From NCBI GenBank assembly GCA_937885575.1, contig CALABO010000013.1, forward strand, positions 46,438 through 110,437: a stretch of 64,000 bases of DNA, written 5' to 3'. The notes under the pieces are model-generated. The model ran no database searches. It saw only the letters and a list, made by a program, of their open reading frames with translations, and was not told the DNA's origin. The DNA comes from an uncultured Pseudomonadota bacterium. GTDB lineage: Bacteria > Pseudomonadota > Alphaproteobacteria > Rs-D84. This document shows, piece after piece, positions 1 through 64,000 of this stretch (position 1 is the first letter of the stretch; each line of letters starts with the position of its first letter). Made by a program: the position numbers and the translations under genes.

Positions 1-224
1 AACCATCGGTGGTTTGCCAAGGTGTGCATGGAAACATAACTGGTATGCGTGCTGATTTAATAATATGCGATGATGTGGAGGTTCCAAATACTTGCAACAC
101 AATAAAAAAACGCGACGGCCTGCGCGAAAGATTGCGTGAACTGGATTTTATACTATCGCCAAACGGCGCAATGATTTATATCGGAACGCCACACACATTG
201 GACACAATATACCGGACAACCTAA
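1..224 (+). pseudogene. Phage terminase large subunit, N-terminal ATPase fragment (open at window edge, stop 222-224)
   Basis: The frame runs from position 1. It contains ..GMRADLIICDDVEVP.. (Walker B-like) and ..MIYIGTPHTLDTIY. The remainder of a terminase is found at 3608-4456. Confidence 0.6.
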
Positions 225-874
225 CTTGCATCATGCGACGGCATAGAACTAAGCAGTCCGTGCAAACGGCGCAACAGTTCCCGGCCTTCGTCACCAAACA
301 TCGGCAGATATGTTTCATATTCCGGCATGTCAACCTGCAAATTCGCGCGCACGCGTTCCGTCACAGGGTGCGACAAAATATCATTTGCACTGTTCCACAA
401 GCGATATGCGGTCGAAACACGAACGATGTCGTCAAGTTTTCGTAACATTTCGGGGTTGTTTGATAATGCATTTTGTGTCATCAAAACCCAATCAGAACCA
501 AATTTTTTAATAATCGGCGTGTCCATAAACCGGTTCATTCCTTCGGAACTTGGGTCAAACGAATCAACCGCGGCAGTAATTTGTTGCAGTTCATCAGGTG
601 AAACATCGGAATTTGCCCCGGATTCAGCCATCATACCACCATATGGCAACAAATCATGTGCAATAGAATCCATTGGCGTTGTGCCATCGCGTAAATTTCT
701 AATATGTTGAATCAACATTTGCCCGGTCGGCAAATCTTGCAATTCGCGTAAGATTTCATCGGTGGCTTCATCAACAAAAACGCGATTTACCGCGGTCCAA
801 CCGCCAGCGATAACGTGTGCCTGGCGATAAAGATTCAAAAGTTTTTGTGCGGTAACACTTGCCTTTGCTTTCAT
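221..874 (-). CDS. Hypothetical protein (217 aa)
   Basis: Clean 654-nt ORF whose stop overlaps the stop of the terminase fragment. Same strand and tight spacing with 899-1912. No motif recognised. Confidence 0.5.
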   Translation of the reverse strand: MKAKASVTAQKLLNLYRQAHVIAGGWTAVNRVFVDEATDEILRELQDLPTGQMLIQHIRNLRDGTTPMDSIAHDLLPYGGMMAESGANSDVSPDELQQITAAVDSFDPSSEGMNRFMDTPIIKKFGSDWVLMTQNALSNNPEMLRKLDDIVRVSTAYRLWNSANDILSHPVTERVRANLQVDMPEYETYLPMFGDEGRELLRRLHGLLSSMPSHDAS

Positions 875-898
875 CCCGATTATTCCCCCCGTGGCGGT

Positions 899-1912
899 TT
901 ATTCGGTAATAACCATTATAACCTTGTGCATTGTTGGTGCAGAGATTTTTTCTTCTGGTGAAACCATTTGCCCATAAATTTTGCCCTTGGAATCCTTGCG
1001 CACGACGGCTATATTGGCGGAAGTTTTTTCTTCGGTTTTTAATGAATCGAAATCTTTATCTATGAACACGGCCAAATCACCCGGAACAACATTTGCCTTG
1101 GTATCGGCAAAAACATAAGATTTTTCAGGTATAAAGCCGCCCAAACGTTTTGAATTCGGAATAACCGCATATACACCGCGCCGACCTTCAAGATTCGCGG
1201 GTGCTGCAATCATTTTCGAATCGGACCGAACAAAACTTATAACCTTGCCATCGGGTTTCCCAAAAACAGGCACCAGTTTGCGCCGCGCATTATCATAAAG
1301 TTTTGCGCCATACAAATGACCATGCATTTCATCCACCAAATCACCGGACGAATCACCGGGAACCAACACAGCCCGAACGCGTTCCTTGGCCTTGTTCATC
1401 TGCTTCGTAAGTTCGCCGGATTTGTAAAGATCCGCGATTTTATCAAACAAACTTTCAACCGAATGCGCAAACGATTTGGCAAGTGGTTCGATTTCGTTTT
1501 TATAAACTTCGCGTTGGCCAACCTCTATCTTATGATAAACCGAAAGCGTCATGCCCGCATCTTTGGCCGCCTGGGCAATGGTTTTACCGGATTGCTGACG
1601 TATCTTGCGAAGCCCGGTGCCAAAGACCTTAAGTCCGCCATCTTCATTATCGTTCATACGACGGTTAATCTCACTTTGCCATTTGGATGCGACCTCGTCA
1701 GTGTCTTTGATGAAAATGTCGGACAATTTGCACCCCAAGATATTGCAGATATTCAACAACTGTTTCTGATTAAGACGGCGCACGCCTTTTTCAATCTTGG
1801 AAACAGCGGACAGCGATAAATTTGAACGCCGTGCCAGTTCGGTCATCTTCATTCCCGCGGCAAGCCGTATGTTACGAATATTATTTGGAAAGATGATTTC
1901 TTCTTGGGCCAT
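899..1912 (-). CDS. XRE-family regulator with two HTH domains and a LexA/S24-like C-terminal domain (no obvious Ser-Lys dyad)
   Basis: Two HTH_XRE-like segments (..IRLAAGMKMTELARRSNLSLSAVSKIEKG.. and ..IRQQSGKTIAQAAKDAGMTLSVYHKIEVG..). C-terminus has ..VVPGDLAVFID.. beta-domain pattern. AAGGAG RBS and a TTGCCT-17-TATTAT promoter lie upstream. Confidence 0.7.
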   Translation of the reverse strand: MAQEEIIFPNNIRNIRLAAGMKMTELARRSNLSLSAVSKIEKGVRRLNQKQLLNICNILGCKLSDIFIKDTDEVASKWQSEINRRMNDNEDGGLKVFGTGLRKIRQQSGKTIAQAAKDAGMTLSVYHKIEVGQREVYKNEIEPLAKSFAHSVESLFDKIADLYKSGELTKQMNKAKERVRAVLVPGDSSGDLVDEMHGHLYGAKLYDNARRKLVPVFGKPDGKVISFVRSDSKMIAAPANLEGRRGVYAVIPNSKRLGGFIPEKSYVFADTKANVVPGDLAVFIDKDFDSLKTEEKTSANIAVVRKDSKGKIYGQMVSPEEKISAPTMHKVIMVITE

Positions 1913-1986
1913 TTAAAAACTCCTTGTGTAAATCTTGACAAAATAATAAGGGATTTTTTTAACCAAGGCAAGGAAAAAGTGACATA

Positions 1987-2068
1987 GTGGTTAGTGTTAG
2001 TGATTAGTGGTTAGTAGTATCTGGAATAAGCCCGTATTTACAAAATTATTCCAGAATATACTAACCAC
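1987..2068. repeat. Palindromic repeat unit, short form (GTGGTTAGTG-type arms + TCTGGAAT / ATTCCAGA core), flanked by TA
   Basis: Left arm gtggttagtgttagtgattagtggttagtagtatctggaat, loop, right arm attccagaatatactaaccac. TA at 1985-1986 and 2069-2070. Related copies lie at 6162, 8323-8603, 22733, 28834, 30005, 60120 and 62021. Confidence 0.85.
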
Positions 2069-3618
2069 TACTCAAATTCATCTGGAATTTCATCGATATC
2101 AATCGATGTTGGTGCGTCTGTTGGTTCGGCCATCGCGGGAACAGCGTTTGTAAATTCGACCGTACGTCCGGCCATTTCGTTCAGGTTATCAAACAAACTA
2201 TATTCCGCCAAGAACGCCACAGTAACCGTATCTGTTCGACCATGACGATTCTTGCCGATGATAATGTCCGCCTTGCCCTTGGCCTTTTCAAGTCGATTTT
2301 GCCACGAATCAACGGATTTTTCACTCGCCGTATTTGAAAGCCGGCGCGACGGGTCGCGATTTTGCAGATAGTATTCTTCACGATATGTGAACATAACAAT
2401 ATCGGCATCCTGTTCAATAGACCCAGATTCACGCAAATCGGCAAGTTGCGGGCGTTTATCATCGCGACTTTCCACACTGCGCGACAATTGCGACAGGGCA
2501 ATAACCGGAACATTAAATTCCTTGGCCATCATTTTAAGGCCGCGTGTAATTTCAGAAAGTTCCTGGACACGATTGTCGTTGCGTTTCCCGCCCGGCAAAG
2601 TCAATAATTGCAAGTAATCGATAACAATAAGTGCAATGCCATTATATTTCCGCGCAAGACGACGCACGCGCGTGCGAATCATCGGCAAAGACATACCCGG
2701 TGTGTCGTCGATGAACAACGGAATACGCCCGATTGCATCGGAAAACTGCGCCATTTTAAGGAAATCTTCATCCGTCAGTGAACCTTCGCGCATTGCGGAC
2801 GACGGGATTCGCGCCTGGGACGCCAAAACGCGTGCCGCCAATTCAGACGCGCCCATTTCCAAACTGAAAAACGCGACCGCACCCTTATATTGTTCATTCG
2901 CGCGCCCAGAATAAATTGCATTTGCGGCGTTGAACGCGATATTCATGGCCAGTGTGGTTTTACCCATACCCGGACGACCCGCGATAATAAGTAAATTCGA
3001 TTTATGCAAACCACTTATTGCGCGGTCTAAATCGGTAAGGCCCGTGGTCAGACCCGAAAGTTTTCCATCGGCCTTGTACGCGATTTCTGCTTCACTCAAC
3101 GCATCTTTTAACGCATTTGCAATTGGCACAACATCGCGCGACGCATCGCCGGTCATGGCAAGGTTGAACAGTTTTTGTTCTGCGGATTCAATCTGTGACG
3201 ACACCGGGTTATCAAGGTCTTCGACAAACGCGGCATCGGTGACCGATTGCCCAAAATCAATAAGTTCGCGCCGCACCGCATTTTCATGAACGATTCGACC
3301 GTATTGTTCGACATTTACGACGGTTGCGCCGGCACCGGCCAATTGGGTCAAGTATTCAACGCCACCAACCGATTCCAATGTCCCTTGCTGGTCAAGGTAG
3401 TTTTTCGCCGTGATTATATCAAATGGGATTCCAGCGGCAAATTGGCGCAGGGCAAGTTTATATATTTCCTGGTGCGCGGGGTGCGAAAAATCTTCAGGCC
3501 GCAAAAATTCGGAAATTTTTTCAAGTGCCCGATTCTTCATTAAAACCGCGGCAAGAACGGCCTGTTCGGCCTCTAAATTCGTTGGCAAAGTTTTGGGAGT
3601 AAAGTCCATGTCAAACAT
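2068..3618 (-). CDS. dnaB: Replicative DNA helicase DnaB
   Basis: 516 aa. N-terminal DnaB domain (LPTNLEAEQAVLAAVL), Walker A GRPGMGKTT, IDYLQL and SQLSR motifs, acidic C-terminal tail. The stop TAG is formed at the repeat edge. Confidence 0.93.
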   Translation of the reverse strand: MFDMDFTPKTLPTNLEAEQAVLAAVLMKNRALEKISEFLRPEDFSHPAHQEIYKLALRQFAAGIPFDIITAKNYLDQQGTLESVGGVEYLTQLAGAGATVVNVEQYGRIVHENAVRRELIDFGQSVTDAAFVEDLDNPVSSQIESAEQKLFNLAMTGDASRDVVPIANALKDALSEAEIAYKADGKLSGLTTGLTDLDRAISGLHKSNLLIIAGRPGMGKTTLAMNIAFNAANAIYSGRANEQYKGAVAFFSLEMGASELAARVLASQARIPSSAMREGSLTDEDFLKMAQFSDAIGRIPLFIDDTPGMSLPMIRTRVRRLARKYNGIALIVIDYLQLLTLPGGKRNDNRVQELSEITRGLKMMAKEFNVPVIALSQLSRSVESRDDKRPQLADLRESGSIEQDADIVMFTYREEYYLQNRDPSRRLSNTASEKSVDSWQNRLEKAKGKADIIIGKNRHGRTDTVTVAFLAEYSLFDNLNEMAGRTVEFTNAVPAMAEPTDAPTSIDIDEIPDEFE

Positions 3619-4456
3619 AGTATACGAAAAAAATGTTTTTTCAACGCCTTTTTTATCAGGTTATTCGGAATTGAAAATTCCAATAATTGACAGTGATGGA
3701 AATCCGGCGTGGCCGGCGGTTTTCCCCATTGAAAAAATCGAAAAAATTCGCGAAACCGTGGGCGACCGACACTTTTCGGCGCAAATGATGTTGCAATATA
3801 TCGCGCCCGATAAAATCCGCCTTGACCCCGGGGGGATAAAGTTTTATGACGCGGACTTTGACCCGCATGGGGGCCGAATTGATGAAACGCCGATAACCGG
3901 CGCAACAATATATTGGGACCCATCGGGCGGCCGGCGAAATTCGGACAACAGTGTTTGTGTCATTATCTATCGCGATGACAAAACGCACCGCGCGTTTATC
4001 CACGATATAATTTACCTTTGCGTGCCGGACGGGGTTGAATACCCACTTGCATATCAATGCGAAAAAGTCCTGTCGTTTGTGCGCATGCACCGGCAAAGAT
4101 TGCTTTGCGTTGAAACCAACGGAATCGGTGCGGCGTTGCCGGAAATCATGCGCGAAACAATTGCGCGCGCGGGTTACGAAATACAAATCCGCCCCATAAC
4201 CAACAGTCGCCGCAAAGAAGACCGAATCCTGGATGCAATCGAACCGTTGCTTACGACCGGGCGACTTTACGCGCATCGGCGCATAACGAAAACCCCGTTT
4301 ATCTCAGAAATGTTGGCATGGACACCGATTGGTGGCGGCGAACATGACGACGGATTGGACGCGGTTGCGGGGGCAATTTTATGTTCGCCCATACCAACGC
4401 GCCCCATTGGAACAAACGTTCGCCCATTTATCGCGAACACAGAATTCAAACTTTAA
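3608..4456 (+). pseudogene. Phage terminase large subunit, C-terminal nuclease fragment
   Basis: ATG 3608 overlaps the divergent dnaB start by 11 nt. ..IYWDPSGG.., ..VETNGIG.. and ..HDDGLDA.. fit RNase H-like terminase nuclease acidic residues. The ORF-track extension 3410-3607 is antisense to dnaB. Confidence 0.65.
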
Positions 4457-4471
4457 CCAAAAGGAAAAAAA

Positions 4472-5698
4472 ATGAAATATGACTTACAACAAATGTATTC
4501 ACATGCATTGGCTCTGCGCGAACCATGGATTAAACGTTGGGCCGACGCGCGCCGTTACACAATGCCGACAACCGACGAAGAAATTGCAACACTGTTCGAT
4601 GGAACGGCGGCGGACGCGGCGGATAATTTGGCGGCGTGTATGTATTCATTACTAACCCCGCCGGAATCATTGTGGTTGAACCTTGTCCCTGAATCCGAAG
4701 AATCACCGGACCCGGTTGCGGCAACGATGGCATTGCGTTCGAATCTTAATGAATCTAACTTTTATACAACCATTCATCAATGCTATATAGATTTGGTCAC
4801 AATGGGAACGGCATGCCTGTTTATGTCCGAATCGCCAATTGGCGCGGCAAGTGCGTTTAACTTTACGGCAATCCCGATGACAGACATTGCGATTTTGCCG
4901 AACGCAGTATTCCACACAGCAACCATGACCGCCCAAGAAGTTGCGCGCCGTTATCCCGAATGGACACCACCGCACGCAATCCTTGACGCGATGAAGCAAA
5001 ATCCGGAATACCAATTGCGCCTGGTCCAGGCATTGGTTGACACGGAATTTACCGCATGGATAGATGTCGGTGGCAATCTTGAAAACAACATTGTGTCGCG
5101 TGGCACATTTGAAACGAACCCATACATCATATTCCGCTGGGCCGTGTCCAGTGGCGAACTGTACGGCCGCGGGCCGGTGCTGCGGGCGCTACCTGATATC
5201 AAAACCGCGAACAAGGTCGTCGAACTTGTCCTGAAAAACGCAACCATCGCGGTCAGTGGCATATGGCAGGCCGACGATGACGGCGTAATAAACCTTGGCA
5301 ACATAAACCTTACCCCCGGTGCGATAATCCCAAAAGCGGTGGGCAGTACCGGCCTTACGCCACTTGCAACGGGTGCAAATTTTGATGTGTCGCAAATAAT
5401 TCTAAAAGACCTGCGCGAACGCATCCGCCACACAATGCTTGCGGACAGAATCGGCACGCTTTCGGACAAAGAAATGACCGCAACGGAAATACTTGCGCGG
5501 AATGCGGACATGTTGCGTATATTGGGCGCGACATACGGACGATTGCTGCACGAATTTATCCGGCCGCTTTGCGACCGCGGATTGCAAATCCTTGCGCGGC
5601 GCGGGGTAATCGACAAAATATCACTGCACAGTGACGCGGAATTAAAATACATCGCCCCGATTGCACAAATGGTCGCGGAAAACGGAACATTGATATAA
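4472..5698 (+). CDS. Phage portal / head-to-tail connector protein (possibly truncated)
   Basis: 408 aa directly after the terminase. The N-terminal region (..REPWIKRWADARRYTMP..DGTAADAADNLAA..) resembles podovirus connector proteins by eye. It is short for a portal. Confidence 0.55.
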   Translation: MKYDLQQMYSHALALREPWIKRWADARRYTMPTTDEEIATLFDGTAADAADNLAACMYSLLTPPESLWLNLVPESEESPDPVAATMALRSNLNESNFYTTIHQCYIDLVTMGTACLFMSESPIGAASAFNFTAIPMTDIAILPNAVFHTATMTAQEVARRYPEWTPPHAILDAMKQNPEYQLRLVQALVDTEFTAWIDVGGNLENNIVSRGTFETNPYIIFRWAVSSGELYGRGPVLRALPDIKTANKVVELVLKNATIAVSGIWQADDDGVINLGNINLTPGAIIPKAVGSTGLTPLATGANFDVSQIILKDLRERIRHTMLADRIGTLSDKEMTATEILARNADMLRILGATYGRLLHEFIRPLCDRGLQILARRGVIDKISLHSDAELKYIAPIAQMVAENGTLI

Positions 5699-5711
5699 GG
5701 GGGAAAAGAAA

Positions 5712-5918
5712 ATGGAAAAAATTGCACACGAATACGCCCGCACCTTTGCGGGCGCATCGGGGCGTGCGGTCATTGAACACCTGCGCCGGATAACAATCGA
5801 AAGGGTGCTGGGGCCACATGCAACGGACGGCGAATTGCGCGCACTGGAAGGTGCGCGCGCAATCGTGCATCAAATCGAAACTTTAATTGAACGGGGGCGC
5901 GACAATGCCAAAATCTAA
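5712..5918 (+). CDS. Small phage protein, Bbp19-like
   Basis: 68 aa. ..FAGASGRAVIEHL...LRALEGARAIV.. resembles the small proteins that follow portal genes in BPP-1-like phages. Recognised from memory only. Confidence 0.35.
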   Translation: MEKIAHEYARTFAGASGRAVIEHLRRITIERVLGPHATDGELRALEGARAIVHQIETLIERGRDNAKI

Positions 5919-6162
5919 TGGATTCGCAAACATCATCGATACATTACGCAGTGGTTGGTTCCTTATCGCGTTTATTGCGGGCATGATATATTGGGTGGCG
6001 CGCCAAGACAATGCTCTGGTGGAACTTGACCGATTGACGACGCGCATAACGACACTTGAAAACCGCACGACAATCCTGGAAACCGGAATAGGGCAATTGC
6101 AACTAAAAATCGACGGCATCAAAGAAGACCTGACCCTTATCAAAACAGCAGTGATAAAATAG
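5905..6162 (+). CDS. Small membrane / coiled-coil protein (85 aa)
   Basis: ATG 5905 overlaps the upstream ORF. One TM helix (WFLIAFIAGMIYWV) followed by a heptad-like region. The stop TAG 6160-6162 is formed at a repeat edge. Confidence 0.45.
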   Translation: MPKSNGFANIIDTLRSGWFLIAFIAGMIYWVARQDNALVELDRLTTRITTLENRTTILETGIGQLQLKIDGIKEDLTLIKTAVIK

Positions 6163-6286
6163 TGTTAGTGTAAGTGGGAAGTGGTTAGTATGCTCTGGAA
6201 TTTGTTCGTAATTACGGATTTATTCCAGAGCGCAAAGTTCTCCTCCTGCGGAGGAGTACGGCGTGGAACGCCGGGAGGTGGTCTTT
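6162..6286. repeat. Composite repeat unit: GTGGTTAGTG arm + TCTGGAAT/ATTCCAGA core + CCTCC-hairpin module
   Basis: 6181-6216 is a perfect inverted copy of 8549-8584. The module ttctcctcctgcggaggag..cggcgtggaacgccg..ggaggtggtctttt spans 6238-6286. Confidence 0.85.
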
Positions 6287-6668
6287 TCCCTCTGTCGCGT
6301 CAAAGACGCGACGAACAGAGGTTCGAAGTCGCGCCCATTTCATTTTTATCGTCATACCGCTGTAAAGCGGTATCTGGTGGTTTCAGCCGTGACGACGGGA
6401 TACCGCGTTTCGGCGGCATGACGGCATTTTTATTAGCCCCTTGCACCAACAATCATTTTATGATACAATTCATGTGCCGGCGGGTGTTCCGTTGGTGGGG
6501 TGTAACGACCCTTTTGAGTTGCGTCCAAATTCTGGATGAAAAGTACTCCAACCAATCGGTTGGAGGGCTGTGAATAATATCGGACCATGTCCGATAAAAT
6601 AAACACACAATTCCAACTCAAATTGTCGTTAACCTCCAACCACTTGAAGTAATTCGGTGGTTTTTTGA

Positions 6669-6719
6669 TTCCCCTTTCTGGGGAAAGGGGTGTCGCCGAA
6701 CGGCGACAGGGTATGGGTG
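6669..6719. repeat. Solo CCTCC-hairpin module (degenerate)
   Basis: Sequence ttcccctttctggggaaaggggtgtcgccgaacggcgacagggtatgggtg. It shows the same two-hairpin layout as the DUF559 cassette termini. Confidence 0.6.
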
Positions 6720-6735
6720 AAAAAAGAGAGAAACC

Positions 6736-8319
6736 ATGAAAAAATTTTTAACCGTTTTATGTTTATGCTTTGTATCAATTGATGTGTCGGCCGCCACGTA
6801 TGCATGTATAATGCAAGAAAAAGAAACTCTTATGCATGGCAGGTTAAGCGCAGGTGGTACGGAATTTTTATATTGTGGACATGTTGAAGACAAAGGGTGT
6901 GATGAAGGTGATGTAGTAAAGGGAGACAGAGAAAATGTGGCTAATCTTTTATGGAAATGTCATAATCATCATTGGATAAAAGTAGGTGAATCAGAGATTA
7001 GAGATTGCTCGTTGACAGAGAATTTAACAAATGAAGCGGTTGATGCGGTAAGCGAGACATCTAAATATGTGTTATATGGTGAATCTGACATGAGAAAACT
7101 TCATGATGGAGAAGAAGTCAAGAGTTGGGCTATCAAAGGTGGAATTGCTGGTGTATGCAAGATTAATTTAGCAGAGGCAAGAAAAGAGTGTGAAAAATCT
7201 GGCGGGACGCTAGAAGGCAGATATTGTAACTGTTCAAAGGATGGATATGCGCAAGGTGCAAATTTGACGGCACCGTGTGAGTGTGCGGATGGTTTGAAAA
7301 GAGGGGCCGATAACAAATGTTGGCCGGCACAATATGTTGATGGAAAGTGCTTGGTATACTTAAACCATATATATGATTGCCCACTTCCCGACGTTGGTCA
7401 CGAAGTAAATGGAATATTGTTTACCTATCTTGATAAGTATCGGTGTTCTTTTGTTTATAAAGATAGTAATTATTATCGTCTTTGTAATGATAATGGTAAA
7501 ATTATTAAAAAAATTGGTGTGGCATGTCCTGGATTTGATGATGAGTTAGCGTGGAATGCTTATGGAGAAGGTCGTTATAATCAGGAGGAAGATAAAGATG
7601 GTTTTCCGTGTATTAAACCTAAACCAGAATCCAAATACAACTATAAATCTTGTTCGGCTGATTCTGATTGCACGGGAATTGATAACACGGTGCGACCGTA
7701 TTTGCATTCGACGGCGTGGCACTGTGCGTGGCAAAGTGCGGGTGTGCGTGTTTGCGCCGCAACCGCGTGTGAATCGGGATGGACGCCGATAAATGGATAT
7801 TGCCAGGAAGACAAAACCGCGCAAACACCACAATCCGAAAATAAAAATGCTAATTCGGTATCCAATATCAAAACCGAAACGAAAGCGGGCACAAAGAAAC
7901 CCTGTACTGATTTGGATAATATGGATTCGAATTGCAAATGCATTGTTGTGGGAACGGTGGAACGTGGTGGAAAGTGCGTGTGTCGTGACGATAACCAAGA
8001 AATCAAAAATGGCAAATGTGAATGGACGGCAAAATATATTGCGGGGTTGGAAAGCGACCTTGATAGCAAATTTAACAATCTGACCGCAACGATTGGCGGG
8101 TTCGAAAAAAATGTATGGCGCGATGAAAATGGCGAATTTAACACCGCGCGCCTTGCGTCGGACAGTATTGCCGGTATTGTGCTGGGGACCGTTGGCGGAA
8201 TTGTGACGGCGAACCTTGTCAAAAAAGCCCAGGTTAAACAGGGATTTGAAGATATCGGTTGCTATATCGGCGGTCAATCCGTCGCCGGTTTCGGTGATGA
8301 ATTTAATGTTGGACGGTAA
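6736..8319 (+). CDS. Cysteine-rich secreted / membrane-anchored protein (527 aa)
   Basis: Signal peptide MKKFLTVLCLCFVSIDVSA. Many Cys in short-spaced clusters (CECADGLKRGADNKC; CKCIVVGTVERGGKCVC). C-terminal hydrophobic helix IAGIVLGTVGGIVTANLV. Visibly AT-richer than neighbours. Confidence 0.7.
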   Translation: MKKFLTVLCLCFVSIDVSAATYACIMQEKETLMHGRLSAGGTEFLYCGHVEDKGCDEGDVVKGDRENVANLLWKCHNHHWIKVGESEIRDCSLTENLTNEAVDAVSETSKYVLYGESDMRKLHDGEEVKSWAIKGGIAGVCKINLAEARKECEKSGGTLEGRYCNCSKDGYAQGANLTAPCECADGLKRGADNKCWPAQYVDGKCLVYLNHIYDCPLPDVGHEVNGILFTYLDKYRCSFVYKDSNYYRLCNDNGKIIKKIGVACPGFDDELAWNAYGEGRYNQEEDKDGFPCIKPKPESKYNYKSCSADSDCTGIDNTVRPYLHSTAWHCAWQSAGVRVCAATACESGWTPINGYCQEDKTAQTPQSENKNANSVSNIKTETKAGTKKPCTDLDNMDSNCKCIVVGTVERGGKCVCRDDNQEIKNGKCEWTAKYIAGLESDLDSKFNNLTATIGGFEKNVWRDENGEFNTARLASDSIAGIVLGTVGGIVTANLVKKAQVKQGFEDIGCYIGGQSVAGFGDEFNVGR

Positions 8320-8350
8320 ATAGTGGTAGTGTAAGTGATAAGTGTTAGTG

Positions 8351-8373
8351 CGGGCGCGGTTGCGCCCGTTTTT
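8351..8373 (+). terminator. Intrinsic terminator after the Cys-rich gene
   Basis: Stem-loop cgggcgc-ggtt-gcgcccg followed by ttttt. Confidence 0.7.
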
Positions 8374-8397
8374 GCGCAAAAATTCCAGAGTACGAGG

Positions 8398-8527
8398 TTC
8401 TCCTCCTGTGGAGGAGTACCCGAAGGGGGAGGTGGTCTTTTATAAATATAAAATATCTGGAATATGAAAGACCACCCCGTCCGCTTTCGCTATCGCTGCA
8501 GCGAGACACCCCTCCACAGGAGGGGAA
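8398..8527. mobile_element. ORF-less inverted pair of CCTCC-hairpin modules (MITE-like shell of the DUF559 cassette)
   Basis: 8398-8441 (..ggaggtggtctttt) and 8467-8527 (aaagaccacc..) are inverted copies separated by 25 nt. The termini have the same architecture as at 37405/37850 and 53665/54190, but there is no ORF. Confidence 0.6.
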
Positions 8528-8602
8528 CTTAGCTTTCTGGAATAACCACGTAATTACGAACAAATTCCAGAGCATACTAACCACTAACACTTACACTACC
8601 CA

Positions 8603-8944
8603 CTAAAACGCATTTTTTGTCCAATCGATATGTCGGCCGTGGACAATTATAACATCGAACCGTGCATCGCCCGTCCATCGCCGTTGCAGTAAAAATGTTT
8701 CCGCCGCCAATCGCAGCCGCCTTTGTTGTGCGGGCGTAATTGCGCCCCAGGCGGTCATTACCTCTTTGCGTTTTTTTACTTCAACAAAAATAATAAGTTT
8801 CCCGCGTTTTGCGATTATATCAATTTCTGCGCGCCCAGTGTTTCGCCCGGTTGTATAACGCCGATGCAAAATCCTAAACCCGTGCAGAATTAAAAACACG
8901 CACGCAAAAAATTCTGAAAAAATTCCGGTCTTGTATGAATCCAT
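8603..8944 (-). CDS. yraN: YraN-family (UPF0102) endonuclease-like protein
   Basis: 113 aa. Contains ..GRAEIDIIAKRGKLIIFVEVKKRK.. PD-(D/E)xK-like pattern typical of YraN. The stop TAG is formed at a repeat edge. Confidence 0.75.
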   Translation of the reverse strand: MDSYKTGIFSEFFACVFLILHGFRILHRRYTTGRNTGRAEIDIIAKRGKLIIFVEVKKRKEVMTAWGAITPAQQRRLRLAAETFLLQRRWTGDARFDVIIVHGRHIDWTKNAF

Positions 8945-8946
8945 AT

Positions 8947-9744
8947 TTAAAAAGCATAAGGTTTCGCGGCAAAATTATCCTGGGCGTGTTGTGCGTTCAG
9001 CGCGCTGTCTTCGGCATGCTTGCCACAGTCAATCAATTCCAGTTCCCCCGAATACGCCGTCATCATCGGGTCAAAAGAATTATCCGAACTTGCCCACCGC
9101 GTCGCGCCCGCATTCGGCGCGCCATATTTATCAACAACATTTTGCCACCAATACATGGTTTTCTTGTCGCGTTGGTTTTCAAACTTTTCCGCGTCGCCCT
9201 CCATTTCATCGGTGTCGTTATGATAGACGATTTTCCACACGACATTATCGGTTGCGTTGCTTGTGAAAAACACATCAATCGTTTCACCCGTGACATCCCG
9301 CACCAGGTGCAATTCCGACGCATACAAAACCCCACGATTCCGCGCAAGTGAATTTATACATTTTTCCAACGCCGCCGGCGCATAGATTTTCTGTTGCCGG
9401 CATTCGTAATCAAGATTATATTTCCAATCCGGGTGTATCGAATACACAACACTATTTTTCGGCCGTTCGGTATAAAGCCCATCGACGGTGGCGATAAATT
9501 TAACCTCGTCAAAATCCATACCCAACATTATCCCCGCAATATCAAAGTCCGCAACCGGCAACGGCACCGCGCCCGCGTTCAATGATACGGTGTTCAAACC
9601 GCATTCAATATCACCACTGTCCGGTGTTTCGATATAGTAATCATCGAAATTTATATTTTCATCGGCCAATACATCATCAAATTCATCCGCGCGCGCGCAG
9701 ATTGAAAGCAAACAGACAAAAATTCCAACAATAATTTTTTTCAA
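8947..9744 (-). CDS. Secreted hypothetical protein (265 aa)
   Basis: Signal peptide MKKIIVGIFVCLLSICARA. 2-nt gaps to both neighbours. No domain recognised. Confidence 0.6.
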   Translation of the reverse strand: MKKIIVGIFVCLLSICARADEFDDVLADENINFDDYYIETPDSGDIECGLNTVSLNAGAVPLPVADFDIAGIMLGMDFDEVKFIATVDGLYTERPKNSVVYSIHPDWKYNLDYECRQQKIYAPAALEKCINSLARNRGVLYASELHLVRDVTGETIDVFFTSNATDNVVWKIVYHNDTDEMEGDAEKFENQRDKKTMYWWQNVVDKYGAPNAGATRWASSDNSFDPMMTAYSGELELIDCGKHAEDSALNAQHAQDNFAAKPYAF

Positions 9745-9746
9745 CT

Positions 9747-10403
9747 TTATTTCTCTTCGACCAAGACCCGTTGCACATTGAACACAAACACCAACGCCGG
9801 ATCAATACCATCTTTTAATGCACCGTGAACATCGCCTTCTCGGACATTGCCGATACTGTTTACCCAATCATCATCGCCCAAATCAAGATACATTGTCCCG
9901 CGCGTTATCTTTGGGCTTTCCGACATGTCATTTGGTTTATACCATGTTTTCAGTTCATAATCAACCCGCCAATAATTACTTGCCGCCGGGCGGTAGATTT
10001 CATTAAACACGATTACAGTCCGCCGGGCGCCGGCCGCGACCAAACCTTCTATTTCCGGCAATTCATTTTGCCGCCAATAATCAAACGCCGCCGCGCCCGA
10101 CATCTGCGCCAGTACTGAACGCCGCGTATCCCGCCTTGCAACATCTTCTTTGTCCGGCACAGCGTAAAAATATTCCGTCACATATTTTTGAACAAGCCAA
10201 TCGCGCAACTTGCGTTTTCCAACCTCGGCCCACGAATGCGGCATTCCAGGCAAATCGTTGGACTGAATACTGGTTCGCAAGAACCGCGGTTCCACGGCAA
10301 ACTTTTCGGAAGTGTCATAGATGGACGCGGCAACATAAATCGCGCCAAAGACCATAATCATGGTCGCAAGTCCGAATAAAAATCCCAAAAGTTTCTTCAT
10401 CAC
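9747..10403 (-). CDS. Membrane-anchored periplasmic protein, VirB8/DotI-like architecture
   Basis: 218 aa with an N-terminal TM helix followed by a roughly 170-aa domain. The C-terminal ..DPALVFVFNVQRV.. is reminiscent of the NPLGF.V motif. 4-nt overlap with the upstream gene. Confidence 0.4.
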   Translation of the reverse strand: MMKKLLGFLFGLATMIMVFGAIYVAASIYDTSEKFAVEPRFLRTSIQSNDLPGMPHSWAEVGKRKLRDWLVQKYVTEYFYAVPDKEDVARRDTRRSVLAQMSGAAAFDYWRQNELPEIEGLVAAGARRTVIVFNEIYRPAASNYWRVDYELKTWYKPNDMSESPKITRGTMYLDLGDDDWVNSIGNVREGDVHGALKDGIDPALVFVFNVQRVLVEEK

Positions 10404-11098
10404 TGTTCCCTGTACGCGTTAAATTCCGCCACATAAAACCCAAGTGTCTGGGGATACCGCTGTGCATCGCGCGCAATTTTGACATACGCAATCACATCAA
10501 AATCGCCGTTCAAATTCGACCGCACCGATGTCCGCACGACCCAGGTTCCGCCATCTTTGGTTGTTTCGCCATTGGGCATAACACTAATTTTTTTCGTATC
10601 AACATACCAACGTTGCCCCATAGATTCATACGACCGATACATCGGCAAAACCTTTTCGACAAAGGAACGAAACATATTGTCGCCCGCCATACAATAAAGG
10701 TCGCAACCGGCATCCGATTCAAAAGTGTTGCTTATGCGGTCGGCGCAATCGGCACCCCGATTACACGTCGCCCAATTTTTTGCATTCAATGTCGGGTTAT
10801 CGGAAATAGTGAACCATTTTTTCGTAAAAATCCCGGCCAATGCACGCTGGGCTGAATCATAATACGGCACAACGATATTCGGCCGAACCTGGCCCACCAA
10901 TTGCCAATTTCCGCGCATACCATCAACATAAATCACATACGGACTGGCGGTGCGGCTGTTCTGCAACCAAGGTATCGCGACACAGCATGCGATGGTTAAA
11001 AAGAACGCAACCATCACCCACACGCCAAACGTGCGGGAAATCGCAACCCGTTTCCCTGCGGGAAATGCGGGCGTATCAAAATCTTCTGGGTAATCCAA
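10400..11098 (-). CDS. VirB8-like protein
   Basis: 232 aa with a cytoplasmic N-terminus and a TM helix (VWVMVAFFLTIACCVAI). ..SPYVIYVDGMRGNW.. and the C-terminal ..PQTLGFYVAEFNAYRE resemble VirB8 signatures. Confidence 0.55.
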   Translation of the reverse strand: MDYPEDFDTPAFPAGKRVAISRTFGVWVMVAFFLTIACCVAIPWLQNSRTASPYVIYVDGMRGNWQLVGQVRPNIVVPYYDSAQRALAGIFTKKWFTISDNPTLNAKNWATCNRGADCADRISNTFESDAGCDLYCMAGDNMFRSFVEKVLPMYRSYESMGQRWYVDTKKISVMPNGETTKDGGTWVVRTSVRSNLNGDFDVIAYVKIARDAQRYPQTLGFYVAEFNAYREQ

Positions 11099-11126
11099 AG
11101 TTCCCCCCTACGCGGCGCGATGTCCC

Positions 11127-11273
11127 CTATGCGCGATAAACCATAATGCATGCGCACGGACTAAGTTTTAATTCGTTTGTGTCATAACCAATTCCAACCG
11201 GTTCGCGGTCATAAATCTGGCCACAGCCAGCAAGCGTCAGTCCCAAAAACATGGCAAGTATAAACTTTTTCAT
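11127..11273 (-). CDS. Small lipoprotein (48 aa), VirB7-like in size and position
   Basis: ATG 11273 with an AAGGGGGA RBS. Lipobox LTLAGC. Located directly downstream of bamA. Confidence 0.5.
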   Translation of the reverse strand: MKKFILAMFLGLTLAGCGQIYDREPVGIGYDTNELKLSPCACIMVYRA

Positions 11274-11345
11274 CACTTTCCCCCTTTGTTTTTTTTGATT
11301 ATAAAAAAATCTTCCGCCCCCGGTCAAGTGTAAATAAAAGGTAAG

Positions 11346-13604
11346 TTAAAACTGGGTTTCAAACGAAAGCAAGAATCGGCGCTCACGGTCATGCGGGCCG
11401 GTTTTTAGTGGCCAACCCCAACTGAAATTCATCGGCCCCATCGGCGTGTTCCAATATATACCAAACCCCGCGGATGTGCGCCACCCACTTTCGATATAAT
11501 TCGGTTGCCCAAGGTAAGTATCCTCACGCGCCGGCGGTTTACCGAGTATTCCATAGTCCATAAACACAAAACCCTTTATTTGATATTCGTCCGGAATAAA
11601 TATCGGGAAATTTAGTTGCGTTGAACCGTTCGCCTTCCACATACCGCCCAATGAATATGACGGGTATGCCCAATTACGACTGCCCACGCCGGCGACATCA
11701 AACCCGCGCAGTGATTCGCCACCCAAAAAGTACCGATACACACGCGGCACATAATCGCCACCAATCGTTTGAATATAACCAAATTCCAGTGAAGAACGCA
11801 ATTGCCACCGGTCGTCCCAAAAATTCACCATTCCAATCACATCGGCATTATACCGGAAAAATTCTTCCGTTCCGCCAAAGCCGGTATATGCCACGCCGAT
11901 ATTTCCAACGATGCCGGTGTGTGTGTTCTGTTCAAAATTCGTATTCAAATTATGATACTTGAAATACGTCCCCAGTGTATATAGCGTTGCATCGCGCCAG
12001 CCACCTTCTTGCAAATCATAGTTTTGATCGAACGCGGCCGAAAGGCGTAAAACCTGGGTCCAATGGTCGGTCAGTTGCCACCCAAGCCGCCCCGCCACCG
12101 TAAGTGAATCGCGGTCGTATCCAAAACCACCAAGTTTTTTATAGTTATACATTGTGTACGACACATCAAATCCGGCCGACAGCGCACGCCCAAACAGGAA
12201 CGGTTCAGTGAAACTGAACAACGCCTGCTTTTGATATTGGGCAAGTGACCCACGCAACTGCACCGTTTGGCCGCGGCCCATAAAGTTATTTTCCGTAATG
12301 CCCGCATCAACCATAAATCCGTTTATATTCGACCAACCAAACCCGCCGGAAAGTTCGCCCGTCGGTTGTTCTTCAACCTTGATATCCAAATTCATCATAT
12401 TCGCGTCGGGAATCCTGCTCGGCACCATTTGAACATCTTTGAAATAGCGCGTGCGCATCAAACGTTGCCGACCTTGCTCTATCGTCTGCAGTGAAAACGG
12501 GTCGCCCGCGCGCATCGGAATCAACTGATTTATCACGGAATCAAACGTCCGCACATTGCCAAGAATATTGATAGAATTCAAATAAATTCGATTTGTTTTT
12601 TGTATTTTGAACTTCAAATCAATCGTGCGCGTGTCATCGTTTTTCTGTGGAATCGGGTCAACACTTATAAACGCGTATCCATAGTCCGCAACCGCACCAC
12701 GAAGCGCGGAAATTGTTGCCTCTACCGCATCAACATTATATGTGTCGCCGGTGGAAATTTTCATAACATCGAATAACTCTTTGTCCGCAACATCTGAAAA
12801 AGGATTATCCAATTCAACCTTGCCAATCTTGTACTTTTCGCCTTCGTCCACATTAAATACAACCGAATAAAATTGCCGATCGGGCGTAAATGTTCCCTTG
12901 GCGCTTTTAACCTGAAAATCAACATAACCGTTACGCAAATAAAATTGACGCAGCATTTGTTGGTCGTATTGAATTCGGTCTTCATCATAGACATCAAATT
13001 GCGACATAAAACGCCACCACGCGTGCTCGCGCGAAAGAATTTCCCCGCGCAGTGTCCGGTCACTAAACCGTTCGTTGCCTTCGAATTCAATTGTATCAAT
13101 ATATGTCGGATGACCTTCGGTAATTTCATAGACAACATTCACGCGATTATCATCAAGCAAGATTTTTTGTGGTTCGATTTTCGTGCCAAAAAAACCCTTG
13201 CGCTGGTAAACCGTAAGCATACGGCCGACATCCGCGCCGATAACGGATTCATCAAACGCGGAACGTTCCGCAAGTTTGATTTCCTTTTTCAAATCATCGG
13301 TTGAAACCTCATCATTACCCTCAACCGTCACCATGTTTACAATCGGTGCCTCGGTCACGCGAATTTCCAACACATCGCCAACTGTTTTAACCGAAACCTT
13401 GGAAAAATATCCGCTTTCTTGCAATTTTTTTGCGATTTGATTTGCGCGTTCCGTGCCGACATTTTCCCCGCGCTTTACCTCCGCCAGAATCCGGACAGAT
13501 TCCGCATCCATACGCTTGTTGCCAATAACATCAATGCGCGAAATACCCGCGTGCGCCACGCCAGCCATAAACAACATCAAACACAAAACAATCTTTTTCA
13601 TCAT
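11346..13604 (-). CDS. bamA: Outer membrane protein assembly factor BamA
   Basis: 752 aa. Signal peptide, POTRA-type repeats, and a C-terminal barrel ending ..FLLSFETQF. Confidence 0.93.
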   Translation of the reverse strand: MMKKIVLCLMLFMAGVAHAGISRIDVIGNKRMDAESVRILAEVKRGENVGTERANQIAKKLQESGYFSKVSVKTVGDVLEIRVTEAPIVNMVTVEGNDEVSTDDLKKEIKLAERSAFDESVIGADVGRMLTVYQRKGFFGTKIEPQKILLDDNRVNVVYEITEGHPTYIDTIEFEGNERFSDRTLRGEILSREHAWWRFMSQFDVYDEDRIQYDQQMLRQFYLRNGYVDFQVKSAKGTFTPDRQFYSVVFNVDEGEKYKIGKVELDNPFSDVADKELFDVMKISTGDTYNVDAVEATISALRGAVADYGYAFISVDPIPQKNDDTRTIDLKFKIQKTNRIYLNSINILGNVRTFDSVINQLIPMRAGDPFSLQTIEQGRQRLMRTRYFKDVQMVPSRIPDANMMNLDIKVEEQPTGELSGGFGWSNINGFMVDAGITENNFMGRGQTVQLRGSLAQYQKQALFSFTEPFLFGRALSAGFDVSYTMYNYKKLGGFGYDRDSLTVAGRLGWQLTDHWTQVLRLSAAFDQNYDLQEGGWRDATLYTLGTYFKYHNLNTNFEQNTHTGIVGNIGVAYTGFGGTEEFFRYNADVIGMVNFWDDRWQLRSSLEFGYIQTIGGDYVPRVYRYFLGGESLRGFDVAGVGSRNWAYPSYSLGGMWKANGSTQLNFPIFIPDEYQIKGFVFMDYGILGKPPAREDTYLGQPNYIESGWRTSAGFGIYWNTPMGPMNFSWGWPLKTGPHDRERRFLLSFETQF

Positions 13605-14656
13605 AGCCCAAACACCCGTGCGATATCATTCCACATAGTCAGCATGAACACAAACCCAAGGAAAATCCAACCGCACACGATTACGATTTCCATTCCCTTG
13701 CCACCCAACTTTTTGCGTGTCACCAATTCAATAAGCAATATCAGCAAATATCCGCCGTCCAACACCGGCAACGGAAGTAAGTTTATCACGCCCAAATTCA
13801 CGGACAGCAACGCGATAATAGATAACAACGCAAAGAATCCCGCCGCCAATGCCTGGCCAGATACCTGGGCAATTGTGATGAATGAACCCAATTGTTTCGA
13901 AGACCGATCGCCGGTTATGATTTGTTTTAACACAACAACCAATGTCCGCGATTGATAATATGTTTCGCGCGCACCGGCATACAATGCGCCAAAGAAACCC
14001 TTTTTGCGCAACTCTGTCCGACTTCCGTCCGCAACAAGTCCCCACCGCGACGCGGGGCTAAGTTTTACATTAACGATTTCGCCATCGCGCGCAATCACAA
14101 CATCTGCATCATGCGTGCCGGCAAGTTCCTTGGCAATAACCAATTCGCCCCAGTTTGTAATATCCGCATCATCAATCTTAACTATAACATCGCCCGGTTT
14201 AACGCCGGCATTAAATGCGACACTTTCCTGAATAACCTGGCCCACGACGGGCAATTGCACATCGCGCGGTTTGAACATAAATATCGCAGAATAAATTGCC
14301 CACGCCAAGACAAAGTTCATAAACACGCCCGCGCCGATTATAATAAATTGCTTCCACGCCGGCGCGGAAAGGTAATGCCCAACCTTTTTTTCTTTTGGCA
14401 ATTCGTTATATTTTTTTCGGTTGAACATATCTTCTTGACCATAAATGGAGACATATCCCCCAAGGGGCAGGCACGCAATCTTCCACACAGTTCCCTTTTT
14501 ATCATGCCACTTTATAATCGCGGGGCCAAACCCAATAGAAAACGCATCAACGCGCACGCCGGCCCACCGCGCCGCCAAAAAATGCCCCAGTTCGTGAATA
14601 AACACCACAACCCCAAGGACAATTAATAACGCAACAATCGTTGTTATCGTATGCAT
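13601..14656 (-). CDS. rseP: RIP zinc metalloprotease RseP
   Basis: HELGH motif, PDZ region, ..NLLPLPVLDGG... 4-nt overlap with bamA. Confidence 0.92.
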   Translation of the reverse strand: MHTITTIVALLIVLGVVVFIHELGHFLAARWAGVRVDAFSIGFGPAIIKWHDKKGTVWKIACLPLGGYVSIYGQEDMFNRKKYNELPKEKKVGHYLSAPAWKQFIIIGAGVFMNFVLAWAIYSAIFMFKPRDVQLPVVGQVIQESVAFNAGVKPGDVIVKIDDADITNWGELVIAKELAGTHDADVVIARDGEIVNVKLSPASRWGLVADGSRTELRKKGFFGALYAGARETYYQSRTLVVVLKQIITGDRSSKQLGSFITIAQVSGQALAAGFFALLSIIALLSVNLGVINLLPLPVLDGGYLLILLIELVTRKKLGGKGMEIVIVCGWIFLGFVFMLTMWNDIARVFGL

Positions 14657-14668
14657 TTTCTTTTCCCC

Positions 14669-15319
14669 CTATGCCAATATCAGCCAAATAAGCGGCAACA
14701 CATAGACCCAACCGTCCATGCGGTCAATGATTCCGCCATGCGCACCAAGCACATGACTAAAATCTTTTATCTTTAATCTGCGTTTTACAAAACTTGCGGT
14801 CAAATCGCCATATTGCGACAGTAACGAAACACTGATACCAATCCACAGCAACTGTGGCGCGAACACACCCATTGTCAAATTTCCATACAGAACCGCAACC
14901 GCCGTTCCGCCAATCACACCGAAAATTTGCCCGGCCCAGGTTTTATGTTCCGAAATTCGTTCCCAAAGTTTATCGCCACCAATTATCCGCCCAAACAGCC
15001 ACGCACAAACATCCGCCGCGCATATCACGCACAACACGAACAGCAACAACATCGGCCGATGGCCCAGTGTCAAAAGCGATACAAAATCAACACCAAGTAA
15101 TGCAAGGAACAATCCGAACAGAACCAAATTTTTCAAACTAAACATAACCGCGCGTGGCGCATGCCAAAGGCAATATGCAATTTCGCCAATCATGGCAAGC
15201 CCAACAACGATGCAAAGCCAATAAACACCGTGAATTCCCAAAAACTCCAACCACGCGGCGATACCGATGACGAACGCCAAACCGGCCGCGACCAAAATCC
15301 TGTTCATTGTATCAGACAT
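14669..15319 (-). CDS. cdsA: Phosphatidate cytidylyltransferase CdsA
   Basis: Polytopic protein with C-terminal ..SFVKRRLKIKDFSHVLGAHGGIIDRMD.. signature. Confidence 0.9.
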   Translation of the reverse strand: MSDTMNRILVAAGLAFVIGIAAWLEFLGIHGVYWLCIVVGLAMIGEIAYCLWHAPRAVMFSLKNLVLFGLFLALLGVDFVSLLTLGHRPMLLLFVLCVICAADVCAWLFGRIIGGDKLWERISEHKTWAGQIFGVIGGTAVAVLYGNLTMGVFAPQLLWIGISVSLLSQYGDLTASFVKRRLKIKDFSHVLGAHGGIIDRMDGWVYVLPLIWLILA

Positions 15320-16082
15320 TTTTTACCCCCGATTTTTTGCCGGAATAATCCACCTTTTTCCCACCACCAAAGCGCCGATTGCGTTTTGCATATTCGTCCA
15401 AAACAAATTGCCAAAGTTTTTCGGACTTTACCAAATCCGGCCAATGCTCTGGCACAAACAGCAATTCCGCATACGCCAATTTCCAAAGCAAGAAATTTGA
15501 AATCCTAAACTCATTACTTGTTCGCACCATTAAATCAATAGGTAACAAATCCCCCGTATCAAGGAAGGTTTCAAATGTTTCACGTGTGACCGGCGCGCCC
15601 GCATCAATCGCGGCATTTACGGCGTTCACAATTTCATCTTGGCCGCCATAATTTAACGCAAACACAACCGTGCCACCGGTGTTTTCTGCGGATTTTTCTT
15701 CCAATTCATCGCACAGTTTTGCCAACCTTTTCGGCAATCTTTCGCGCGTTCCAATTACCCGATAGCGCAGATTTTTTTCAATCGCATGTTTCAAATTCTT
15801 TTCCAATTCGGAATAGAATAAATCCATAAGGAAATCGACTTCTTCGTCCGACCGATTCCAATTTTCGGTTGAAAATATAAAGAAAGTTACCGTCGTAACA
15901 CCGCGCGCGATAAACCAATCAACCAAGTTTTCAAAATTTGAAATTCCGGCGCGATGTCCCATCAGGGGCGGCAGTCCGCGCGCCTCGGCCCAGCGGCGAT
16001 TCCCGTCGCAAATAAACGCAACATGCTTTGGAATCTTCACCGGTTGCGTGGCATTTTCCTTCTTTTTAAGTATTTTGAACAT
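15312..16082 (-). CDS. uppS: Undecaprenyl diphosphate synthase UppS
   Basis: Contains ..HVAFICDGNRRWA.. and ..RTSNEFRISNFLLWKLAYAEL... Confidence 0.93.
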   Translation of the reverse strand: MFKILKKKENATQPVKIPKHVAFICDGNRRWAEARGLPPLMGHRAGISNFENLVDWFIARGVTTVTFFIFSTENWNRSDEEVDFLMDLFYSELEKNLKHAIEKNLRYRVIGTRERLPKRLAKLCDELEEKSAENTGGTVVFALNYGGQDEIVNAVNAAIDAGAPVTRETFETFLDTGDLLPIDLMVRTSNEFRISNFLLWKLAYAELLFVPEHWPDLVKSEKLWQFVLDEYAKRNRRFGGGKKVDYSGKKSGVKNV

Positions 16083-16102
16083 TTTTTTCGCTTTTGGTTT
16101 AG

Positions 16103-16663
16103 TTAGACCGACATAATATCCGCTTCTTTCTGCTTTGCAATCGCATCAACCTCGGCCCCGCGCGCGTCAAACACCTTTTGCAGGTCTGATTCATATTTCC
16201 GCTGGTCATCTTCGGAAATTTCCTTGTCGGTGACGGCGCGTTTGATTTTGCCCATCGCGTCTTGGCGAATATTGCGCATAGAAATTTTTGCTTCTTCGGC
16301 ATATTTGCCCGCAACTTTGGTAAGTTCCCGCCGGCGCTCTTCGGTAAGTGGCGGCATATTGATGCGGATAACCGCACCCGCACTCATCGGGTTCAAACCC
16401 AGGCCCGAATCACGAATCGCTTTTTCCACCGGCCCGACATTTGTCATATCCCAAACAGTAACCGAAAGTGTCTGGTTATCCGGCGTTGATACGGTCGCCA
16501 ATTGATTCAGCGGCATATCGGAACCATACGTTTGCACCCGCACGCCGTCAAGCAAATGAACCGACGCCCGTCCGGTGCGCAACCCCGCATATTCCCCGCG
16601 CAAAACTTCGATAGTTTGTGCCGTTTTTTGTTCAATTTCTGATTTCAAAGATTGATAGTCCAT
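16103..16663 (-). CDS. frr: Ribosome recycling factor
   Basis: 186 aa with a full-length Frr pattern. Sits in the canonical frr-uppS-cdsA context. Confidence 0.93.
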   Translation of the reverse strand: MDYQSLKSEIEQKTAQTIEVLRGEYAGLRTGRASVHLLDGVRVQTYGSDMPLNQLATVSTPDNQTLSVTVWDMTNVGPVEKAIRDSGLGLNPMSAGAVIRINMPPLTEERRRELTKVAGKYAEEAKISMRNIRQDAMGKIKRAVTDKEISEDDQRKYESDLQKVFDARGAEVDAIAKQKEADIMSV

Positions 16664-16705
16664 ATATAAATCTCCTTTATGTCAGGGACAGGTTAGCAAA
16701 TACAT

Positions 16706-16734
16706 TTGACATTTGGCAAGAAGAAATATAAAAT
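16706..16734 (+). promoter_or_regulatory. Sigma70-like promoter of tRNA-Ala
   Basis: TTGACA (16706-16711), 17-nt spacer, TAAAAT (16729-16734). The tRNA starts at 16748. Confidence 0.55.
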
Positions 16735-16747
16735 AGGCATACTATAT

Positions 16748-16823
16748 GGGGTTGTAGCTCAGTTGGTAGAGCACTTGCATGGCATGCAAGGGGTCGTCGG
16801 TTCGAGTCCGATCAGCTCCACCA
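16748..16823 (+). tRNA. tRNA-Ala (anticodon GGC)
   Basis: 76-nt cloverleaf with G3:U70, anticodon loop aTGGCat, T-loop TTCGAGT and encoded CCA. Confidence 0.92.
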
Positions 16824-16963
16824 CGAAATTTTGTTAGCCCGCACAAAAAGAGTGCGGGCTTAAAAAATTTCAGTGCCGCGGCTGAGTGCGCAAAGCGCAC
16901 GAAGACGGGCGTAATCCCAGAAAAATATTTGCAATCCGCGTTTTCCCGTCCTATAATCCACTC

Positions 16964-17575
16964 ATGTTGTATGCACTAAGACATTTTCCCACTGTAAAAT
17001 CCCCCAATATAATTCAGGGAACGGACAATACAATTAAACTAAGCGATGTTGGCGAAGTCCAGGCGGCAAATCTTGCAACAAAGTTAAAACGTTTTAACTT
17101 GGAATATATAGTTTCGTCAAATATCACACGGGCGAAGCAATCCGCCGAAATCATTAGTTCTATGCTAAGAATCCCGATTAAATATGACAGTCGCCTAAAT
17201 GAATATGATTACGGTATTTTGACGGGACACAGTGCAAAGGAAATATCCCCCGCCACGTTACAAAATTTTCTTGTGAATCCGGTTGACGGTTTTGAAGCCG
17301 AACCTTTTGAAAATGCCTTTGTGCGGGTCGGCGATTTTCTTGAATCGGTTGATTATGGCAAAAATATTTTGGCCATTACGCACAGCACAATTTTGTATTT
17401 TATGATGTGCTATTTAGAAGACAAGACCAAATTTGATGTATATTCATGTTGGGAAAAAAGACAAAATTATCCAATCAAAAATGGCGATGTTTTGCGCATC
17501 CGCAATCTGGAATCAGATATGCGAATACTTAGGAATACATATTTCTGTAAAATGCGCCCGCAACGCGGTTTATAA
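16964..17575 (+). CDS. Histidine phosphatase (PGAM-like) family protein
   Basis: Starts MLYALRHFPT (RH motif) and contains ..AITHSTIL... The ORF-track N-terminal extension from GTG 16886 looks non-native. Confidence 0.75.
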   Translation: MLYALRHFPTVKSPNIIQGTDNTIKLSDVGEVQAANLATKLKRFNLEYIVSSNITRAKQSAEIISSMLRIPIKYDSRLNEYDYGILTGHSAKEISPATLQNFLVNPVDGFEAEPFENAFVRVGDFLESVDYGKNILAITHSTILYFMMCYLEDKTKFDVYSCWEKRQNYPIKNGDVLRIRNLESDMRILRNTYFCKMRPQRGL

Positions 17576-18502
17576 AAACAGGTATAAAACATACCCCGCA
17601 TACGCAATCAAAAACAAGACACCGCCCACGCGCGACAACCGTGACCGTCGCGCCACAAAAATCATTAGCATTGTGACCGCCAACAACGCCACCAACCCGT
17701 CCATCACAAATGCGCGTTCAAAGGGCAGGGGGCTTATTGCCGCCGTCGCACCCAGGACGAACAAAATATTGAAAATATTCGACCCAACGATGTTTCCAAC
17801 CGCCATATCATATTCGTGCTTTAATGCCGCCGTAACACACACGACCAATTCCGGCAAACTGGTCCCCAACGCCACAAGTGTAAGTCCGATTACGCGTTCG
17901 GAAACGCCGATACGCACTGCGATATCTGTTGCGGAATCAACGGTTAGGTTGCTGCCGATAACAAGTGCGGCGATGCCGGCGACAATCATAACTATTGTTT
18001 CAACCATCGGAATTTTTCTGTATTCTTCTGCGGGTTCGTTTGATTTTTTTGCGATAAAGATTGTGTAAATTATAAATCCAATAAACAGTGTCAAAAACAT
18101 AGCCCCCGCCCCGCGCGAAATTTCCCCAAACCACAGGCCAATTAAACAGAGCATTAAAGTTATAATCCCAACAAACGGCAATTCAAAGAACTTTGTATTC
18201 TGGCGAATTGGCAACGCGGCGATAACGGCGGTAAGGCCAAGTATAAGAAAGATATTTGTAATATTACTGCCGATTATATTCCCGATTGACACGCCGTCCG
18301 AACCGGCGATTGCGGCGGTGATGCTTATTGCGGCCTCTGGCGCACTGGTGCCGATGGCGACAAGCGTTGTTCCAATTATAATCGGCGGAATGCCAAAGCG
18401 CCGCGCAACACCCGCCGCGCTGTCAACGAAAGTGTCTGCCCCGCGCACCAGCAACACAAAACCGACGACTAATAAAACAAAAGATATCAACATGTAAAAC
18501 AT
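17570..18502 (-). CDS. Ca2+/Na+ antiporter, YrbG/CaCA family
   Basis: 310 aa, polytopic, with two alpha-repeats (GTSAPE and GTSLPE). Confidence 0.85.
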   Translation of the reverse strand: MFYMLISFVLLVVGFVLLVRGADTFVDSAAGVARRFGIPPIIIGTTLVAIGTSAPEAAISITAAIAGSDGVSIGNIIGSNITNIFLILGLTAVIAALPIRQNTKFFELPFVGIITLMLCLIGLWFGEISRGAGAMFLTLFIGFIIYTIFIAKKSNEPAEEYRKIPMVETIVMIVAGIAALVIGSNLTVDSATDIAVRIGVSERVIGLTLVALGTSLPELVVCVTAALKHEYDMAVGNIVGSNIFNILFVLGATAAISPLPFERAFVMDGLVALLAVTMLMIFVARRSRLSRVGGVLFLIAYAGYVLYLFL

Positions 18503-18579
18503 CTTATCATAAAAACACTTTGTTTATAACAATTTTTATGATAAAATATAGGGAACAAAAACGAAGGGGGAATTCTATC

Positions 18580-21500
18580 ATGCCGATAAATCAAAATGTA
18601 GATAAAAAAGAAGCACAAAAAATGTATGATAAAGAGGTTGCGCGCTTTGCAAAGCGAATTGCCGCGGCATACAGCAGTGACAAGATTCGGCTTGTTACGT
18701 CACGCAATGCCCGTCGTGCGGTGCTTTTGCATGATATTGATGCGATAAATGACATTATCAAAGATATTCCCAATATGCCTGCCGGTTTTCAGTCGGATTT
18801 CTGTGATGCATTTATCGGCGAAGATATGGCGGGACTGGACCTGGCAACGCCCGCAATTTTAGGATATGCGTACCGCGCCATTTCTGCGCGTGCGGCCGGG
18901 GGTGAACCGGGGCAACAAGACCGCCTTGATAAACTTGCGGCGCGCATCGACGATTTGTCGGCGGATTTTGCAAATTCCGGTGGTATGGTTGTTCGTCAAA
19001 ATGAATGGCCGCTGATAAATATGACAAATATCGCCAACGAAAATGAAGATTTTAGCATTATGCTTGATGCGCGTATGTCGGATGTTGACGGTGCAAAAAA
19101 AGCCGAAATGGCCGCGAATAAAGAGCATGCAGATATAGTCGCCCAAAATTATGATGAGGCATGGAATCTGGATAATCTGAATCCCGAAGATGTTGATAAA
19201 CTGGCCGACCGCGCGGATGAAGTTTATGAAGTTTTGCATGATGCGACCATTCGTGAAGATGTAATGAAGAAACTCGCAAAGGTCAAAATGCTTGATGCCA
19301 AGGGGCGGGTAATACCACAATTTGCATCCGGAAAACGTGGCGACTATGACGAATATGAAAACTATGAACCTGGTTTTGAAATTTTGCACGATAGTCGTTA
19401 TGAATCAATTGCTGAACTTGTGGAACATGATATTGCGAAAAGGTACATCGCAGATGTTAATGCCGAGATTGATAAAGATACAATTGAAGACGAATTTAAT
19501 GAAACAATCTTAATAAAGTTATACGAAATTTACGCTGCGGACCAGATTGTTCGTGGCGCGGCCGAAACCCCAGAACAATTTGATGACCCGAAATTTCGTA
19601 AAGAGTTTGAAAAAATGCTTGAACCTGACGGTGATGGCGTTGAAATTTCTGATAACGGGTATAATGTTGCAATCGAAACGCAAACCGATGCAACCGTGGG
19701 TTGGTTCGCGCGTCTAAGAAGAAAAATCGGTGGCGATGGCAAGAAACTTGAAAAACTTTGGAAAAAGTTAAACCGTTCACTTGAACGCGTCGATGATATG
19801 GCGGATGTTCGTATGTCGCGTGCGGCGGTAGAGCGGCGCAAAAAACGTCGTAATTTTGCCGGACGTGTCTTAATCGGATTCACCAGTTCGTTTATCGCAA
19901 GTGCGTTTATAACCGTAAGTGCGACCGCGGCGGCGGCAAGGCTGGGCAAATCACTCGCGTGGGGGTCTGTTTACGTCGGTGGTGGTGCGGCGCTTGGAAT
20001 TATGGGATTCCAGATTGCGCGTTGGATACGAAACCAGAAAAAGAATAATCTGCCGGTTAGTTGGGAAGAATTCAAAAAAAATAAACAACTTGTGCGGTCG
20101 CTTATGACCAGTGGCCTTGCGATTGTCGCCATGGTTCTTAGTGCCCTTGGCTTGGCGGGTGTTGGAATGGCCGTTGGTATCGGTGCCGCGGCACTTGGTG
20201 CATATAATAATGGTCGTGGCGTATTCGAAGCGGCGCGTGATGTTAAAATGTCGCGTCGTCAAAGAATCGCATGGACGATTGCAAATGTTGCATCAGTTAT
20301 CTTCGGTGCGCTCGGCGGGAAAAGTTTCGCCCAGTGGGGCATTGGTAAATATAATGAATGGAATCCAGGTAATAAGTGGTTCAATAATAAAACTGCGGTT
20401 CCGGGTGAACCTAAAAAGGTCTCGGACGAAATCACCCATGAAAGGACAATTATGCATTATCCGGATAAAATGTTGCAAAGTGCAAAGGATGCTGTTGAGG
20501 GTTGGTATGCGCACGATTATCCAAATCATCCGGAAATTTTGCAACAGGATATCGATGCCGTAAATCAATATAATCTGGATCACGATACAAACCTTGATCC
20601 GTATCGTATATTGCGAGCAATGAAAATATCACAACCGTCGCGTTTGGCGTACACACCTGCATGGAGTGACACGTACAATGTCCCGCAAGAATTGATTTCT
20701 CAGGCGGCACATGCGGTTGGGGGCGGTGTCTATGATCCCGCCGGTATGGAGGCAGCCAAATTCCTGGATGCAAACTATCTCGGTGAATCCGGAAATGTTG
20801 GCGATGTCCCCATGGGGCATACAATAAACAAAACTTATTCTCCGATTACGGAATTGCCGACCCAAACCACCGAAACTGTGATTGATCAGCCGGCGCGTTA
20901 TGAATCAACGGGTTATGACGTTAGGACAGAACCTGTTGGTGTAAATGCGGGTTACGGTGCATTTGGAAACTATCCAAGACGCGACCGCGCGTCCGCTAAA
21001 ACGACGGTCGGGGACAAGGTTGCATTATTGCATGATCGTATTGGTTCGTTCCTTGATCGGGTTCGTCGTAATCGTCAAAATGAATCTGTGTCAGAAGATG
21101 TTCCACTGGTTGTTCACGATGATGAACTGAAAGATGAAGTGCCACCGATTGTCTTGGATAAACGGGATGAAGAATTGCGTATCCCAGAGGGAAAGACCAC
21201 ATCGCCGGCGCGCCAAAAGGAATATGTGGCACCAGTGGTCAATTTATCACAAACGCAACAGGTGCCCGATTTGCGCTTAAAAGATATGCCGGTTGCGTTG
21301 CCGGATCCCGAAAGCCGGAAATATGAACCATATTATGATTTCGCATTGACCGAAGCGCAGGCCGAACGTTGGAATAATTTGCATAAACAACTTGCGACCA
21401 TTCGTGCAGAAATGAAAAGTCGGTCCACGCGCGCAGATAAATTCCTTAAACTCCGTAAACAGGCAAATCGCCTTACTGATGAAATAAATTCGTTTACGGC

Positions 21501-22695
21501 GGAACTTGGAAACCCAACCGTATTTCAGGTAGAACAGGCGTTGGCTGAAATTGAACGTCGCAAAAAGTTAAAGGATTTGATCGCGCAATACGAACGTCAT
21601 ACGCGTAACGAACCTTCTGGGGACAATGTACCAAAATGGCGTGTCCAAAAATGGGAAGAAGAACTGTCAAAATTAGTTGATAAAATCGAGGCCCTTGGTG
21701 GTGCGGATTCGTTGGATGATTCTAACCTTCGGTTTGCGGCACCAACCCTTGGGCGATTTGAACAAAAACAGGCAGAAGTCGCCCAGCGCGAGAAAGAAAG
21801 ACAAGAACAAAAGCGTGATGTTTTTGTGATGCCGATGCGCGAACAACCAAAAGAAGTGGAAGAACGGCGTTCAACAGAACCTGAAGAGAAAAAGCAAGAT
21901 ACTAACGTTTCATCGAGACCGTTTGATTTTGAACATCAAAAACCAATGTTAAAGTCATTTATGTTGAAAAATTTGATTACTTATCCATTGATGGATGTGC
22001 GCGGGGTCCCGGTTAAACTTTTGGATTTGACGGGTAATGGTAACCCTGTTATGAAAAGTGACGAACATGCAATTGTTGTGGTTGATGTTGATGGATTGCG
22101 TATACCATTTTTCCGTGCCAATGGTGACGAAGAAAGAAATTTGTTAAATCCTGGGTTGCTAATCCCGGGAAATTGGTATCCGGTATTTAGTATAGCAAAT
22201 GATGGTGAACTGTTTATCGGGCCAACATTGGATTATTTGAACAGAATACATAGCGATAAAGAAGAGGTTCGTCTGGCGGCCAAAATTCGATACCTTAATG
22301 AAATAGCCAAAAAATTGGATGCACAAATTGGTAATATAGCCGCTGATGAACAAATTGACGGAAAAAAGCTTATTAAAATTGTAGACCATCAACCAAAACA
22401 ACCGTTGAATACGGATATGCCCAGATTGTTTTGGGGCGGAATAGGCTGTTTAAGTTCGGCATTGCGGGATGTTAAATGGTTTTTCAATAACGTACGTTCG
22501 ATCGATTATACCAAAGAACAAGAAAAACAAGAATGGCGCGAGGAACGTGATGAAAATCGTCGTGAAAATCGTAACTTTCGTCATCAAAAGTGGCAAGGAT
22601 TTGTTTCCGGTATTGGTAATGCTGCCGGGCGCGCCATTGATAGTGTTCGTGGACGTTTCTTTGGATGGGACGAAGATTCAAATGAATACGAATAA
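18580..22695 (+). CDS. Giant hypothetical membrane protein (1371 aa)
   Basis: ATG 18580 with an AAGGGGG RBS. A central cluster of hydrophobic helices is flanked by long charged / coiled regions. No catalytic motif recognised. Confidence 0.7.
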   Translation: MPINQNVDKKEAQKMYDKEVARFAKRIAAAYSSDKIRLVTSRNARRAVLLHDIDAINDIIKDIPNMPAGFQSDFCDAFIGEDMAGLDLATPAILGYAYRAISARAAGGEPGQQDRLDKLAARIDDLSADFANSGGMVVRQNEWPLINMTNIANENEDFSIMLDARMSDVDGAKKAEMAANKEHADIVAQNYDEAWNLDNLNPEDVDKLADRADEVYEVLHDATIREDVMKKLAKVKMLDAKGRVIPQFASGKRGDYDEYENYEPGFEILHDSRYESIAELVEHDIAKRYIADVNAEIDKDTIEDEFNETILIKLYEIYAADQIVRGAAETPEQFDDPKFRKEFEKMLEPDGDGVEISDNGYNVAIETQTDATVGWFARLRRKIGGDGKKLEKLWKKLNRSLERVDDMADVRMSRAAVERRKKRRNFAGRVLIGFTSSFIASAFITVSATAAAARLGKSLAWGSVYVGGGAALGIMGFQIARWIRNQKKNNLPVSWEEFKKNKQLVRSLMTSGLAIVAMVLSALGLAGVGMAVGIGAAALGAYNNGRGVFEAARDVKMSRRQRIAWTIANVASVIFGALGGKSFAQWGIGKYNEWNPGNKWFNNKTAVPGEPKKVSDEITHERTIMHYPDKMLQSAKDAVEGWYAHDYPNHPEILQQDIDAVNQYNLDHDTNLDPYRILRAMKISQPSRLAYTPAWSDTYNVPQELISQAAHAVGGGVYDPAGMEAAKFLDANYLGESGNVGDVPMGHTINKTYSPITELPTQTTETVIDQPARYESTGYDVRTEPVGVNAGYGAFGNYPRRDRASAKTTVGDKVALLHDRIGSFLDRVRRNRQNESVSEDVPLVVHDDELKDEVPPIVLDKRDEELRIPEGKTTSPARQKEYVAPVVNLSQTQQVPDLRLKDMPVALPDPESRKYEPYYDFALTEAQAERWNNLHKQLATIRAEMKSRSTRADKFLKLRKQANRLTDEINSFTAELGNPTVFQVEQALAEIERRKKLKDLIAQYERHTRNEPSGDNVPKWRVQKWEEELSKLVDKIEALGGADSLDDSNLRFAAPTLGRFEQKQAEVAQREKERQEQKRDVFVMPMREQPKEVEERRSTEPEEKKQDTNVSSRPFDFEHQKPMLKSFMLKNLITYPLMDVRGVPVKLLDLTGNGNPVMKSDEHAIVVVDVDGLRIPFFRANGDEERNLLNPGLLIPGNWYPVFSIANDGELFIGPTLDYLNRIHSDKEEVRLAAKIRYLNEIAKKLDAQIGNIAADEQIDGKKLIKIVDHQPKQPLNTDMPRLFWGGIGCLSSALRDVKWFFNNVRSIDYTKEQEKQEWREERDENRRENRNFRHQKWQGFVSGIGNAAGRAIDSVRGRFFGWDEDSNEYE

Positions 22696-22724
22696 AAACA
22701 TGGGGCACAGCCCCATGTTTTTTG
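22696..22724 (+). terminator. Intrinsic terminator
   Basis: aacatgggg-caca-ccccatgtt followed by ttttg. Confidence 0.8.
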
Positions 22725-22732
22725 TTCATGGT

Positions 22733-22766
22733 TACCCCACTAACCACTAACACTTATCACTAACAC
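22733..22766. repeat. Right-arm fragment of the palindromic repeat family
   Basis: Sequence taccccactaaccactaacacttatcactaacac. Confidence 0.7.
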
Positions 22767-22811
22767 TTTTATGTTTCTTATCACAAAAATTTATGATATA
22801 ATACAACCGTT

Positions 22812-23765
22812 ATGAGAAGTAGGATTTTATCTTTTGTCGCTGTTTTATGCGGGCTTTCTGCGGGCACGGCGTTTGCAAATTGGCAATACAGCGGCGGATA
22901 CCTTTATGATTCGGGTTACGGCGATAACGGTTCGCGCGCAACAATATCGATACGTGGTGGCGCGTCACTTGCGTTTTCCAAAATAAAGAACGAGGTTGGG
23001 TCGATAATATATTCATATTGCGTTGACCCCGAAACGGGCGCTGTGTTCCCGACCGATGACACGGGCAGTTGTAATTCATACAGTGGTGCGGAATACGCAG
23101 GAACCGGGTCGCTTGGGGCATTGGGCGCGGAAAATATGGCTGAAATTGGTTTCGCGGCGGGCGCAAGTATCGGTTGGGTTTTGCCAAACACGCCACAGTG
23201 GCGCCTGGAACTGGGGTGGGATCATTTTGCCAAGGTTGATTATAACCATTCACCATTATTTTCAGGCAACATGCCACTTTCCGAAGGGTATTCCGTGCAT
23301 GTAGATAGTGGCAGTGTTCAATCCACAATAACGACCGACATCATAAGTTTTATGGCATTTTATGATTTCTTTGACGGAATCCAAAAACCGATTCGGACGA
23401 TGATTCCGTATATCGGTTTGGGCTTTGGCTACGCCGATACGCAAACAGTTATGAATTTGGCCGACCCATGGGGCGATTTATCCGAAGTCGAAGATTTAAC
23501 CAATTTTGGAACCATGAATGGAAACGGGGTTTTACAATTTAATCGTTCAACAACAAATACAACAAATGTCGCGGGTCTTGCGGCACTTGGAATTTCGTTT
23601 GGAATCGATGAAAATATATTTATCGATTTCGGGTTACGTGCGGCGTATTTACCGCGCGTAAAATATACACTTGTAAATTCTGATGATACGCGTCGTCTTG
23701 ATTGGTTTAGTGCGAAAAACTTGATATACGCAAATGTTATGTTGGGACTGCGTGTTGAATTTTAG
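22812..23765 (+). CDS. Outer-membrane beta-barrel protein
   Basis: Signal peptide ..LSAGTAFA, alternating beta-strand pattern, and terminal ..LGLRVEF. Confidence 0.75.
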   Translation: MRSRILSFVAVLCGLSAGTAFANWQYSGGYLYDSGYGDNGSRATISIRGGASLAFSKIKNEVGSIIYSYCVDPETGAVFPTDDTGSCNSYSGAEYAGTGSLGALGAENMAEIGFAAGASIGWVLPNTPQWRLELGWDHFAKVDYNHSPLFSGNMPLSEGYSVHVDSGSVQSTITTDIISFMAFYDFFDGIQKPIRTMIPYIGLGFGYADTQTVMNLADPWGDLSEVEDLTNFGTMNGNGVLQFNRSTTNTTNVAGLAALGISFGIDENIFIDFGLRAAYLPRVKYTLVNSDDTRRLDWFSAKNLIYANVMLGLRVEF

Positions 23766-25288
23766 TTCTTTAATTTAACGCCATATTTTCCGCGGTTTAT
23801 TGGGCGGTACGAAATCGCTTCGGCCAAATCATCCATCGTGATATCGTTGCCCCCGCGCAGGTCCGCAATCGTTCGCGCAATACGTTTAATACGATTATAT
23901 CCGCGCGCCGACATTCCCATCTTTTCCGCCGCATTATTTAGGAATGTTGTAAGTTCGTCACTTAAAACGACATATTTTTCCAAATCCGCCCCGTCCAGCA
24001 ATGCGTTCACATACCCTTGGCGCGTGATTTGGCGTGCACGGGCGGCAACCACACGTGCGCGTATAGTTTCGCTTGATTCCGATGGCAAATTACTTTTCAT
24101 TTCCCATGGATTGACCGGGTCAACATCAACATGTAAATCAATACGGTCAAGCAATGGCCCCGAAATCTTATTCTGGTACGCTTCGGCACACCGGGGGGCG
24201 CGGGAACAGGACAGGGCGGCGTTGCCCAAATGCCCGCACGGACACGGATTCATCGCGGCAATAAGTTGGAATCGCGCGGGATATGTTGCATTGCGTTTTG
24301 CGCGCGAAATCATAATCTTGCCTGATTCCATCGGTTGCCGCAATATTTCCAATGTCGCGCGATTAAATTCCGGCAATTCGTCCAAAAACAAAACGCCATT
24401 ATGCGCAAGTGATATTTCACCGGGCCGCGCATCCGAACCCCCGCCCGCAAGTGAAACCGGACTTGAAGTGTGATGCACACTGCGGAACGGGCGCCGCGAC
24501 ATCAGTGTTTTATTGTCCAATTTCCCCGCGATGGAGTAAATTATCGATGTTTCCAAAACTTCATCGGCGGTCATTTCCGGCATAATCGTGGGAAGCCGTG
24601 ATGCCAGCATCGTTTTCCCCGATCCCGGTGGCCCAACCATCAACATTGCATGCCCGCCCGCCGCCGCGATTTCCAGGGCCCTTTTCGCCGCCGCCTGGCC
24701 ATGTACTTCGGCCATATCGGCACCAAGATTCGCGGTTTCCATATGCGCCGCCGGCAAATCCGGCAACAAAAGTGGATTTTTCCCATTAAAATGATTGATA
24801 AGTTCCAAAACATGAAACGGCGCAAGCACATCGTTTTGCCCGGCCCAGCGCGCTTCGGCCCCTTGGTCGCCCGGACATATTATGCCGAATCCGTTTTTCT
24901 TGGCCCACACGCCCGCCGCCAAGACCCCGTTTGTCTTTGCAACCGCGCCGTTAAGGCCAACCTCGCCAATAATAATGTATTTCGATAATTTGTCTTCGGG
25001 CAAAATGTCGAATGCGCAAAGTATCCCACACAATATCGGCAAATCAAAATGCGCGCCACTTTTTTCGACATCCGCCGGCGAAAGGTTCACCGTCAACCGC
25101 TTTGGTGGTAATTGCAGGCCCAACGCCGAAAGTACATTTACAATGCGTTCCGCAGATTCTTTGACCGCGCGGTCGGCAAGCCCGATAATTTTGAAGTCAG
25201 GTTTCCCAAGACCCGCGGAAATTTGCACCTGGACATCAATTTTTATCGCATCCATCCCGTTAAAAATAATAGAAGCCAAAGAAATCAT
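23762..25288 (-). CDS. comM: Mg-chelatase-like AAA+ protein YifB/ComM
   Basis: 508 aa. Walker A GPPGSGKT, Walker B LFLDELPEF, and an N-terminal Lon-like domain. Confidence 0.9.
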   Translation of the reverse strand: MISLASIIFNGMDAIKIDVQVQISAGLGKPDFKIIGLADRAVKESAERIVNVLSALGLQLPPKRLTVNLSPADVEKSGAHFDLPILCGILCAFDILPEDKLSKYIIIGEVGLNGAVAKTNGVLAAGVWAKKNGFGIICPGDQGAEARWAGQNDVLAPFHVLELINHFNGKNPLLLPDLPAAHMETANLGADMAEVHGQAAAKRALEIAAAGGHAMLMVGPPGSGKTMLASRLPTIMPEMTADEVLETSIIYSIAGKLDNKTLMSRRPFRSVHHTSSPVSLAGGGSDARPGEISLAHNGVLFLDELPEFNRATLEILRQPMESGKIMISRAKRNATYPARFQLIAAMNPCPCGHLGNAALSCSRAPRCAEAYQNKISGPLLDRIDLHVDVDPVNPWEMKSNLPSESSETIRARVVAARARQITRQGYVNALLDGADLEKYVVLSDELTTFLNNAAEKMGMSARGYNRIKRIARTIADLRGGNDITMDDLAEAISYRPINRGKYGVKLKN

Positions 25289-25333
25289 GGTTTTTGTATT
25301 ATATACTTGCCATAATTGAATTCAAGTCCTAAA

Positions 25334-26248
25334 ATGCAAAACGCAAAATTGACAAAGAAAGGAAAGAAAATGTTAAAAAAGCCCAAAAATCGCCTGCGCG
25401 AATGGTTTGATACTCTGTTTTATGGAATACTTATCGCCATCGGTTTCCGCAGTTTGTTCCTTGAACCGTTTAATATCCCGTCGGGGTCTATGATACCGAC
25501 ACTGCACATCGGTGACCATATTTTTATCACCAAATGGTCATACGGGTATTCGCGGTATTCTTTCCCGTTTGGTTCTTGGCACTTGTGGAACGGGCGGATT
25601 TTCAAAACTATGCCAAAGGTTGGCGATGTTATCGTTTTCCGTAATCCAAAAAATGAATCACTGGATTATGTAAAACGCCTGATTGGCCTGCCGGGTGATA
25701 CGATTCAAATGCGCGAAGGCCGCCTGTATATCAACGGCGAAATGGTTGAACGGCGCGACCCGCGGCCCTATGTCGTTGCGGTTTTGCCACGTTCCCTGCG
25801 CAGCACCGGGTATTACTATGAAAATATGCAGGTTCGCGGGAACAAGATTTATGTCGATGGTGCGCCGGCTGACTTTAATTATACAATTGAATATCGCGCC
25901 GACCATGTTTGCCGCACTACGCCGGGCCTTTGTGGCGTTTTCCCCGCTACGGAATATACCGAGGTTTTACCAAACGGCGTCGAACACAGCATAATTGAAT
26001 ACACCGACGATGGGCCAATGGATAATACGATGGAATACCTTGTGCCGGAAAATCATTTGTTCTTTATGGGCGACAACCGCGACAACAGTAACGACAGCCG
26101 TGCGGATGTTGGATTTGTTCCGGTTGAAAATATGCTTGGGCGCGTCTGGTTTGTGTGGTATTCACATAATTACGCGTCACCAATGGTTGCATTTTGGAAT
26201 TGGAATGCTAAAATGCGCTGGAACAGATTTGGCAAAGGCATAAAATAA
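25334..26248 (+). CDS. lepB: Signal peptidase I
   Basis: Contains ..IPSGSMIPTL.., ..YVKRLIGLPGD.. and ..GDNRDNSNDSR... The start is ambiguous (ATG 25334 or 25370). Confidence 0.9.
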   Translation: MQNAKLTKKGKKMLKKPKNRLREWFDTLFYGILIAIGFRSLFLEPFNIPSGSMIPTLHIGDHIFITKWSYGYSRYSFPFGSWHLWNGRIFKTMPKVGDVIVFRNPKNESLDYVKRLIGLPGDTIQMREGRLYINGEMVERRDPRPYVVAVLPRSLRSTGYYYENMQVRGNKIYVDGAPADFNYTIEYRADHVCRTTPGLCGVFPATEYTEVLPNGVEHSIIEYTDDGPMDNTMEYLVPENHLFFMGDNRDNSNDSRADVGFVPVENMLGRVWFVWYSHNYASPMVAFWNWNAKMRWNRFGKGIK

Positions 26249-26250
26249 AA

Positions 26251-26895
26251 ATGAAATTGAATTATAAATTCAAAGATAAATCGTTGTTGGAACTTGCGCT
26301 GACACAGCGTGGCGTGAACAGTCGCCATAACAACGAACGCCTTGAATTCGTGGGTGACCGCGTATTGGGACTAAGTGTCGCGGCCATGCTTTACGCGATG
26401 TATCCGAACGAAAACGAAGGCGAACTTGCGCGGCGCTTTGCATCGCTGGTATCGACGGAAACATTGGCGGATGTCGCGCGGTCTTTTGATTTGCATAAAG
26501 AGGTTCGGCACAGTCACATGACCGCCGGGCGCACGCGTCACATGCTTGCCAACGCGATGGAGGCGGTAATCGGTGCAATATTCTTTGATGGTGGTTTTGA
26601 TAATGCGCAACGCTTTGTGTGCGGCATTTGGCATGATTTGGCCGCCGCGGAACTAAGGCCGCCAAAGGACCCAAAAACAATGCTCCAAGAATTCGTGCAG
26701 AAAAATGCCGATGGCGCGTTGCCGGTCTATACGGATACCGAGAAAACCGGCGAAGACCACAGCCCGGTGTTCACCGTGACTGTCACTGCCATGGGCGAAA
26801 GTGCAAGTGGCGACGGCCCGTCTAAAAAAGCCGCAGGTTCCGCCGCCGCCGCGGAATTGTTAAAAATACTTGCGGCCAAGAAAAATGATGATTAA
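26251..26895 (+). CDS. rnc: Ribonuclease III
   Basis: ..ERLEFVGDRVLG.. signature plus a C-terminal dsRBD. Confidence 0.92.
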   Translation: MKLNYKFKDKSLLELALTQRGVNSRHNNERLEFVGDRVLGLSVAAMLYAMYPNENEGELARRFASLVSTETLADVARSFDLHKEVRHSHMTAGRTRHMLANAMEAVIGAIFFDGGFDNAQRFVCGIWHDLAAAELRPPKDPKTMLQEFVQKNADGALPVYTDTEKTGEDHSPVFTVTVTAMGESASGDGPSKKAAGSAAAAELLKILAAKKNDD

Positions 26896-26922
26896 AATAT
26901 TGCAAAAATAAAAGGATAAAAT

Positions 26923-27300
26923 ATGTTTTCAATTTTGTTGGTATTACTGATAATCGTTGCGGTATTTATGACCGGAATTATTTTGCTGCAGAAATCAGAG
27001 GGCAGTGGCATGTCCGGTTCGTCCGCGGCATCTATGTTTGGCGGCGCGCTGACCGGTGCGGCTGCTGGGAATTTTTTAACGAAACTGACCACATGGCTTG
27101 CGATAATCTTTTTCGTGTTGTGTGCGGCATTGGCGATTGTGTCGTCCAAAACCGCAAGTAATACGCAAAGCGAACTTCGCACGGAACTTGCGGCGGATGA
27201 ATTGGCAAACGAACCAACCCCCACACCCGACGCGACCGGTGACACAACGCCCGCCGAACCGGTTCAAACAACCGATGCCCCGGCAGAAGCACAAAATTAA
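26923..27300 (+). CDS. secG: Preprotein translocase subunit SecG
   Basis: Contains ..LLQKSEGSGMSG.. and two TM helices, followed by a low-complexity tail. Confidence 0.85.
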   Translation: MFSILLVLLIIVAVFMTGIILLQKSEGSGMSGSSAASMFGGALTGAAAGNFLTKLTTWLAIIFFVLCAALAIVSSKTASNTQSELRTELAADELANEPTPTPDATGDTTPAEPVQTTDAPAEAQN

Positions 27301-27312
27301 TAGAATTACATA

Positions 27313-27344
27313 AAAAAACGCCCCGTTCGGGGCGTTTGTTTTAT
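27313..27344. terminator. Bidirectional intrinsic terminator
   Basis: aaaaaaacgccccg-ttcg-gggcgtttgtttt, located between convergent genes. Confidence 0.8.
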
Positions 27345-28612
27345 ATTCTAACCGGACTATTACGCATAATTTCTGTTTGTCGTTGCCGTGCCGCATTCAG
27401 GTCTTCTTCAATTTGTTTGATATCGACGGCATTTTCTAAATCATTTTCTACGACTTCCTGCAAACCTTTTGCTTTCTTTATCGGCAATTCGCGTTCTTCG
27501 GCGCGCTTTTTAAACGCCGTCAAGAACAATTTAATTTTACCTTTAAGGAAATCAATCGTTGACATCAAATTAGAACTTTCCCGTAACAATTTTGCTTTAT
27601 CGTCTTCTAATTGTGAGATTTTCATATTCGCTTCGTACAACTGACGATTCGCGTCCGAATAAGACTTGCGCAAACCGCCCAATTCTTTTTCCATCGCATT
27701 ATATTGTGGGCGCATTTCGGCAAGTTTTATTTCCGCTTGGTCTGCATATTGTTGAACATAGTTTCCATTTGAAACATCAAGTATCTTGTCCATATCAAAT
27801 TCACGTGCTAACTCATCCGCCACAGATTGCGCTTTTTCAACATCTTCCTTGGTTTGACCGCCTTGTCCTGTTTTTGCCATAAAGTCCACAATCACAACAA
27901 TTTGCCGTGCAATACGTGGTATAGTACCGGCTTCAAACGACTTAATGGTATCCATGTTTGGCGATACACCGCCCTTAGGATTGATTTCTTGTTTCAACTT
28001 GGCCTTTGTTATCGCGGCCAAATCGTTTAATTTTTTCTTGGCATCATCTATGGAACCAATAAATTCCGATTCATCGTTATATTCCCCCATTATGTTATAC
28101 CTTGAATCAACGTAACGGTCCAACCATTTATACACATCGTACGGCGTTGACAAGGGGTTTAAAGCTAATTCACGGGCCACAACAGCATTGTTATGATCGT
28201 ACTCTCTATCAATTCTTCGCAACAATTCGTAACTATTTTGTAGATTTATAACCTTACGTTCTTTTGTTTTTATGGCATCCAGTACAACTTTGGTATATTC
28301 ATCAAGTTTCTGTTGCGGAACTTTTTCATCTGTAAACGCGTTATCAAACGCCGTCAGAACTTGTACGGTATACAGGAAATTCTTGGCGTCCGATGTTCCC
28401 GCCGCTTGCGCCCTGGCTATTTCTGCGTACAATTCTTGCAATTCTGGTGTTTTAATTTGATGTTTATGTTCTTCATACCATTCAAAAAATTTCTGTGGTG
28501 TTTTAGAGGCCTTAGACCAAAAGAAATTATTTCCCCAACCGTACGGATCATTTTTAAATGCGGCAAAATATTTTTCCAAAAATTCATCGACACTCATATA
28601 TTTTTCCATCAA
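27341..28612 (-). CDS. Hypothetical coiled-coil protein (423 aa)
   Basis: Long ORF whose C-terminal third is heptad-rich. No motif recognised. Confidence 0.6.
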   Translation of the reverse strand: MMEKYMSVDEFLEKYFAAFKNDPYGWGNNFFWSKASKTPQKFFEWYEEHKHQIKTPELQELYAEIARAQAAGTSDAKNFLYTVQVLTAFDNAFTDEKVPQQKLDEYTKVVLDAIKTKERKVINLQNSYELLRRIDREYDHNNAVVARELALNPLSTPYDVYKWLDRYVDSRYNIMGEYNDESEFIGSIDDAKKKLNDLAAITKAKLKQEINPKGGVSPNMDTIKSFEAGTIPRIARQIVVIVDFMAKTGQGGQTKEDVEKAQSVADELAREFDMDKILDVSNGNYVQQYADQAEIKLAEMRPQYNAMEKELGGLRKSYSDANRQLYEANMKISQLEDDKAKLLRESSNLMSTIDFLKGKIKLFLTAFKKRAEERELPIKKAKGLQEVVENDLENAVDIKQIEEDLNAARQRQTEIMRNSPVRI

Positions 28613-28667
28613 AAACTCCTTTTGTCCTGTAGAATTATATCATAAAAAAGCCAATTTCAAAATAAAA

Positions 28668-28700
28668 ACGCCGCGCAAGGCGACGTTTTCATTTTTATCC
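28668..28700 (-). terminator. Intrinsic terminator downstream of tRNA-Arg
   Basis: Minus strand reads aacgtcgccttgcgcggcgtt followed by tttatttt. Confidence 0.6.
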
Positions 28701-28777
28701 TGGCGCACCCAGAAGGATTCGAACCCTCAGTCTTCTGATCCGTAGTCAGACGCTTTATCCAGTTGAGCTATGGGTGC
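28701..28777 (-). tRNA. tRNA-Arg (anticodon ACG)
   Basis: 77-nt cloverleaf on the minus strand with anticodon loop cTACGga, T-loop TTCGAAT and encoded CCA. Confidence 0.9.
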
Positions 28778-28833
28778 AACGCGTATTATTCTATACCAAA
28801 ATATCCCGATTGCAAGAAAAAAGATTTCACAAA

Positions 28834-28973
28834 GTGGTTAGTGCTAGTGTAAGTGGTTAGTAGTGTCTGGAATAAATCTGTAATTGCGCAATAATTCCAG
28901 AAAGCAAAGTTCCCCTCTCGAGATGGGTGGCCGAAGGCCGGGGTGTGGTTCTCTAACCACTACCACTAACCAC
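28834..28973. repeat. Composite palindromic repeat, long form (arms + core + embedded CCTCC module 28910-28954)
   Basis: Left arm gtggttagtgctagtgtaagtggttagtagtgtctggaat, then ..attccagaa-agcaaag-ttcccctc..ggggtgtggtt, then right arm taaccactaccactaaccac. TA at 28974-28975. Confidence 0.85.
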
Positions 28974-29899
28974 TACATACTTTCCAATCGTCGAATCCTT
29001 TCCGCAATCGGTGGGTGGGTTGCCATAATTTCGCCAAAAAACGCGCGCGTCCGTGTTGGGTTCGCGATGCATATTGCCGCCATCGTTTTGCGCCCATCAA
29101 GGTTTTTAACAACCGAATGTTCCGAAATTTTACGCAGTGCCGTCGCGAGTGCCCGCGGATTTCGGGTTATGTACGCACCCGTCGCATCCGCCGCATATTC
29201 ACGCCGCCGCGAAATCGCCATATGCAAAATCGGCGAAATCACAACATTGAAAAGTGTGAACGCCAACCACACCATCATTATCACCGCCGCGCCATTGTTT
29301 TTATCATCGCCATCCGAACGCGCATACATCATATTCCGCGCCAGCATATCCGCAATAAAGACCGTCACGCCAATGCCGGTAATGATGAACATGCTAAGCC
29401 GTATGTCGCGATTGCCGATGTGTGCCATTTCGTGGGCGATTACACCCTCCAGTTCCGGTCGGTCCAATTTTTCGATAATTCCACGGGTGAGCGCCACCGT
29501 CGCATCACGCGGCCCGCGCCCCGTTGCGAACGCGTTAAGGCCACCGTCTTCGATAACATAAACCCGTGGTGTTGGCAACCCGGCGGCGATTGCGACATTT
29601 TCCACCGATTTATAAACATACCTGTATTCTGGGTCGGTGTCGCCTATCTGCTTTGCGCCCGCCATGGAAAGCATCATCGAATCCCCAAACGCCCATGATA
29701 TCAGCATCCAAACGGCGCACACAGCAATCGTCGGCACCGCCACCATAGTGGTTGTATTGATTGCATCATTTAACGGTTGCACACACCAAACACAGATGAA
29801 CACCAACGCAATAAAAATAACCGGAAACAGCACCACCAACACCGCGGTTTTTATGTTGTTTGCACGTATATGGTCATAAACAGTTTTGACTTTTTTCAT
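28973..29899 (-). CDS. htpX: Zinc metalloprotease HtpX (M48)
   Basis: 308 aa from ATG 29899. HEMAHIGNRD motif and TM helices. The stop TAG is formed at a repeat edge. The ORF-track 5' extension runs through a repeat. Confidence 0.88.
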   Translation of the reverse strand: MKKVKTVYDHIRANNIKTAVLVVLFPVIFIALVFICVWCVQPLNDAINTTTMVAVPTIAVCAVWMLISWAFGDSMMLSMAGAKQIGDTDPEYRYVYKSVENVAIAAGLPTPRVYVIEDGGLNAFATGRGPRDATVALTRGIIEKLDRPELEGVIAHEMAHIGNRDIRLSMFIITGIGVTVFIADMLARNMMYARSDGDDKNNGAAVIMMVWLAFTLFNVVISPILHMAISRRREYAADATGAYITRNPRALATALRKISEHSVVKNLDGRKTMAAICIANPTRTRAFFGEIMATHPPIAERIRRLESM

Positions 29900-30004
29900 A
29901 CCCCAATCATACCGAAACCATCCCACAGAATTCAAGAAATTTTTGCTTACACCAAACCAGGGCAAAGCCCTGGCACAGTCTCGGCACCGCACCAGCGGTG
30001 ACGG

Positions 30005-30031
30005 ATAACCACTTACACTTGCACTGGCCAC
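30005..30031. repeat. Right-arm fragment of the palindromic repeat family
   Basis: Sequence gataaccacttacacttgcactggccac followed by TA. Confidence 0.6.
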
Positions 30032-30055
30032 TAAATATGATAAAATACATACATA

Positions 30056-30901
30056 ATGTGGGGCGGGGCAATTATTTCTTTTGCGATGGCGATGTTTACA
30101 CACACGGCGGTTTTCGCCGGGTTCCTTGCGCCAATGGAATTTCCAAAGGTTGCGGCCGATTTGTCTTTTGTTGACCGTATGGCACTAAACGCCGCCGGAT
30201 ATGAACCATACGAAAGCGAATACGATGAAAACGGAAAATGTATTTCGGGGTGCGCGTATGCGTTACCAAATATCGAAGATGAAATTGCCGCAATGGAACG
30301 CCGTAATGCGATGGTCCGCCAAAATTTGGTGGACGATTACGGATACACCGAAACCGAAGACGGCGATTTAATCCCGCCGACCGAAGACATGCCTTGGGAT
30401 GATGGCGATGGTGACTTTGATACGCCATTTCCAATCGAATACAAACAATGTGCGATTCAAAACCCAAAGTTCAAAAATACCAATGTGCCGTATGGGTCGC
30501 CACTTGGGTATATAACATGTATAACATCTGACTATGGCGTGCAAAGAAAATTATCTTGGTACAACAAAACAAAGATTCATTATGGTATTGATTTGGCCGC
30601 AAACACGGGAACACCGATATACGCGCCGGCAAATGGGGTTGTTGAAACAGTTTTTAATATGAACAGAACCTGTGGCAACGGAATAATTATAAAACACCCA
30701 AGTGGTTACGCAACACAATACTGTCACCTAAGCCGGGTGTCTGTGTCGCGTGGTGAATCGGTCGCATCGGGTTGCCTTATTGGATACACGGGCAACACCG
30801 GACTTTCAACAGGCCCGCACTTGCATTACGCGGTAAAGAAAGACGGCTATGCGATAAATCCAAGAAACTTTATCGAACCTGGACACAGGATGTGTCACTA
30901 G
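30056..30901 (+). CDS. M23/LytM family peptidase
   Basis: Contains ..HYGIDLAANTGTPIYAPANG.. and ..GNTGLSTGPHLHYAV... Confidence 0.88.
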   Translation: MWGGAIISFAMAMFTHTAVFAGFLAPMEFPKVAADLSFVDRMALNAAGYEPYESEYDENGKCISGCAYALPNIEDEIAAMERRNAMVRQNLVDDYGYTETEDGDLIPPTEDMPWDDGDGDFDTPFPIEYKQCAIQNPKFKNTNVPYGSPLGYITCITSDYGVQRKLSWYNKTKIHYGIDLAANTGTPIYAPANGVVETVFNMNRTCGNGIIIKHPSGYATQYCHLSRVSVSRGESVASGCLIGYTGNTGLSTGPHLHYAVKKDGYAINPRNFIEPGHRMCH

Positions 30902-31269
30902 TCGTCGTTCAATTTGCGGAATTTGACGGCGAAACTGCCGTTATTTATCGGTGTGCATGAAACGACATATGGCGAAAGCAAACTTTCGCGCACCCATTCT
31001 TGGAATTTGATTTTCAGTACCCCACTTGCCCCCGTTATGATTTTTGCATCTTTTACCCCCGATAACGCAAGTTCCATGATTTCATCCCATGACTGTTCGA
31101 TTGTTTTCATATGCAAATCAAGTGTCGCGTGTTCGGGAACATGCACGGGCGCGGGAATCCGCGTTGACAGGTGTAATTCGGTTCTAACGCGCCGGCGCGT
31201 CACGGAATCATCCGGCGAAAAATTCGCATCGATCATTTCGGCAATATCTTGGTCCGTAAGTTTGCGCAT
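30898..31269 (-). CDS. Smr domain protein
   Basis: 123 aa with C-terminal ..LDLHMKT..KIITGASG.. Smr pattern. Confidence 0.7.
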   Translation of the reverse strand: MRKLTDQDIAEMIDANFSPDDSVTRRRVRTELHLSTRIPAPVHVPEHATLDLHMKTIEQSWDEIMELALSGVKDAKIITGASGVLKIKFQEWVRESLLSPYVVSCTPINNGSFAVKFRKLNDD

Positions 31270-31272
31270 CGA

Positions 31273-32001
31273 TTATTTATCTTTCAGTTTTTTCGCCCAT
31301 TTGCCGTCCGGAAAGTTTAGTTTTAACATTTCGGCAAACCCGTCCGCTTGTTCGGATAAACCAATTGCGGTATATGCCTCGGTAAGTCTATACATCGCCT
31401 CTTCGGGCATGACGGTTTCGGGTGCATCGGTTATAACAGATTGAAACTTTGTAATCGCACTTGCCCAGTTTTCTTTACGCATATCGTTGCGCGCGGAATA
31501 CATAACCTTGCCCGCGATATAGTTTTTTAGGATATTGATTTTGTTTTTTGAATTTTCGGCATATGGCGACCGCGGAAACCGGTCAACGATTTGCTGAAAT
31601 TGTTGTAATGCATAGACCGACATTCCCGGTTCACGGCGGACATCACTAACCTGGCGATAATAGCACATCCCGCGCAGGTATAATACATATGGCACATCCC
31701 GATGCCCCGGGTGAAACCGCATAAACCGGTCGGCGGTAAGGATTGCGCCTGGAAAATCATCGTCCAAGTATTGTGAATATGCCGCCATAATCAACGCGTC
31801 CGCCGACCAACTGCTTGCCGGGTATTGTGTTTCAACCATTTGAAACTTTTCGGCCGCATCGTCATAGTTTTCTTTTTCAAATTCGCCGTACGCATCGTCA
31901 TAGAGTTCCGTAATCGATTTGTTCGTTATAATTTTATCGGCATCACCGCTGCATCCGGCAACGGCAATCCCCAGTAAAAGCGGTAAAAATAATTTTTTCA
32001 T
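31273..32001 (-). CDS. bamD: Outer membrane assembly lipoprotein BamD (YfiO)
   Basis: Lipobox IAVAGC and TPR-like repeats. Confidence 0.85.
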   Translation of the reverse strand: MKKLFLPLLLGIAVAGCSGDADKIITNKSITELYDDAYGEFEKENYDDAAEKFQMVETQYPASSWSADALIMAAYSQYLDDDFPGAILTADRFMRFHPGHRDVPYVLYLRGMCYYRQVSDVRREPGMSVYALQQFQQIVDRFPRSPYAENSKNKINILKNYIAGKVMYSARNDMRKENWASAITKFQSVITDAPETVMPEEAMYRLTEAYTAIGLSEQADGFAEMLKLNFPDGKWAKKLKDK

Positions 32002-32055
32002 TTCTTTTTATTCCTGTCTTGATTTTGTTTGTTCGCATTTAGTATAATCCAAACT

Positions 32056-33519
32056 ATGAAACTTGGCAAACATATTTTCGGCGTTGGCGCCATGACGGGA
32101 ATAAGTCGCATATTCGGATTCATTCGTGATATGCTGATTGCGCGCGTGCTGGGCGCGGGGCGGCTTTCGGATATTTTTTTGGCGGCATTCAAATTGCCGA
32201 ATTTGTTTCGTGACCTGCTTGGCGAAGGGGCATTGTCGGCGATATTTATTCCAATGTATGCGGATTCACGACACGATGAATCTTTTGCAAAAAATGTTTT
32301 TTCGTGGCTTTTTGTCATATTGCTTGGAATAACACTGGTCTTTGAAATTTTTATGCCACTTGTTGTGTGGGGTTTGGCGCCCGGGTTTGCGGATGTGCCG
32401 GGTAAAATGGAAATGACCGTTGTTATATCGCGCATAATGTTTTTCTATGTTATTTTCATTTGCGCGGCGGCGTTTTTGTCGGCGGTGTTAAACGCGTTTT
32501 CGCGGTTTATGCTTGCGGCGTTTATGCCGGTGTTGTTAAATATAATGCTTATCGGCGCGTTGCTGTTTTCAATGCACATTGGCGCATCGGATACGGTCCT
32601 GTATATAATGGCGGGGACGGTCGTTTTGTCCGGAATAATTCAATGTTTGGTACTGCTGTGGCGAATACACAGAAAACATTTCGGTTTGCGCCTTGTGGTG
32701 CCGCGATGGACGCCGGCGATAAAGACGATGTTCAAACGTTTTGGTGTAAGTTTGATTGGCAACGGCTTTTATCAAATTACTATAATTCTTGGGACATTGG
32801 TGGCAAGTTTTGAAAGTGGTGCGGTGTCGTGGCTTTATTATTCCGACCGAATTGTTCAGTTGCCATTTGCAATGATTGGACTTGCGGTTGGAACGGTTTT
32901 AATGTCGTCGATATCAAATGCAATCGCCGAAAAAAATATGCGCAGTGTCCATATCCAACAAAATTCTTCGATGCGCCAATCAATGATGTTGATTATGCCG
33001 TGCGTGGCGGGATTGTTCGTGTTGGCGGAACCGATAATAAAATATCTTTTTGAATACGGCGCATGGACGGCGCATTCAACGCACGCGGTTGCAATCGCAA
33101 TTATGATTCAGGTTTTTGTTCTGCCCGCAATGCTGATAAGTCAGATTTACAGTAAAACCCTTTATGCGTCCCAGGATGTAAAAACCCCGGTTAAAACAAG
33201 TATTGTATCGCTTGGTGTTGCATCGGTGATATATATCGGACTTTTTTGGTTCGTTGGATATTTGGCGATTCCGATTGGCGTGGTGGTAAGTGGTTATGTG
33301 AAAAATTACCTGCTGGGGCGCGCGTGTCGTCGGCGTGGACTTGCCAAAATTGATGGCCAAACGGTTCGTGCAATTGTTGTGTTTGGTGTAATTGCGGCGG
33401 CGCTTGGGGTTGGACTTTGGTTTGTTCCGGTGACAAGTATTTTTGCACTGGGGCTTGCGATTGCGGGTTATGGGATAATCTATATGCCAATTGCGTTTTT
33501 AATAAATCGTAAAATATAA
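32056..33519 (+). CDS. murJ: Lipid II flippase MurJ
   Basis: Contains ..SRIFGFIRDMLIARVLGAG.. and is polytopic. Start taken as ATG 32056. Confidence 0.9.
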   Translation: MKLGKHIFGVGAMTGISRIFGFIRDMLIARVLGAGRLSDIFLAAFKLPNLFRDLLGEGALSAIFIPMYADSRHDESFAKNVFSWLFVILLGITLVFEIFMPLVVWGLAPGFADVPGKMEMTVVISRIMFFYVIFICAAAFLSAVLNAFSRFMLAAFMPVLLNIMLIGALLFSMHIGASDTVLYIMAGTVVLSGIIQCLVLLWRIHRKHFGLRLVVPRWTPAIKTMFKRFGVSLIGNGFYQITIILGTLVASFESGAVSWLYYSDRIVQLPFAMIGLAVGTVLMSSISNAIAEKNMRSVHIQQNSSMRQSMMLIMPCVAGLFVLAEPIIKYLFEYGAWTAHSTHAVAIAIMIQVFVLPAMLISQIYSKTLYASQDVKTPVKTSIVSLGVASVIYIGLFWFVGYLAIPIGVVVSGYVKNYLLGRACRRRGLAKIDGQTVRAIVVFGVIAAALGVGLWFVPVTSIFALGLAIAGYGIIYMPIAFLINRKI

Positions 33520-33587
33520 AAATAAAAAGTTGAAACCACCTTTTTTATATGGTATAATACCGTCATAAAGAATGTAAGGAGTAATCA

Positions 33588-34496
33588 ATGAAAAAATTGG
33601 TATCTTTGGCGGTGTTGACCGCGTTGGTCGCGGGTTGCGCCGATTTGTCACAGACAGGCAGTTCGGATTATGGTTCCGATGGTATCGGTGAAGAAACCCT
33701 TGCCACAGAGGCAAAAACCACACCGGCGCCGGTAAATGACGATTCGTATCTGCTTGCGGCGGCACCACGTTATTATGTTGGAAATGCGTACAAGGTCGAA
33801 GATACTCAATACATCCCGGCCGAAGATTGGACATATAACCAGGTTGGCATGGCGGGTATAATTCCAACTGAATTAAACGGCACGAAAACAAGCAACGGTG
33901 AAACATACAACATGAACCAAATGTTGGGAACAAGCAAAACTTTGCCACTGCCCACGATTGCCAAGGTCACAAATTTGGAAAACGGCGAATCGGTTGTTGT
34001 TCGTATAAACAATCGTGGTCCGTTTGTTAATACGCGTATCATAGATTTATCTGCGGCGGCGGCGGAAAAGATTGGCGTAACCAATCAATCCAAGGTCCAG
34101 GTTCAGATTATGCCTGAACAAACAATGTTGGTTAAAACCGCAACGGTTGGCAAAACCGCGATGGTGCCGGCCACGGAAACGGTTGCAAAGCAACAGGTTG
34201 TTGCGGAACCCGTTCAAACATCCGAACCTGCGCCCGCACCGGCACCGGTCGCATCCGGCGACTACAGTGTCCAAGTTGCGGCGTTCTATGCCGAAGATAG
34301 TGCGAACACATTATTGCAAAAAATGCGCACCTATGGTGATGCGATTGTCGTAAAGGAAGGCGATATGTACAAGGTTCGTATTGTAAATCTTGATGCGGCC
34401 GGCGCGCGTCGTGTGATTGACGCACTGCGTAACGGCGAAGGCATGGCGCCGGGTCTGTTAAAGAACGGTCGCTGGATAAACGCCGACAGCATATAA
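33588..34496 (+). CDS. rlpA: Septal ring lytic transglycosylase RlpA (DPBB + SPOR)
   Basis: Lipobox LVAGC, DPBB block ..LPLPTIAKVTNLENGESVVVRINNRGPF.., and a C-terminal SPOR domain. Confidence 0.88.
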   Translation: MKKLVSLAVLTALVAGCADLSQTGSSDYGSDGIGEETLATEAKTTPAPVNDDSYLLAAAPRYYVGNAYKVEDTQYIPAEDWTYNQVGMAGIIPTELNGTKTSNGETYNMNQMLGTSKTLPLPTIAKVTNLENGESVVVRINNRGPFVNTRIIDLSAAAAEKIGVTNQSKVQVQIMPEQTMLVKTATVGKTAMVPATETVAKQQVVAEPVQTSEPAPAPAPVASGDYSVQVAAFYAEDSANTLLQKMRTYGDAIVVKEGDMYKVRIVNLDAAGARRVIDALRNGEGMAPGLLKNGRWINADSI

Positions 34497-34520
34497 AAGA
34501 GTTCTCGTGTGTGTACCTCC

Positions 34521-34549
34521 GGATCCCCGTTGCAAAACGGGGATTTTTT
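34521..34549 (+). terminator. Intrinsic terminator after rlpA
   Basis: atccccgt-tgcaaa-acggggat followed by tttttt. Confidence 0.8.
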
Positions 34550-35039
34550 AGTGCGTTTTTGCATTTGGGGTAATTGATTTATATATAACACCGGCTTCAT
34601 CAAACATTTTAAGAGATAAATCTAAACTATCGCGCCAACCTGGTATTTGTTTCTGTTCTTCTGGTTCCATATAAATTACTTCCTTAATCCCGGCCTGAAT
34701 AATCGCGCCTGCGCAACGCATGCATGGTGGCATAGTCACATATAAAATCGCCCGGCTAAGGTTGGTTCCGTTTCTGGCGGCATTTAATACGGCGTTCACT
34801 TCAGCATGAACAACGTATTCATATTTTATTGGGCGTGTCCATCTTTGCGGAATATCATCATTCACCCCGCGTGGAAAACCGTTGAATCCCATGGAACGAA
34901 CCTCTTTATCAGGCCCTATGATAACACAACCAACCTTGGTGCTGTTATCCTTGGACCAGGTCGCGATAAGTTTAGCCATTTCCATAAATCGCAGATTCCA
35001 TTTTTCATTAAATGTAAAATTTTGCTTTGTTTCGGTCAT
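34548..35039 (-). CDS. dCMP deaminase (ComEB type)
   Basis: HAEVNA ... PCMRCA zinc-binding motifs. Confidence 0.88.
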   Translation of the reverse strand: MTETKQNFTFNEKWNLRFMEMAKLIATWSKDNSTKVGCVIIGPDKEVRSMGFNGFPRGVNDDIPQRWTRPIKYEYVVHAEVNAVLNAARNGTNLSRAILYVTMPPCMRCAGAIIQAGIKEVIYMEPEEQKQIPGWRDSLDLSLKMFDEAGVIYKSITPNAKTH

Positions 35040-35118
35040 GATAAATCCTTTTGTGCTTTCTTAACCACAATTTACAATAACCGCGGGATTTTGCAAGTTT
35101 TTTGTTCACTTTTGAAAT

Positions 35119-36033
35119 ATGTGTGCTATTGTTTATGGTATGAGTAAGACATATTCTGGATTTATCGCGATTGCGGGGCCGACAAACGCCGGCAAAAGCA
35201 CCCTGTTGAATCAAATCATGGGGCGCAAGGTTTCAATTGTTTCGCACAAGGTTCAAACAACGCGAACGAACCTGCGTGCCGTGAAAATGGTTGGGACACG
35301 ACAATTGATTTTTGTTGATACCCCTGGGATTTTCCGACCCGCCCGTCGCCTTGACCGCGCAATGGTTTCGGCGGCGATGACCGCGCTTTCCGATGCGGAT
35401 GCGGTTTTGTTGATCATCGATGCGACCAAGGGAATTACCGATACGGTGCGCGAAATCATCGGAAAAATCCGCGAACATAAAAATCTGTTTGTTGCGCTAA
35501 ATAAAACCGATGCGGTAAAGAAAAGTGAACTTTTGCCGATTGCCGCGGAATTAAACGAAATGGCGAATTTTCGTGAAATCTTTATGATTTCGGCAATGAA
35601 AAATGACGGTGTTGCGGAAATGTTGACGTCGTTGGCGGCGGTTATGCCGGCATCGCCATATTTGTTTGATGCGGCGGACGCAACCGATGTGCCGGATAAT
35701 TTATACCTTGCGGAATTGACGCGGGAAAAGGTTTATCGTTATATTCACCAAGAATTGCCGTATCACATAAATGTCGTAACGGAACGTGTTGATGTCGATG
35801 CCGACGGGGTACTTGATATTTATCAGAAAATCGTTGTGCAAAGTGATGCACATAAAAAGATTGTGATTGGACGCGCAGGGGCGCAACTTAAAAAAATTGG
35901 AACGGCGGCGCGGCATGATATCCAAGATCAATGGGGCGTGAACGCGCGTTTGCATTTGTTCGTGCGCGTGGAACCGGATTGGGAAAACACCGCCGAAAAT
36001 TACACCGACCAAGGTTTAGAGTTTAAGAAATAA
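35119..36033 (+). CDS. era: GTPase Era
   Basis: GPTNAGKST, DTPG and NKTD motifs plus a C-terminal KH domain. The start could also be ATG 35140. Confidence 0.92.
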   Translation: MCAIVYGMSKTYSGFIAIAGPTNAGKSTLLNQIMGRKVSIVSHKVQTTRTNLRAVKMVGTRQLIFVDTPGIFRPARRLDRAMVSAAMTALSDADAVLLIIDATKGITDTVREIIGKIREHKNLFVALNKTDAVKKSELLPIAAELNEMANFREIFMISAMKNDGVAEMLTSLAAVMPASPYLFDAADATDVPDNLYLAELTREKVYRYIHQELPYHINVVTERVDVDADGVLDIYQKIVVQSDAHKKIVIGRAGAQLKKIGTAARHDIQDQWGVNARLHLFVRVEPDWENTAENYTDQGLEFKK

Positions 36034-36157
36034 AAGGACATAAAAATGAAAATTTGTATGTGAGAACGAGTGTAAACGAAGTTCGAACAACTACAAATTT
36101 GCGCGCAAGGCGCAAGCCGAGCGAAAAAATATAAACAAATAACAAAGGAATCAAAAT

Positions 36158-36622
36158 ATGAAAGTTAATCAAAATATAAAAATCAATCCAAAATATAAAT
36201 TGATGGCGTTGTTATCATTGCTGTTGGCGATGGGGTGCGCACGATATGAACACAAGAATGTCATTCAGGGAATTAGTAAAAAGGATAAAACCAGAATATT
36301 TTTACTAAAGGATGCCGAAACCAACGAAGAAAGAATTTTATCGATTGAACCCGCATGGAACTCTTATGTTGATATTTATGCGGATTATGATTATCTGCAA
36401 CCTGGTGATACGGTGGTGGTTTATGTTAGGGGGCTTTTATCTGATGGGTATTATTCGCACTCCAAGGTTTTGTCACCGGAAAAAACTTATGGCGATGTTG
36501 GAATGGTGTATGAATATATGTCAGATACGCTTGCCGCACGTAAAATCCGTGCCGGATTTAATAAAGAATGCGAAACTTTTGAAGCATTAAAGCAAGATAT
36601 GCAACATACTACAAAAAGATAA
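36158..36622 (+). CDS. Lipoprotein (154 aa)
   Basis: Lipobox LLAMGC. AT-rich. The stop abuts the queA ATG (TAAATG). Confidence 0.65.
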   Translation: MKVNQNIKINPKYKLMALLSLLLAMGCARYEHKNVIQGISKKDKTRIFLLKDAETNEERILSIEPAWNSYVDIYADYDYLQPGDTVVVYVRGLLSDGYYSHSKVLSPEKTYGDVGMVYEYMSDTLAARKIRAGFNKECETFEALKQDMQHTTKR

Positions 36623-38185
36623 ATGCTGCACACATCGGATTTTGATTTTGAATTGCCACCGGAACTTATCGCATCGCACCCGCTTGCGCGCCGTGACGCA
36701 TCACGTATGTTGGTGGTGGAACCCAGCGGGACCGGGGGAAAACTATCCATTTCTGACAAACATATTCGGGATTTTTTAGATTACCTGCGCCCCGGCGATG
36801 TTGTTGTGTTTAACAATTCGCGGGTAATTCCGGCGCGCTTTGATGCGGACGGTCACGAAATCACGCTGCATACCGCGGTTGACGATAAAAATTGGTGGGG
36901 CCTGTGTAAAAAGTTCAACAAAATAAACATTGGCGACACGCTGACCATGGCGGACGGCACAACAATAACCGTTATGGATAAAGACGACGAAAGTGGCCTT
37001 TTGCTGCGGTTTAATTGCGATAATGTGTTCGATGTCTTGAACCGCGTTGGCAAAATGCCGCTGCCACCGTATATGAAGCGCGATGCCGAAATCGCCGATC
37101 AAACGCGTTATCAAACGGTCTATGCCGACCCATTGGGGTCGATGGCGGCACCGACGGCGGGGTTGCACTTTACCGATGAATTGATGCATGAAATAGAGGC
37201 GCGCGGCGCAAAAATAGTAAAAATCACATTGCATGTTGGCGCGGGAACATGGATGCCGGTTAAAACTGAAAATCTTTCCGAACATAAAATGCACAGTGAA
37301 TGGTGCCAAATCACACCCGCCCAGGCCGACATTATAAACGCCGCAACGCGTGTAATCGCCGTCGGCACAACAACGCTCCGCACATTGGAATCCGCCGCGT
37401 CAAGTTCCCCTCCTTTGGAGGGGTGGCGGGTAGCACCCGCCGGGGTGGTTAGAGACACCGCAAACTATCGCACATTACCATTTAATCCAAACCTGAAACA
37501 ACGCGCCCGCGAATTGCGCCACGCAGGCAGCCTGCCCGAAGCATTATTGTGGCGTGAAATATCCGGCAAAAAAATAAACGGATTAAATTTTAATCGCCAA
37601 ACGGTAATTGGGAATTATATTGTTGATTTCTTTTGTCCCAAAACAGGGCTGGTTATTGAAATAGATGACAAAGCGTCGCATGATATCAAGGGCGCATACG
37701 ATGAAAAACGCGAAAAATTTTTGACTTCATTGGGGCTGACGACTTTGCATATTCCCGCCGCAGATGTGTTAAAAGATGTGTCGTCTGTTGCAAGCATGAT
37801 TGCGCGACACCCCGTCGCCGTTCGGCGCCACCCCTCTGGCCAGAGGGGAACTTGCTTCGGTTTCCAAACGAACACAACCATAAAGACATCGCGGCCCAAT
37901 TCCCCTCTGGCCAGAGGGGTGGCGGGTGGAACCCGCCGGAGTGTCGCCCCGCGTGTTGCACCGTTTTGTGGTACGACGGATATTTTTATCACACCGGGAT
38001 ATAAATTCCGTGCGGTTGACGTGTTGCTTACGAATTTTCATTTGCCCAAAAGTACACTCTTCATGTTGGTGTCGGCGTTTAGTGGACTTGAGCAGATGAA
38101 AGCCGCATACGCCCACGCCGTCGCCGAAAAATACCGTTTTTTCAGTTATGGCGATTGCTGTTTATTGTTTAGAAAGGATTCATAA
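36623..38185 (+). CDS. queA: S-adenosylmethionine:tRNA ribosyltransferase-isomerase QueA carrying an in-frame insertion of roughly 180 aa
   Basis: Single 520-aa ORF. It has canonical QueA blocks (..PLPPYM.., ..YQTVYA.., ..GLHFT.., ..VGTTTLRTLESAA and ..TDIFITPGYKFRAVDVLLTNFHLPKSTL..) with foreign sequence between the last two. Confidence 0.9.
   Translation: MLHTSDFDFELPPELIASHPLARRDASRMLVVEPSGTGGKLSISDKHIRDFLDYLRPGDVVVFNNSRVIPARFDADGHEITLHTAVDDKNWWGLCKKFNKINIGDTLTMADGTTITVMDKDDESGLLLRFNCDNVFDVLNRVGKMPLPPYMKRDAEIADQTRYQTVYADPLGSMAAPTAGLHFTDELMHEIEARGAKIVKITLHVGAGTWMPVKTENLSEHKMHSEWCQITPAQADIINAATRVIAVGTTTLRTLESAASSSPPLEGWRVAPAGVVRDTANYRTLPFNPNLKQRARELRHAGSLPEALLWREISGKKINGLNFNRQTVIGNYIVDFFCPKTGLVIEIDDKASHDIKGAYDEKREKFLTSLGLTTLHIPAADVLKDVSSVASMIARHPVAVRRHPSGQRGTCFGFQTNTTIKTSRPNSPLARGVAGGTRRSVAPRVAPFCGTTDIFITPGYKFRAVDVLLTNFHLPKSTLFMLVSAFSGLEQMKAAYAHAVAEKYRFFSYGDCCLLFRKDS
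37405..37943 (+). mobile_element. DUF559-nuclease cassette inserted in frame in queA (TIR 37405-37450, DUF559 domain, inverted TIR 37808-37850, solo module 37900-37943)
   Basis: Left end ttcccctcctttggaggggtggcgggtagcacccgccggggtggtt. Internal ..LPEALLWREI..GLNFNRQTVIGNYIVDFFCPKTGLVIEIDDKASHD.. is homologous to the 53727-54071 protein. Right end gccacccctctggccagaggggaa. Confidence 0.8.
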
Positions 38186-38643
38186 TGCAAGATAGAAAAT
38201 TAGATCTTCATCGTGGCAGTAAAGATTTTAAGATGTTGGGTTGGCCATTTGTTACGGCCTTGTTTTTCGAGATTGATTTTTATGAAAGTGATTTAAATTC
38301 TATAAATTATATAAAATCACACCCCTTATTTCGATATGTAAACGGAAATGTTTTTGGCAATACAATGGGTATAAGTATGGACGTATATTTTGTTCGGACA
38401 GTTTTTTATGAACAATTTTTTGATGACCAAAATTTAACACCAAGGGCTCAATTTTGGTTGAGAACATATCTTGGAAATATGTATAAGATTATGGAAAGCT
38501 TCGGTATAGAGATAACTGATAAAGAAGGTAATTATGTATTTGACGAAAAAGGTGAAATAAAAACTACGTCATATGCTGAAATATTCGCACTTCGCCGACC
38601 ACTTATTGAAAGATGGCTTGAACGCGGTAAAGCATGGAGTTAG
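38185..38643 (+). CDS. Hypothetical protein (152 aa) wedged between queA and tgt
   Basis: The ATG overlaps the queA stop (TAATG), and its stop lies 3 nt before the tgt ATG. Visibly AT-rich. No motif recognised. Confidence 0.6.
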   Translation: MQDRKLDLHRGSKDFKMLGWPFVTALFFEIDFYESDLNSINYIKSHPLFRYVNGNVFGNTMGISMDVYFVRTVFYEQFFDDQNLTPRAQFWLRTYLGNMYKIMESFGIEITDKEGNYVFDEKGEIKTTSYAEIFALRRPLIERWLERGKAWS

Positions 38644-38646
38644 AAA

Positions 38647-39753
38647 ATGTCACTAAAATTTTGTCTTTTAGCAACGGATGGGAATGCACGGCGGGGCAGT
38701 GTGGAAACCGCACATGGAACTTTTCAAACGCCGGCGTTTATGGCGGTTGGTACGGCGGCAACGGTCAAGGCACTTACCATGGACCAAGTGGCGGCGACGG
38801 GAACCCAGGTTATTTTGGGCAACACATATCATCTGATGATGCGGCCCGGCGGTGAATTGGTGGAACGCATGGGCGGGCTGCATAAATTCAGTGGTTGGCA
38901 CGGGCCGATTTTGACGGACAGTGGCGGTTTTCAGGTTATGTCGCTTTCGAACCTTGTTAAAATGAAGGAAGAGGGCGTAGAATTCACATCGCACATTGAC
39001 GGCGGAATTAAACATTTCCTGCGGCCCGAAGATTCTGTGCATATTCAACATCAATTGGATTCCAATATCACAATGGTTTTGGACGAATGTTTGAAATTAC
39101 CGACAACGCGCGAACGCGCGGAAAAAAATGTTGATATGGTGACGCGTTGGGCGGCGCGCAGTAAAAACGCGTTTGTTGATCGCCCTGGCTATGGTATTTT
39201 CGGCATTGTCCAAGGTGCGGATTATCCCGACCTGCGTGAAAAGTCCGCACGGGAACTGACCGCAATTGGGTTTGACGGGTATGCAATTGGCGGATTGGCC
39301 GTTGGTGAACCGCAAAGCGTTATGTTTGATATGATATCGGTTGTTGCGCCAATGTTGCCAACGGATAAACCGCGGTATTTAATGGGCGTTGGAACACCAC
39401 TGGATATTTTGGGTGCGGTGGAACGCGGTGTCGATATGTTTGATTGTGTTATGCCAACGCGCGCGGGTCGCACCGCGATGGCGTTTACGCGCCATGGCAC
39501 AATGAATATGCGCAACGCGAAATACCGCGATGATGATGCGCCATTGGACGACAAATGTGGTTGCCCGGCGTGTAAACTTTCGCGCGCGTATTTGCACCAC
39601 CTTATAAAGTGCAATGAAATTTTGGGTGCAACGCTTCTCACGCAACACAACCTTTGGTTCTATCAAGACCTGATGCGCGACATTCGCGAAAGCATAGAGC
39701 AGGGCCGTTTTGCCGAATTCAAGGCAGAGTTTATAAAGAATTATACCGAATAA
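38647..39753 (+). CDS. tgt: tRNA-guanine transglycosylase
   Basis: Contains ..TDSGGFQV.., ..GLAVGE.. and the zinc site CGCPAC. Confidence 0.93.
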   Translation: MSLKFCLLATDGNARRGSVETAHGTFQTPAFMAVGTAATVKALTMDQVAATGTQVILGNTYHLMMRPGGELVERMGGLHKFSGWHGPILTDSGGFQVMSLSNLVKMKEEGVEFTSHIDGGIKHFLRPEDSVHIQHQLDSNITMVLDECLKLPTTRERAEKNVDMVTRWAARSKNAFVDRPGYGIFGIVQGADYPDLREKSARELTAIGFDGYAIGGLAVGEPQSVMFDMISVVAPMLPTDKPRYLMGVGTPLDILGAVERGVDMFDCVMPTRAGRTAMAFTRHGTMNMRNAKYRDDDAPLDDKCGCPACKLSRAYLHHLIKCNEILGATLLTQHNLWFYQDLMRDIRESIEQGRFAEFKAEFIKNYTE

Positions 39754-39807
39754 AAAAACTGGACAAAATAAAATATTGCGCTATTATGCCCGTAAAAGGA
39801 CACTATT

Positions 39808-41697
39808 ATGAGCAAGGCGTTTGTTGTTGAATGGTCACCCATGGTTTATGGTTGTCCAATAGTTGGTAAAATTGATTATGCCCGCAGGTTCTATCATTAT
39901 GACGACCCTGATCCGCGAAGAAATGAATGTAATTTTGCGTTCAATTGGTTTGGCGTGCTGCACAAATGTTCTTACCTTGTGAACAGTGCGTACGAGGCCA
40001 AGGTTTTGACACGTTTATTAAAGTGTGTTTCAAATTTCCAAATGTATTGCGACGTTCATGATGAAATTAATAACAAAAATAATAATCTGGGCGCGTATTT
40101 ATACAATTTCAAAAAAGAAATTGAATCTTTGGGAAATGAAGAGGGGCGTAGAGGTTGGCGGTATGTTTATAATCGTGCCGAAAACCAAAATATTCACAAA
40201 GATGTGCCGTTTGATATATCAGAAATAGAGCAACCATTAAAACTGGGGCCCTGCTTTTTCTATGACCAATATAAAATGCACGATGAAAACGGCCATCCAT
40301 TATACATGGCGGTGGCTGTTGAAAGGAAAAATGATGGCACGGAAGATGCCGACTTGTTTAATTACAAAGTAAAATTTATTGGTTCGGGCCAACCGTTACC
40401 AAAACAATGGCAACCTATTTCATTGTGTAATGATGTGGCATGTTACAATCAGAAATCTGCGAAATATAAACGCGAACACGCGGCTGAATATGAAAATTAT
40501 GCAAATAAAATTTGGGCACGGATAACAGATTCAGATTATAAAAAGAAGTTTGAAACATATAGTTATAAAGAAGCACTAGAGTGGGATGGATGTGAAGCCA
40601 CAAGAAAAGGAATATCTTGTCCTAATGCTTCGCGTGCGTGGGGTGTTGGAAAGTTAGAGTGTTGTGATCCCTGGTGCGGTCTCAGAAAAATAAAATATCG
40701 TACCATACATCATGATGGAAAAGCTTTTTATAATAATTTTGAACATATTTTTGGCTCGGAACTGGCGCAACTGGCCAAAAATGGTGCGCTTAAGGACCAA
40801 CACAAATCTTTGATGCCAGATTTTTCGGACCCAGAATTCATAGATAAATTTAATAAGGCCCAAGGTGGTATTCAGTGCCTTAGTTATTTTGATGATAACG
40901 GCAATATTCAAAACCGTCGAAAACATTTGTATGGAACGCTGCAACATATAAAATATTGGGCGCAACATCCTGATTTTGATGTTTTGCGGTTTGTATATTG
41001 TGGTGAAGTTCATACAATATCAAGCCTGAACACAAAAACGGAACAAATTGAACCCGAAGTCACGGAAGATCCGGCAATATTCCCAACGGATTTAAAAACA
41101 CGATTGTTATGGCATAATATGGATCGTGTAGAATATCCAGCAATATATATGAAAAGCCCCGGGTGTACAAGAATAGTAGAAAGCGACCTATATGCCGCAT
41201 ATGATTATGTTAACGTGGACGAGCACATATATTATGACAATACGGAGACACATGTAGTATACGCAAAACCAAAGTCAAAAGGCAAAAAAGAAACAACATA
41301 CTATTTCCCGCATCCATGGAACAGGTTGGGGTATAATTTGGAATATTTAATGTGTGAGGTGCATGATATTCAAACACATGACACCAATCTTAGATGGGCA
41401 CCATCAAAATTATTCCCAGAAGACAAAGAAAGAATAGAAGTTATGCGGGCCAATGTTGATTATAATGGTATAACAATATTGAATCCACAAAAAATGTCCC
41501 CAATCAAATGTGAATACTATGAGATACGACCCTCGCTATATGATACAGTGGTGCATGCACAAACAGGGGCCCGAATCTATTGCAATAATATTTTCTTGTT
41601 CGATCAAAAAGGACAGGTGTCGGGGATTATTCATACTTGGCATGCCGATAAGATAATTCCGCATATAATTGCGCGCAACATGGTGCCCCAAAAATAA
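39808..41697 (+). CDS. Hypothetical protein (629 aa), Cys/Trp/Tyr-rich, no signal peptide
   Basis: Long uninterrupted AT-rich ORF. No motif recognised. Confidence 0.6.
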   Translation: MSKAFVVEWSPMVYGCPIVGKIDYARRFYHYDDPDPRRNECNFAFNWFGVLHKCSYLVNSAYEAKVLTRLLKCVSNFQMYCDVHDEINNKNNNLGAYLYNFKKEIESLGNEEGRRGWRYVYNRAENQNIHKDVPFDISEIEQPLKLGPCFFYDQYKMHDENGHPLYMAVAVERKNDGTEDADLFNYKVKFIGSGQPLPKQWQPISLCNDVACYNQKSAKYKREHAAEYENYANKIWARITDSDYKKKFETYSYKEALEWDGCEATRKGISCPNASRAWGVGKLECCDPWCGLRKIKYRTIHHDGKAFYNNFEHIFGSELAQLAKNGALKDQHKSLMPDFSDPEFIDKFNKAQGGIQCLSYFDDNGNIQNRRKHLYGTLQHIKYWAQHPDFDVLRFVYCGEVHTISSLNTKTEQIEPEVTEDPAIFPTDLKTRLLWHNMDRVEYPAIYMKSPGCTRIVESDLYAAYDYVNVDEHIYYDNTETHVVYAKPKSKGKKETTYYFPHPWNRLGYNLEYLMCEVHDIQTHDTNLRWAPSKLFPEDKERIEVMRANVDYNGITILNPQKMSPIKCEYYEIRPSLYDTVVHAQTGARIYCNNIFLFDQKGQVSGIIHTWHADKIIPHIIARNMVPQK

Positions 41698-41760
41698 TTT
41701 ATATTGCAATGAAATTTGTTTCTTTGTTAGAATAAGAATAATGAAAGCAAAGGAGAAAAC

Positions 41761-42735
41761 ATGCCAAAGAAAAAAGAAATCGAAGTAATCGACCGCGGTG
41801 GCGCGAAAACCGTCGCGAAAAAAACATCTGTGGTGACACACGCGCGGCGCATATTTTTAATCGTGTCTGTTTTGTGGATTGCGTTCGTTGTGTGGTTTCC
41901 GTTGCATGTCAAAAATAAATATTCTGATTCGATAAAGCAATCGACCGTTGTTGCAATTTTCTATGACTTGCAACGCAATGTTGCGGAACAATATGAACGG
42001 ATGCTGAACGGAATTAAAAATGCGATAAACCTTGAAAAGCCGGTTGCGATTGCGATTGACAAGGTAAAGATGGTTGAAAATCAAGTGAACAAAGTGACCG
42101 ATACAACGGCCAAAGCCAAAGAACAAACCGCCAAGGTCAAAGAACAAACATCGGGTGTTCGTGGTCTTACCGGTCTTGCCAATCGTTTCGGAATCAATAC
42201 CGACGCGGTGGATAATGCCTTGGACCGTGCGGACGGTGCTGTGGATCGGGCTAACGCGGCGGTCGATAAAGTCGATAATGTCGCAAAAATGGTAAATGAA
42301 AAATTGGACGGCGTTGAAAAAGAACTGACCCGCGTCACACAGTTAGAGGTTGATAAAGTAATCGACACCGCAATCAAAAGCCAAATGGATTCGGCGGTTG
42401 CGATGCTGTTCACGAAATATGACGTAAAGCATGTGTACCCGTGGGAACCATCGTCTTGGCCGACCGCGCGCAAGATTTATCGCGAACTGGCGAATTCCAA
42501 TCTGGATTTTGTTCAAACGATTATCAAGACCGTGAACAAATATTTCGGCTATGTGATTTGGACTTTCGTAATCGCGGCATGGGCGCTGGGGCTTTATATC
42601 TGGACATTTATGAACAGGTGGTACAAAGCGACGATTGCGCCGTTCATCGTGTGCCCACGCTGTGGCCACACATTTGCGGATCGACGCACAGCAATGAGTT
42701 TCTTGAAATTATTGCAGCCGTGGAAATGGTTTTAA
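41761..42735 (+). CDS. Hypothetical membrane / coiled-coil protein (324 aa)
   Basis: N-terminal TM (IFLIVSVLWIAFVVWF), repetitive Ala/Asp/Lys helical middle, C-terminal TM pair, and a CPRCGH motif. Confidence 0.6.
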   Translation: MPKKKEIEVIDRGGAKTVAKKTSVVTHARRIFLIVSVLWIAFVVWFPLHVKNKYSDSIKQSTVVAIFYDLQRNVAEQYERMLNGIKNAINLEKPVAIAIDKVKMVENQVNKVTDTTAKAKEQTAKVKEQTSGVRGLTGLANRFGINTDAVDNALDRADGAVDRANAAVDKVDNVAKMVNEKLDGVEKELTRVTQLEVDKVIDTAIKSQMDSAVAMLFTKYDVKHVYPWEPSSWPTARKIYRELANSNLDFVQTIIKTVNKYFGYVIWTFVIAAWALGLYIWTFMNRWYKATIAPFIVCPRCGHTFADRRTAMSFLKLLQPWKWF

Positions 42736-42750
42736 TGGTTATTTACCAAC

Positions 42751-42775
42751 ACCGCCCCATCCGGGGCGGTTTTTG
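42751..42775 (+). terminator. Intrinsic terminator
   Basis: accgcccc-atcc-ggggcggt followed by ttttg. Confidence 0.8.
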
Positions 42776-42832
42776 TATGAATATTTTTTGCTTGCAAATT
42801 GAATTTTTGTGTGTAAAAATACTTCACACAGT

Positions 42833-42909
42833 GCGAGCGTAGCTCAGTTGGCTAGAGCGCAACCTTGCCAAGGTTGAGGTCGAGGGTTCGAGCCCCTTTG
42901 CTCGCACCA
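42833..42909 (+). tRNA. tRNA-Gly (anticodon GCC)
   Basis: 77-nt cloverleaf with anticodon loop tTGCCaa, T-loop TTCGAGC and encoded CCA. A TTGCAA promoter-like hexamer lies at 42792. Confidence 0.9.
42893..42909 (+). repeat. attL core (tRNA-Gly 3' end)
   Basis: Identical 17-mer recurs at 51873-51889. Confidence 0.85.
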
Positions 42910-43042
42910 AAGTTTTTTATTAGAAATCCGGGCGTTTGCACCGGATTTTTTGTTTTTTATGCAAAATTACTGGTGCGGATAATGTTTTGAATTTTCAACA
43001 TTTTTTGCTTTGACACACTTGAAAAATAAAGGAAAATTAACT

Positions 43043-44578
43043 ATGTTCAGGAAGTGTAAAGCAAATTGTCAAGCAAATGACAACCTTTATATTAGAGGCA
43101 ATGTGTTTTATTATATGGTTGAATTACCGCGTCAAGATGGTAAACGCCGATATTTTATAAAATCGTTGCATACGAAAAATTATTATGAAGCGTTGGAAAA
43201 GACAAAAAACATGAAAAAAGCGGTGGAATTGCATACCATGGATACGAAAAGATTGTTAAAACGTGCCAAAGAATTGATGGGTAGAGTCGTTTTTGATACC
43301 ATTGACGTTAACGTGGATAATGGAAATGGACAGATTATCACCACGCAGCAAAGGCGTATTTCTGCAAAAACAGATGTTAAAGTGGTTGAGGAATTATGGG
43401 ATGTTATTTCAAAATTATATCAACCACATACCAACAGAACGCTTGATGACGATGATTTAAAACTGATTGCCGAAATTGTAAATATGCGTGTTGATGCAGA
43501 AAATGAAAAATTGATGGAAATGCTGCAATCTAAATTGAACGGCGTATTAAATAACACTCCGCCATCGGCAAATGAAACGATTGTGGACATTTTAACCAAA
43601 TGGAAAAATAGTATATCAACCAAAAATTGCGAAACGGAAGCGAAACGCAAAGAAAGCGTAATAATTAAAATGGTTGATTGGGTTGGTCTGAAATTGACCG
43701 ATAAATACTTGGATTTTTACAACCTTGATAACATCCAGAAAATTTGTAAATGTATCAAAGAAAATGACGACGTTAAGGGGAACACAAAGCGAAAATATGC
43801 TAGATACTTGCGTGAATTTATTAAATATGCGCCAAGGGTAAATTCAGCATATCAAACAGATTTGGCGGAAGAAATAAGTGATTTTGATAAAACTTCTGCT
43901 ATTGATACCAAAGGCCATATGCAATATACGCGTGAACATTTAATGCAGATATTTGACCCAAAGCAAACGTTTTTTAATGAAAATGAAGACCAGTTCTGGT
44001 TTGTGATAATCGCTTTATTTACTGGCGCACGTCGTAATGCGGCAACAACACTGCAATATGGCGATGTTATAAATAAGGATGGTATCGATTGTATCCAGTT
44101 TAGGCGGAATCATCCAATTAAAATGTTAAAAAACGATGAATCAGAGCGTTTGGTTCCAATGGCACAACAATTATTAAATTTGGGATTTGTTGATTACATA
44201 AATCGCCGTAAAGCCAAGTTAAATGCCGAAGATACGGATTTTATATTCCCAAATTGTCAGCGTAAGGACGGTAAATATAACACTAATGTTGTTCAAAAGG
44301 GGTTCTTGCAATATATCAAAGATTTAGGAATAAAACAACCTGATGGCGACCAGTATGATTTTCATTCATTGCGGAATAATGCAACGGAAATATTGGAAAA
44401 TGCAGGTGTTTCACAGATATTTATCAACAAGATAATTGGTTGGAAAGGTCAAAACACTATGCAACAACATTATTCCAAACGCAGATTGGACGAAATTAAA
44501 ATAGAAGTCGATAAATTGCGGTATGATTTTTTACAACCAGAATTTGACGTCTGGGCGGAAATAATGGCGAAAAAATAA
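43043..44578 (+). CDS. int: Tyrosine recombinase / phage-type integrase
   Basis: 511 aa from ATG 43043 (AAGGA RBS). Catalytic pattern ..TGARRNA.., ..FHSLRNN.. and ..GWKGQNTMQQHYSK... Confidence 0.85.
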   Translation: MFRKCKANCQANDNLYIRGNVFYYMVELPRQDGKRRYFIKSLHTKNYYEALEKTKNMKKAVELHTMDTKRLLKRAKELMGRVVFDTIDVNVDNGNGQIITTQQRRISAKTDVKVVEELWDVISKLYQPHTNRTLDDDDLKLIAEIVNMRVDAENEKLMEMLQSKLNGVLNNTPPSANETIVDILTKWKNSISTKNCETEAKRKESVIIKMVDWVGLKLTDKYLDFYNLDNIQKICKCIKENDDVKGNTKRKYARYLREFIKYAPRVNSAYQTDLAEEISDFDKTSAIDTKGHMQYTREHLMQIFDPKQTFFNENEDQFWFVIIALFTGARRNAATTLQYGDVINKDGIDCIQFRRNHPIKMLKNDESERLVPMAQQLLNLGFVDYINRRKAKLNAEDTDFIFPNCQRKDGKYNTNVVQKGFLQYIKDLGIKQPDGDQYDFHSLRNNATEILENAGVSQIFINKIIGWKGQNTMQQHYSKRRLDEIKIEVDKLRYDFLQPEFDVWAEIMAKK

Positions 44579-44698
44579 TATGCGCTGGATGGTCGTCTGT
44601 ATTTAATTTGCAAATACATATTTACCATCCAGGCGTATCGACCCAATGCAATTTAGAGAAAACGCGCTTAGGGGCAAATAGTGATTTATTTACTCCTG

Positions 44699-46498
44699 TT
44701 ATTCAGTAGGTGTATGTAACCCTGGGACTTTTGAATTCATTTCCTTTATTTCCGCCAGTTGTTTTTCTTCAAATTTTTGTAATTCCTTTTGGGTTTTGAA
44801 CCCAAGAATTTCCATATATTTTGTTTGGATGGTTTGATAAAATATTGTGGCTTTTTCTTCAAGCCGTTGAACAAGCATTCGTAAAAATCTATTGCAGCAG
44901 ACGCATTGGCAAAATTCGTAAGTAATATATTCATCAAAAATATGGTTTGCAGCTTCATAAAAATTATCCGGCATATTTGTGCATTTGGTTGTATCTTCTG
45001 CTTGTTTCAAACGTCGGAATAAATCCAATGCTAATATACCGCCACGGTCTTTGGTCCAAGATGTTTGTAAAATCACTTGTTCGCTTAATAGCGTATCGTC
45101 ATCATCTTCTTCCCAATAATCTGCTTCCGTTGGTTCGGGGCATTCTATCTGTGGCAGTTCAGCTGGATTCGATATTGCGGTGAAATATGGCAACAAGCAA
45201 TCATATAATTCGACTTTGGAAATTTTGCTGATTTTTTCATATTTGGTGTTCAGAACATCAAATTTTTCACGTATCTTTAAATACTGTTCACCATACACTA
45301 TATACCACTTCGTGCTGCAATTTCCATAATCTGTTTTTCTATAAATTAAACCTTGTTCTGCCAGATATTCCAACGCATCTGGTACTGCATCTCGACGTTC
45401 TGGATTTATTAATTGTGTATGGCGAGAGTTTTTAATATGTTCATAAATATAACTTGGTGTTAACAATACGGTTTGATTCATTGTCGTCGGATTAGCAGGA
45501 CACGTAAGTTCCATATTTTGATGTATGTATGCTAAAATATCCGCCATTGCGGTCATACTGACGGCATTTTCATTATTTATTGATACGACCTTATATAAAT
45601 CGTGGTAATGTTCAAAATTTGGCAAAGAATCCATAATATTTGTTATAATTTTTGTTAGTGTGCCTTCGCCTAATGGGCGACAGTTTAATCTTTTGCCAAA
45701 TTTAATGGTGGCAATACGTCGTTGCCTTAAATAAACCATATCGTTTGATGCAAAAATGACGTTGGTATTCACGTGGAATAAATATTGTCGTTTATTCTTT
45801 GGGTTGAGTTCGGTGTCACCACCATTTATTAAATTCAACACATTTTCACGTTGAATATCAGCAGATTTTGCTTCATCAAAATAAACAACATGGGTTTTAT
45901 ATATTCTCTCTTCGTGTGGCGATAATAAAAGTTTAACAGAATTCGCTTTAAATACTGGACCATATTGTTCTTCTACTTTCATAATAGCCTTGGCGGTTGC
46001 AGATTTGCCATTATGTGCAACACCGTTGAAAAACACACATAATTTATCGTCTTGTTCAAGTTCGCCATCGCGTAAATACTTCACTTGCATTAAAAAACAC
46101 ACCAACCCAAGATAACTTTTTTCATCAACCAGATTCAACCGATACAGATTATCCACCAATTTATTGATGTCAGGACATGTGTTTTCTTTCGCTTTTACAA
46201 TATTTTGATTGTATTTTTCGTGTTGAATTTCTTCTTTTTTGCGTTCGATTTTATCGGCAATACGGTCAATCGTTTTTGGTTGCCTTTCAATCAACGTTGC
46301 AATTCGTGGGGTGATATTATAATTCCGTTCTTCGCCAGTAATATCATCCGTGGTTTTATACCTAATCGGGTTTTCTTTGAACGCTTCCATTGTGATGTCG
46401 TATGCGTTCGCCTGATTAAATTCAATGTTTCTGTATGCACAATAAATAGCAATTATGCTTTCGTGTTCGTGCGTTAGCGATATTTTACTCTTCGCCAT
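44699..46498 (-). CDS. P-loop NTPase, SF3 helicase-like (primase-helicase of satellite/plasmid type)
   Basis: 599 aa. Walker A GVAHNGKS, Walker B VVYFDEA, then ..NVIFASND... Confidence 0.55.
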   Translation of the reverse strand: MAKSKISLTHEHESIIAIYCAYRNIEFNQANAYDITMEAFKENPIRYKTTDDITGEERNYNITPRIATLIERQPKTIDRIADKIERKKEEIQHEKYNQNIVKAKENTCPDINKLVDNLYRLNLVDEKSYLGLVCFLMQVKYLRDGELEQDDKLCVFFNGVAHNGKSATAKAIMKVEEQYGPVFKANSVKLLLSPHEERIYKTHVVYFDEAKSADIQRENVLNLINGGDTELNPKNKRQYLFHVNTNVIFASNDMVYLRQRRIATIKFGKRLNCRPLGEGTLTKIITNIMDSLPNFEHYHDLYKVVSINNENAVSMTAMADILAYIHQNMELTCPANPTTMNQTVLLTPSYIYEHIKNSRHTQLINPERRDAVPDALEYLAEQGLIYRKTDYGNCSTKWYIVYGEQYLKIREKFDVLNTKYEKISKISKVELYDCLLPYFTAISNPAELPQIECPEPTEADYWEEDDDDTLLSEQVILQTSWTKDRGGILALDLFRRLKQAEDTTKCTNMPDNFYEAANHIFDEYITYEFCQCVCCNRFLRMLVQRLEEKATIFYQTIQTKYMEILGFKTQKELQKFEEKQLAEIKEMNSKVPGLHTPTE

Positions 46499-47009
46499 CG
46501 TATTACTCCTTTTAAATTATTAACAAATCGCGCACAGAATTTCCCCGTGCATATATATAGAATGTGTAAAAATTTGATGACCCCGAAAAAAATTTTTCTT
46601 TTTTATGATTTGGACGGTTCGACCTGCGTTTTTTTTAAAATCTCATTTTGATGTTTTTAATTTATTTTTTGCATAAATTGTCGAACAAAAAAATCTTGTT
46701 TTGTTCGTAAATTCAATTAGTTATATGATTTCTTCACTAGACTTTTTAATATATTTTTCTTTTCGCACACGTGATATAAGTGCAAAAAGTATCACAAAAT
46801 AACCCCTAAAAGTGCCAATCCAAAAAATTTGATTTTGGTTCAGTGTCGATTAAAAAGTGGTTCAATAAATTATAAGGTTCGGTTGGTATTACAGGCTGCA
46901 AATCGCTGTGATTATTAACCACCTATCTGAAAAAAACACTAAAAACGCTGAAAACCATAATATAAACACCAAAAGTAAGCGTTTGTAATGTTATATACCA
47001 AATTTAACC

Positions 47010-47549
47010 ATGGGGATTGAAAAAATGACTACGATTTGTAATACCATTTGCTGTAATACCAATACGACCATCCAAACAAAAAGTATATTACAATCGTGGT
47101 TCAGTAATATCAATCCCCAATATTTTTTGTCGGTTCAGTTTCCAAAGTATCTTCGTTCGATGGACTTGATAAAATCCAATCAAAAATTACGCAAAATAAT
47201 GTTCAACTTGGAAAAATTGCTGCTTGGTCGGCATTGGAATCGCAAACATATCCCATTTGTTGCTGTTGCTGAACACGGTAAATCTGTTCATTGGCATTAT
47301 CACATCTATGTTTATGATTGTCCTTTTACTCCCTTTGAAATGCAACAAAAGGTTCACAATCTTTTGGAAAAATTGGGATTACCACAGGAAACGTTGGATA
47401 TTAAACCCATATTAACATCGGGGGTATATTCGTATACATCCAAAGAATTTATTACCGATGTTAATTACCACTTTGATTCAAACCGCATAATTACATCTGA
47501 AATTCTGTTTGACCTTCAACGTAAATTACCGACGCATATCAAAGGATGA
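47010..47549 (+). CDS. HUH-type rolling-circle replication initiator (small Rep)
   Basis: 179 aa. Motifs appear in the canonical order: FLSVQF (I), HWHYHIYVY (II, HUH), YSYTSKE (III, catalytic Tyr). Confidence 0.55.
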   Translation: MGIEKMTTICNTICCNTNTTIQTKSILQSWFSNINPQYFLSVQFPKYLRSMDLIKSNQKLRKIMFNLEKLLLGRHWNRKHIPFVAVAEHGKSVHWHYHIYVYDCPFTPFEMQQKVHNLLEKLGLPQETLDIKPILTSGVYSYTSKEFITDVNYHFDSNRIITSEILFDLQRKLPTHIKG

Positions 47550-47650
47550 CAGAGACATACCACAGGACAACGGAAATAATTTTTTTGATAACTTATACAC
47601 CGGTCAAAATTGGAGCAATTTAGGAACAATTATTTAAAAAGTAATTAAAA

Positions 47651-47682
47651 ACCACCAATTTTTATCTTGGTGGTCTTTTTTT
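47651..47682. terminator. Bidirectional intrinsic terminator
   Basis: accaccaa-tttttatc-ttggtggt flanked by A-run and T-run. Confidence 0.7.
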
Positions 47683-47821
47683 ATGCATTCACGATATTAA
47701 CGCACATCGCAATGTTATTATCTTTTAACTTTTGACGTGCGATACATGCTTGGTCGTATCGAAAATATATTTCCGGCAACACGATTCCATTTGCAACCAA
47801 TTTAAAACAAGTGCAATTCAT
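47681..47821 (-). CDS. Possible small ORF (46 aa), below the ORF-track cutoff
   Basis: The ATG lies 2 nt after the stop of 47824-48102. Translation is MNCTCFKLVANGIVLPEIYFRYDQACIARQKLKDNNIAMCVNIVNA. The stop sits inside the terminator. Confidence 0.3.
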   Translation of the reverse strand: MNCTCFKLVANGIVLPEIYFRYDQACIARQKLKDNNIAMCVNIVNA

Positions 47822-47823
47822 AA

Positions 47824-48102
47824 TTATGCCACCTTTGATTCCATAACGAATTTGTTAAACTGGGCCAATCCGCAGCGCACAGCTCTGGACTTACACCTAC
47901 CTCTTACACTGTGCTCGCCAGTATTACAATATTTTGGATATATTTCGGATATCGAATCTGCTAACTGTTCGATTGTTTTATTTTCCCATTCACAGACATA
48001 ACGAACACCGGTCAAATAATCGAACACGGTGGATGGTTGGTTATTATCTGTGAACAATTTATAACCGTTGTTAATTAACCAATTTTTAAAGTTTTTTGTC
48101 AT
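47824..48102 (-). CDS. Hypothetical protein (92 aa)
   Basis: ORF with no recognised motif. The opposite-strand ORF 47732-48001 is judged a shadow. Confidence 0.45.
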   Translation of the reverse strand: MTKNFKNWLINNGYKLFTDNNQPSTVFDYLTGVRYVCEWENKTIEQLADSISEIYPKYCNTGEHSVRGRCKSRAVRCGLAQFNKFVMESKVA

Positions 48103-48265
48103 GATTTATACCTCTTTGTTTATCATTACAGATATAATCCTACCGTGTAAAAATTGCTTTGCACACAAAAAAATGGCTAAAATCTGCCACTTTTAATAAT
48201 TTACTATTTAATTTGAATAGGTTATCAGGAATAAACTATTTGATTTAAATAGTTTATAATGCTTT

Positions 48266-48553
48266 CTACGCCAACATGATACAAAAGCATATAAACAATA
48301 CACCAAGACATATAAAATATTGCGTAAATTTCTTAAAATTTGTCGGTATTTTGAAAAACATCGTCCAAAATGTAAATAACATGTCCATTAACCACATAAA
48401 TAGATACACCGACTTTTTGATGTTCGGTTTGATGATTCTTAACATAATGATTGTGGAGTTAACCACACATGCTAATAATCCGGCTAAAACAAGTGCTTTT
48501 GCAGCATGAATAGACCAAATTATCCACAATAAAACAGATAAAATCGTTATCAT
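48266..48553 (-). CDS. Small integral membrane protein (95 aa, about 3 TM)
   Basis: Three hydrophobic helices. Starts 4 nt after the HNH gene stop. Confidence 0.55.
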   Translation of the reverse strand: MITILSVLLWIIWSIHAAKALVLAGLLACVVNSTIIMLRIIKPNIKKSVYLFMWLMDMLFTFWTMFFKIPTNFKKFTQYFICLGVLFICFCIMLA

Positions 48554-48557
48554 TATT

Positions 48558-49658
48558 TTACCCCTTCAATAAAATATACCCCATCAATATTGGTATTACT
48601 ATGTATAAAAAGATACGGAAATACGATAATAATTTTGCTTTTAATAATTCACGTTGCATATATACTTGGATTCGTTTTTGTTCAACGTATTTATTGTATT
48701 TTATTATGCCATTATTATAAACCTTCACACATTTGTCGCATTGAGAAATCAAAATATTTCCAGAAGAATTTGAATTATGTATAACGGTTAAGGTTTCTAA
48801 TACTGTTTTGTATTCTTGTAATTCGGTTAATCTATCTTGCAAATAAGTCAACCCCACTTCATCAATATCGATTTTTGATGTCATTTCATATATATCACTT
48901 AAAACAGTTTGAATACGTTTACCTATCTGTGTCCGTATATTTGCAATCAATGCCGTTATGTGTTCGCATAAATCATTTGTTGAAATTTTTAATGTAGCCA
49001 ATATATCGTTTAATAATGCTAAATCATCCAATATTATACTATCCAATGTATTGTATAATTTCAAACCGGTTTCCGTATAAACATCCAAAGAATCTATTTT
49101 GCCCCTTGGCATATTATAATTAAACATTTGCTTTTGTTGCTCTTGTGATAACAATTCTTTTAATGCACCATGTTTATCGTATTGTGGATTTTCTTTTAAA
49201 AATTCTATGATATTCTTTTCTAAGGTATTTATAAAATAAACTTTTTCAGAAGGTTTTATTAAATTTTTATTACAAAACAGTGTGTGTTCTATGCTGTTAT
49301 AAAATCGACTTTCTTCGTATTTTCCGGTCATTTTTAAAAATGCATACTCGGCATACCCCATTGAATTCAAGATTTCATGGCATTTTATGTGTTCATAACG
49401 GGTTAAAAGAACCAAATTATATTTATAATCATACCCGCCACAACATTTTGGCACAATATGGTGTATTTCATATCGATTTTCTATATATTCCCCATTTTGT
49501 AAAGAATACCTTGGTGGTCTTTTTAACCCACGTTGTTTTGCTTTGTTTACAATCGCAGCATATTCGTCATTGGCCATGAATTTATTGTATAACGCAATAA
49601 ATTGGTCATGTTTCTTTGCCTTACATGCTCTTAAATAACCATAATTACAATATCTCAT
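48558..49658 (-). CDS. HNH endonuclease with helical extension and C-terminal membrane anchor
   Basis: Contains ..EIHHIVPKCCGGYDYKYNLVLLTRYEHIKCH.. and a terminal TM FRIFLYIVIPILMGYILL. Confidence 0.7.
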   Translation of the reverse strand: MRYCNYGYLRACKAKKHDQFIALYNKFMANDEYAAIVNKAKQRGLKRPPRYSLQNGEYIENRYEIHHIVPKCCGGYDYKYNLVLLTRYEHIKCHEILNSMGYAEYAFLKMTGKYEESRFYNSIEHTLFCNKNLIKPSEKVYFINTLEKNIIEFLKENPQYDKHGALKELLSQEQQKQMFNYNMPRGKIDSLDVYTETGLKLYNTLDSIILDDLALLNDILATLKISTNDLCEHITALIANIRTQIGKRIQTVLSDIYEMTSKIDIDEVGLTYLQDRLTELQEYKTVLETLTVIHNSNSSGNILISQCDKCVKVYNNGIIKYNKYVEQKRIQVYMQRELLKAKLLSYFRIFLYIVIPILMGYILLKG

Positions 49659-49794
49659 ATCATCCCTTTATACTGTATATATAATACATAATGACATTTT
49701 GTCAATACAATAAGATAATTTTATTACCAAATCTTTTTGTTTGATATAAAAAATGCCCCTGGGGGCATTTAATATCATTCTGTTTTGTATACAT

Positions 49795-50466
49795 TTATTT
49801 ACCGTTCAAAAGTTTTATTGTTTTCGGATGTTTTTTACCGCAATTTTCCATTTCTTTGTTCATTTTATCTTTTGCCTGTTTCATTTCGTCTAATGTTGCA
49901 TCTGTTCCATAAAGCACAGCACCTTTCGCACTATCGGCCACACAATTGCACCATTCCATACCGTCTATTTTTAACTGTTGTTTTTCTTTTGTTGTTTGTT
50001 TGCTTTTTTTCAAGGCTTCTTCAACATTTGAATAACATTCAAATTGTGTGTTTTCAATCTCGTTCATTGTCCTTGAATAAACTTCTTCTGATGAATTTGC
50101 CCAGTATTCGTAATCAAAATCTAAAATCGGCACTGTTTTGGTGTCATTACCTTTTGTTTCGTATTCTATTGTATCTTTATATATGAAACACTTGCCTTCT
50201 GGTGGAGTCACAATTTTTTCATCCCACAACTTCAAGTCCCATTTTTTAGGTATCACAACTGTCATACCATAACAATTATCTGTATTTCCGCCTTTACATA
50301 CACTTGCTAATGCCCCATTAGAAAAAGTCTGAAAAACTTTTACTTTTTTAAAATCAGCACACATAGTGTTTGCCATTGGTTTCTTAATTTGGGTTGTTTG
50401 TTGTGGTTCAGAATCTACAACACAAGCCGATAAAAACAATGCAAATAATATAAAAGTTTTTTTCAT
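49795..50466 (-). CDS. Lipoprotein (223 aa)
   Basis: Signal peptide plus lipobox LFLSAC. Confidence 0.6.
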   Translation of the reverse strand: MKKTFILFALFLSACVVDSEPQQTTQIKKPMANTMCADFKKVKVFQTFSNGALASVCKGGNTDNCYGMTVVIPKKWDLKLWDEKIVTPPEGKCFIYKDTIEYETKGNDTKTVPILDFDYEYWANSSEEVYSRTMNEIENTQFECYSNVEEALKKSKQTTKEKQQLKIDGMEWCNCVADSAKGAVLYGTDATLDEMKQAKDKMNKEMENCGKKHPKTIKLLNGK

Positions 50467-50485
50467 AAAAATCTCCTTTAACTGT

Positions 50486-50896
50486 TTAATAATCCAAAAC
50501 TTCCGAACATCTTGATGTGACCCAAGCCCCGATGCTATCTCTGGTTATTTTTATAGATTGTATCTTATTTGATTCATCAACTAGTATATCCATTTCGCAT
50601 ACCATATTTATGCTACCACCAGAACTATAAGATGTATAGTTAGCAGTTCCATAACCTGTATTATATACTGTTCCATTTGTTGTGACAGGCATACTTACAG
50701 TATCTACACCCGAACTCCATTTATATAACGTTGAACCGCTTTGTAATTTAAAACTTGAATATGGTACGCCATACGTTAATACAAATTCATCAAAATCCCT
50801 ATTAACCCACAATGGATAAAAACCGTCTATTACACTTTGAGTAGATACGCATGCCGTAAGTAATGCAGCACATAAAAAACCAATAATTTTTTTCAT
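50486..50896 (-). CDS. Lipoprotein (136 aa)
   Basis: Signal peptide plus lipobox ALLTAC. Confidence 0.6.
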   Translation of the reverse strand: MKKIIGFLCAALLTACVSTQSVIDGFYPLWVNRDFDEFVLTYGVPYSSFKLQSGSTLYKWSSGVDTVSMPVTTNGTVYNTGYGTANYTSYSSGGSINMVCEMDILVDESNKIQSIKITRDSIGAWVTSRCSEVLDY

Positions 50897-50971
50897 ATCG
50901 TTCTCTCCTTGATATTAGGTATTATATCATACAATTCACAACAGTTCAAAATATCGGGTAATTTTTTAATA

Positions 50972-51505
50972 TTATTCATTATAAACACCCCATAAGTATT
51001 GAAACCTTTGTGAATATTCTTGGTTCGGTTGCTTAAAAAACAAACAATTTTCGCTATTATTCATACTTGCGCTGGTTGTCCAATTATACGACCCAGACAC
51101 AACTATATCATCATCAAACACAGCAAATTTATTGTGTTCAATTTTATATTTTTTATTGGTTGATACAGGAATCCCTGATTTTTTAATATCTGCAACCAAC
51201 GATTTTTTACCTTTTGCTTGGGTTTTATCCGTAATAATCCGGATGTTTGCACCTTTTTTATACGCACCAATTATAGCATTTGTAATCTTTGGATTTGTAA
51301 TCGAATAAACAGCAATGTCTATCTTGCCGGATTCATTTATTCTTTTTATGATGTTATTTTCACAATCTGGACTAGGCGTAAAAAAGATTTCAATATCATT
51401 ATGTTGAATCTGTTTTTCTGCAACCGGTTTTGACCCAATCGATACACAGCCCGTTAAAAACAGAATCAATATGTTTAAGAAAAAAATCCCAACTGTTTTA
51501 ACCAT
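50972..51505 (-). CDS. PLD-family (Nuc-like) endonuclease, lipoprotein-type signal
   Basis: 177 aa from ATG 51505. Signal ILILFLTGC and a single HKD motif ..HNKFAVFDDDIVVSGSYNWT... Confidence 0.75.
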   Translation of the reverse strand: MVKTVGIFFLNILILFLTGCVSIGSKPVAEKQIQHNDIEIFFTPSPDCENNIIKRINESGKIDIAVYSITNPKITNAIIGAYKKGANIRIITDKTQAKGKKSLVADIKKSGIPVSTNKKYKIEHNKFAVFDDDIVVSGSYNWTTSASMNNSENCLFFKQPNQEYSQRFQYLWGVYNE

Positions 51506-51726
51506 AAAAAAGACCACTGTTTTAAGGTGGTCGGGAGTTAGACAGTTTGCATAGAAACTTCGTTGCTTTTGGTAAAACCTTATCACAACGACATCCCGAC
51601 CGACAGTCGGGATATAAACATCGTATGCTATGCTTGGGTGTCTAAACCCGTTCACGCTTGTTATATCACAAGATTCTTTTTCAGAACCTCGAACATATTA
51701 TATACCATAACGCATACATTTTGCAA
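51506..51726 (-). promoter_or_regulatory. Promoter plus roughly 180-nt structured leader (or sRNA) ending in an intrinsic terminator that abuts the nuc start
   Basis: Minus strand carries TTGCAA (51726-51721), an 18-nt spacer and TATAAT (51702-51697). Three mutually exclusive pairing segments tcccgac/gtcggga/tcccgac are followed by gaccac-cttaaaaca-gtggtc-tttttt-ATG. Confidence 0.45.
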
Positions 51727-51872
51727 GTGAAGTCGAAAAAAACAGTTTACTTTTGCCAAAAAACACGATAAATTCAAAAAGTGTCAGGCAAAATGTCAGG
51801 CAAACTGGTAAAAAACGAATATTTTGCGGTCAAAAAGGTATCAAAAACAGCCCTTAAAAGTGGTTTTGCGTT

Positions 51873-51889
51873 CCCCTTTGCTCGCACCA
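51873..51889 (+). repeat. attR core (copy of the tRNA-Gly 3' end)
   Basis: cccctttgctcgcacca is identical to 42893-42909. Confidence 0.85.
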
Positions 51890-51897
51890 GAATTTTT

Positions 51898-51922
51898 AAA
51901 AACCACCATTTGGTGGTTTTTT
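51898..51922. terminator. Bidirectional intrinsic terminator
   Basis: aaaaaccacc-attt-ggtggtttttt. Confidence 0.75.
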
Positions 51923-52985
51923 ATTTTGTGGCACCAAGATATTTTTCAATATTCTTTGTAAATTGTTCAAGCATGCCATCGGTGATAGAGCAATAGGGTT
52001 CATGGCAAAAATAATGGCAATCCATCGGTGGAAATTCGCCGGATTCATAGGTATATTTTGTACCTTTTTTTGAATACTCTTTTATCCAATATGTAAATGT
52101 TTTTGAATATCTTGGCATACGTCCCAATTTATTTAACAAATATGAAAACCGTTGAATATCTGCGACTTTTTGTTTTTCCATTCTTTTATCGTAATCAACG
52201 ATGTTTGATAAAGTATTTTCATGTCGATTATAAAAATAAATAACATCTTTGACCGTTGCCACATGTTCGGCATACAACACCGCCAGCATACAAAATAACA
52301 TATCTTCATCAAGTTTCATATTCGTCATAAAACGCAAATTATGTTTATCCAACATTTCACGACTATATAGCGCAAAATTGGCGTTTTCGCGTCTATCGGC
52401 CTGGCGAAGTAAAATATCTTTATTATTGGGTGCGGAATCATATACAAAATCATTTTCATAAACATTACGACGCATATACATTTCATCCCGGTTCACCGTG
52501 ATTTTTCCACCAAGAACTACATCTGCATTTGTGTCACACGTGGCACGCAACATATTCACAAAATATCCATCATCAAAATGCGCATCTGTCATCAAAGGCA
52601 ACACATTATGCGCTGTTGTTATTTTCATATTGCCGATATTTGAAATGTTGCTTGGTGATATAAAGTATTTATCAAAGGCGTCAATATTCAATCCCACCAT
52701 ATCATCCGCATCGACAAAGGTTATATATTTGCCACGCGATGCGGTGATTCCATTATTACGTGCAACGGAAACACCGCCGTTTTTCTGATGTATAACACGA
52801 ATGTTTTTATACACATTCGCGGCCGCATCCAAAATTTTTGGTGTATCATCGGTCGAACCATCATCAACAATAATGATTTCGTATTGGTCTGCACCCTGTT
52901 GTCGCATAATACTATCCACACAGCGGACAATATAATCTTGTCCGTTATAAACTGGGATAATAATAGATAGTTCTTTGTCTTTCAT
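51921..52985 (-). CDS. Family 2 glycosyltransferase
   Basis: 354 aa from ATG 52985. Contains ..LSIIIPVYNG.., ..IIVDDGSTD.. and ..FVDADD... Confidence 0.85.
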   Translation of the reverse strand: MKDKELSIIIPVYNGQDYIVRCVDSIMRQQGADQYEIIIVDDGSTDDTPKILDAAANVYKNIRVIHQKNGGVSVARNNGITASRGKYITFVDADDMVGLNIDAFDKYFISPSNISNIGNMKITTAHNVLPLMTDAHFDDGYFVNMLRATCDTNADVVLGGKITVNRDEMYMRRNVYENDFVYDSAPNNKDILLRQADRRENANFALYSREMLDKHNLRFMTNMKLDEDMLFCMLAVLYAEHVATVKDVIYFYNRHENTLSNIVDYDKRMEKQKVADIQRFSYLLNKLGRMPRYSKTFTYWIKEYSKKGTKYTYESGEFPPMDCHYFCHEPYCSITDGMLEQFTKNIEKYLGATK

Positions 52986-53104
52986 ACCGATATGTATAGC
53001 ACAAAAAACACAAATGTCAATGCTTTGTTTTGCTTGACTTTGGACTGGTTGTGGGTACAATTCAAGACGAATTGTTTTTTTGTAAAAATAATAAAGGTGA
53101 TAAG

Positions 53105-53605
53105 ATGATCGTTATGCCCCCAAATATAATTTGGCGAATGCATGGTGTTGAACCTGGGTTCGATTTTGATTTTTCAAAGAAAGATTCTTTAATCGCCTTT
53201 GGCGCGTTCATAATACTTAGCGGGGCATTAGTTGCGTATATGCTTTGTCAAAAAACCGACTGGGAAAAGGATTGTAAAAAGGCGCGTGAACAAGGTAACG
53301 AACAGTTAATAACCTATGCGTATTCACTTGCGGCGAAATCCGTAGATACGGTTGATTTTGCAAATTATAAAATTATTCCACAAAGACAAGCCGAACGCGA
53401 TTCTGTGCGTTCTGCGAGAAAGATTCGCAAATTTGTTAAAAAAACTGGTATACAATACATAGGGTACAACCGACAATGGGCACCAGTTCTTAGGACGGGC
53501 GCCGTAGTCAGAGATCCTGAATTTCAAAAACTTTCAAAAAAATACCAAACAGCTGCGCAAAGACTGATTGTTCAGCGTAAAATTTTGTCCTCCGAACATA
53601 AATGA
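53105..53605 (+). CDS. Hypothetical membrane protein (166 aa)
   Basis: ATG 53105 with an AAGGTGA RBS. One TM helix (LIAFGAFIILSGALVAYML). Confidence 0.5.
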   Translation: MIVMPPNIIWRMHGVEPGFDFDFSKKDSLIAFGAFIILSGALVAYMLCQKTDWEKDCKKAREQGNEQLITYAYSLAAKSVDTVDFANYKIIPQRQAERDSVRSARKIRKFVKKTGIQYIGYNRQWAPVLRTGAVVRDPEFQKLSKKYQTAAQRLIVQRKILSSEHK

Positions 53606-53612
53606 TTTTATG

Positions 53613-53660
53613 TTATGCCAATGCGCCGACGGACATAGTTATCCGGCGGATGCCACTGCT
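53613..53660 (-). pseudogene. Detached second copy of the alaS 3' terminus (15 codons + TAA)
   Basis: The minus-strand translation is SSGIRRITMSVGALA*, identical to the live alaS end at 54191-54238. There are 6 nucleotide differences, all synonymous third positions. Confidence 0.85.
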
Positions 53661-54190
53661 CAAATTCCCCTTCACACAGTGAAGGGGTGGCCATGGCACC
53701 GCTTGCGGTAACAGGCCGGGGTAGTTTTACAATATTCCGTTAATCGTTGAATAATCGTGTTCAATGTTACGTTTTACATCAATATCTGCAATATGCCAAA
53801 TTTTCAAGTTCCATGACGCCAAATAATCATCGCGTGCCCGATCATATTCTTGCTTATTATCATGTGATTCGCCATCTATTTCTATCACAAGGTTTAATTC
53901 TGCACAATAAAAGTCAACGATATAATTGCCAATGATTCTCTGACGGTCAAAATCCAATCCGCAGATTTGTTTGTTTTTTACCGCGTTCCAAAATAATACT
54001 TCCGCCAGTGTGGAATTTTTTCTTAACTCTCGCGCACGTTCTTTCAAAGACATGTTTGCTGGAAACTTCATTATAAACTATCTCGCTTCACATATTGAAA
54101 AACTACCCCACCGGCTTTCGCCGGTCCCCCCCTTCACAAAATCGGGCCCCGCAAAATTTGAAAAATTTTGTGGGTGATAGCCGAAGGGGA
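53661..54190 (-). mobile_element. DUF559-nuclease cassette with hairpin-type terminal inverted repeats
   Basis: Termini lie at 53665-53728 (ttccccttcac-aca-gtgaagggg..ggccggggtagtttt) and 54097-54190 (aaaactacccc..ccccttcac..gaagggga) around ORF 53727-54071. Confidence 0.75.
53727..54071 (-). CDS. DUF559 / Vsr-like PD-(D/E)xK endonuclease domain protein
   Basis: 114 aa containing ..STLAEVLFWNAV..GLDFDRQRIIGNYIVDFYCAELNLVIEIDGESHD... Confidence 0.8.
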   Translation of the reverse strand: MKFPANMSLKERARELRKNSTLAEVLFWNAVKNKQICGLDFDRQRIIGNYIVDFYCAELNLVIEIDGESHDNKQEYDRARDDYLASWNLKIWHIADIDVKRNIEHDYSTINGIL

Positions 54191-56266
54191 TTAGGCCAAT
54201 GCGCCGACGGACATTGTGATACGGCGAATTCCACTGCTGATGGATTTTTCCTTGTTTATCTTTGCGCGCAAAATTTCGCCGGTGTGATTTACATGCGTTC
54301 CGCCACACAGTTCGCATGACACATCGCCCGCGGTTATCACGCGCACGACATCGCCATACTTTTCCCCGAACAGTGCCATCGCCCCGCGCTTTTTCGCCGC
54401 ATCAATCGGCATCTCTTCGTGTTTAACGGGTATATCGGCCGCAATCCATTTATTCACCAAATCTTCAACCGCCGTTTTTTCTTCCGCCGTCATTGCGCGC
54501 CCAAATGAAAAGTCAAACCGCACGGAATCCGGCGCGACCCGCGAGCCACGTTGTTCCACATCGGTATTCAGAACTTGTCGCAATGCGGCTTGCAACAAAT
54601 GTGTTGCGGTATGCGCGCGCGCCGTCTGTGCCCGAACATCCGCGTTTATAACCGGCGTCACAGTGTCACCCACAGAAATTTTTCCAACAACCGTTCCGCG
54701 ATGCAAAACAACATTATTCGCACGCGTGGCATCCGTCACATCAAGAACGACGTTGTCGCCGATTTTCAATTTGCCGCTGTCGCCAACCTGGCCACCCTGG
54801 GTGCCATAGAAATTTGTTTTATCCAAAGCAACCTCTACCACATCGCCGTCGGTTGCGGTGTCCACGAATTCTTCGCCACGCAGTATCGCCAAAACGCGCG
54901 ATTGCATATCGGCAATGGGTGCATACTTTGCCATGTCATCCGTCGCCACAACATCGGTGCGCGATTCCCAAAGTATTTTTGTTCCGCGTGTGTCGGCGCG
55001 ACTGCGTTCCTTTTGCGCCGCCATTTCGGATTCGAATTCCGCGACATCGACATCAATGCCACGTTCGCGCAAAATCATTTGCGTTAAATCAAGCGGAAAC
55101 CCATACGTATCAAATAACTTAAACGCGACCGCACCCGGCAAAGTTTTCCCCGAAAGTTTCGGCAATTCGTTGTCCAATAATTTCATACCATTGTTCAACA
55201 TATCGGCAAAGGCGTTTTCTTCGTTCGTTATGATTTCAACAACGTGCGCTTGGTTTTTGGCAAGTTCCGGATATGTTTCGCCCATCTGTTCCACCAATGC
55301 CGGATAAAGTTTCGACAGCAACGCGCCCGAATGCCCAAGCAGCTGACCATGCCGCATCGCGCGCCGCAAAATACGGCGAATCACATAACCACGGTCGGTG
55401 TTCGAAGGAATCACACCGTCCGCAATCGCAAATCCAACCGAACGCAAGTGGTCAGTGATAACCTTGAAACTGGTTTTATTCGTGTCGGTTTCTTTAACAC
55501 CCGTCACGTCACTCACCGCGCGTTTAAGGTTCCGGAATAAATCGGTGTCATAGTTATCAAATTTACCTTGCAACATTGCCGCCCATCGTTCCAGTCCCGC
55601 ACCCGTATCAACATTTTGCTTTGGCAATTTTGTTAAATTCCCATTTGCATCGCGGTCGTATTGCATAAACACATCGTTCCAAATTTCAACAAAACGCCCG
55701 CCGTCTTCGTCCGGTGTGCCCGGCAGCCCCCCCGGAATATCCGCACCAAAGTCATAGAAAATTTCACTGCACGGGCCACACGGGCCGGTGTCGCCCGCCG
55801 ACCACCAGTTATCTTTATCCAAACGAATTGCATCCTTGCCCGCGACTTTTTTCCAAATTTCCGTTGCTTCATCATCGGAAATATGTGTCGTCACGACAAG
55901 GCGCGCCGGGTCAATCCCAATAACACGCGTCAATAAATCCCACGACATTTCGATTGCACCGTCCTTGAAATAATCGCCAAACGACCAATTCCCCATCATT
56001 TCAAAGAAAGTATGATGCCGACCGTCAAAACCAACATCTTCCAAATCATTATGTTTTCCGCCCGCACGAATACACTTTTGCACGTCGGCCACACGCGGCG
56101 CCGGTGCGGGTTCAAGCCCCTGTAATATCCCCTTCCACGGAACCATGCCGGCGACAGTGAACAATAATGTCGGGTCGTTCGGTATAAGTGACGCAGACGG
56201 TACAATTTTATGCCCGTGCGATTCAAAATAATCCAAGAAAACTTTTCTAATTTCATCATATGTCAT
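54191..56266 (-). CDS. alaS: Alanine--tRNA ligase (short form, ends after the editing domain)
   Basis: 691 aa. Class II catalytic core plus ..HTATHLLQAAL.. and ..CGGTHV.. editing-site motifs. No C-Ala region. Confidence 0.92.
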   Translation of the reverse strand: MTYDEIRKVFLDYFESHGHKIVPSASLIPNDPTLLFTVAGMVPWKGILQGLEPAPAPRVADVQKCIRAGGKHNDLEDVGFDGRHHTFFEMMGNWSFGDYFKDGAIEMSWDLLTRVIGIDPARLVVTTHISDDEATEIWKKVAGKDAIRLDKDNWWSAGDTGPCGPCSEIFYDFGADIPGGLPGTPDEDGGRFVEIWNDVFMQYDRDANGNLTKLPKQNVDTGAGLERWAAMLQGKFDNYDTDLFRNLKRAVSDVTGVKETDTNKTSFKVITDHLRSVGFAIADGVIPSNTDRGYVIRRILRRAMRHGQLLGHSGALLSKLYPALVEQMGETYPELAKNQAHVVEIITNEENAFADMLNNGMKLLDNELPKLSGKTLPGAVAFKLFDTYGFPLDLTQMILRERGIDVDVAEFESEMAAQKERSRADTRGTKILWESRTDVVATDDMAKYAPIADMQSRVLAILRGEEFVDTATDGDVVEVALDKTNFYGTQGGQVGDSGKLKIGDNVVLDVTDATRANNVVLHRGTVVGKISVGDTVTPVINADVRAQTARAHTATHLLQAALRQVLNTDVEQRGSRVAPDSVRFDFSFGRAMTAEEKTAVEDLVNKWIAADIPVKHEEMPIDAAKKRGAMALFGEKYGDVVRVITAGDVSCELCGGTHVNHTGEILRAKINKEKSISSGIRRITMSVGALA

Positions 56267-56305
56267 GGCAATTTTCCTTTTTTATTATGGCAAGATTATA
56301 GAACA

Positions 56306-57115
56306 TTATTGCGCAACCGCAACCATATTTTGCGCCGCGGCGCGTTCAAACATTTCGGTAAATTTTTTAATAACATTATTGTTGAAAGTCCGCGCGGATG
56401 TTGCCGGCACCACGCGCACACCGTATTTCTGTGCTGCCCGCCCAAGTTTTATGGAAACATAATTTGTTTGATTCATATAAATTGCTGACATTTCCGGATA
56501 TCGCACGCGCATAAAGGTTTTTAACCCCACCCACATGATTGCCCCCACCGGCACGCGATATTTGAAACCGTGTTCGATTTTTTTTATTTCTGGTAATACC
56601 TTGCGCATAAAGTGTGCAAATTCAATTGCCACATCCCGCCGAACAAGTGTCCCCGTGATATCAAAATGTGCACCCGTCTTGCCATATTCCGAACCGGCCG
56701 TCCATTTTGGGCTAATTTTAAATATGTCTGTTATGTTATCCGAAATTGTTGTTGCGTTTTGAACAACCGCAAAGGAGCTTGCCGAAACATTCGGCACGGT
56801 TGCATCAATCAGTGCATCGTCATCATCAACAAACAAAATCCAATTGCCGGGAATCTTTTCCCGGTCGATATATTCCAACACCGCGATTCTTGATTCAAAT
56901 TCACCAAGATTATTTTTTTCATTTATAATATGCAACGCACCGCGCCACCCAATCCCGCGCACAAAATCACGCGAAAGTTCGGCGCCCGGATTGTCGTTAT
57001 GTATAACCAGTGTTGCATCGCGCGCGCACCGCCGCACCGCCGGTATGGACAGGCGCAACGCATCAATATCGTATGTGGTTATCGCGATAACAAGGTCTGA
57101 TTTCCGATTAAACAT
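56306..57115 (-). CDS. Putative glycosyltransferase-like protein (269 aa)
   Basis: Contains ..ILFVDDDDALID.. DxD-like motif. Assignment is weak. Confidence 0.45.
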   Translation of the reverse strand: MFNRKSDLVIAITTYDIDALRLSIPAVRRCARDATLVIHNDNPGAELSRDFVRGIGWRGALHIINEKNNLGEFESRIAVLEYIDREKIPGNWILFVDDDDALIDATVPNVSASSFAVVQNATTISDNITDIFKISPKWTAGSEYGKTGAHFDITGTLVRRDVAIEFAHFMRKVLPEIKKIEHGFKYRVPVGAIMWVGLKTFMRVRYPEMSAIYMNQTNYVSIKLGRAAQKYGVRVVPATSARTFNNNVIKKFTEMFERAAAQNMVAVAQ

Positions 57116-57198
57116 AATTAGATGTTAAATAAAACTTTCAAAAATTGCAATTGGTTAGTTTTTTGTGGTATAATATAACAACAAAGGAAAAATCCCAC

Positions 57199-57678
57199 AT
57201 GAAAAAGTCAATGATTTCGGTAATAACTTTTTTAACCATCATTGTTTTGATGGCGGCGTTTGATTTTTCACTGGGGCCCGATACGGTGATAAATGTCCCG
57301 GCGGATATGCGGGGAAAGGCTTTATTCATATGTCCCGCCGAAAGCAGTTTATGGGACGCACTTGCCGCCGGGTTCGGACATTTTTATAAATATATAACAA
57401 TCGGATTTTTCTTTGCGGCGATTATATTGGTGTTTGTTTGGGGGTGGGCGCTGTATCAAAATTTATTAAAAGATTCATTTAAGAAAGATGATTTTTCCAA
57501 ACCGTGGGGATTTACCAAGTTGCTTTTTTGGGCCGGCGTTATAATGATGCTTGTGTTTAACACACCAAACAAATATCGCACGGTTAGTGTCACGAACAAA
57601 CCGGGAAACTGGGTTTTATGCGAAAGTTCATCGGACGGTGCGCGCGCCGTGAACAGCAACCTTGTCCACGCAAGATAA
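57199..57678 (+). CDS. Hypothetical membrane protein (159 aa)
   Basis: ATG 57199 with an AAAGGAAA RBS. N-terminal signal/TM plus further TM helices. Confidence 0.55.
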   Translation: MKKSMISVITFLTIIVLMAAFDFSLGPDTVINVPADMRGKALFICPAESSLWDALAAGFGHFYKYITIGFFFAAIILVFVWGWALYQNLLKDSFKKDDFSKPWGFTKLLFWAGVIMMLVFNTPNKYRTVSVTNKPGNWVLCESSSDGARAVNSNLVHAR

Positions 57679-57707
57679 TAAAAATTTCGGTTTTTTATAA
57701 ATACATC

Positions 57708-57736
57708 TTGACTTGCACGGCGGAATTCTCTACGAT
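57708..57736 (+). promoter_or_regulatory. Sigma70-like promoter upstream of hup
   Basis: TTGACT, 17-nt spacer, TACGAT. About 140 nt upstream of the hup ATG. Confidence 0.45.
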
Positions 57737-57882
57737 TCGGTCAGGCGTTTCGGGCAATGCCCCTGAAAATTGCTTGGTTGCGTTTCGTTATGTTTTGTAA
57801 TGGGCGCAAATACAATGATTTTCATGGGCATTGCCAACGGAACGTTGGACACCTTAAATAAATTTATGAAAGGAGAAAACAA

Positions 57883-58155
57883 ATGAACAAAATGCAATTA
57901 ATCGAAGCAATCGCAAACGAAGTTGACATCACCAAAGCAACCGCGGCGGCATGTCTTGATGCGTTTATCAACACCGTCACGAAAGTTCTGAAAAAGAAGG
58001 GTGACGTTCGTTTGGTCGGTTTTGGAACATTCACAACCGCAAAACGCAAGGCCACAACCGGCCGCAACCCACAAACGGGTGCCGCTATCAAAATTCCGGC
58101 CTCTACTCAGCCGAAATTTAAAGCTGGCAAGGCTTTGAAAGATGCTTTGAATTAA
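57883..58155 (+). CDS. hup: DNA-binding protein HU
   Basis: 90 aa containing ..[28 protein letters not shown]... Confidence 0.93.
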
Positions 58156-58176
58156 ACTATTGTTTGATTTATTGCG

Positions 58177-58203
58177 CACCCCGCAATTGCGGGGTGTTTT
58201 TTT
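58177..58203 (+). terminator. Intrinsic terminator after hup
   Basis: caccccgc-aatt-gcggggtg followed by ttttttt. Confidence 0.85.
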
Positions 58204-58278
58204 GATACTATTTTCCTTGTGTTTATTATAAAAAATCTGTAATATTCCTGCTGAATTTTTAACAAAGGACTTTATAAT

Positions 58279-60120
58279 ATGGTAAAATTACACGAATATA
58301 TTGAACCCGAAGATAACCTTGAACCGGATCTTGAATTGGATTCTGATACAGGGGAAGATTTATCTGTGCATGTTTCAAACGAAAAACCGGGCAAAAAGAA
58401 AAAAAACGCGGCATCAAATTCAAATGATGAACGGGTGTATTTTATGGCGCTTGGCGGATTGGAACACGTTGGGCAAAATATGTACCTTTACAAATACAAG
58501 AATAAATTTATCGTGGTTGATTGCGGCATGGGATTTTTGGAAGAGGAAATCGGTGCCGGCGATGTGCAGTATTGCGATACAAAATGGCTTGAAAAACATA
58601 AGAAAGATGTTATCGCGTTCGTTATCACGCATGGGCACGAAGATCATATTGGCGCACTTAAATACATTTGGCCAAAATTCCGCAAACCGATTTATTGCAC
58701 GCGTTTTCCGGCGGAAATTTTGCGTCAAACTTTTCGTGGCATTGAATTGGACTTTGACCCAAAGCGCGACATTATTGAATTTGATGCGGCGGGCGCGACA
58801 TTGAAACTTGACCCTTTTGAAATTGAAACTTTCCACGTAAGTCATTCTGTGCCAGAGGCGCAAATGTTAATTATCAAAACCGGCGCGGGCAAGATTTTAC
58901 ACACTGGCGATTGGACATTTAATGATGATAATCCGATTGAACCGGGGACGGATTATGCGCGCCTGCGTGAAATTGGTTCGGATCCGCGGCTTATTGCGTG
59001 CGCGTGTGATTCGACATCTGTGTCGCGCCAAAATCCGCAAACAACGGAAATTCAGGTTCGTGACACACTGACGCAAATTATGCGTGACGCGCCGGGGCGC
59101 GTTATTGTCACGGGCTATTCACGCAGTATCGCGCGATTGAAGATGTTTGCCGAGGCCGCACGCGCAACGGGCCGTATGGCGGCGATAAAGGAACGCAGTA
59201 ATCCAAATCCCGTGCCATACGTTGGTTTGCCGGAATTCCGTGAAATGGGAATTGAATTCAAATATTTGGCCGAAAATGATATTTACCAATATTCGGAAAT
59301 CAAAGATTTGCCGGCGGAAAAACAGGCGATATTCCTAACGGGATCCCAGGGCGAAAAATACGCAATGCTTACGCGCCTTTGCCGCGGCCAGGTAAAGGAA
59401 ATGAAACTTATGCCGACGGACACGGTCGTGTTCAGTGCGATTATTATTCCCGGCCGCGAACAAGATGTTTCGTTCCTGTATAACAAACTTGCGAAAATGG
59501 GAATTCGGACTCACACGATTTACGACACCGACCATGTGCACGCCAGTGGCCACGCCGGCCGGCCAGAACTTGAACGATTCTATGATATGGTCCATCCCCA
59601 GGTTTCAATCCCGATGCATGGCGATTATATAAACGAAATGCTGAACGGGAAAATGGCGATGGAACGCGGCGGCGCAAAGCATATGATGTTGGTGCGAAAT
59701 GGCGAAATGATTGCACTGGGCGATGGTGCGGAACCATATGTATGCGAAACAATCGAAACCGGATATGTTGTGATGGAGGGCGAAACCGAACGCAGTGCCA
59801 ATGACCCTGTTTACAAAAATCGCAAGAAAATCGCATCGAACGGCGCGATATTTGTGACATTACCGGTGGACAAGCGCGGATACCTGAAGGGCACGCCAGA
59901 GGTTTCCAGTGCGGGCATTTTTGAATCTGATACGACCGGGTTTATGAAGCGTCAAATTCAAATCGAAATTACCAAGGCGATTGATGAATTGTCGAAAACC
60001 GAACGCAAATCCCAAGATAACCTGATTCGTGCGGTTCAAACGGCGGCGAACAAGGTTGTGCGCGCATCGCTTGGCGCGGATAAAAAACCGCAATACAGTG
60101 TGCACTTTGTGCAGAAGTAG
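58279..60120 (+). CDS. rnj: Ribonuclease J
   Basis: 613 aa. HGHEDH metallo-beta-lactamase motif and beta-CASP layout, with a charged N-terminal extension. The stop TAG is formed at a repeat edge. Confidence 0.88.
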   Translation: MVKLHEYIEPEDNLEPDLELDSDTGEDLSVHVSNEKPGKKKKNAASNSNDERVYFMALGGLEHVGQNMYLYKYKNKFIVVDCGMGFLEEEIGAGDVQYCDTKWLEKHKKDVIAFVITHGHEDHIGALKYIWPKFRKPIYCTRFPAEILRQTFRGIELDFDPKRDIIEFDAAGATLKLDPFEIETFHVSHSVPEAQMLIIKTGAGKILHTGDWTFNDDNPIEPGTDYARLREIGSDPRLIACACDSTSVSRQNPQTTEIQVRDTLTQIMRDAPGRVIVTGYSRSIARLKMFAEAARATGRMAAIKERSNPNPVPYVGLPEFREMGIEFKYLAENDIYQYSEIKDLPAEKQAIFLTGSQGEKYAMLTRLCRGQVKEMKLMPTDTVVFSAIIIPGREQDVSFLYNKLAKMGIRTHTIYDTDHVHASGHAGRPELERFYDMVHPQVSIPMHGDYINEMLNGKMAMERGGAKHMMLVRNGEMIALGDGAEPYVCETIETGYVVMEGETERSANDPVYKNRKKIASNGAIFVTLPVDKRGYLKGTPEVSSAGIFESDTTGFMKRQIQIEITKAIDELSKTERKSQDNLIRAVQTAANKVVRASLGADKKPQYSVHFVQK

Positions 60121-60228
60121 TGGATAGTGGTTAGTGTAAGTGGGTAGTGGTTAGTAGTGTCTGGAATTGGTTCGTAATTGCGGATTTATTCCAAGATACT
60201 ACTAACTACTAACACTCCCCACCAACAC
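60120..60228. repeat. Palindromic repeat unit, short form, flanked by TA
   Basis: Left arm gtggatagtggttagtgtaagtgggtagtggttagtagtgtctggaat, loop, right arm attccaagatactactaactactaacactccccaccaacac. TA at 60118-60119 and 60229-60230. Confidence 0.85.
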
Positions 60229-60298
60229 TAATAACTTTTCTCTGGACATTGAAATTTAATTTCTATACAATGAAAACGCAAAACAAAAAGGAAGGAAA

Positions 60299-60718
60299 AT
60301 GCAAAAAAAATCACCTGCTAAAAAAACCGTGAAACGCGCGGTAAAACGCCCAACCATGGCCGAAATCCCGGCTCCGGAAATGCACGAATGTCATTGTGGC
60401 ACATCGTGCGGATGCGGTTGCCATTGCGGTAAGTTCAAGAAATTTATCGTATTGTTAATCGTGTTTATCTTGGGATTCGCGGTTGCAAAAATCACATGTT
60501 GCCGTGGCCGTCATCACATGCCGAAAATGGAACCAAAGTTTGAAAATGGTTGCTTGGTTGTGGATTCTATTAAATGTCCAAAAATGCAACAGGAATTGAT
60601 CTTTGCTGATACCGATATGAATGGTTGCATCACGCGCATGGAATTTGATTCGGTAAAAAAATCAATGGACAAAAGAATGCGCGAACATCGCAGACACGAA
60701 GAACGCGACGATGATTAA
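60299..60718 (+). CDS. Small membrane protein with Cys/His cluster and EF-hand-like loop
   Basis: Contains CHCGTSCGCGCHCG, a TM helix (FIVLLIVFILGFAVA) and DTDMNGCITRMEF. Confidence 0.6.
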   Translation: MQKKSPAKKTVKRAVKRPTMAEIPAPEMHECHCGTSCGCGCHCGKFKKFIVLLIVFILGFAVAKITCCRGRHHMPKMEPKFENGCLVVDSIKCPKMQQELIFADTDMNGCITRMEFDSVKKSMDKRMREHRRHEERDDD

Positions 60719-60780
60719 TCAAGTTTTTTTGAAAAGTGCACCGCCCAATCGGGCGGTTTCAAATTTTATAAAAAATCGTC

Positions 60781-61401
60781 TTATCGTCCGATTTTGTTTA
60801 CATTTTGTGTAATACCCGCATATTTATCTGTGCCTGGGAAACCGGTGGTTAATTGCAATAATTTATCAATGTTAACACCCTGCGGTCCAATACAATTTTT
60901 CAGTACATATGAAATATTTTCGTTTGATTCGTTTGACCGTTTGCACCATTCAATATATTCTACGCCCGCGCGATAGTATTTATTGTGCCCCGCGTTGCAC
61001 ATATTTATTAGTTCCGTGATATCCTGATTAATCATTCCAGGACTCTGACAGAGATCTTCTTTTTTACGTTTCCCAATTAACTCATGCGCATACTTTTCTA
61101 TATCATAATCAAACGTGGCTATATCAAGTGCGATTTGTTCTGGTGTAAAACCAAACTGTGATGCCGATTCCCCAAGTTTATTAAAAAACGTGCGCACATT
61201 TAATATATTCGCCGTTGCTGTTGAATTATCGATAAGATTTATAATTTCGTGGCCACCCATTCCATGTTGCCAAAGTGCAATTGAATAATCCACAACATTT
61301 TTTGGAACATCACATCCCATCGCAACTTCGTCCGCCAAATCGTCCGGCATTCCCACATTACGCAGAGTTTTTCGCGCAATTAGTCCATCAATCATTCGCA
61401 T
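60781..61401 (-). CDS. Hypothetical protein (206 aa)
   Basis: ORF with no recognised motif. Confidence 0.5.
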   Translation of the reverse strand: MRMIDGLIARKTLRNVGMPDDLADEVAMGCDVPKNVVDYSIALWQHGMGGHEIINLIDNSTATANILNVRTFFNKLGESASQFGFTPEQIALDIATFDYDIEKYAHELIGKRKKEDLCQSPGMINQDITELINMCNAGHNKYYRAGVEYIEWCKRSNESNENISYVLKNCIGPQGVNIDKLLQLTTGFPGTDKYAGITQNVNKIGR

Positions 61402-61410
61402 CGCATATAC

Positions 61411-61980
61411 CTATTTGAAACTAACGCGCGGATTTGCACGTTCAGATTCATCAATTTCAAACAACTTTTCATGCGTAAATCCAAACATGCGCGCAACAAT
61501 ATTGCTTGGGAATTGGTCGATTTGCGTGTTTAGGCCCATAACCACGGTATTATAAAACTGGCGTGCAGATTGAATTTTCGTTTCCGTGTCGGTCAATTCG
61601 CGTTGCAATTCCAAAAAATTTTCATTCGCGCGCAGTGCGGGATACGCCTCGCCCAAGGCGAACAATTTATTTAACGCACTGGCCAGTCCGGTTTCTGCAC
61701 TTGATTTACCATCAACCCCGCGTGCAGACATTGCGGCATTGCGTGCCGCGATAACCGCGGAAAGCGTGTCTTTTTCATGCGCCGCCGCCCCGCGCACGGT
61801 TTCAACCAAATTCGGAATTAAATCATACCGTCGTTTAAGTTGCGTATCAATCGTTGCCCATGCCTCACGTACTTGATTCCGTCGCGCGGCAAGGCCATTA
61901 TAAACCGCAATAAAATACAAAATCAAAACCGCAATAATACCAATCGCCGTCCACATATAAAACTCCTTTTGCTGATGCAT
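61411..61980 (-). CDS. lemA: LemA family protein
   Basis: N-terminal TM and ..YNGLAARRNQVREAWATIDTQLKRRYDLIPNLVETV... Confidence 0.88.
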   Translation of the reverse strand: MHQQKEFYMWTAIGIIAVLILYFIAVYNGLAARRNQVREAWATIDTQLKRRYDLIPNLVETVRGAAAHEKDTLSAVIAARNAAMSARGVDGKSSAETGLASALNKLFALGEAYPALRANENFLELQRELTDTETKIQSARQFYNTVVMGLNTQIDQFPSNIVARMFGFTHEKLFEIDESERANPRVSFK

Positions 61981-62020
61981 AAATTATATCACAAAAATTG
62001 TGCGAAAATCAACTAAACTT

Positions 62021-62072
62021 GCCACTAACACTGACACTAAAAAAAATCCCGCATGCGCGGGATTTTTTATTT
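62021..62072. terminator. Right-arm repeat fragment followed by a bidirectional terminator downstream of cspA
   Basis: gccactaacactgacac followed by aaaaaaaatcccgc-atgc-gcgggatttttt. Confidence 0.7.
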
Positions 62073-62399
62073 CTTCCAGAAAGCAAATCCAGAATGTTTT
62101 TCTTCTTTTTTGCTTTCTTCGCGGGCACGCCGTCTTTCGGCGCGGCGTTCCTGAAATCGCTTCGCGGATTCTTCGTCGCGTTGAACAAGTTTCAATGTTG
62201 TGACCGATAACTTGCCATTACGAACTTCTTCATCAAATTCAACGATATCGCCTTCGTTCAAATATCGCAAATCCGCATTTTTAAGTGAACTTGAATGAAC
62301 AAATACATCATCCGTGTTGCCGTCCGCATCCGGTGTATCCGGCGCAATAAAGCCATAACACTTTTTGCCGTTGTACCATTTTACTTTACCTTGGCGCAT
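62067..62399 (-). CDS. cspA: Cold-shock domain protein with charged C-terminal tail
   Basis: Contains ..GKVKWYNGKKCYGFI.. and ..DVFVH... Confidence 0.88.
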   Translation of the reverse strand: MRQGKVKWYNGKKCYGFIAPDTPDADGNTDDVFVHSSSLKNADLRYLNEGDIVEFDEEVRNGKLSVTTLKLVQRDEESAKRFQERRAERRRAREESKKEEKHSGFAFWKK

Positions 62400-62524
62400 C
62401 TTTTTTTCCTTTACTAATCTTGTTGATGATTCAATCGTTTGATTAAATCTGATTCAATCTTGTCACAATGAAAAAGTAAAATCAAGAAAATAACGCATGT
62501 GCCAAAAAGGACATTTGTCCCCAA

Positions 62525-63931
62525 TTACATATTGCGTTCGGAATTATAATATCGCGAAACTTCATTCATAATAAAATTAAACAGCCGTGTGGCAAGTGTA
62601 TCACCATCAACCCCGCATCCGGCACGCGTATACGGCATTGCCGACACCAAAACAAATCGTGCCATAAAACGGAAAATTGCAATCTCTTGTGTTTTATCCA
62701 ACTTTGATGAAGAATTTGTCACAACAAAAATTTCATTTTTCACCGCGGCATCCAATTTATTCATAATTTTTTCAACGATTGAATGCGGATAATAAAGTTT
62801 GCATTCACGCGGGAACCCTTCGAACAGTGACACATCATTACCGCGACTGTATAAAATATTCCAACCAACGCGTTCAAGCAAATCGTCCAAACACCTGCAT
62901 ATCATTTTATTGTATTGTTCGATTCCGTTTTCCATCATTTCGGCGGCCTCGGTTTCGATTTTCGCGTTTGTTGCACTTGGATCTTCGCGCAACGCGGCAT
63001 AGTAATCATGCGTCCGGCGTTCAAATTCAAAGAACGTTCGAACCTGGCATATAATCTCCATCGGAATAACATTATCCACAGTGCCGATATTCAGAATAAT
63101 TTTCGAATCGCGATAGTTGCGTGGATTTGTGATATCATAGAACTTATCGCGCACCGATATAATTCTTTCTGGCATCATATCGCGCAGTCGTTCGATAAAA
63201 GTTCGCGCTTGGGGAATTAAATCGAACAAGCATTTTACGCGCCACACATCATTTAGGTGCAAGTAAGGTTTCTTAATCTTATCCAATTCGCGCACAAGTT
63301 TCACAACCAAGCAATCTTCACTTTGCCCCATGATGGATAAAACCTCTTCGGCGGCATTCGTCACATAATGGTCCGCAAAAGTTTTGCGAATTTTATCTTC
63401 CATTTTTTTAACCTGCTTGTCACGCCCCGTTTCCGTAAACACACGCGTGACCGCCGATATAACATCATTGATAAAGAACTGATAATATTTCCCGGTTACC
63501 TTGTCCAATGCGCGTTCGACATTTTTCTGGGCGGCAACAATAACCGTCACAATCGATGACACCGACAAATCAATTCTATGCGATGCGCAACATGTAAAAA
63601 ACTGATTCCGCATGGGGTCCGCATCCAAACGATGATTGACCAGGTAGGAACAAAGCGGATTTATATCGACAATCTTTATCGGCCTATCCACCGACAAATC
63701 TGTCGCTGGGTCATATTCGGTCACCGCTGTTTTCGGCGCCCCAAAGCATTTACCCAAAACGTGAAACACATCGCGATAGCAATTCATACCATCAGTGTAA
63801 AGCCGCCGCAAATACTTCGCCGTTTCATTATCTATGCGGCCATCATCGCACGCCTTGTCAATGAACGCGATGTTATGCCGGTCATGGTCGGCGGTCAAAA
63901 TATCAACATCTGGGACGGTTGTTTTTACCAT
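62525..63931 (-). CDS. Divergent RelA/SpoT-like nucleotidyltransferase domain protein (468 aa)
   Basis: Contains ..DVWRVKCLF.. and ..NYRDSKIILNI..IPMEIICQVRTFFEFERRTHDYY.., compared with GYxSxH...EIQIRT...H..Y of alarmone synthetases. Confidence 0.4.
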   Translation of the reverse strand: MVKTTVPDVDILTADHDRHNIAFIDKACDDGRIDNETAKYLRRLYTDGMNCYRDVFHVLGKCFGAPKTAVTEYDPATDLSVDRPIKIVDINPLCSYLVNHRLDADPMRNQFFTCCASHRIDLSVSSIVTVIVAAQKNVERALDKVTGKYYQFFINDVISAVTRVFTETGRDKQVKKMEDKIRKTFADHYVTNAAEEVLSIMGQSEDCLVVKLVRELDKIKKPYLHLNDVWRVKCLFDLIPQARTFIERLRDMMPERIISVRDKFYDITNPRNYRDSKIILNIGTVDNVIPMEIICQVRTFFEFERRTHDYYAALREDPSATNAKIETEAAEMMENGIEQYNKMICRCLDDLLERVGWNILYSRGNDVSLFEGFPRECKLYYPHSIVEKIMNKLDAAVKNEIFVVTNSSSKLDKTQEIAIFRFMARFVLVSAMPYTRAGCGVDGDTLATRLFNFIMNEVSRYYNSERNM

Positions 63932-63943
63932 GCATTCATCCGT

Positions 63944-64000
63944 TTATTTCATTATCGGGAACAGGATAACATCACGCGCAGTTGGTTGATCAAACACAAT
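63944..64000 (-). CDS. C-terminal end of a class II aminoacyl-tRNA synthetase (LysS-like), partial
   Basis: ..IVFDQPTARDVILFPIMK* matches the ..IRDVILFP.. C-terminal signature of LysRS/AspRS-type enzymes. Confidence 0.45.
   Translation of the reverse strand: MVFDQPTARDVILFPIMK

Follow-up and report, generated by a model that had tools for sequence, protein, structure and literature searches.

A small DUF559 nuclease cassette between paired alaS termini: a candidate minimal selfish element with proposed spread by homology-guided recombination

Phages and islands integrate with an attachment site that overlaps the 3' end of tRNA or protein genes. For the in-frame palindromic elements of the Rickettsia type, we know of no identified mobilising enzyme. 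In fungal mitochondria, mORFs carry a replacement gene C-terminus, as in atp6 of Allomyces macrogynus and in atp6, atp9, cox2, and nad3 of Glomus; the published order is gene core, inserted C-terminus, endonuclease ORF, and displaced native C-terminus (PMC3630166). The homing endonuclease I-Bth0305I is a multidomain protein with N-terminal DNA-binding domains and a 60-bp footprint (PMC3239194). The fungal mitochondrial mORF is the closest known analogue of the cassette described here, which lies at the end of alaS in the window (the whole stretch of DNA that was analysed, 64,000 nt). The features at this locus are as follows.

54191..56266, minus strand: alaS, the host gene, coding for a 691-aa AlaRS without the C-Ala domain
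54191..54238, minus strand: proximal (functional) alaS terminus copy, contiguous with alaS and encoding SSGIRRITMSVGALA followed by TAA
54092..54190, minus strand: cassette left end, with outer and inner hairpin, box, and inverted-repeat arm
54136..54182, minus strand: 47-nt palindromic insert nested in the outer-hairpin loop, which is 7 nt in relatives
53727..54071, minus strand: gene for a DUF559/Vsr-like PD-(D/E)xK nuclease of 114 aa (Pfam PF04480, E 3.4e-28)
53661..53726, minus strand: cassette right end, the reverse complement of the left-end module (ACTACCCC, inner hairpin, outer hairpin)
53613..53660, minus strand: distal, untranslated alaS terminus copy, encoding SSGIRRITMSVGALA and ending in TAA
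53030..53612, unstranded: lineage-unique stretch of about 590 nt between the distal copy and a GT2 gene
53030..53605, plus strand: 191-aa ORF in the lineage-unique stretch, without a family match

The AlaRS matched the Pfam families tRNA-synt_2c (E 1e-192) and tRNA_SAD, and its length was 691 aa in all 26 relatives at 93–98% identity; an exact-protein look-up of the window AlaRS gave no match. The proximal repeat copy corresponds to the last 15 alaS codons. A repeat search of the window showed that the two 48-nt copies are identical at 42 of 48 positions (within-window BLAST, E 2e-11), that their similarity ends sharply on both sides, and that the gap between them is exactly 530 nt (53661–54190). 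All six differences are at third positions and synonymous (GGA/GGC, ATT/ATC, CGT/CGG, ATC/ATA, ACA/ACT, and GCC/GCA); the distal copy has the allele GGC ATC CGC CGG ATA ACT, which differs from that of the proximal copy. The preliminary description of paired termini bracketing a 530-bp cassette is thus confirmed. Downstream of the distal copy, the lineage-unique stretch had no BLAST match in any retrieved locus, and its ORF matched nothing in Pfam, PADLOC, NCBIfam, or PHROG. Relatives have a native flank downstream of alaS that is missing here; in one of them (L169) just 35 nt separate alaS from the GT2 gene.

The cassette consists of a DUF559/Vsr-like nuclease ORF between inverted two-hairpin ends, and its termini form an 18-nt inverted repeat (I1, 94%). 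The left end contains the outer hairpin (CCCCTTC...GAAGGGG, 54129–54189), the inner hairpin (CCGGCGAAAGCCGG, 54111–54124), and the box (GGGGTAGT, 54102–54109). In the right end the outer hairpin, at 53667–53687, is followed by a 6-nt filler, AATTTG (53661–53666). The 47-nt palindromic insert was absent from L001 in a window–L001 comparison; the same insert was found in L005 and L170, and in reverse orientation elsewhere in L044. The left end, TAATCCCC, abuts the last sense codon of alaS directly, and the alaS TAA (54191–54193) doubles as its first 3 nt. The stretch from the alaS stop to the start of DUF559 showed no consensus promoter or terminator sites, so the cassette gene is assumed to be expressed by read-through from alaS. 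The 530 nt contain no ORF besides DUF559, no gene for an integrase or recombinase, and no match to a transposase family. Rfam scans gave no family at E<=1 for 53400–54450 and only sub-threshold hairpin matches for 37300–38050, the region of a second cassette, in queA, described below; Pfam detected no Hint or intein domain in the interrupted QueA. An intron or an intein was considered as the means of sparing the host gene, and neither was found with Rfam or Pfam. By-eye inspection of the two duplication boundaries revealed no convincing shared nick-site motif.

The cassette ORF scored 98.1 bits against PF04480 (cut-off 20.6), and residues D53, E64, D66, and H70 were invariant in 27 DUF559 sequences. 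An AF2 model of the nuclease (pLDDT 86.5) was used for a Foldseek search, in which the top match was 3hrl (TM 0.71/0.86), to which the acidic/His motif aligned. The next was 3r3p, the homing endonuclease I-Bth0305I (TM 0.64/0.73, E 7e-5, probability 1.00), which, as judged from this model, is the closest characterised fold. The ORF of 114 aa noted previously is present, but it has that length only because a +1 frameshift near codon 103 removes the C-terminal tail; the catalytic core is preserved, and intact relatives have 132 aa. The protein is a single domain throughout this range (114–132 aa). Membership in a defence system was rejected, because PADLOC gave just weak local matches at the cassette (DpdF and mREase_II) without system context. 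None of the papers found to mention DUF559 described mobility, hairpin ends, or terminus duplication, and for Vsr-type inserted elements only the fractured-gene and I-Bth0305I work was found.

Relatives of the locus were reached from homologs of DUF559 and of AlaRS and by a metagenome scan. The paired-terminus cassette structure recurred in at least five other independent assemblies (L001, L002, L003/L004, L005/L006, and L106), on contigs from different samples, assemblers, and sources (JGI, ENA, Logan, and NCBI assemblies). An assembly artefact, in which a collapsed or chimeric join creates a false repeat, might be considered for an assembly of metagenome type, since short repeats can mis-join. 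It is refuted by the independent contigs, at least six in number, which share the structure and differ in sequence; moreover, the copies differ at six sites and the cassette ORF is conserved, and we give this explanation practically no weight. A tandem array with three terminus copies had a period of 536/537 nt. L003 has a tandem array with a middle terminus copy, and the tandem junctions seen in L001 and L003 were indistinguishable from circle junctions.

Empty alaS sites were sought in relatives, as the preliminary description had proposed. They were found at 94–98% AlaRS identity in L169 and L171–L174 (four distinct empty alleles) and also in about 48 more distant relatives. L170 and L175 contain deletion remnants of the cassette, and decayed cassettes occur in L170, L175, and L003. 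A duplicated terminus without a cassette was seen in 0 of 48 empty alleles. Because the close relatives (94–98% AlaRS identity) include both empty sites and deletion remnants, these sequences indicate that the cassette at alaS is an insertion polymorphism. Relatives with 86–92% identical alaS DNA show occupied alleles interspersed with empty ones. The earlier reading of the locus as mobile is upheld in this form, as an insertion polymorphism of a mobile family.

Cassette divergence roughly parallels alaS divergence. This parallel would be expected of an inert relic, that is, a single ancient accident followed by vertical inheritance and repeated loss, with the distal copy staying gene-like solely through conversion by the functional copy in the same genome. 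The homogenised copies of L001 and L106, the frameshifted window nuclease, and the decayed cassettes would also fit. Such a relic is, however, difficult to reconcile with the interleaving of occupied and empty alleles, with alleles that switch between proximal and distal positions among strains, and with the recurrence of the architecture at three other genes and the polymorphism of the queA cassette. Conversion alone also predicts many nonsynonymous differences between the copies, arising in the one not under selection, whereas the pooled inter-copy differences across loci were 22 synonymous to 1 nonsynonymous. This ratio has a P of about 1e-11 if all changes are neutral, and of 5e-4 under a more generous null in which half were born in the selected copy. 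We therefore consider the relic explanation very improbable. Neutral decay of a leftover copy was ruled out by the same synonymous excess. Because of the 22:1 ratio, both terminus copies are best read as descendants of functional alaS alleles, in agreement with the original proposal of two different alleles. The same synonymous variants also circulate among empty alaS alleles.

The stop codons distinguish the two contexts. TAA was present in 9/9 terminus copies followed by a cassette left end, and TAG in 7/7 native contexts, comprising the four distinct empty alleles and three native-flanked distal copies. From these comparisons, it is the cassette left end that supplies the AlaRS stop codon. 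The variable codons gave a less uniform picture. The window proximal copy is host-like, differing at 2 of 45 positions from L169, the closest empty allele, whereas the distal copy has 5 mismatches to L169 and 2 to its own closest match, the L003 middle copy. In L002 the proximal copy is a cassette-associated allele, designated C (0–1 mismatches to L003, L170, and L001b). In its distal copy, L002 has the native allele, that of L169, together with the native flank. The L002 distal copy resembles the window proximal copy, one allele being found in either position depending on the genome. L002 and L003 share the same proximal allele C, yet their cassettes have just 87% identity, so terminus and cassette are not tightly linked. 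Segment-wise identities were non-decisive as to which copy was cassette-borne; comparison with close empty alleles showed that the copies are mosaics, with the answer varying by locus.

These results bear on strict homing of the mORF type, which is close to the original proposal and in which the mobile unit would be the proximal copy plus stop plus cassette. A cut in cassette-free alaS about 48 nt before the stop would be repaired by copying this unit in, the distal copy would always be the displaced native end, and synonymous recoding of the carried copy would make occupied alleles immune. The published mORFs are a precedent, having the native C-terminus downstream (PMC3630166), and L002 fits, with allele C upstream and the native L169 allele, TAG, and flank downstream. 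In L001, L002, and L005 the distal copy still has its native flank and TAG, the nuclease resembles a homing endonuclease most closely in fold, and the nucleases cluster by insertion site. The upstream-foreign, downstream-native pattern thus holds in L002, and for stop and flank in L001, L002, and L005, but the variable codons are reversed in the window, with a host-like proximal and a foreign-like distal copy. Recoding affects no position consistently. The terminus copies are 100% identical over 54 nt in L106, which has a GTLAE-type terminus, and over the first 42 nt in L001, so that any target within the repeat would persist in occupied alleles. The proximal copy is also fully contiguous with alaS, which leaves a site at the −48 boundary undisrupted by insertion; conserved inverted ends, miniature forms, and a second queA site are neither needed nor expected. 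We consider strict homing unlikely. Of the corresponding earlier claims, the proposal that the cassette travels with a replacement terminus stands insofar as an element-linked terminus exists (the left-end stop and the L002 proximal allele). Identification of the recoded copy as the travelling one is not supported in the window, and neither is protection from re-cleavage by recoding, given the L106 and L001 identities and the lack of a consistently recoded position.

A second alternative is a transposon-like insertion with a long target-site duplication, after which ordinary allelic recombination with other strains altered either copy. The nuclease or host repair would nick the strands 45–60 nt apart at the gene end, the hairpin-ended element would be joined in, and fill-in would duplicate the host's own terminus. 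One point in its favour is L106, where alaS of a different host carries the cassette and 54 nt of that host's own terminus are perfectly duplicated. Its nuclease is 64% identical to that of the window and groups with those of serS cassettes, and the left duplication boundary is the same in L106 and the window clade, which suggests an independent event with the same boundaries. Vsr-type enzymes such as E. coli Vsr are nickases, a 2–6 nt filler separates the right end from the distal copy, and members of the family have inverted ends, include ORF-less derivatives, and occur more than once in a genome. Against it, the duplication length varies by site (about 45, 48–54, 60, and 78 nt) and none is found mid-gene, unlike a transposase-determined duplication; the element TAA and native TAG mean that the copies already differed at the stop when they arose. 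Finally, the nucleases keep to their sites, and a pair of cassettes from a single genome shares just 50% identity, so recent hopping within the genome has not taken place. Overall, this route appears less probable still than strict homing.

The explanation that we favour, with a probability of about 0.62, is that a minimal selfish cassette at the alaS end, spread by homology-guided recombination, left the 48-nt pair as its footprint. The left end TAATCCCC provides the stop codon, so that the essential gene stays intact without splicing. The cassette would enter, and be exchanged between strains, by recombination with the last 15 codons as homology arm, and two terminus copies would bracket it for that reason. 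The cassette could enter when a break is repaired from an occupied allele, as in homing; alternatively, one crossover could bring in a circular or tandem unit with the junction order right end, terminus, TAA, left end. In both cases the result would be an upstream copy fused to the element stop and a downstream copy with native stop and flank. Each copy is a mosaic of the alaS alleles circulating in the population, and the differences between copies would be synonymous on that account. We infer that the DUF559 protein makes the initiating cut, in the target gene or in the hairpin ends, with a broken chromosome or a circle as intermediate. The window element is probably past its active phase, because its nuclease gene is frameshifted and its distal copy and flank look like the remnant of a former tandem array.

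Several observations count against this favoured explanation or lie outside its reach. Cleavage and mobility are attributed to DUF559 proteins of this kind from sequence and modelled fold, and DUF559, at 114–132 aa, has no counterpart of the I-Bth0305I DNA-binding domains. Given the parallel divergence of cassette and alaS, vertical descent and loss could account for much of the distribution. Few sites in the 48-nt segments are informative. Homology-guided entry explains neither the first duplication at each gene nor the left boundary shared by the window clade and L106.

The same cassette architecture duplicates the termini of serS and two other genes. Terminus duplications accompany the serS cassettes of L092, L104, and L107, and L093 has the same left junction at a contig end; the other cassettes lie at a secreted-protein gene (L087 and L090) and in an RHS-like gene (L165). 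In terminus-linked cassettes the host gene is always upstream and on the same strand. At mid-gene in-frame sites no host duplication was detected, and a different entry route must therefore also exist. The left-end module adjoins DUF559 in 73/80 genomes across phyla, the right hairpin is present in 61/80, and 31–45 of the 80 show in-frame residence inside ORFs. The inner hairpin is kept as a structure by compensatory changes (105/108 variants fold, vs 39% of shuffles). The window also contains a second family member, in queA, a miniature derivative, and a solo end module.

37403..37948, plus strand: queA cassette of 546 nt (182 codons), translated in frame inside the queA ORF 36623..38185
8392..8528, plus strand: ORF-less miniature derivative, consisting of left end, 36 nt, and right end
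6667..6712, plus strand: solo left-end module

The queA cassette has its DUF559 core at 37475–37801 (85.8 bits vs PF04480) and is bracketed by direct copies of the left-end module (37403–37449 and 37898–37948). Its presence varies among QueA relatives, the family being polymorphic at queA in one third of close relatives, and one cassette lineage occurs at two queA sites, the second in L167. By-eye inspection of the queA junctions for a short target duplication gave just a possible CCGCGT at site 2, which was unconvincing. Elsewhere, in-frame DUF559 cassettes were found in HsdR-like and methyltransferase genes, and right end–spacer–left end composites and tandem units were also present. The conserved hairpin ends, the ORF-less derivatives, and the one lineage at two queA sites show that the family is not a pure single-site homing element.

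Taken jointly, the alaS and queA cassettes allow a broader reading, to which we give somewhat less than an even chance: DUF559 may supply the nuclease for a class of minimal selfish elements that extends across bacteria and of which we found no prior description. Each element would be a small Vsr-like nuclease gene between stop-free two-hairpin ends. Such elements would colonise conserved genes without introns or inteins, through in-frame translation in queA, HsdR-like, and methyltransferase genes, and through provision of a stop codon and duplication of the terminus at gene ends such as those of alaS and serS. Leftover solo hairpin ends would serve as landing pads and in-frame peptide inserts. 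If this is true, the family would be the autonomous counterpart of the Rickettsia-type in-frame palindromic elements and a bacterial counterpart of fungal mitochondrial mORFs, and would give a biological role to DUF559, a very large and widespread family of "unknown function". Terminus replacement or translation through would document a third route of endonuclease elements into conserved essential genes of bacteria besides introns and inteins. The reading would also explain insert-bearing annotations (QueA, HsdR, and methyltransferase with a DUF559 domain) and PADLOC models that match DUF559, and it points to a small nuclease whose candidate substrate is a specific coding sequence or a two-hairpin DNA end. 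The alaS, serS, and queA polymorphisms would be ready strain markers for gut and rumen Alphaproteobacteria.

Comparison with described systems places the cassette between several of them. Like elements that integrate at gene 3' ends, it is flanked by direct repeats of the end of the gene, the element-borne part restores the gene, the displaced fragment lies at the far end, and tandem arrays are possible. Unlike them, it has no integrase or recombinase and is only about 0.5 kb, with a single small nuclease gene; its repeats are mosaics of alleles in which the crossover point varies, a pattern suggestive of homologous, not site-specific, exchange. It shares terminal inverted repeats, multiple copies, and ORF-less derivatives with IS/MITE elements. 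As in Rickettsia palindromic elements and other MITEs (PMC10969869), the hairpin-rich ends lack stop codons and reside in frame in protein genes, and there are ORF-less copies and solo-end footprints translated as short peptide inserts; the cassette differs in having a protein-coding, possibly autonomous version (DUF559), and in lacking a classical transposase and a short fixed target duplication. With the EDxHD/Vsr-like homing endonucleases (I-Bth0305I and the "fractured gene" arrangement; PMC3239194, PMC2677866), it shares the catalytic fold, the acidic/His motif (E..D...H), residence in conserved housekeeping genes, and site-faithful lineages. Those enzymes are encoded in a self-splicing group I intron or sit between the halves of a split intein, whereas the cassette has no detectable intron or intein, encodes a single-domain protein in place of a multidomain one, and spares its host gene by terminus duplication or translation through. 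The mORFs differ in being found in organelles rather than bacterial chromosomes and in having a LAGLIDADG or GIY-YIG nuclease rather than a DUF559/Vsr-like one. Only the cassette has conserved two-hairpin inverted ends and ORF-less derivatives, gives the stop codon itself, and has a duplication of 45–78 nt, and its foreign copy is not fixed, being mORF-like in L002 and reversed in the window. In both systems, nevertheless, a gene core is followed by an in-phase terminus copy, a free-standing endonuclease ORF, and a second, non-functional terminus copy, without an intron or intein. In each, the terminus copies stem from different lineages and differ synonymously, and close relatives vary in whether the site is occupied.

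The preliminary description held that two copies of the alaS 3' end, differing only at synonymous sites, bracket a DUF559 nuclease cassette. Comparison of the window with itself bore this out as written. The features of the locus are as follows.

54191-56266, minus strand: alaS, an ORF of 691 aa
54238-54191, minus strand: proximal terminus copy, 48 nt, forming the end of alaS
53727-54071, minus strand: DUF559 ORF, 114 aa (Pfam match, 98 bits)
53660-53613, minus strand: distal terminus copy, 48 nt

The two copies form a direct repeat with 42 of 48 nucleotides identical (E 2e-11), and both encode SSGIRRITMSVGALA followed by TAA. All six mismatches are at third codon positions and are synonymous, and likeness stops sharply on either side of the repeat. 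The 530 nt separating the copies contain the 114-aa ORF and inverted termini; no promoter or terminator consensus was found between alaS and the DUF559 gene in the window. A 47-nt palindromic insert with the core cccacaaaattt-ttc-aaattttgcggg (54136-54182, minus strand) sits within the loop formed by the outer hairpin of the cassette. It has the identical place in two relatives (L005 and L170), lies reversed at an unrelated position in L044, and appears to be a separate, still smaller repeat family. Canonical AlaRS has a C-terminal C-Ala domain; throughout this clade AlaRS is only 691 aa long, stops 10 residues past the GIRRI motif of the second additional domain, and lacks C-Ala (window alaS, 54191-56266, minus strand).

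The nearest DUF559 homologs (86-91% identity) all came from syntenic alaS loci of other assemblies, where the cassettes were again flanked by copies of the corresponding 48-nt terminus. This recurrence ruled out an assembly artefact. Locus L001 had two tandem cassettes and three terminus copies with a 536/537-nt period. A metagenome scan with the AlaRS C-terminus yielded ~48 relatives (72-86% identity) with a single alaS terminus; none had DUF559 within 4 kb of alaS, and none had a duplicated terminus without the cassette. A search for AlaRS homologs gave 26 proteins at 93-98% identity, and seven of their contigs were inspected. The sites in L169, L171, L172/L173, and L174 were empty. L170 and L175 were deletion remnants: the 3' end of the downstream glycosyltransferase gene was fused to a stretch made up of the proximal copy, TAA, the left end of the cassette, and the first DUF559 bases. 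The deletion junction, gtttgtaATGAAC joined to CAGAATGC, is common to L170 (4577-4680) and L175 (5077-5140); the missing stretch covers DUF559 along with the right end, the distal terminus copy, and most of the glycosyltransferase gene. Because occupied, empty, and decayed loci were all found in close relatives, the cassette is an insertion polymorphism whose alleles coexist among strains with alaS DNA 86-93% identical.

The SGIRRITMSVG peptide was invariant throughout the clade, while its codons varied freely. Differences between proximal and distal copies, pooled over occupied loci, comprised 22 synonymous and 1 nonsynonymous; only ~28% of random substitutions in this segment are expected to be synonymous. 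The pooled ratio has P ~1e-11 under neutrality of all changes and 5e-4 even with half of them arising in the selected copy; the corresponding values for the window alone (6:0) are 5e-4 and 0.07. This excess indicates that both copies are real alaS alleles, as first proposed, and not a leftover. The copies were identical over 42 nt in L001 and over 54 nt in L106, an alaS cassette locus outside the window clade, so gene conversion between copies does occur. Conversion alone cannot yield a 22:1 synonymous ratio, so the alleles must have come in from other functional genes.

The left end of the cassette starts with TAATCCCC, directly abutting the last sense codon of alaS. TAA ended nine of nine terminus copies that precede a left end. 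TAG was the stop in each of the four distinct empty alleles from the close clade and in the three distal copies that keep the native downstream flank (L001, L002, and L005). This division between TAA with the left end and TAG in native contexts shows that the functional alaS gets its stop codon from the element and that the native stop remains with the distal copy.

The variable codons of the terminus copies formed a mosaic pattern across loci. In L002 the proximal copy was a cassette-associated allele, which recurs with 0-1 mismatches in L003, L170, and L001b. The L002 distal copy matched the native L169 allele (2 mismatches) and had the native flank; here the distal copy is the one that fits the host lineage, in line with the suggestion that the cassette travels with a replacement terminus. 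For the window that suggestion is not supported: the proximal copy was host-like, with 2 mismatches to L169 and 2 to L175, whereas the distal copy had 5-6 mismatches to these alleles. Immunity by recoding, and with it strict homing of the type of the fungal mitochondrial mORF (an endonuclease ORF carrying a replacement C-terminus), is not supported for the window. The copy closest to the window distal copy was the middle copy of L003, which stands ahead of a second, decayed cassette. The window distal copy ends in TAA and is followed by ~590 nt absent from all other loci. From its codons, its TAA, and this unique sequence, the window distal copy most likely once lay inside a tandem array that has since shed its second cassette and its native end. 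The ~590 nt (53030-53612) contain a 191-aa ORF on the plus strand, convergent with alaS, and take the place of the native spacer between alaS and the glycosyltransferase gene GT2, which is 35 nt in L169; neither the ORF nor the region had a family match or a counterpart in any fetched relative.

Other DUF559 cassettes were surveyed by an alignment scan with one genome per species, which gave 80 loci at 51-72% identity in Alphaproteobacteria (including several Candidatus Enterousia MAGs), Bacteroidota, Cyanobacteria, Desulfobacterota, Saccharibacteria, and other groups. The left-end module ATTCCCCTCC-loop-GGAGGGG-TGG-(stem-loop)-CGGGGTGGT preceded the DUF559 gene in 73 of the 80, and its reverse complement followed the gene in 61. 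The outer hairpin was conserved in sequence and the inner one in structure: 105 of 108 distinct inner variants, with 61 different stem arms, folded with at least 4 bp, compared with 39% of shuffles. Flanking duplications recurred at gene termini. At the L106 alaS, a 54-nt duplication, 100% identical and of the host's own GTLAE type, was followed by the native terminator. The serS terminus was duplicated in L092, L104, and L107 (L093, which breaks off at a contig end, shares their left junction), that of a secreted-protein gene in L087 and L090, and 78 nt of an RHS-like gene in L165. The L090 distal copy is frameshifted and hence decaying. At these loci the host gene was always upstream of the cassette on the same strand. 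In 31 of the 80 loci the DUF559 reading frame ran on without a stop for 100 codons or more in both directions, and in 14 more in one direction; in these the whole cassette, hairpin ends included, was in-frame within long ORFs (HsdR-like, DILDYIYAVLHSPTYREKY-type methyltransferases, and queA), and a search for long host duplications at such in-frame sites found none. The wider family may well be a class of in-ORF selfish elements that has so far gone unrecognised. The PADLOC models DpdF and mREase_II match only the DUF559 core (window 53730-54071), weakly (E ~2-3e-5); their seed proteins may contain embedded cassettes of this family.

The window contains further copies of the element.

37403-37948, plus strand: second cassette, 546 nt (182 codons), in-frame in queA ORF 36623-38185
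8392-8528: ORF-less derivative, 137 nt (left end, 36 nt, right end)
6667-6712: solo left end

Direct copies of the left-end module stand on either side of the queA cassette. A DUF559 insert was present in about one third of QueA relatives (83-97% identity); uninterrupted ones read LESAA-QNAAPGE-RARVAPFCG. These relatives had another insertion site near the N-terminus, and many had in-frame solo-end footprints. The window cassette (site 2) and the L167 cassette (site 1) were 88% identical over 516 nt and 98% identical in the trailing end module; the queA sequences themselves were 91-93% identical. One cassette lineage thus occupies two queA positions. The miniature element and the solo left end flank ORF 6736-8319, whose C-terminus (CYIGGQSVAGFGDEFNVGR) resembles the gene with the duplicated terminus in L087 and L090. 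Directly after stop codons in the window (8322-8350 and 8578-8610), L001 (6996-7030), and L169 (4577-4615) lies a GT-rich motif, gtgttagtgtaagtgattagtgg; two inverted copies of it enclose a terminator and the miniature element in the window. A phage portal gene (head-tail connector, PF12236; 4472-5698, plus strand) suggests that a region upstream in the window belongs to a prophage or gene-transfer agent.

The catalytic residues D53, E64, D66, and H70 were invariant in the DUF559 alignment. The structure model was confident (pLDDT 86.5) and best matched 3hrl, a DUF559 structure, then the catalytic domain of I-Bth0305I (TM 0.64/0.73), and then Vsr. I-Bth0305I is a multidomain, intron-borne homing endonuclease (PMC3239194), whereas neither intron RNA nor an intein was found at the window cassettes. 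The nucleases grouped by insertion site. The two cassettes of the window genome were only 50% identical. The nuclease of the L106 alaS clustered with serS cassettes and not with the window's alaS nuclease. Relative to four 132-aa relatives, the window gene (53727-54071, minus strand) has undergone a +1 frameshift close to codon 103, with loss of a conserved tail; since the alternative frame restores this tail, the gene is probably decaying.

The evidence best supports a selfish nuclease cassette; it would keep alaS intact by providing its stop codon, with the terminal 48 nt as the site of homology-guided recombination for entry or exchange. This could proceed by break repair copied from an occupied allele, or by a single crossover of a circular or tandem unit with the junction right end, terminus, TAA, left end. 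Composites of right end, spacer, and left end are present in other phyla; they agree with the single crossover, as do the direct left-end copies that flank the queA cassette. Either route predicts the pattern observed, in which the upstream copy has the element TAA and the downstream copy the native TAG and flank, crossover points vary, tandem arrays occur, and alleles trade places from strain to strain. Neither accounts for the first duplication at each gene, nor for the left boundary, which coincides in the window clade and L106, and a long staggered-cut duplication of the host terminus therefore stays a live rival.

The literature searched contained no account of DUF559 mobility, of the hairpin ends, or of bacterial terminus-duplicating endonuclease cassettes. 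The closest described system is the fungal mitochondrial mORF, in which a gene core is followed by an inserted foreign C-terminus, an endonuclease ORF, and the displaced native C-terminus (PMC3630166). The alaS cassette differs from it in host and nuclease family, and, unlike it, has structured inverted ends, miniature derivatives, and a stop codon supplied by the element.
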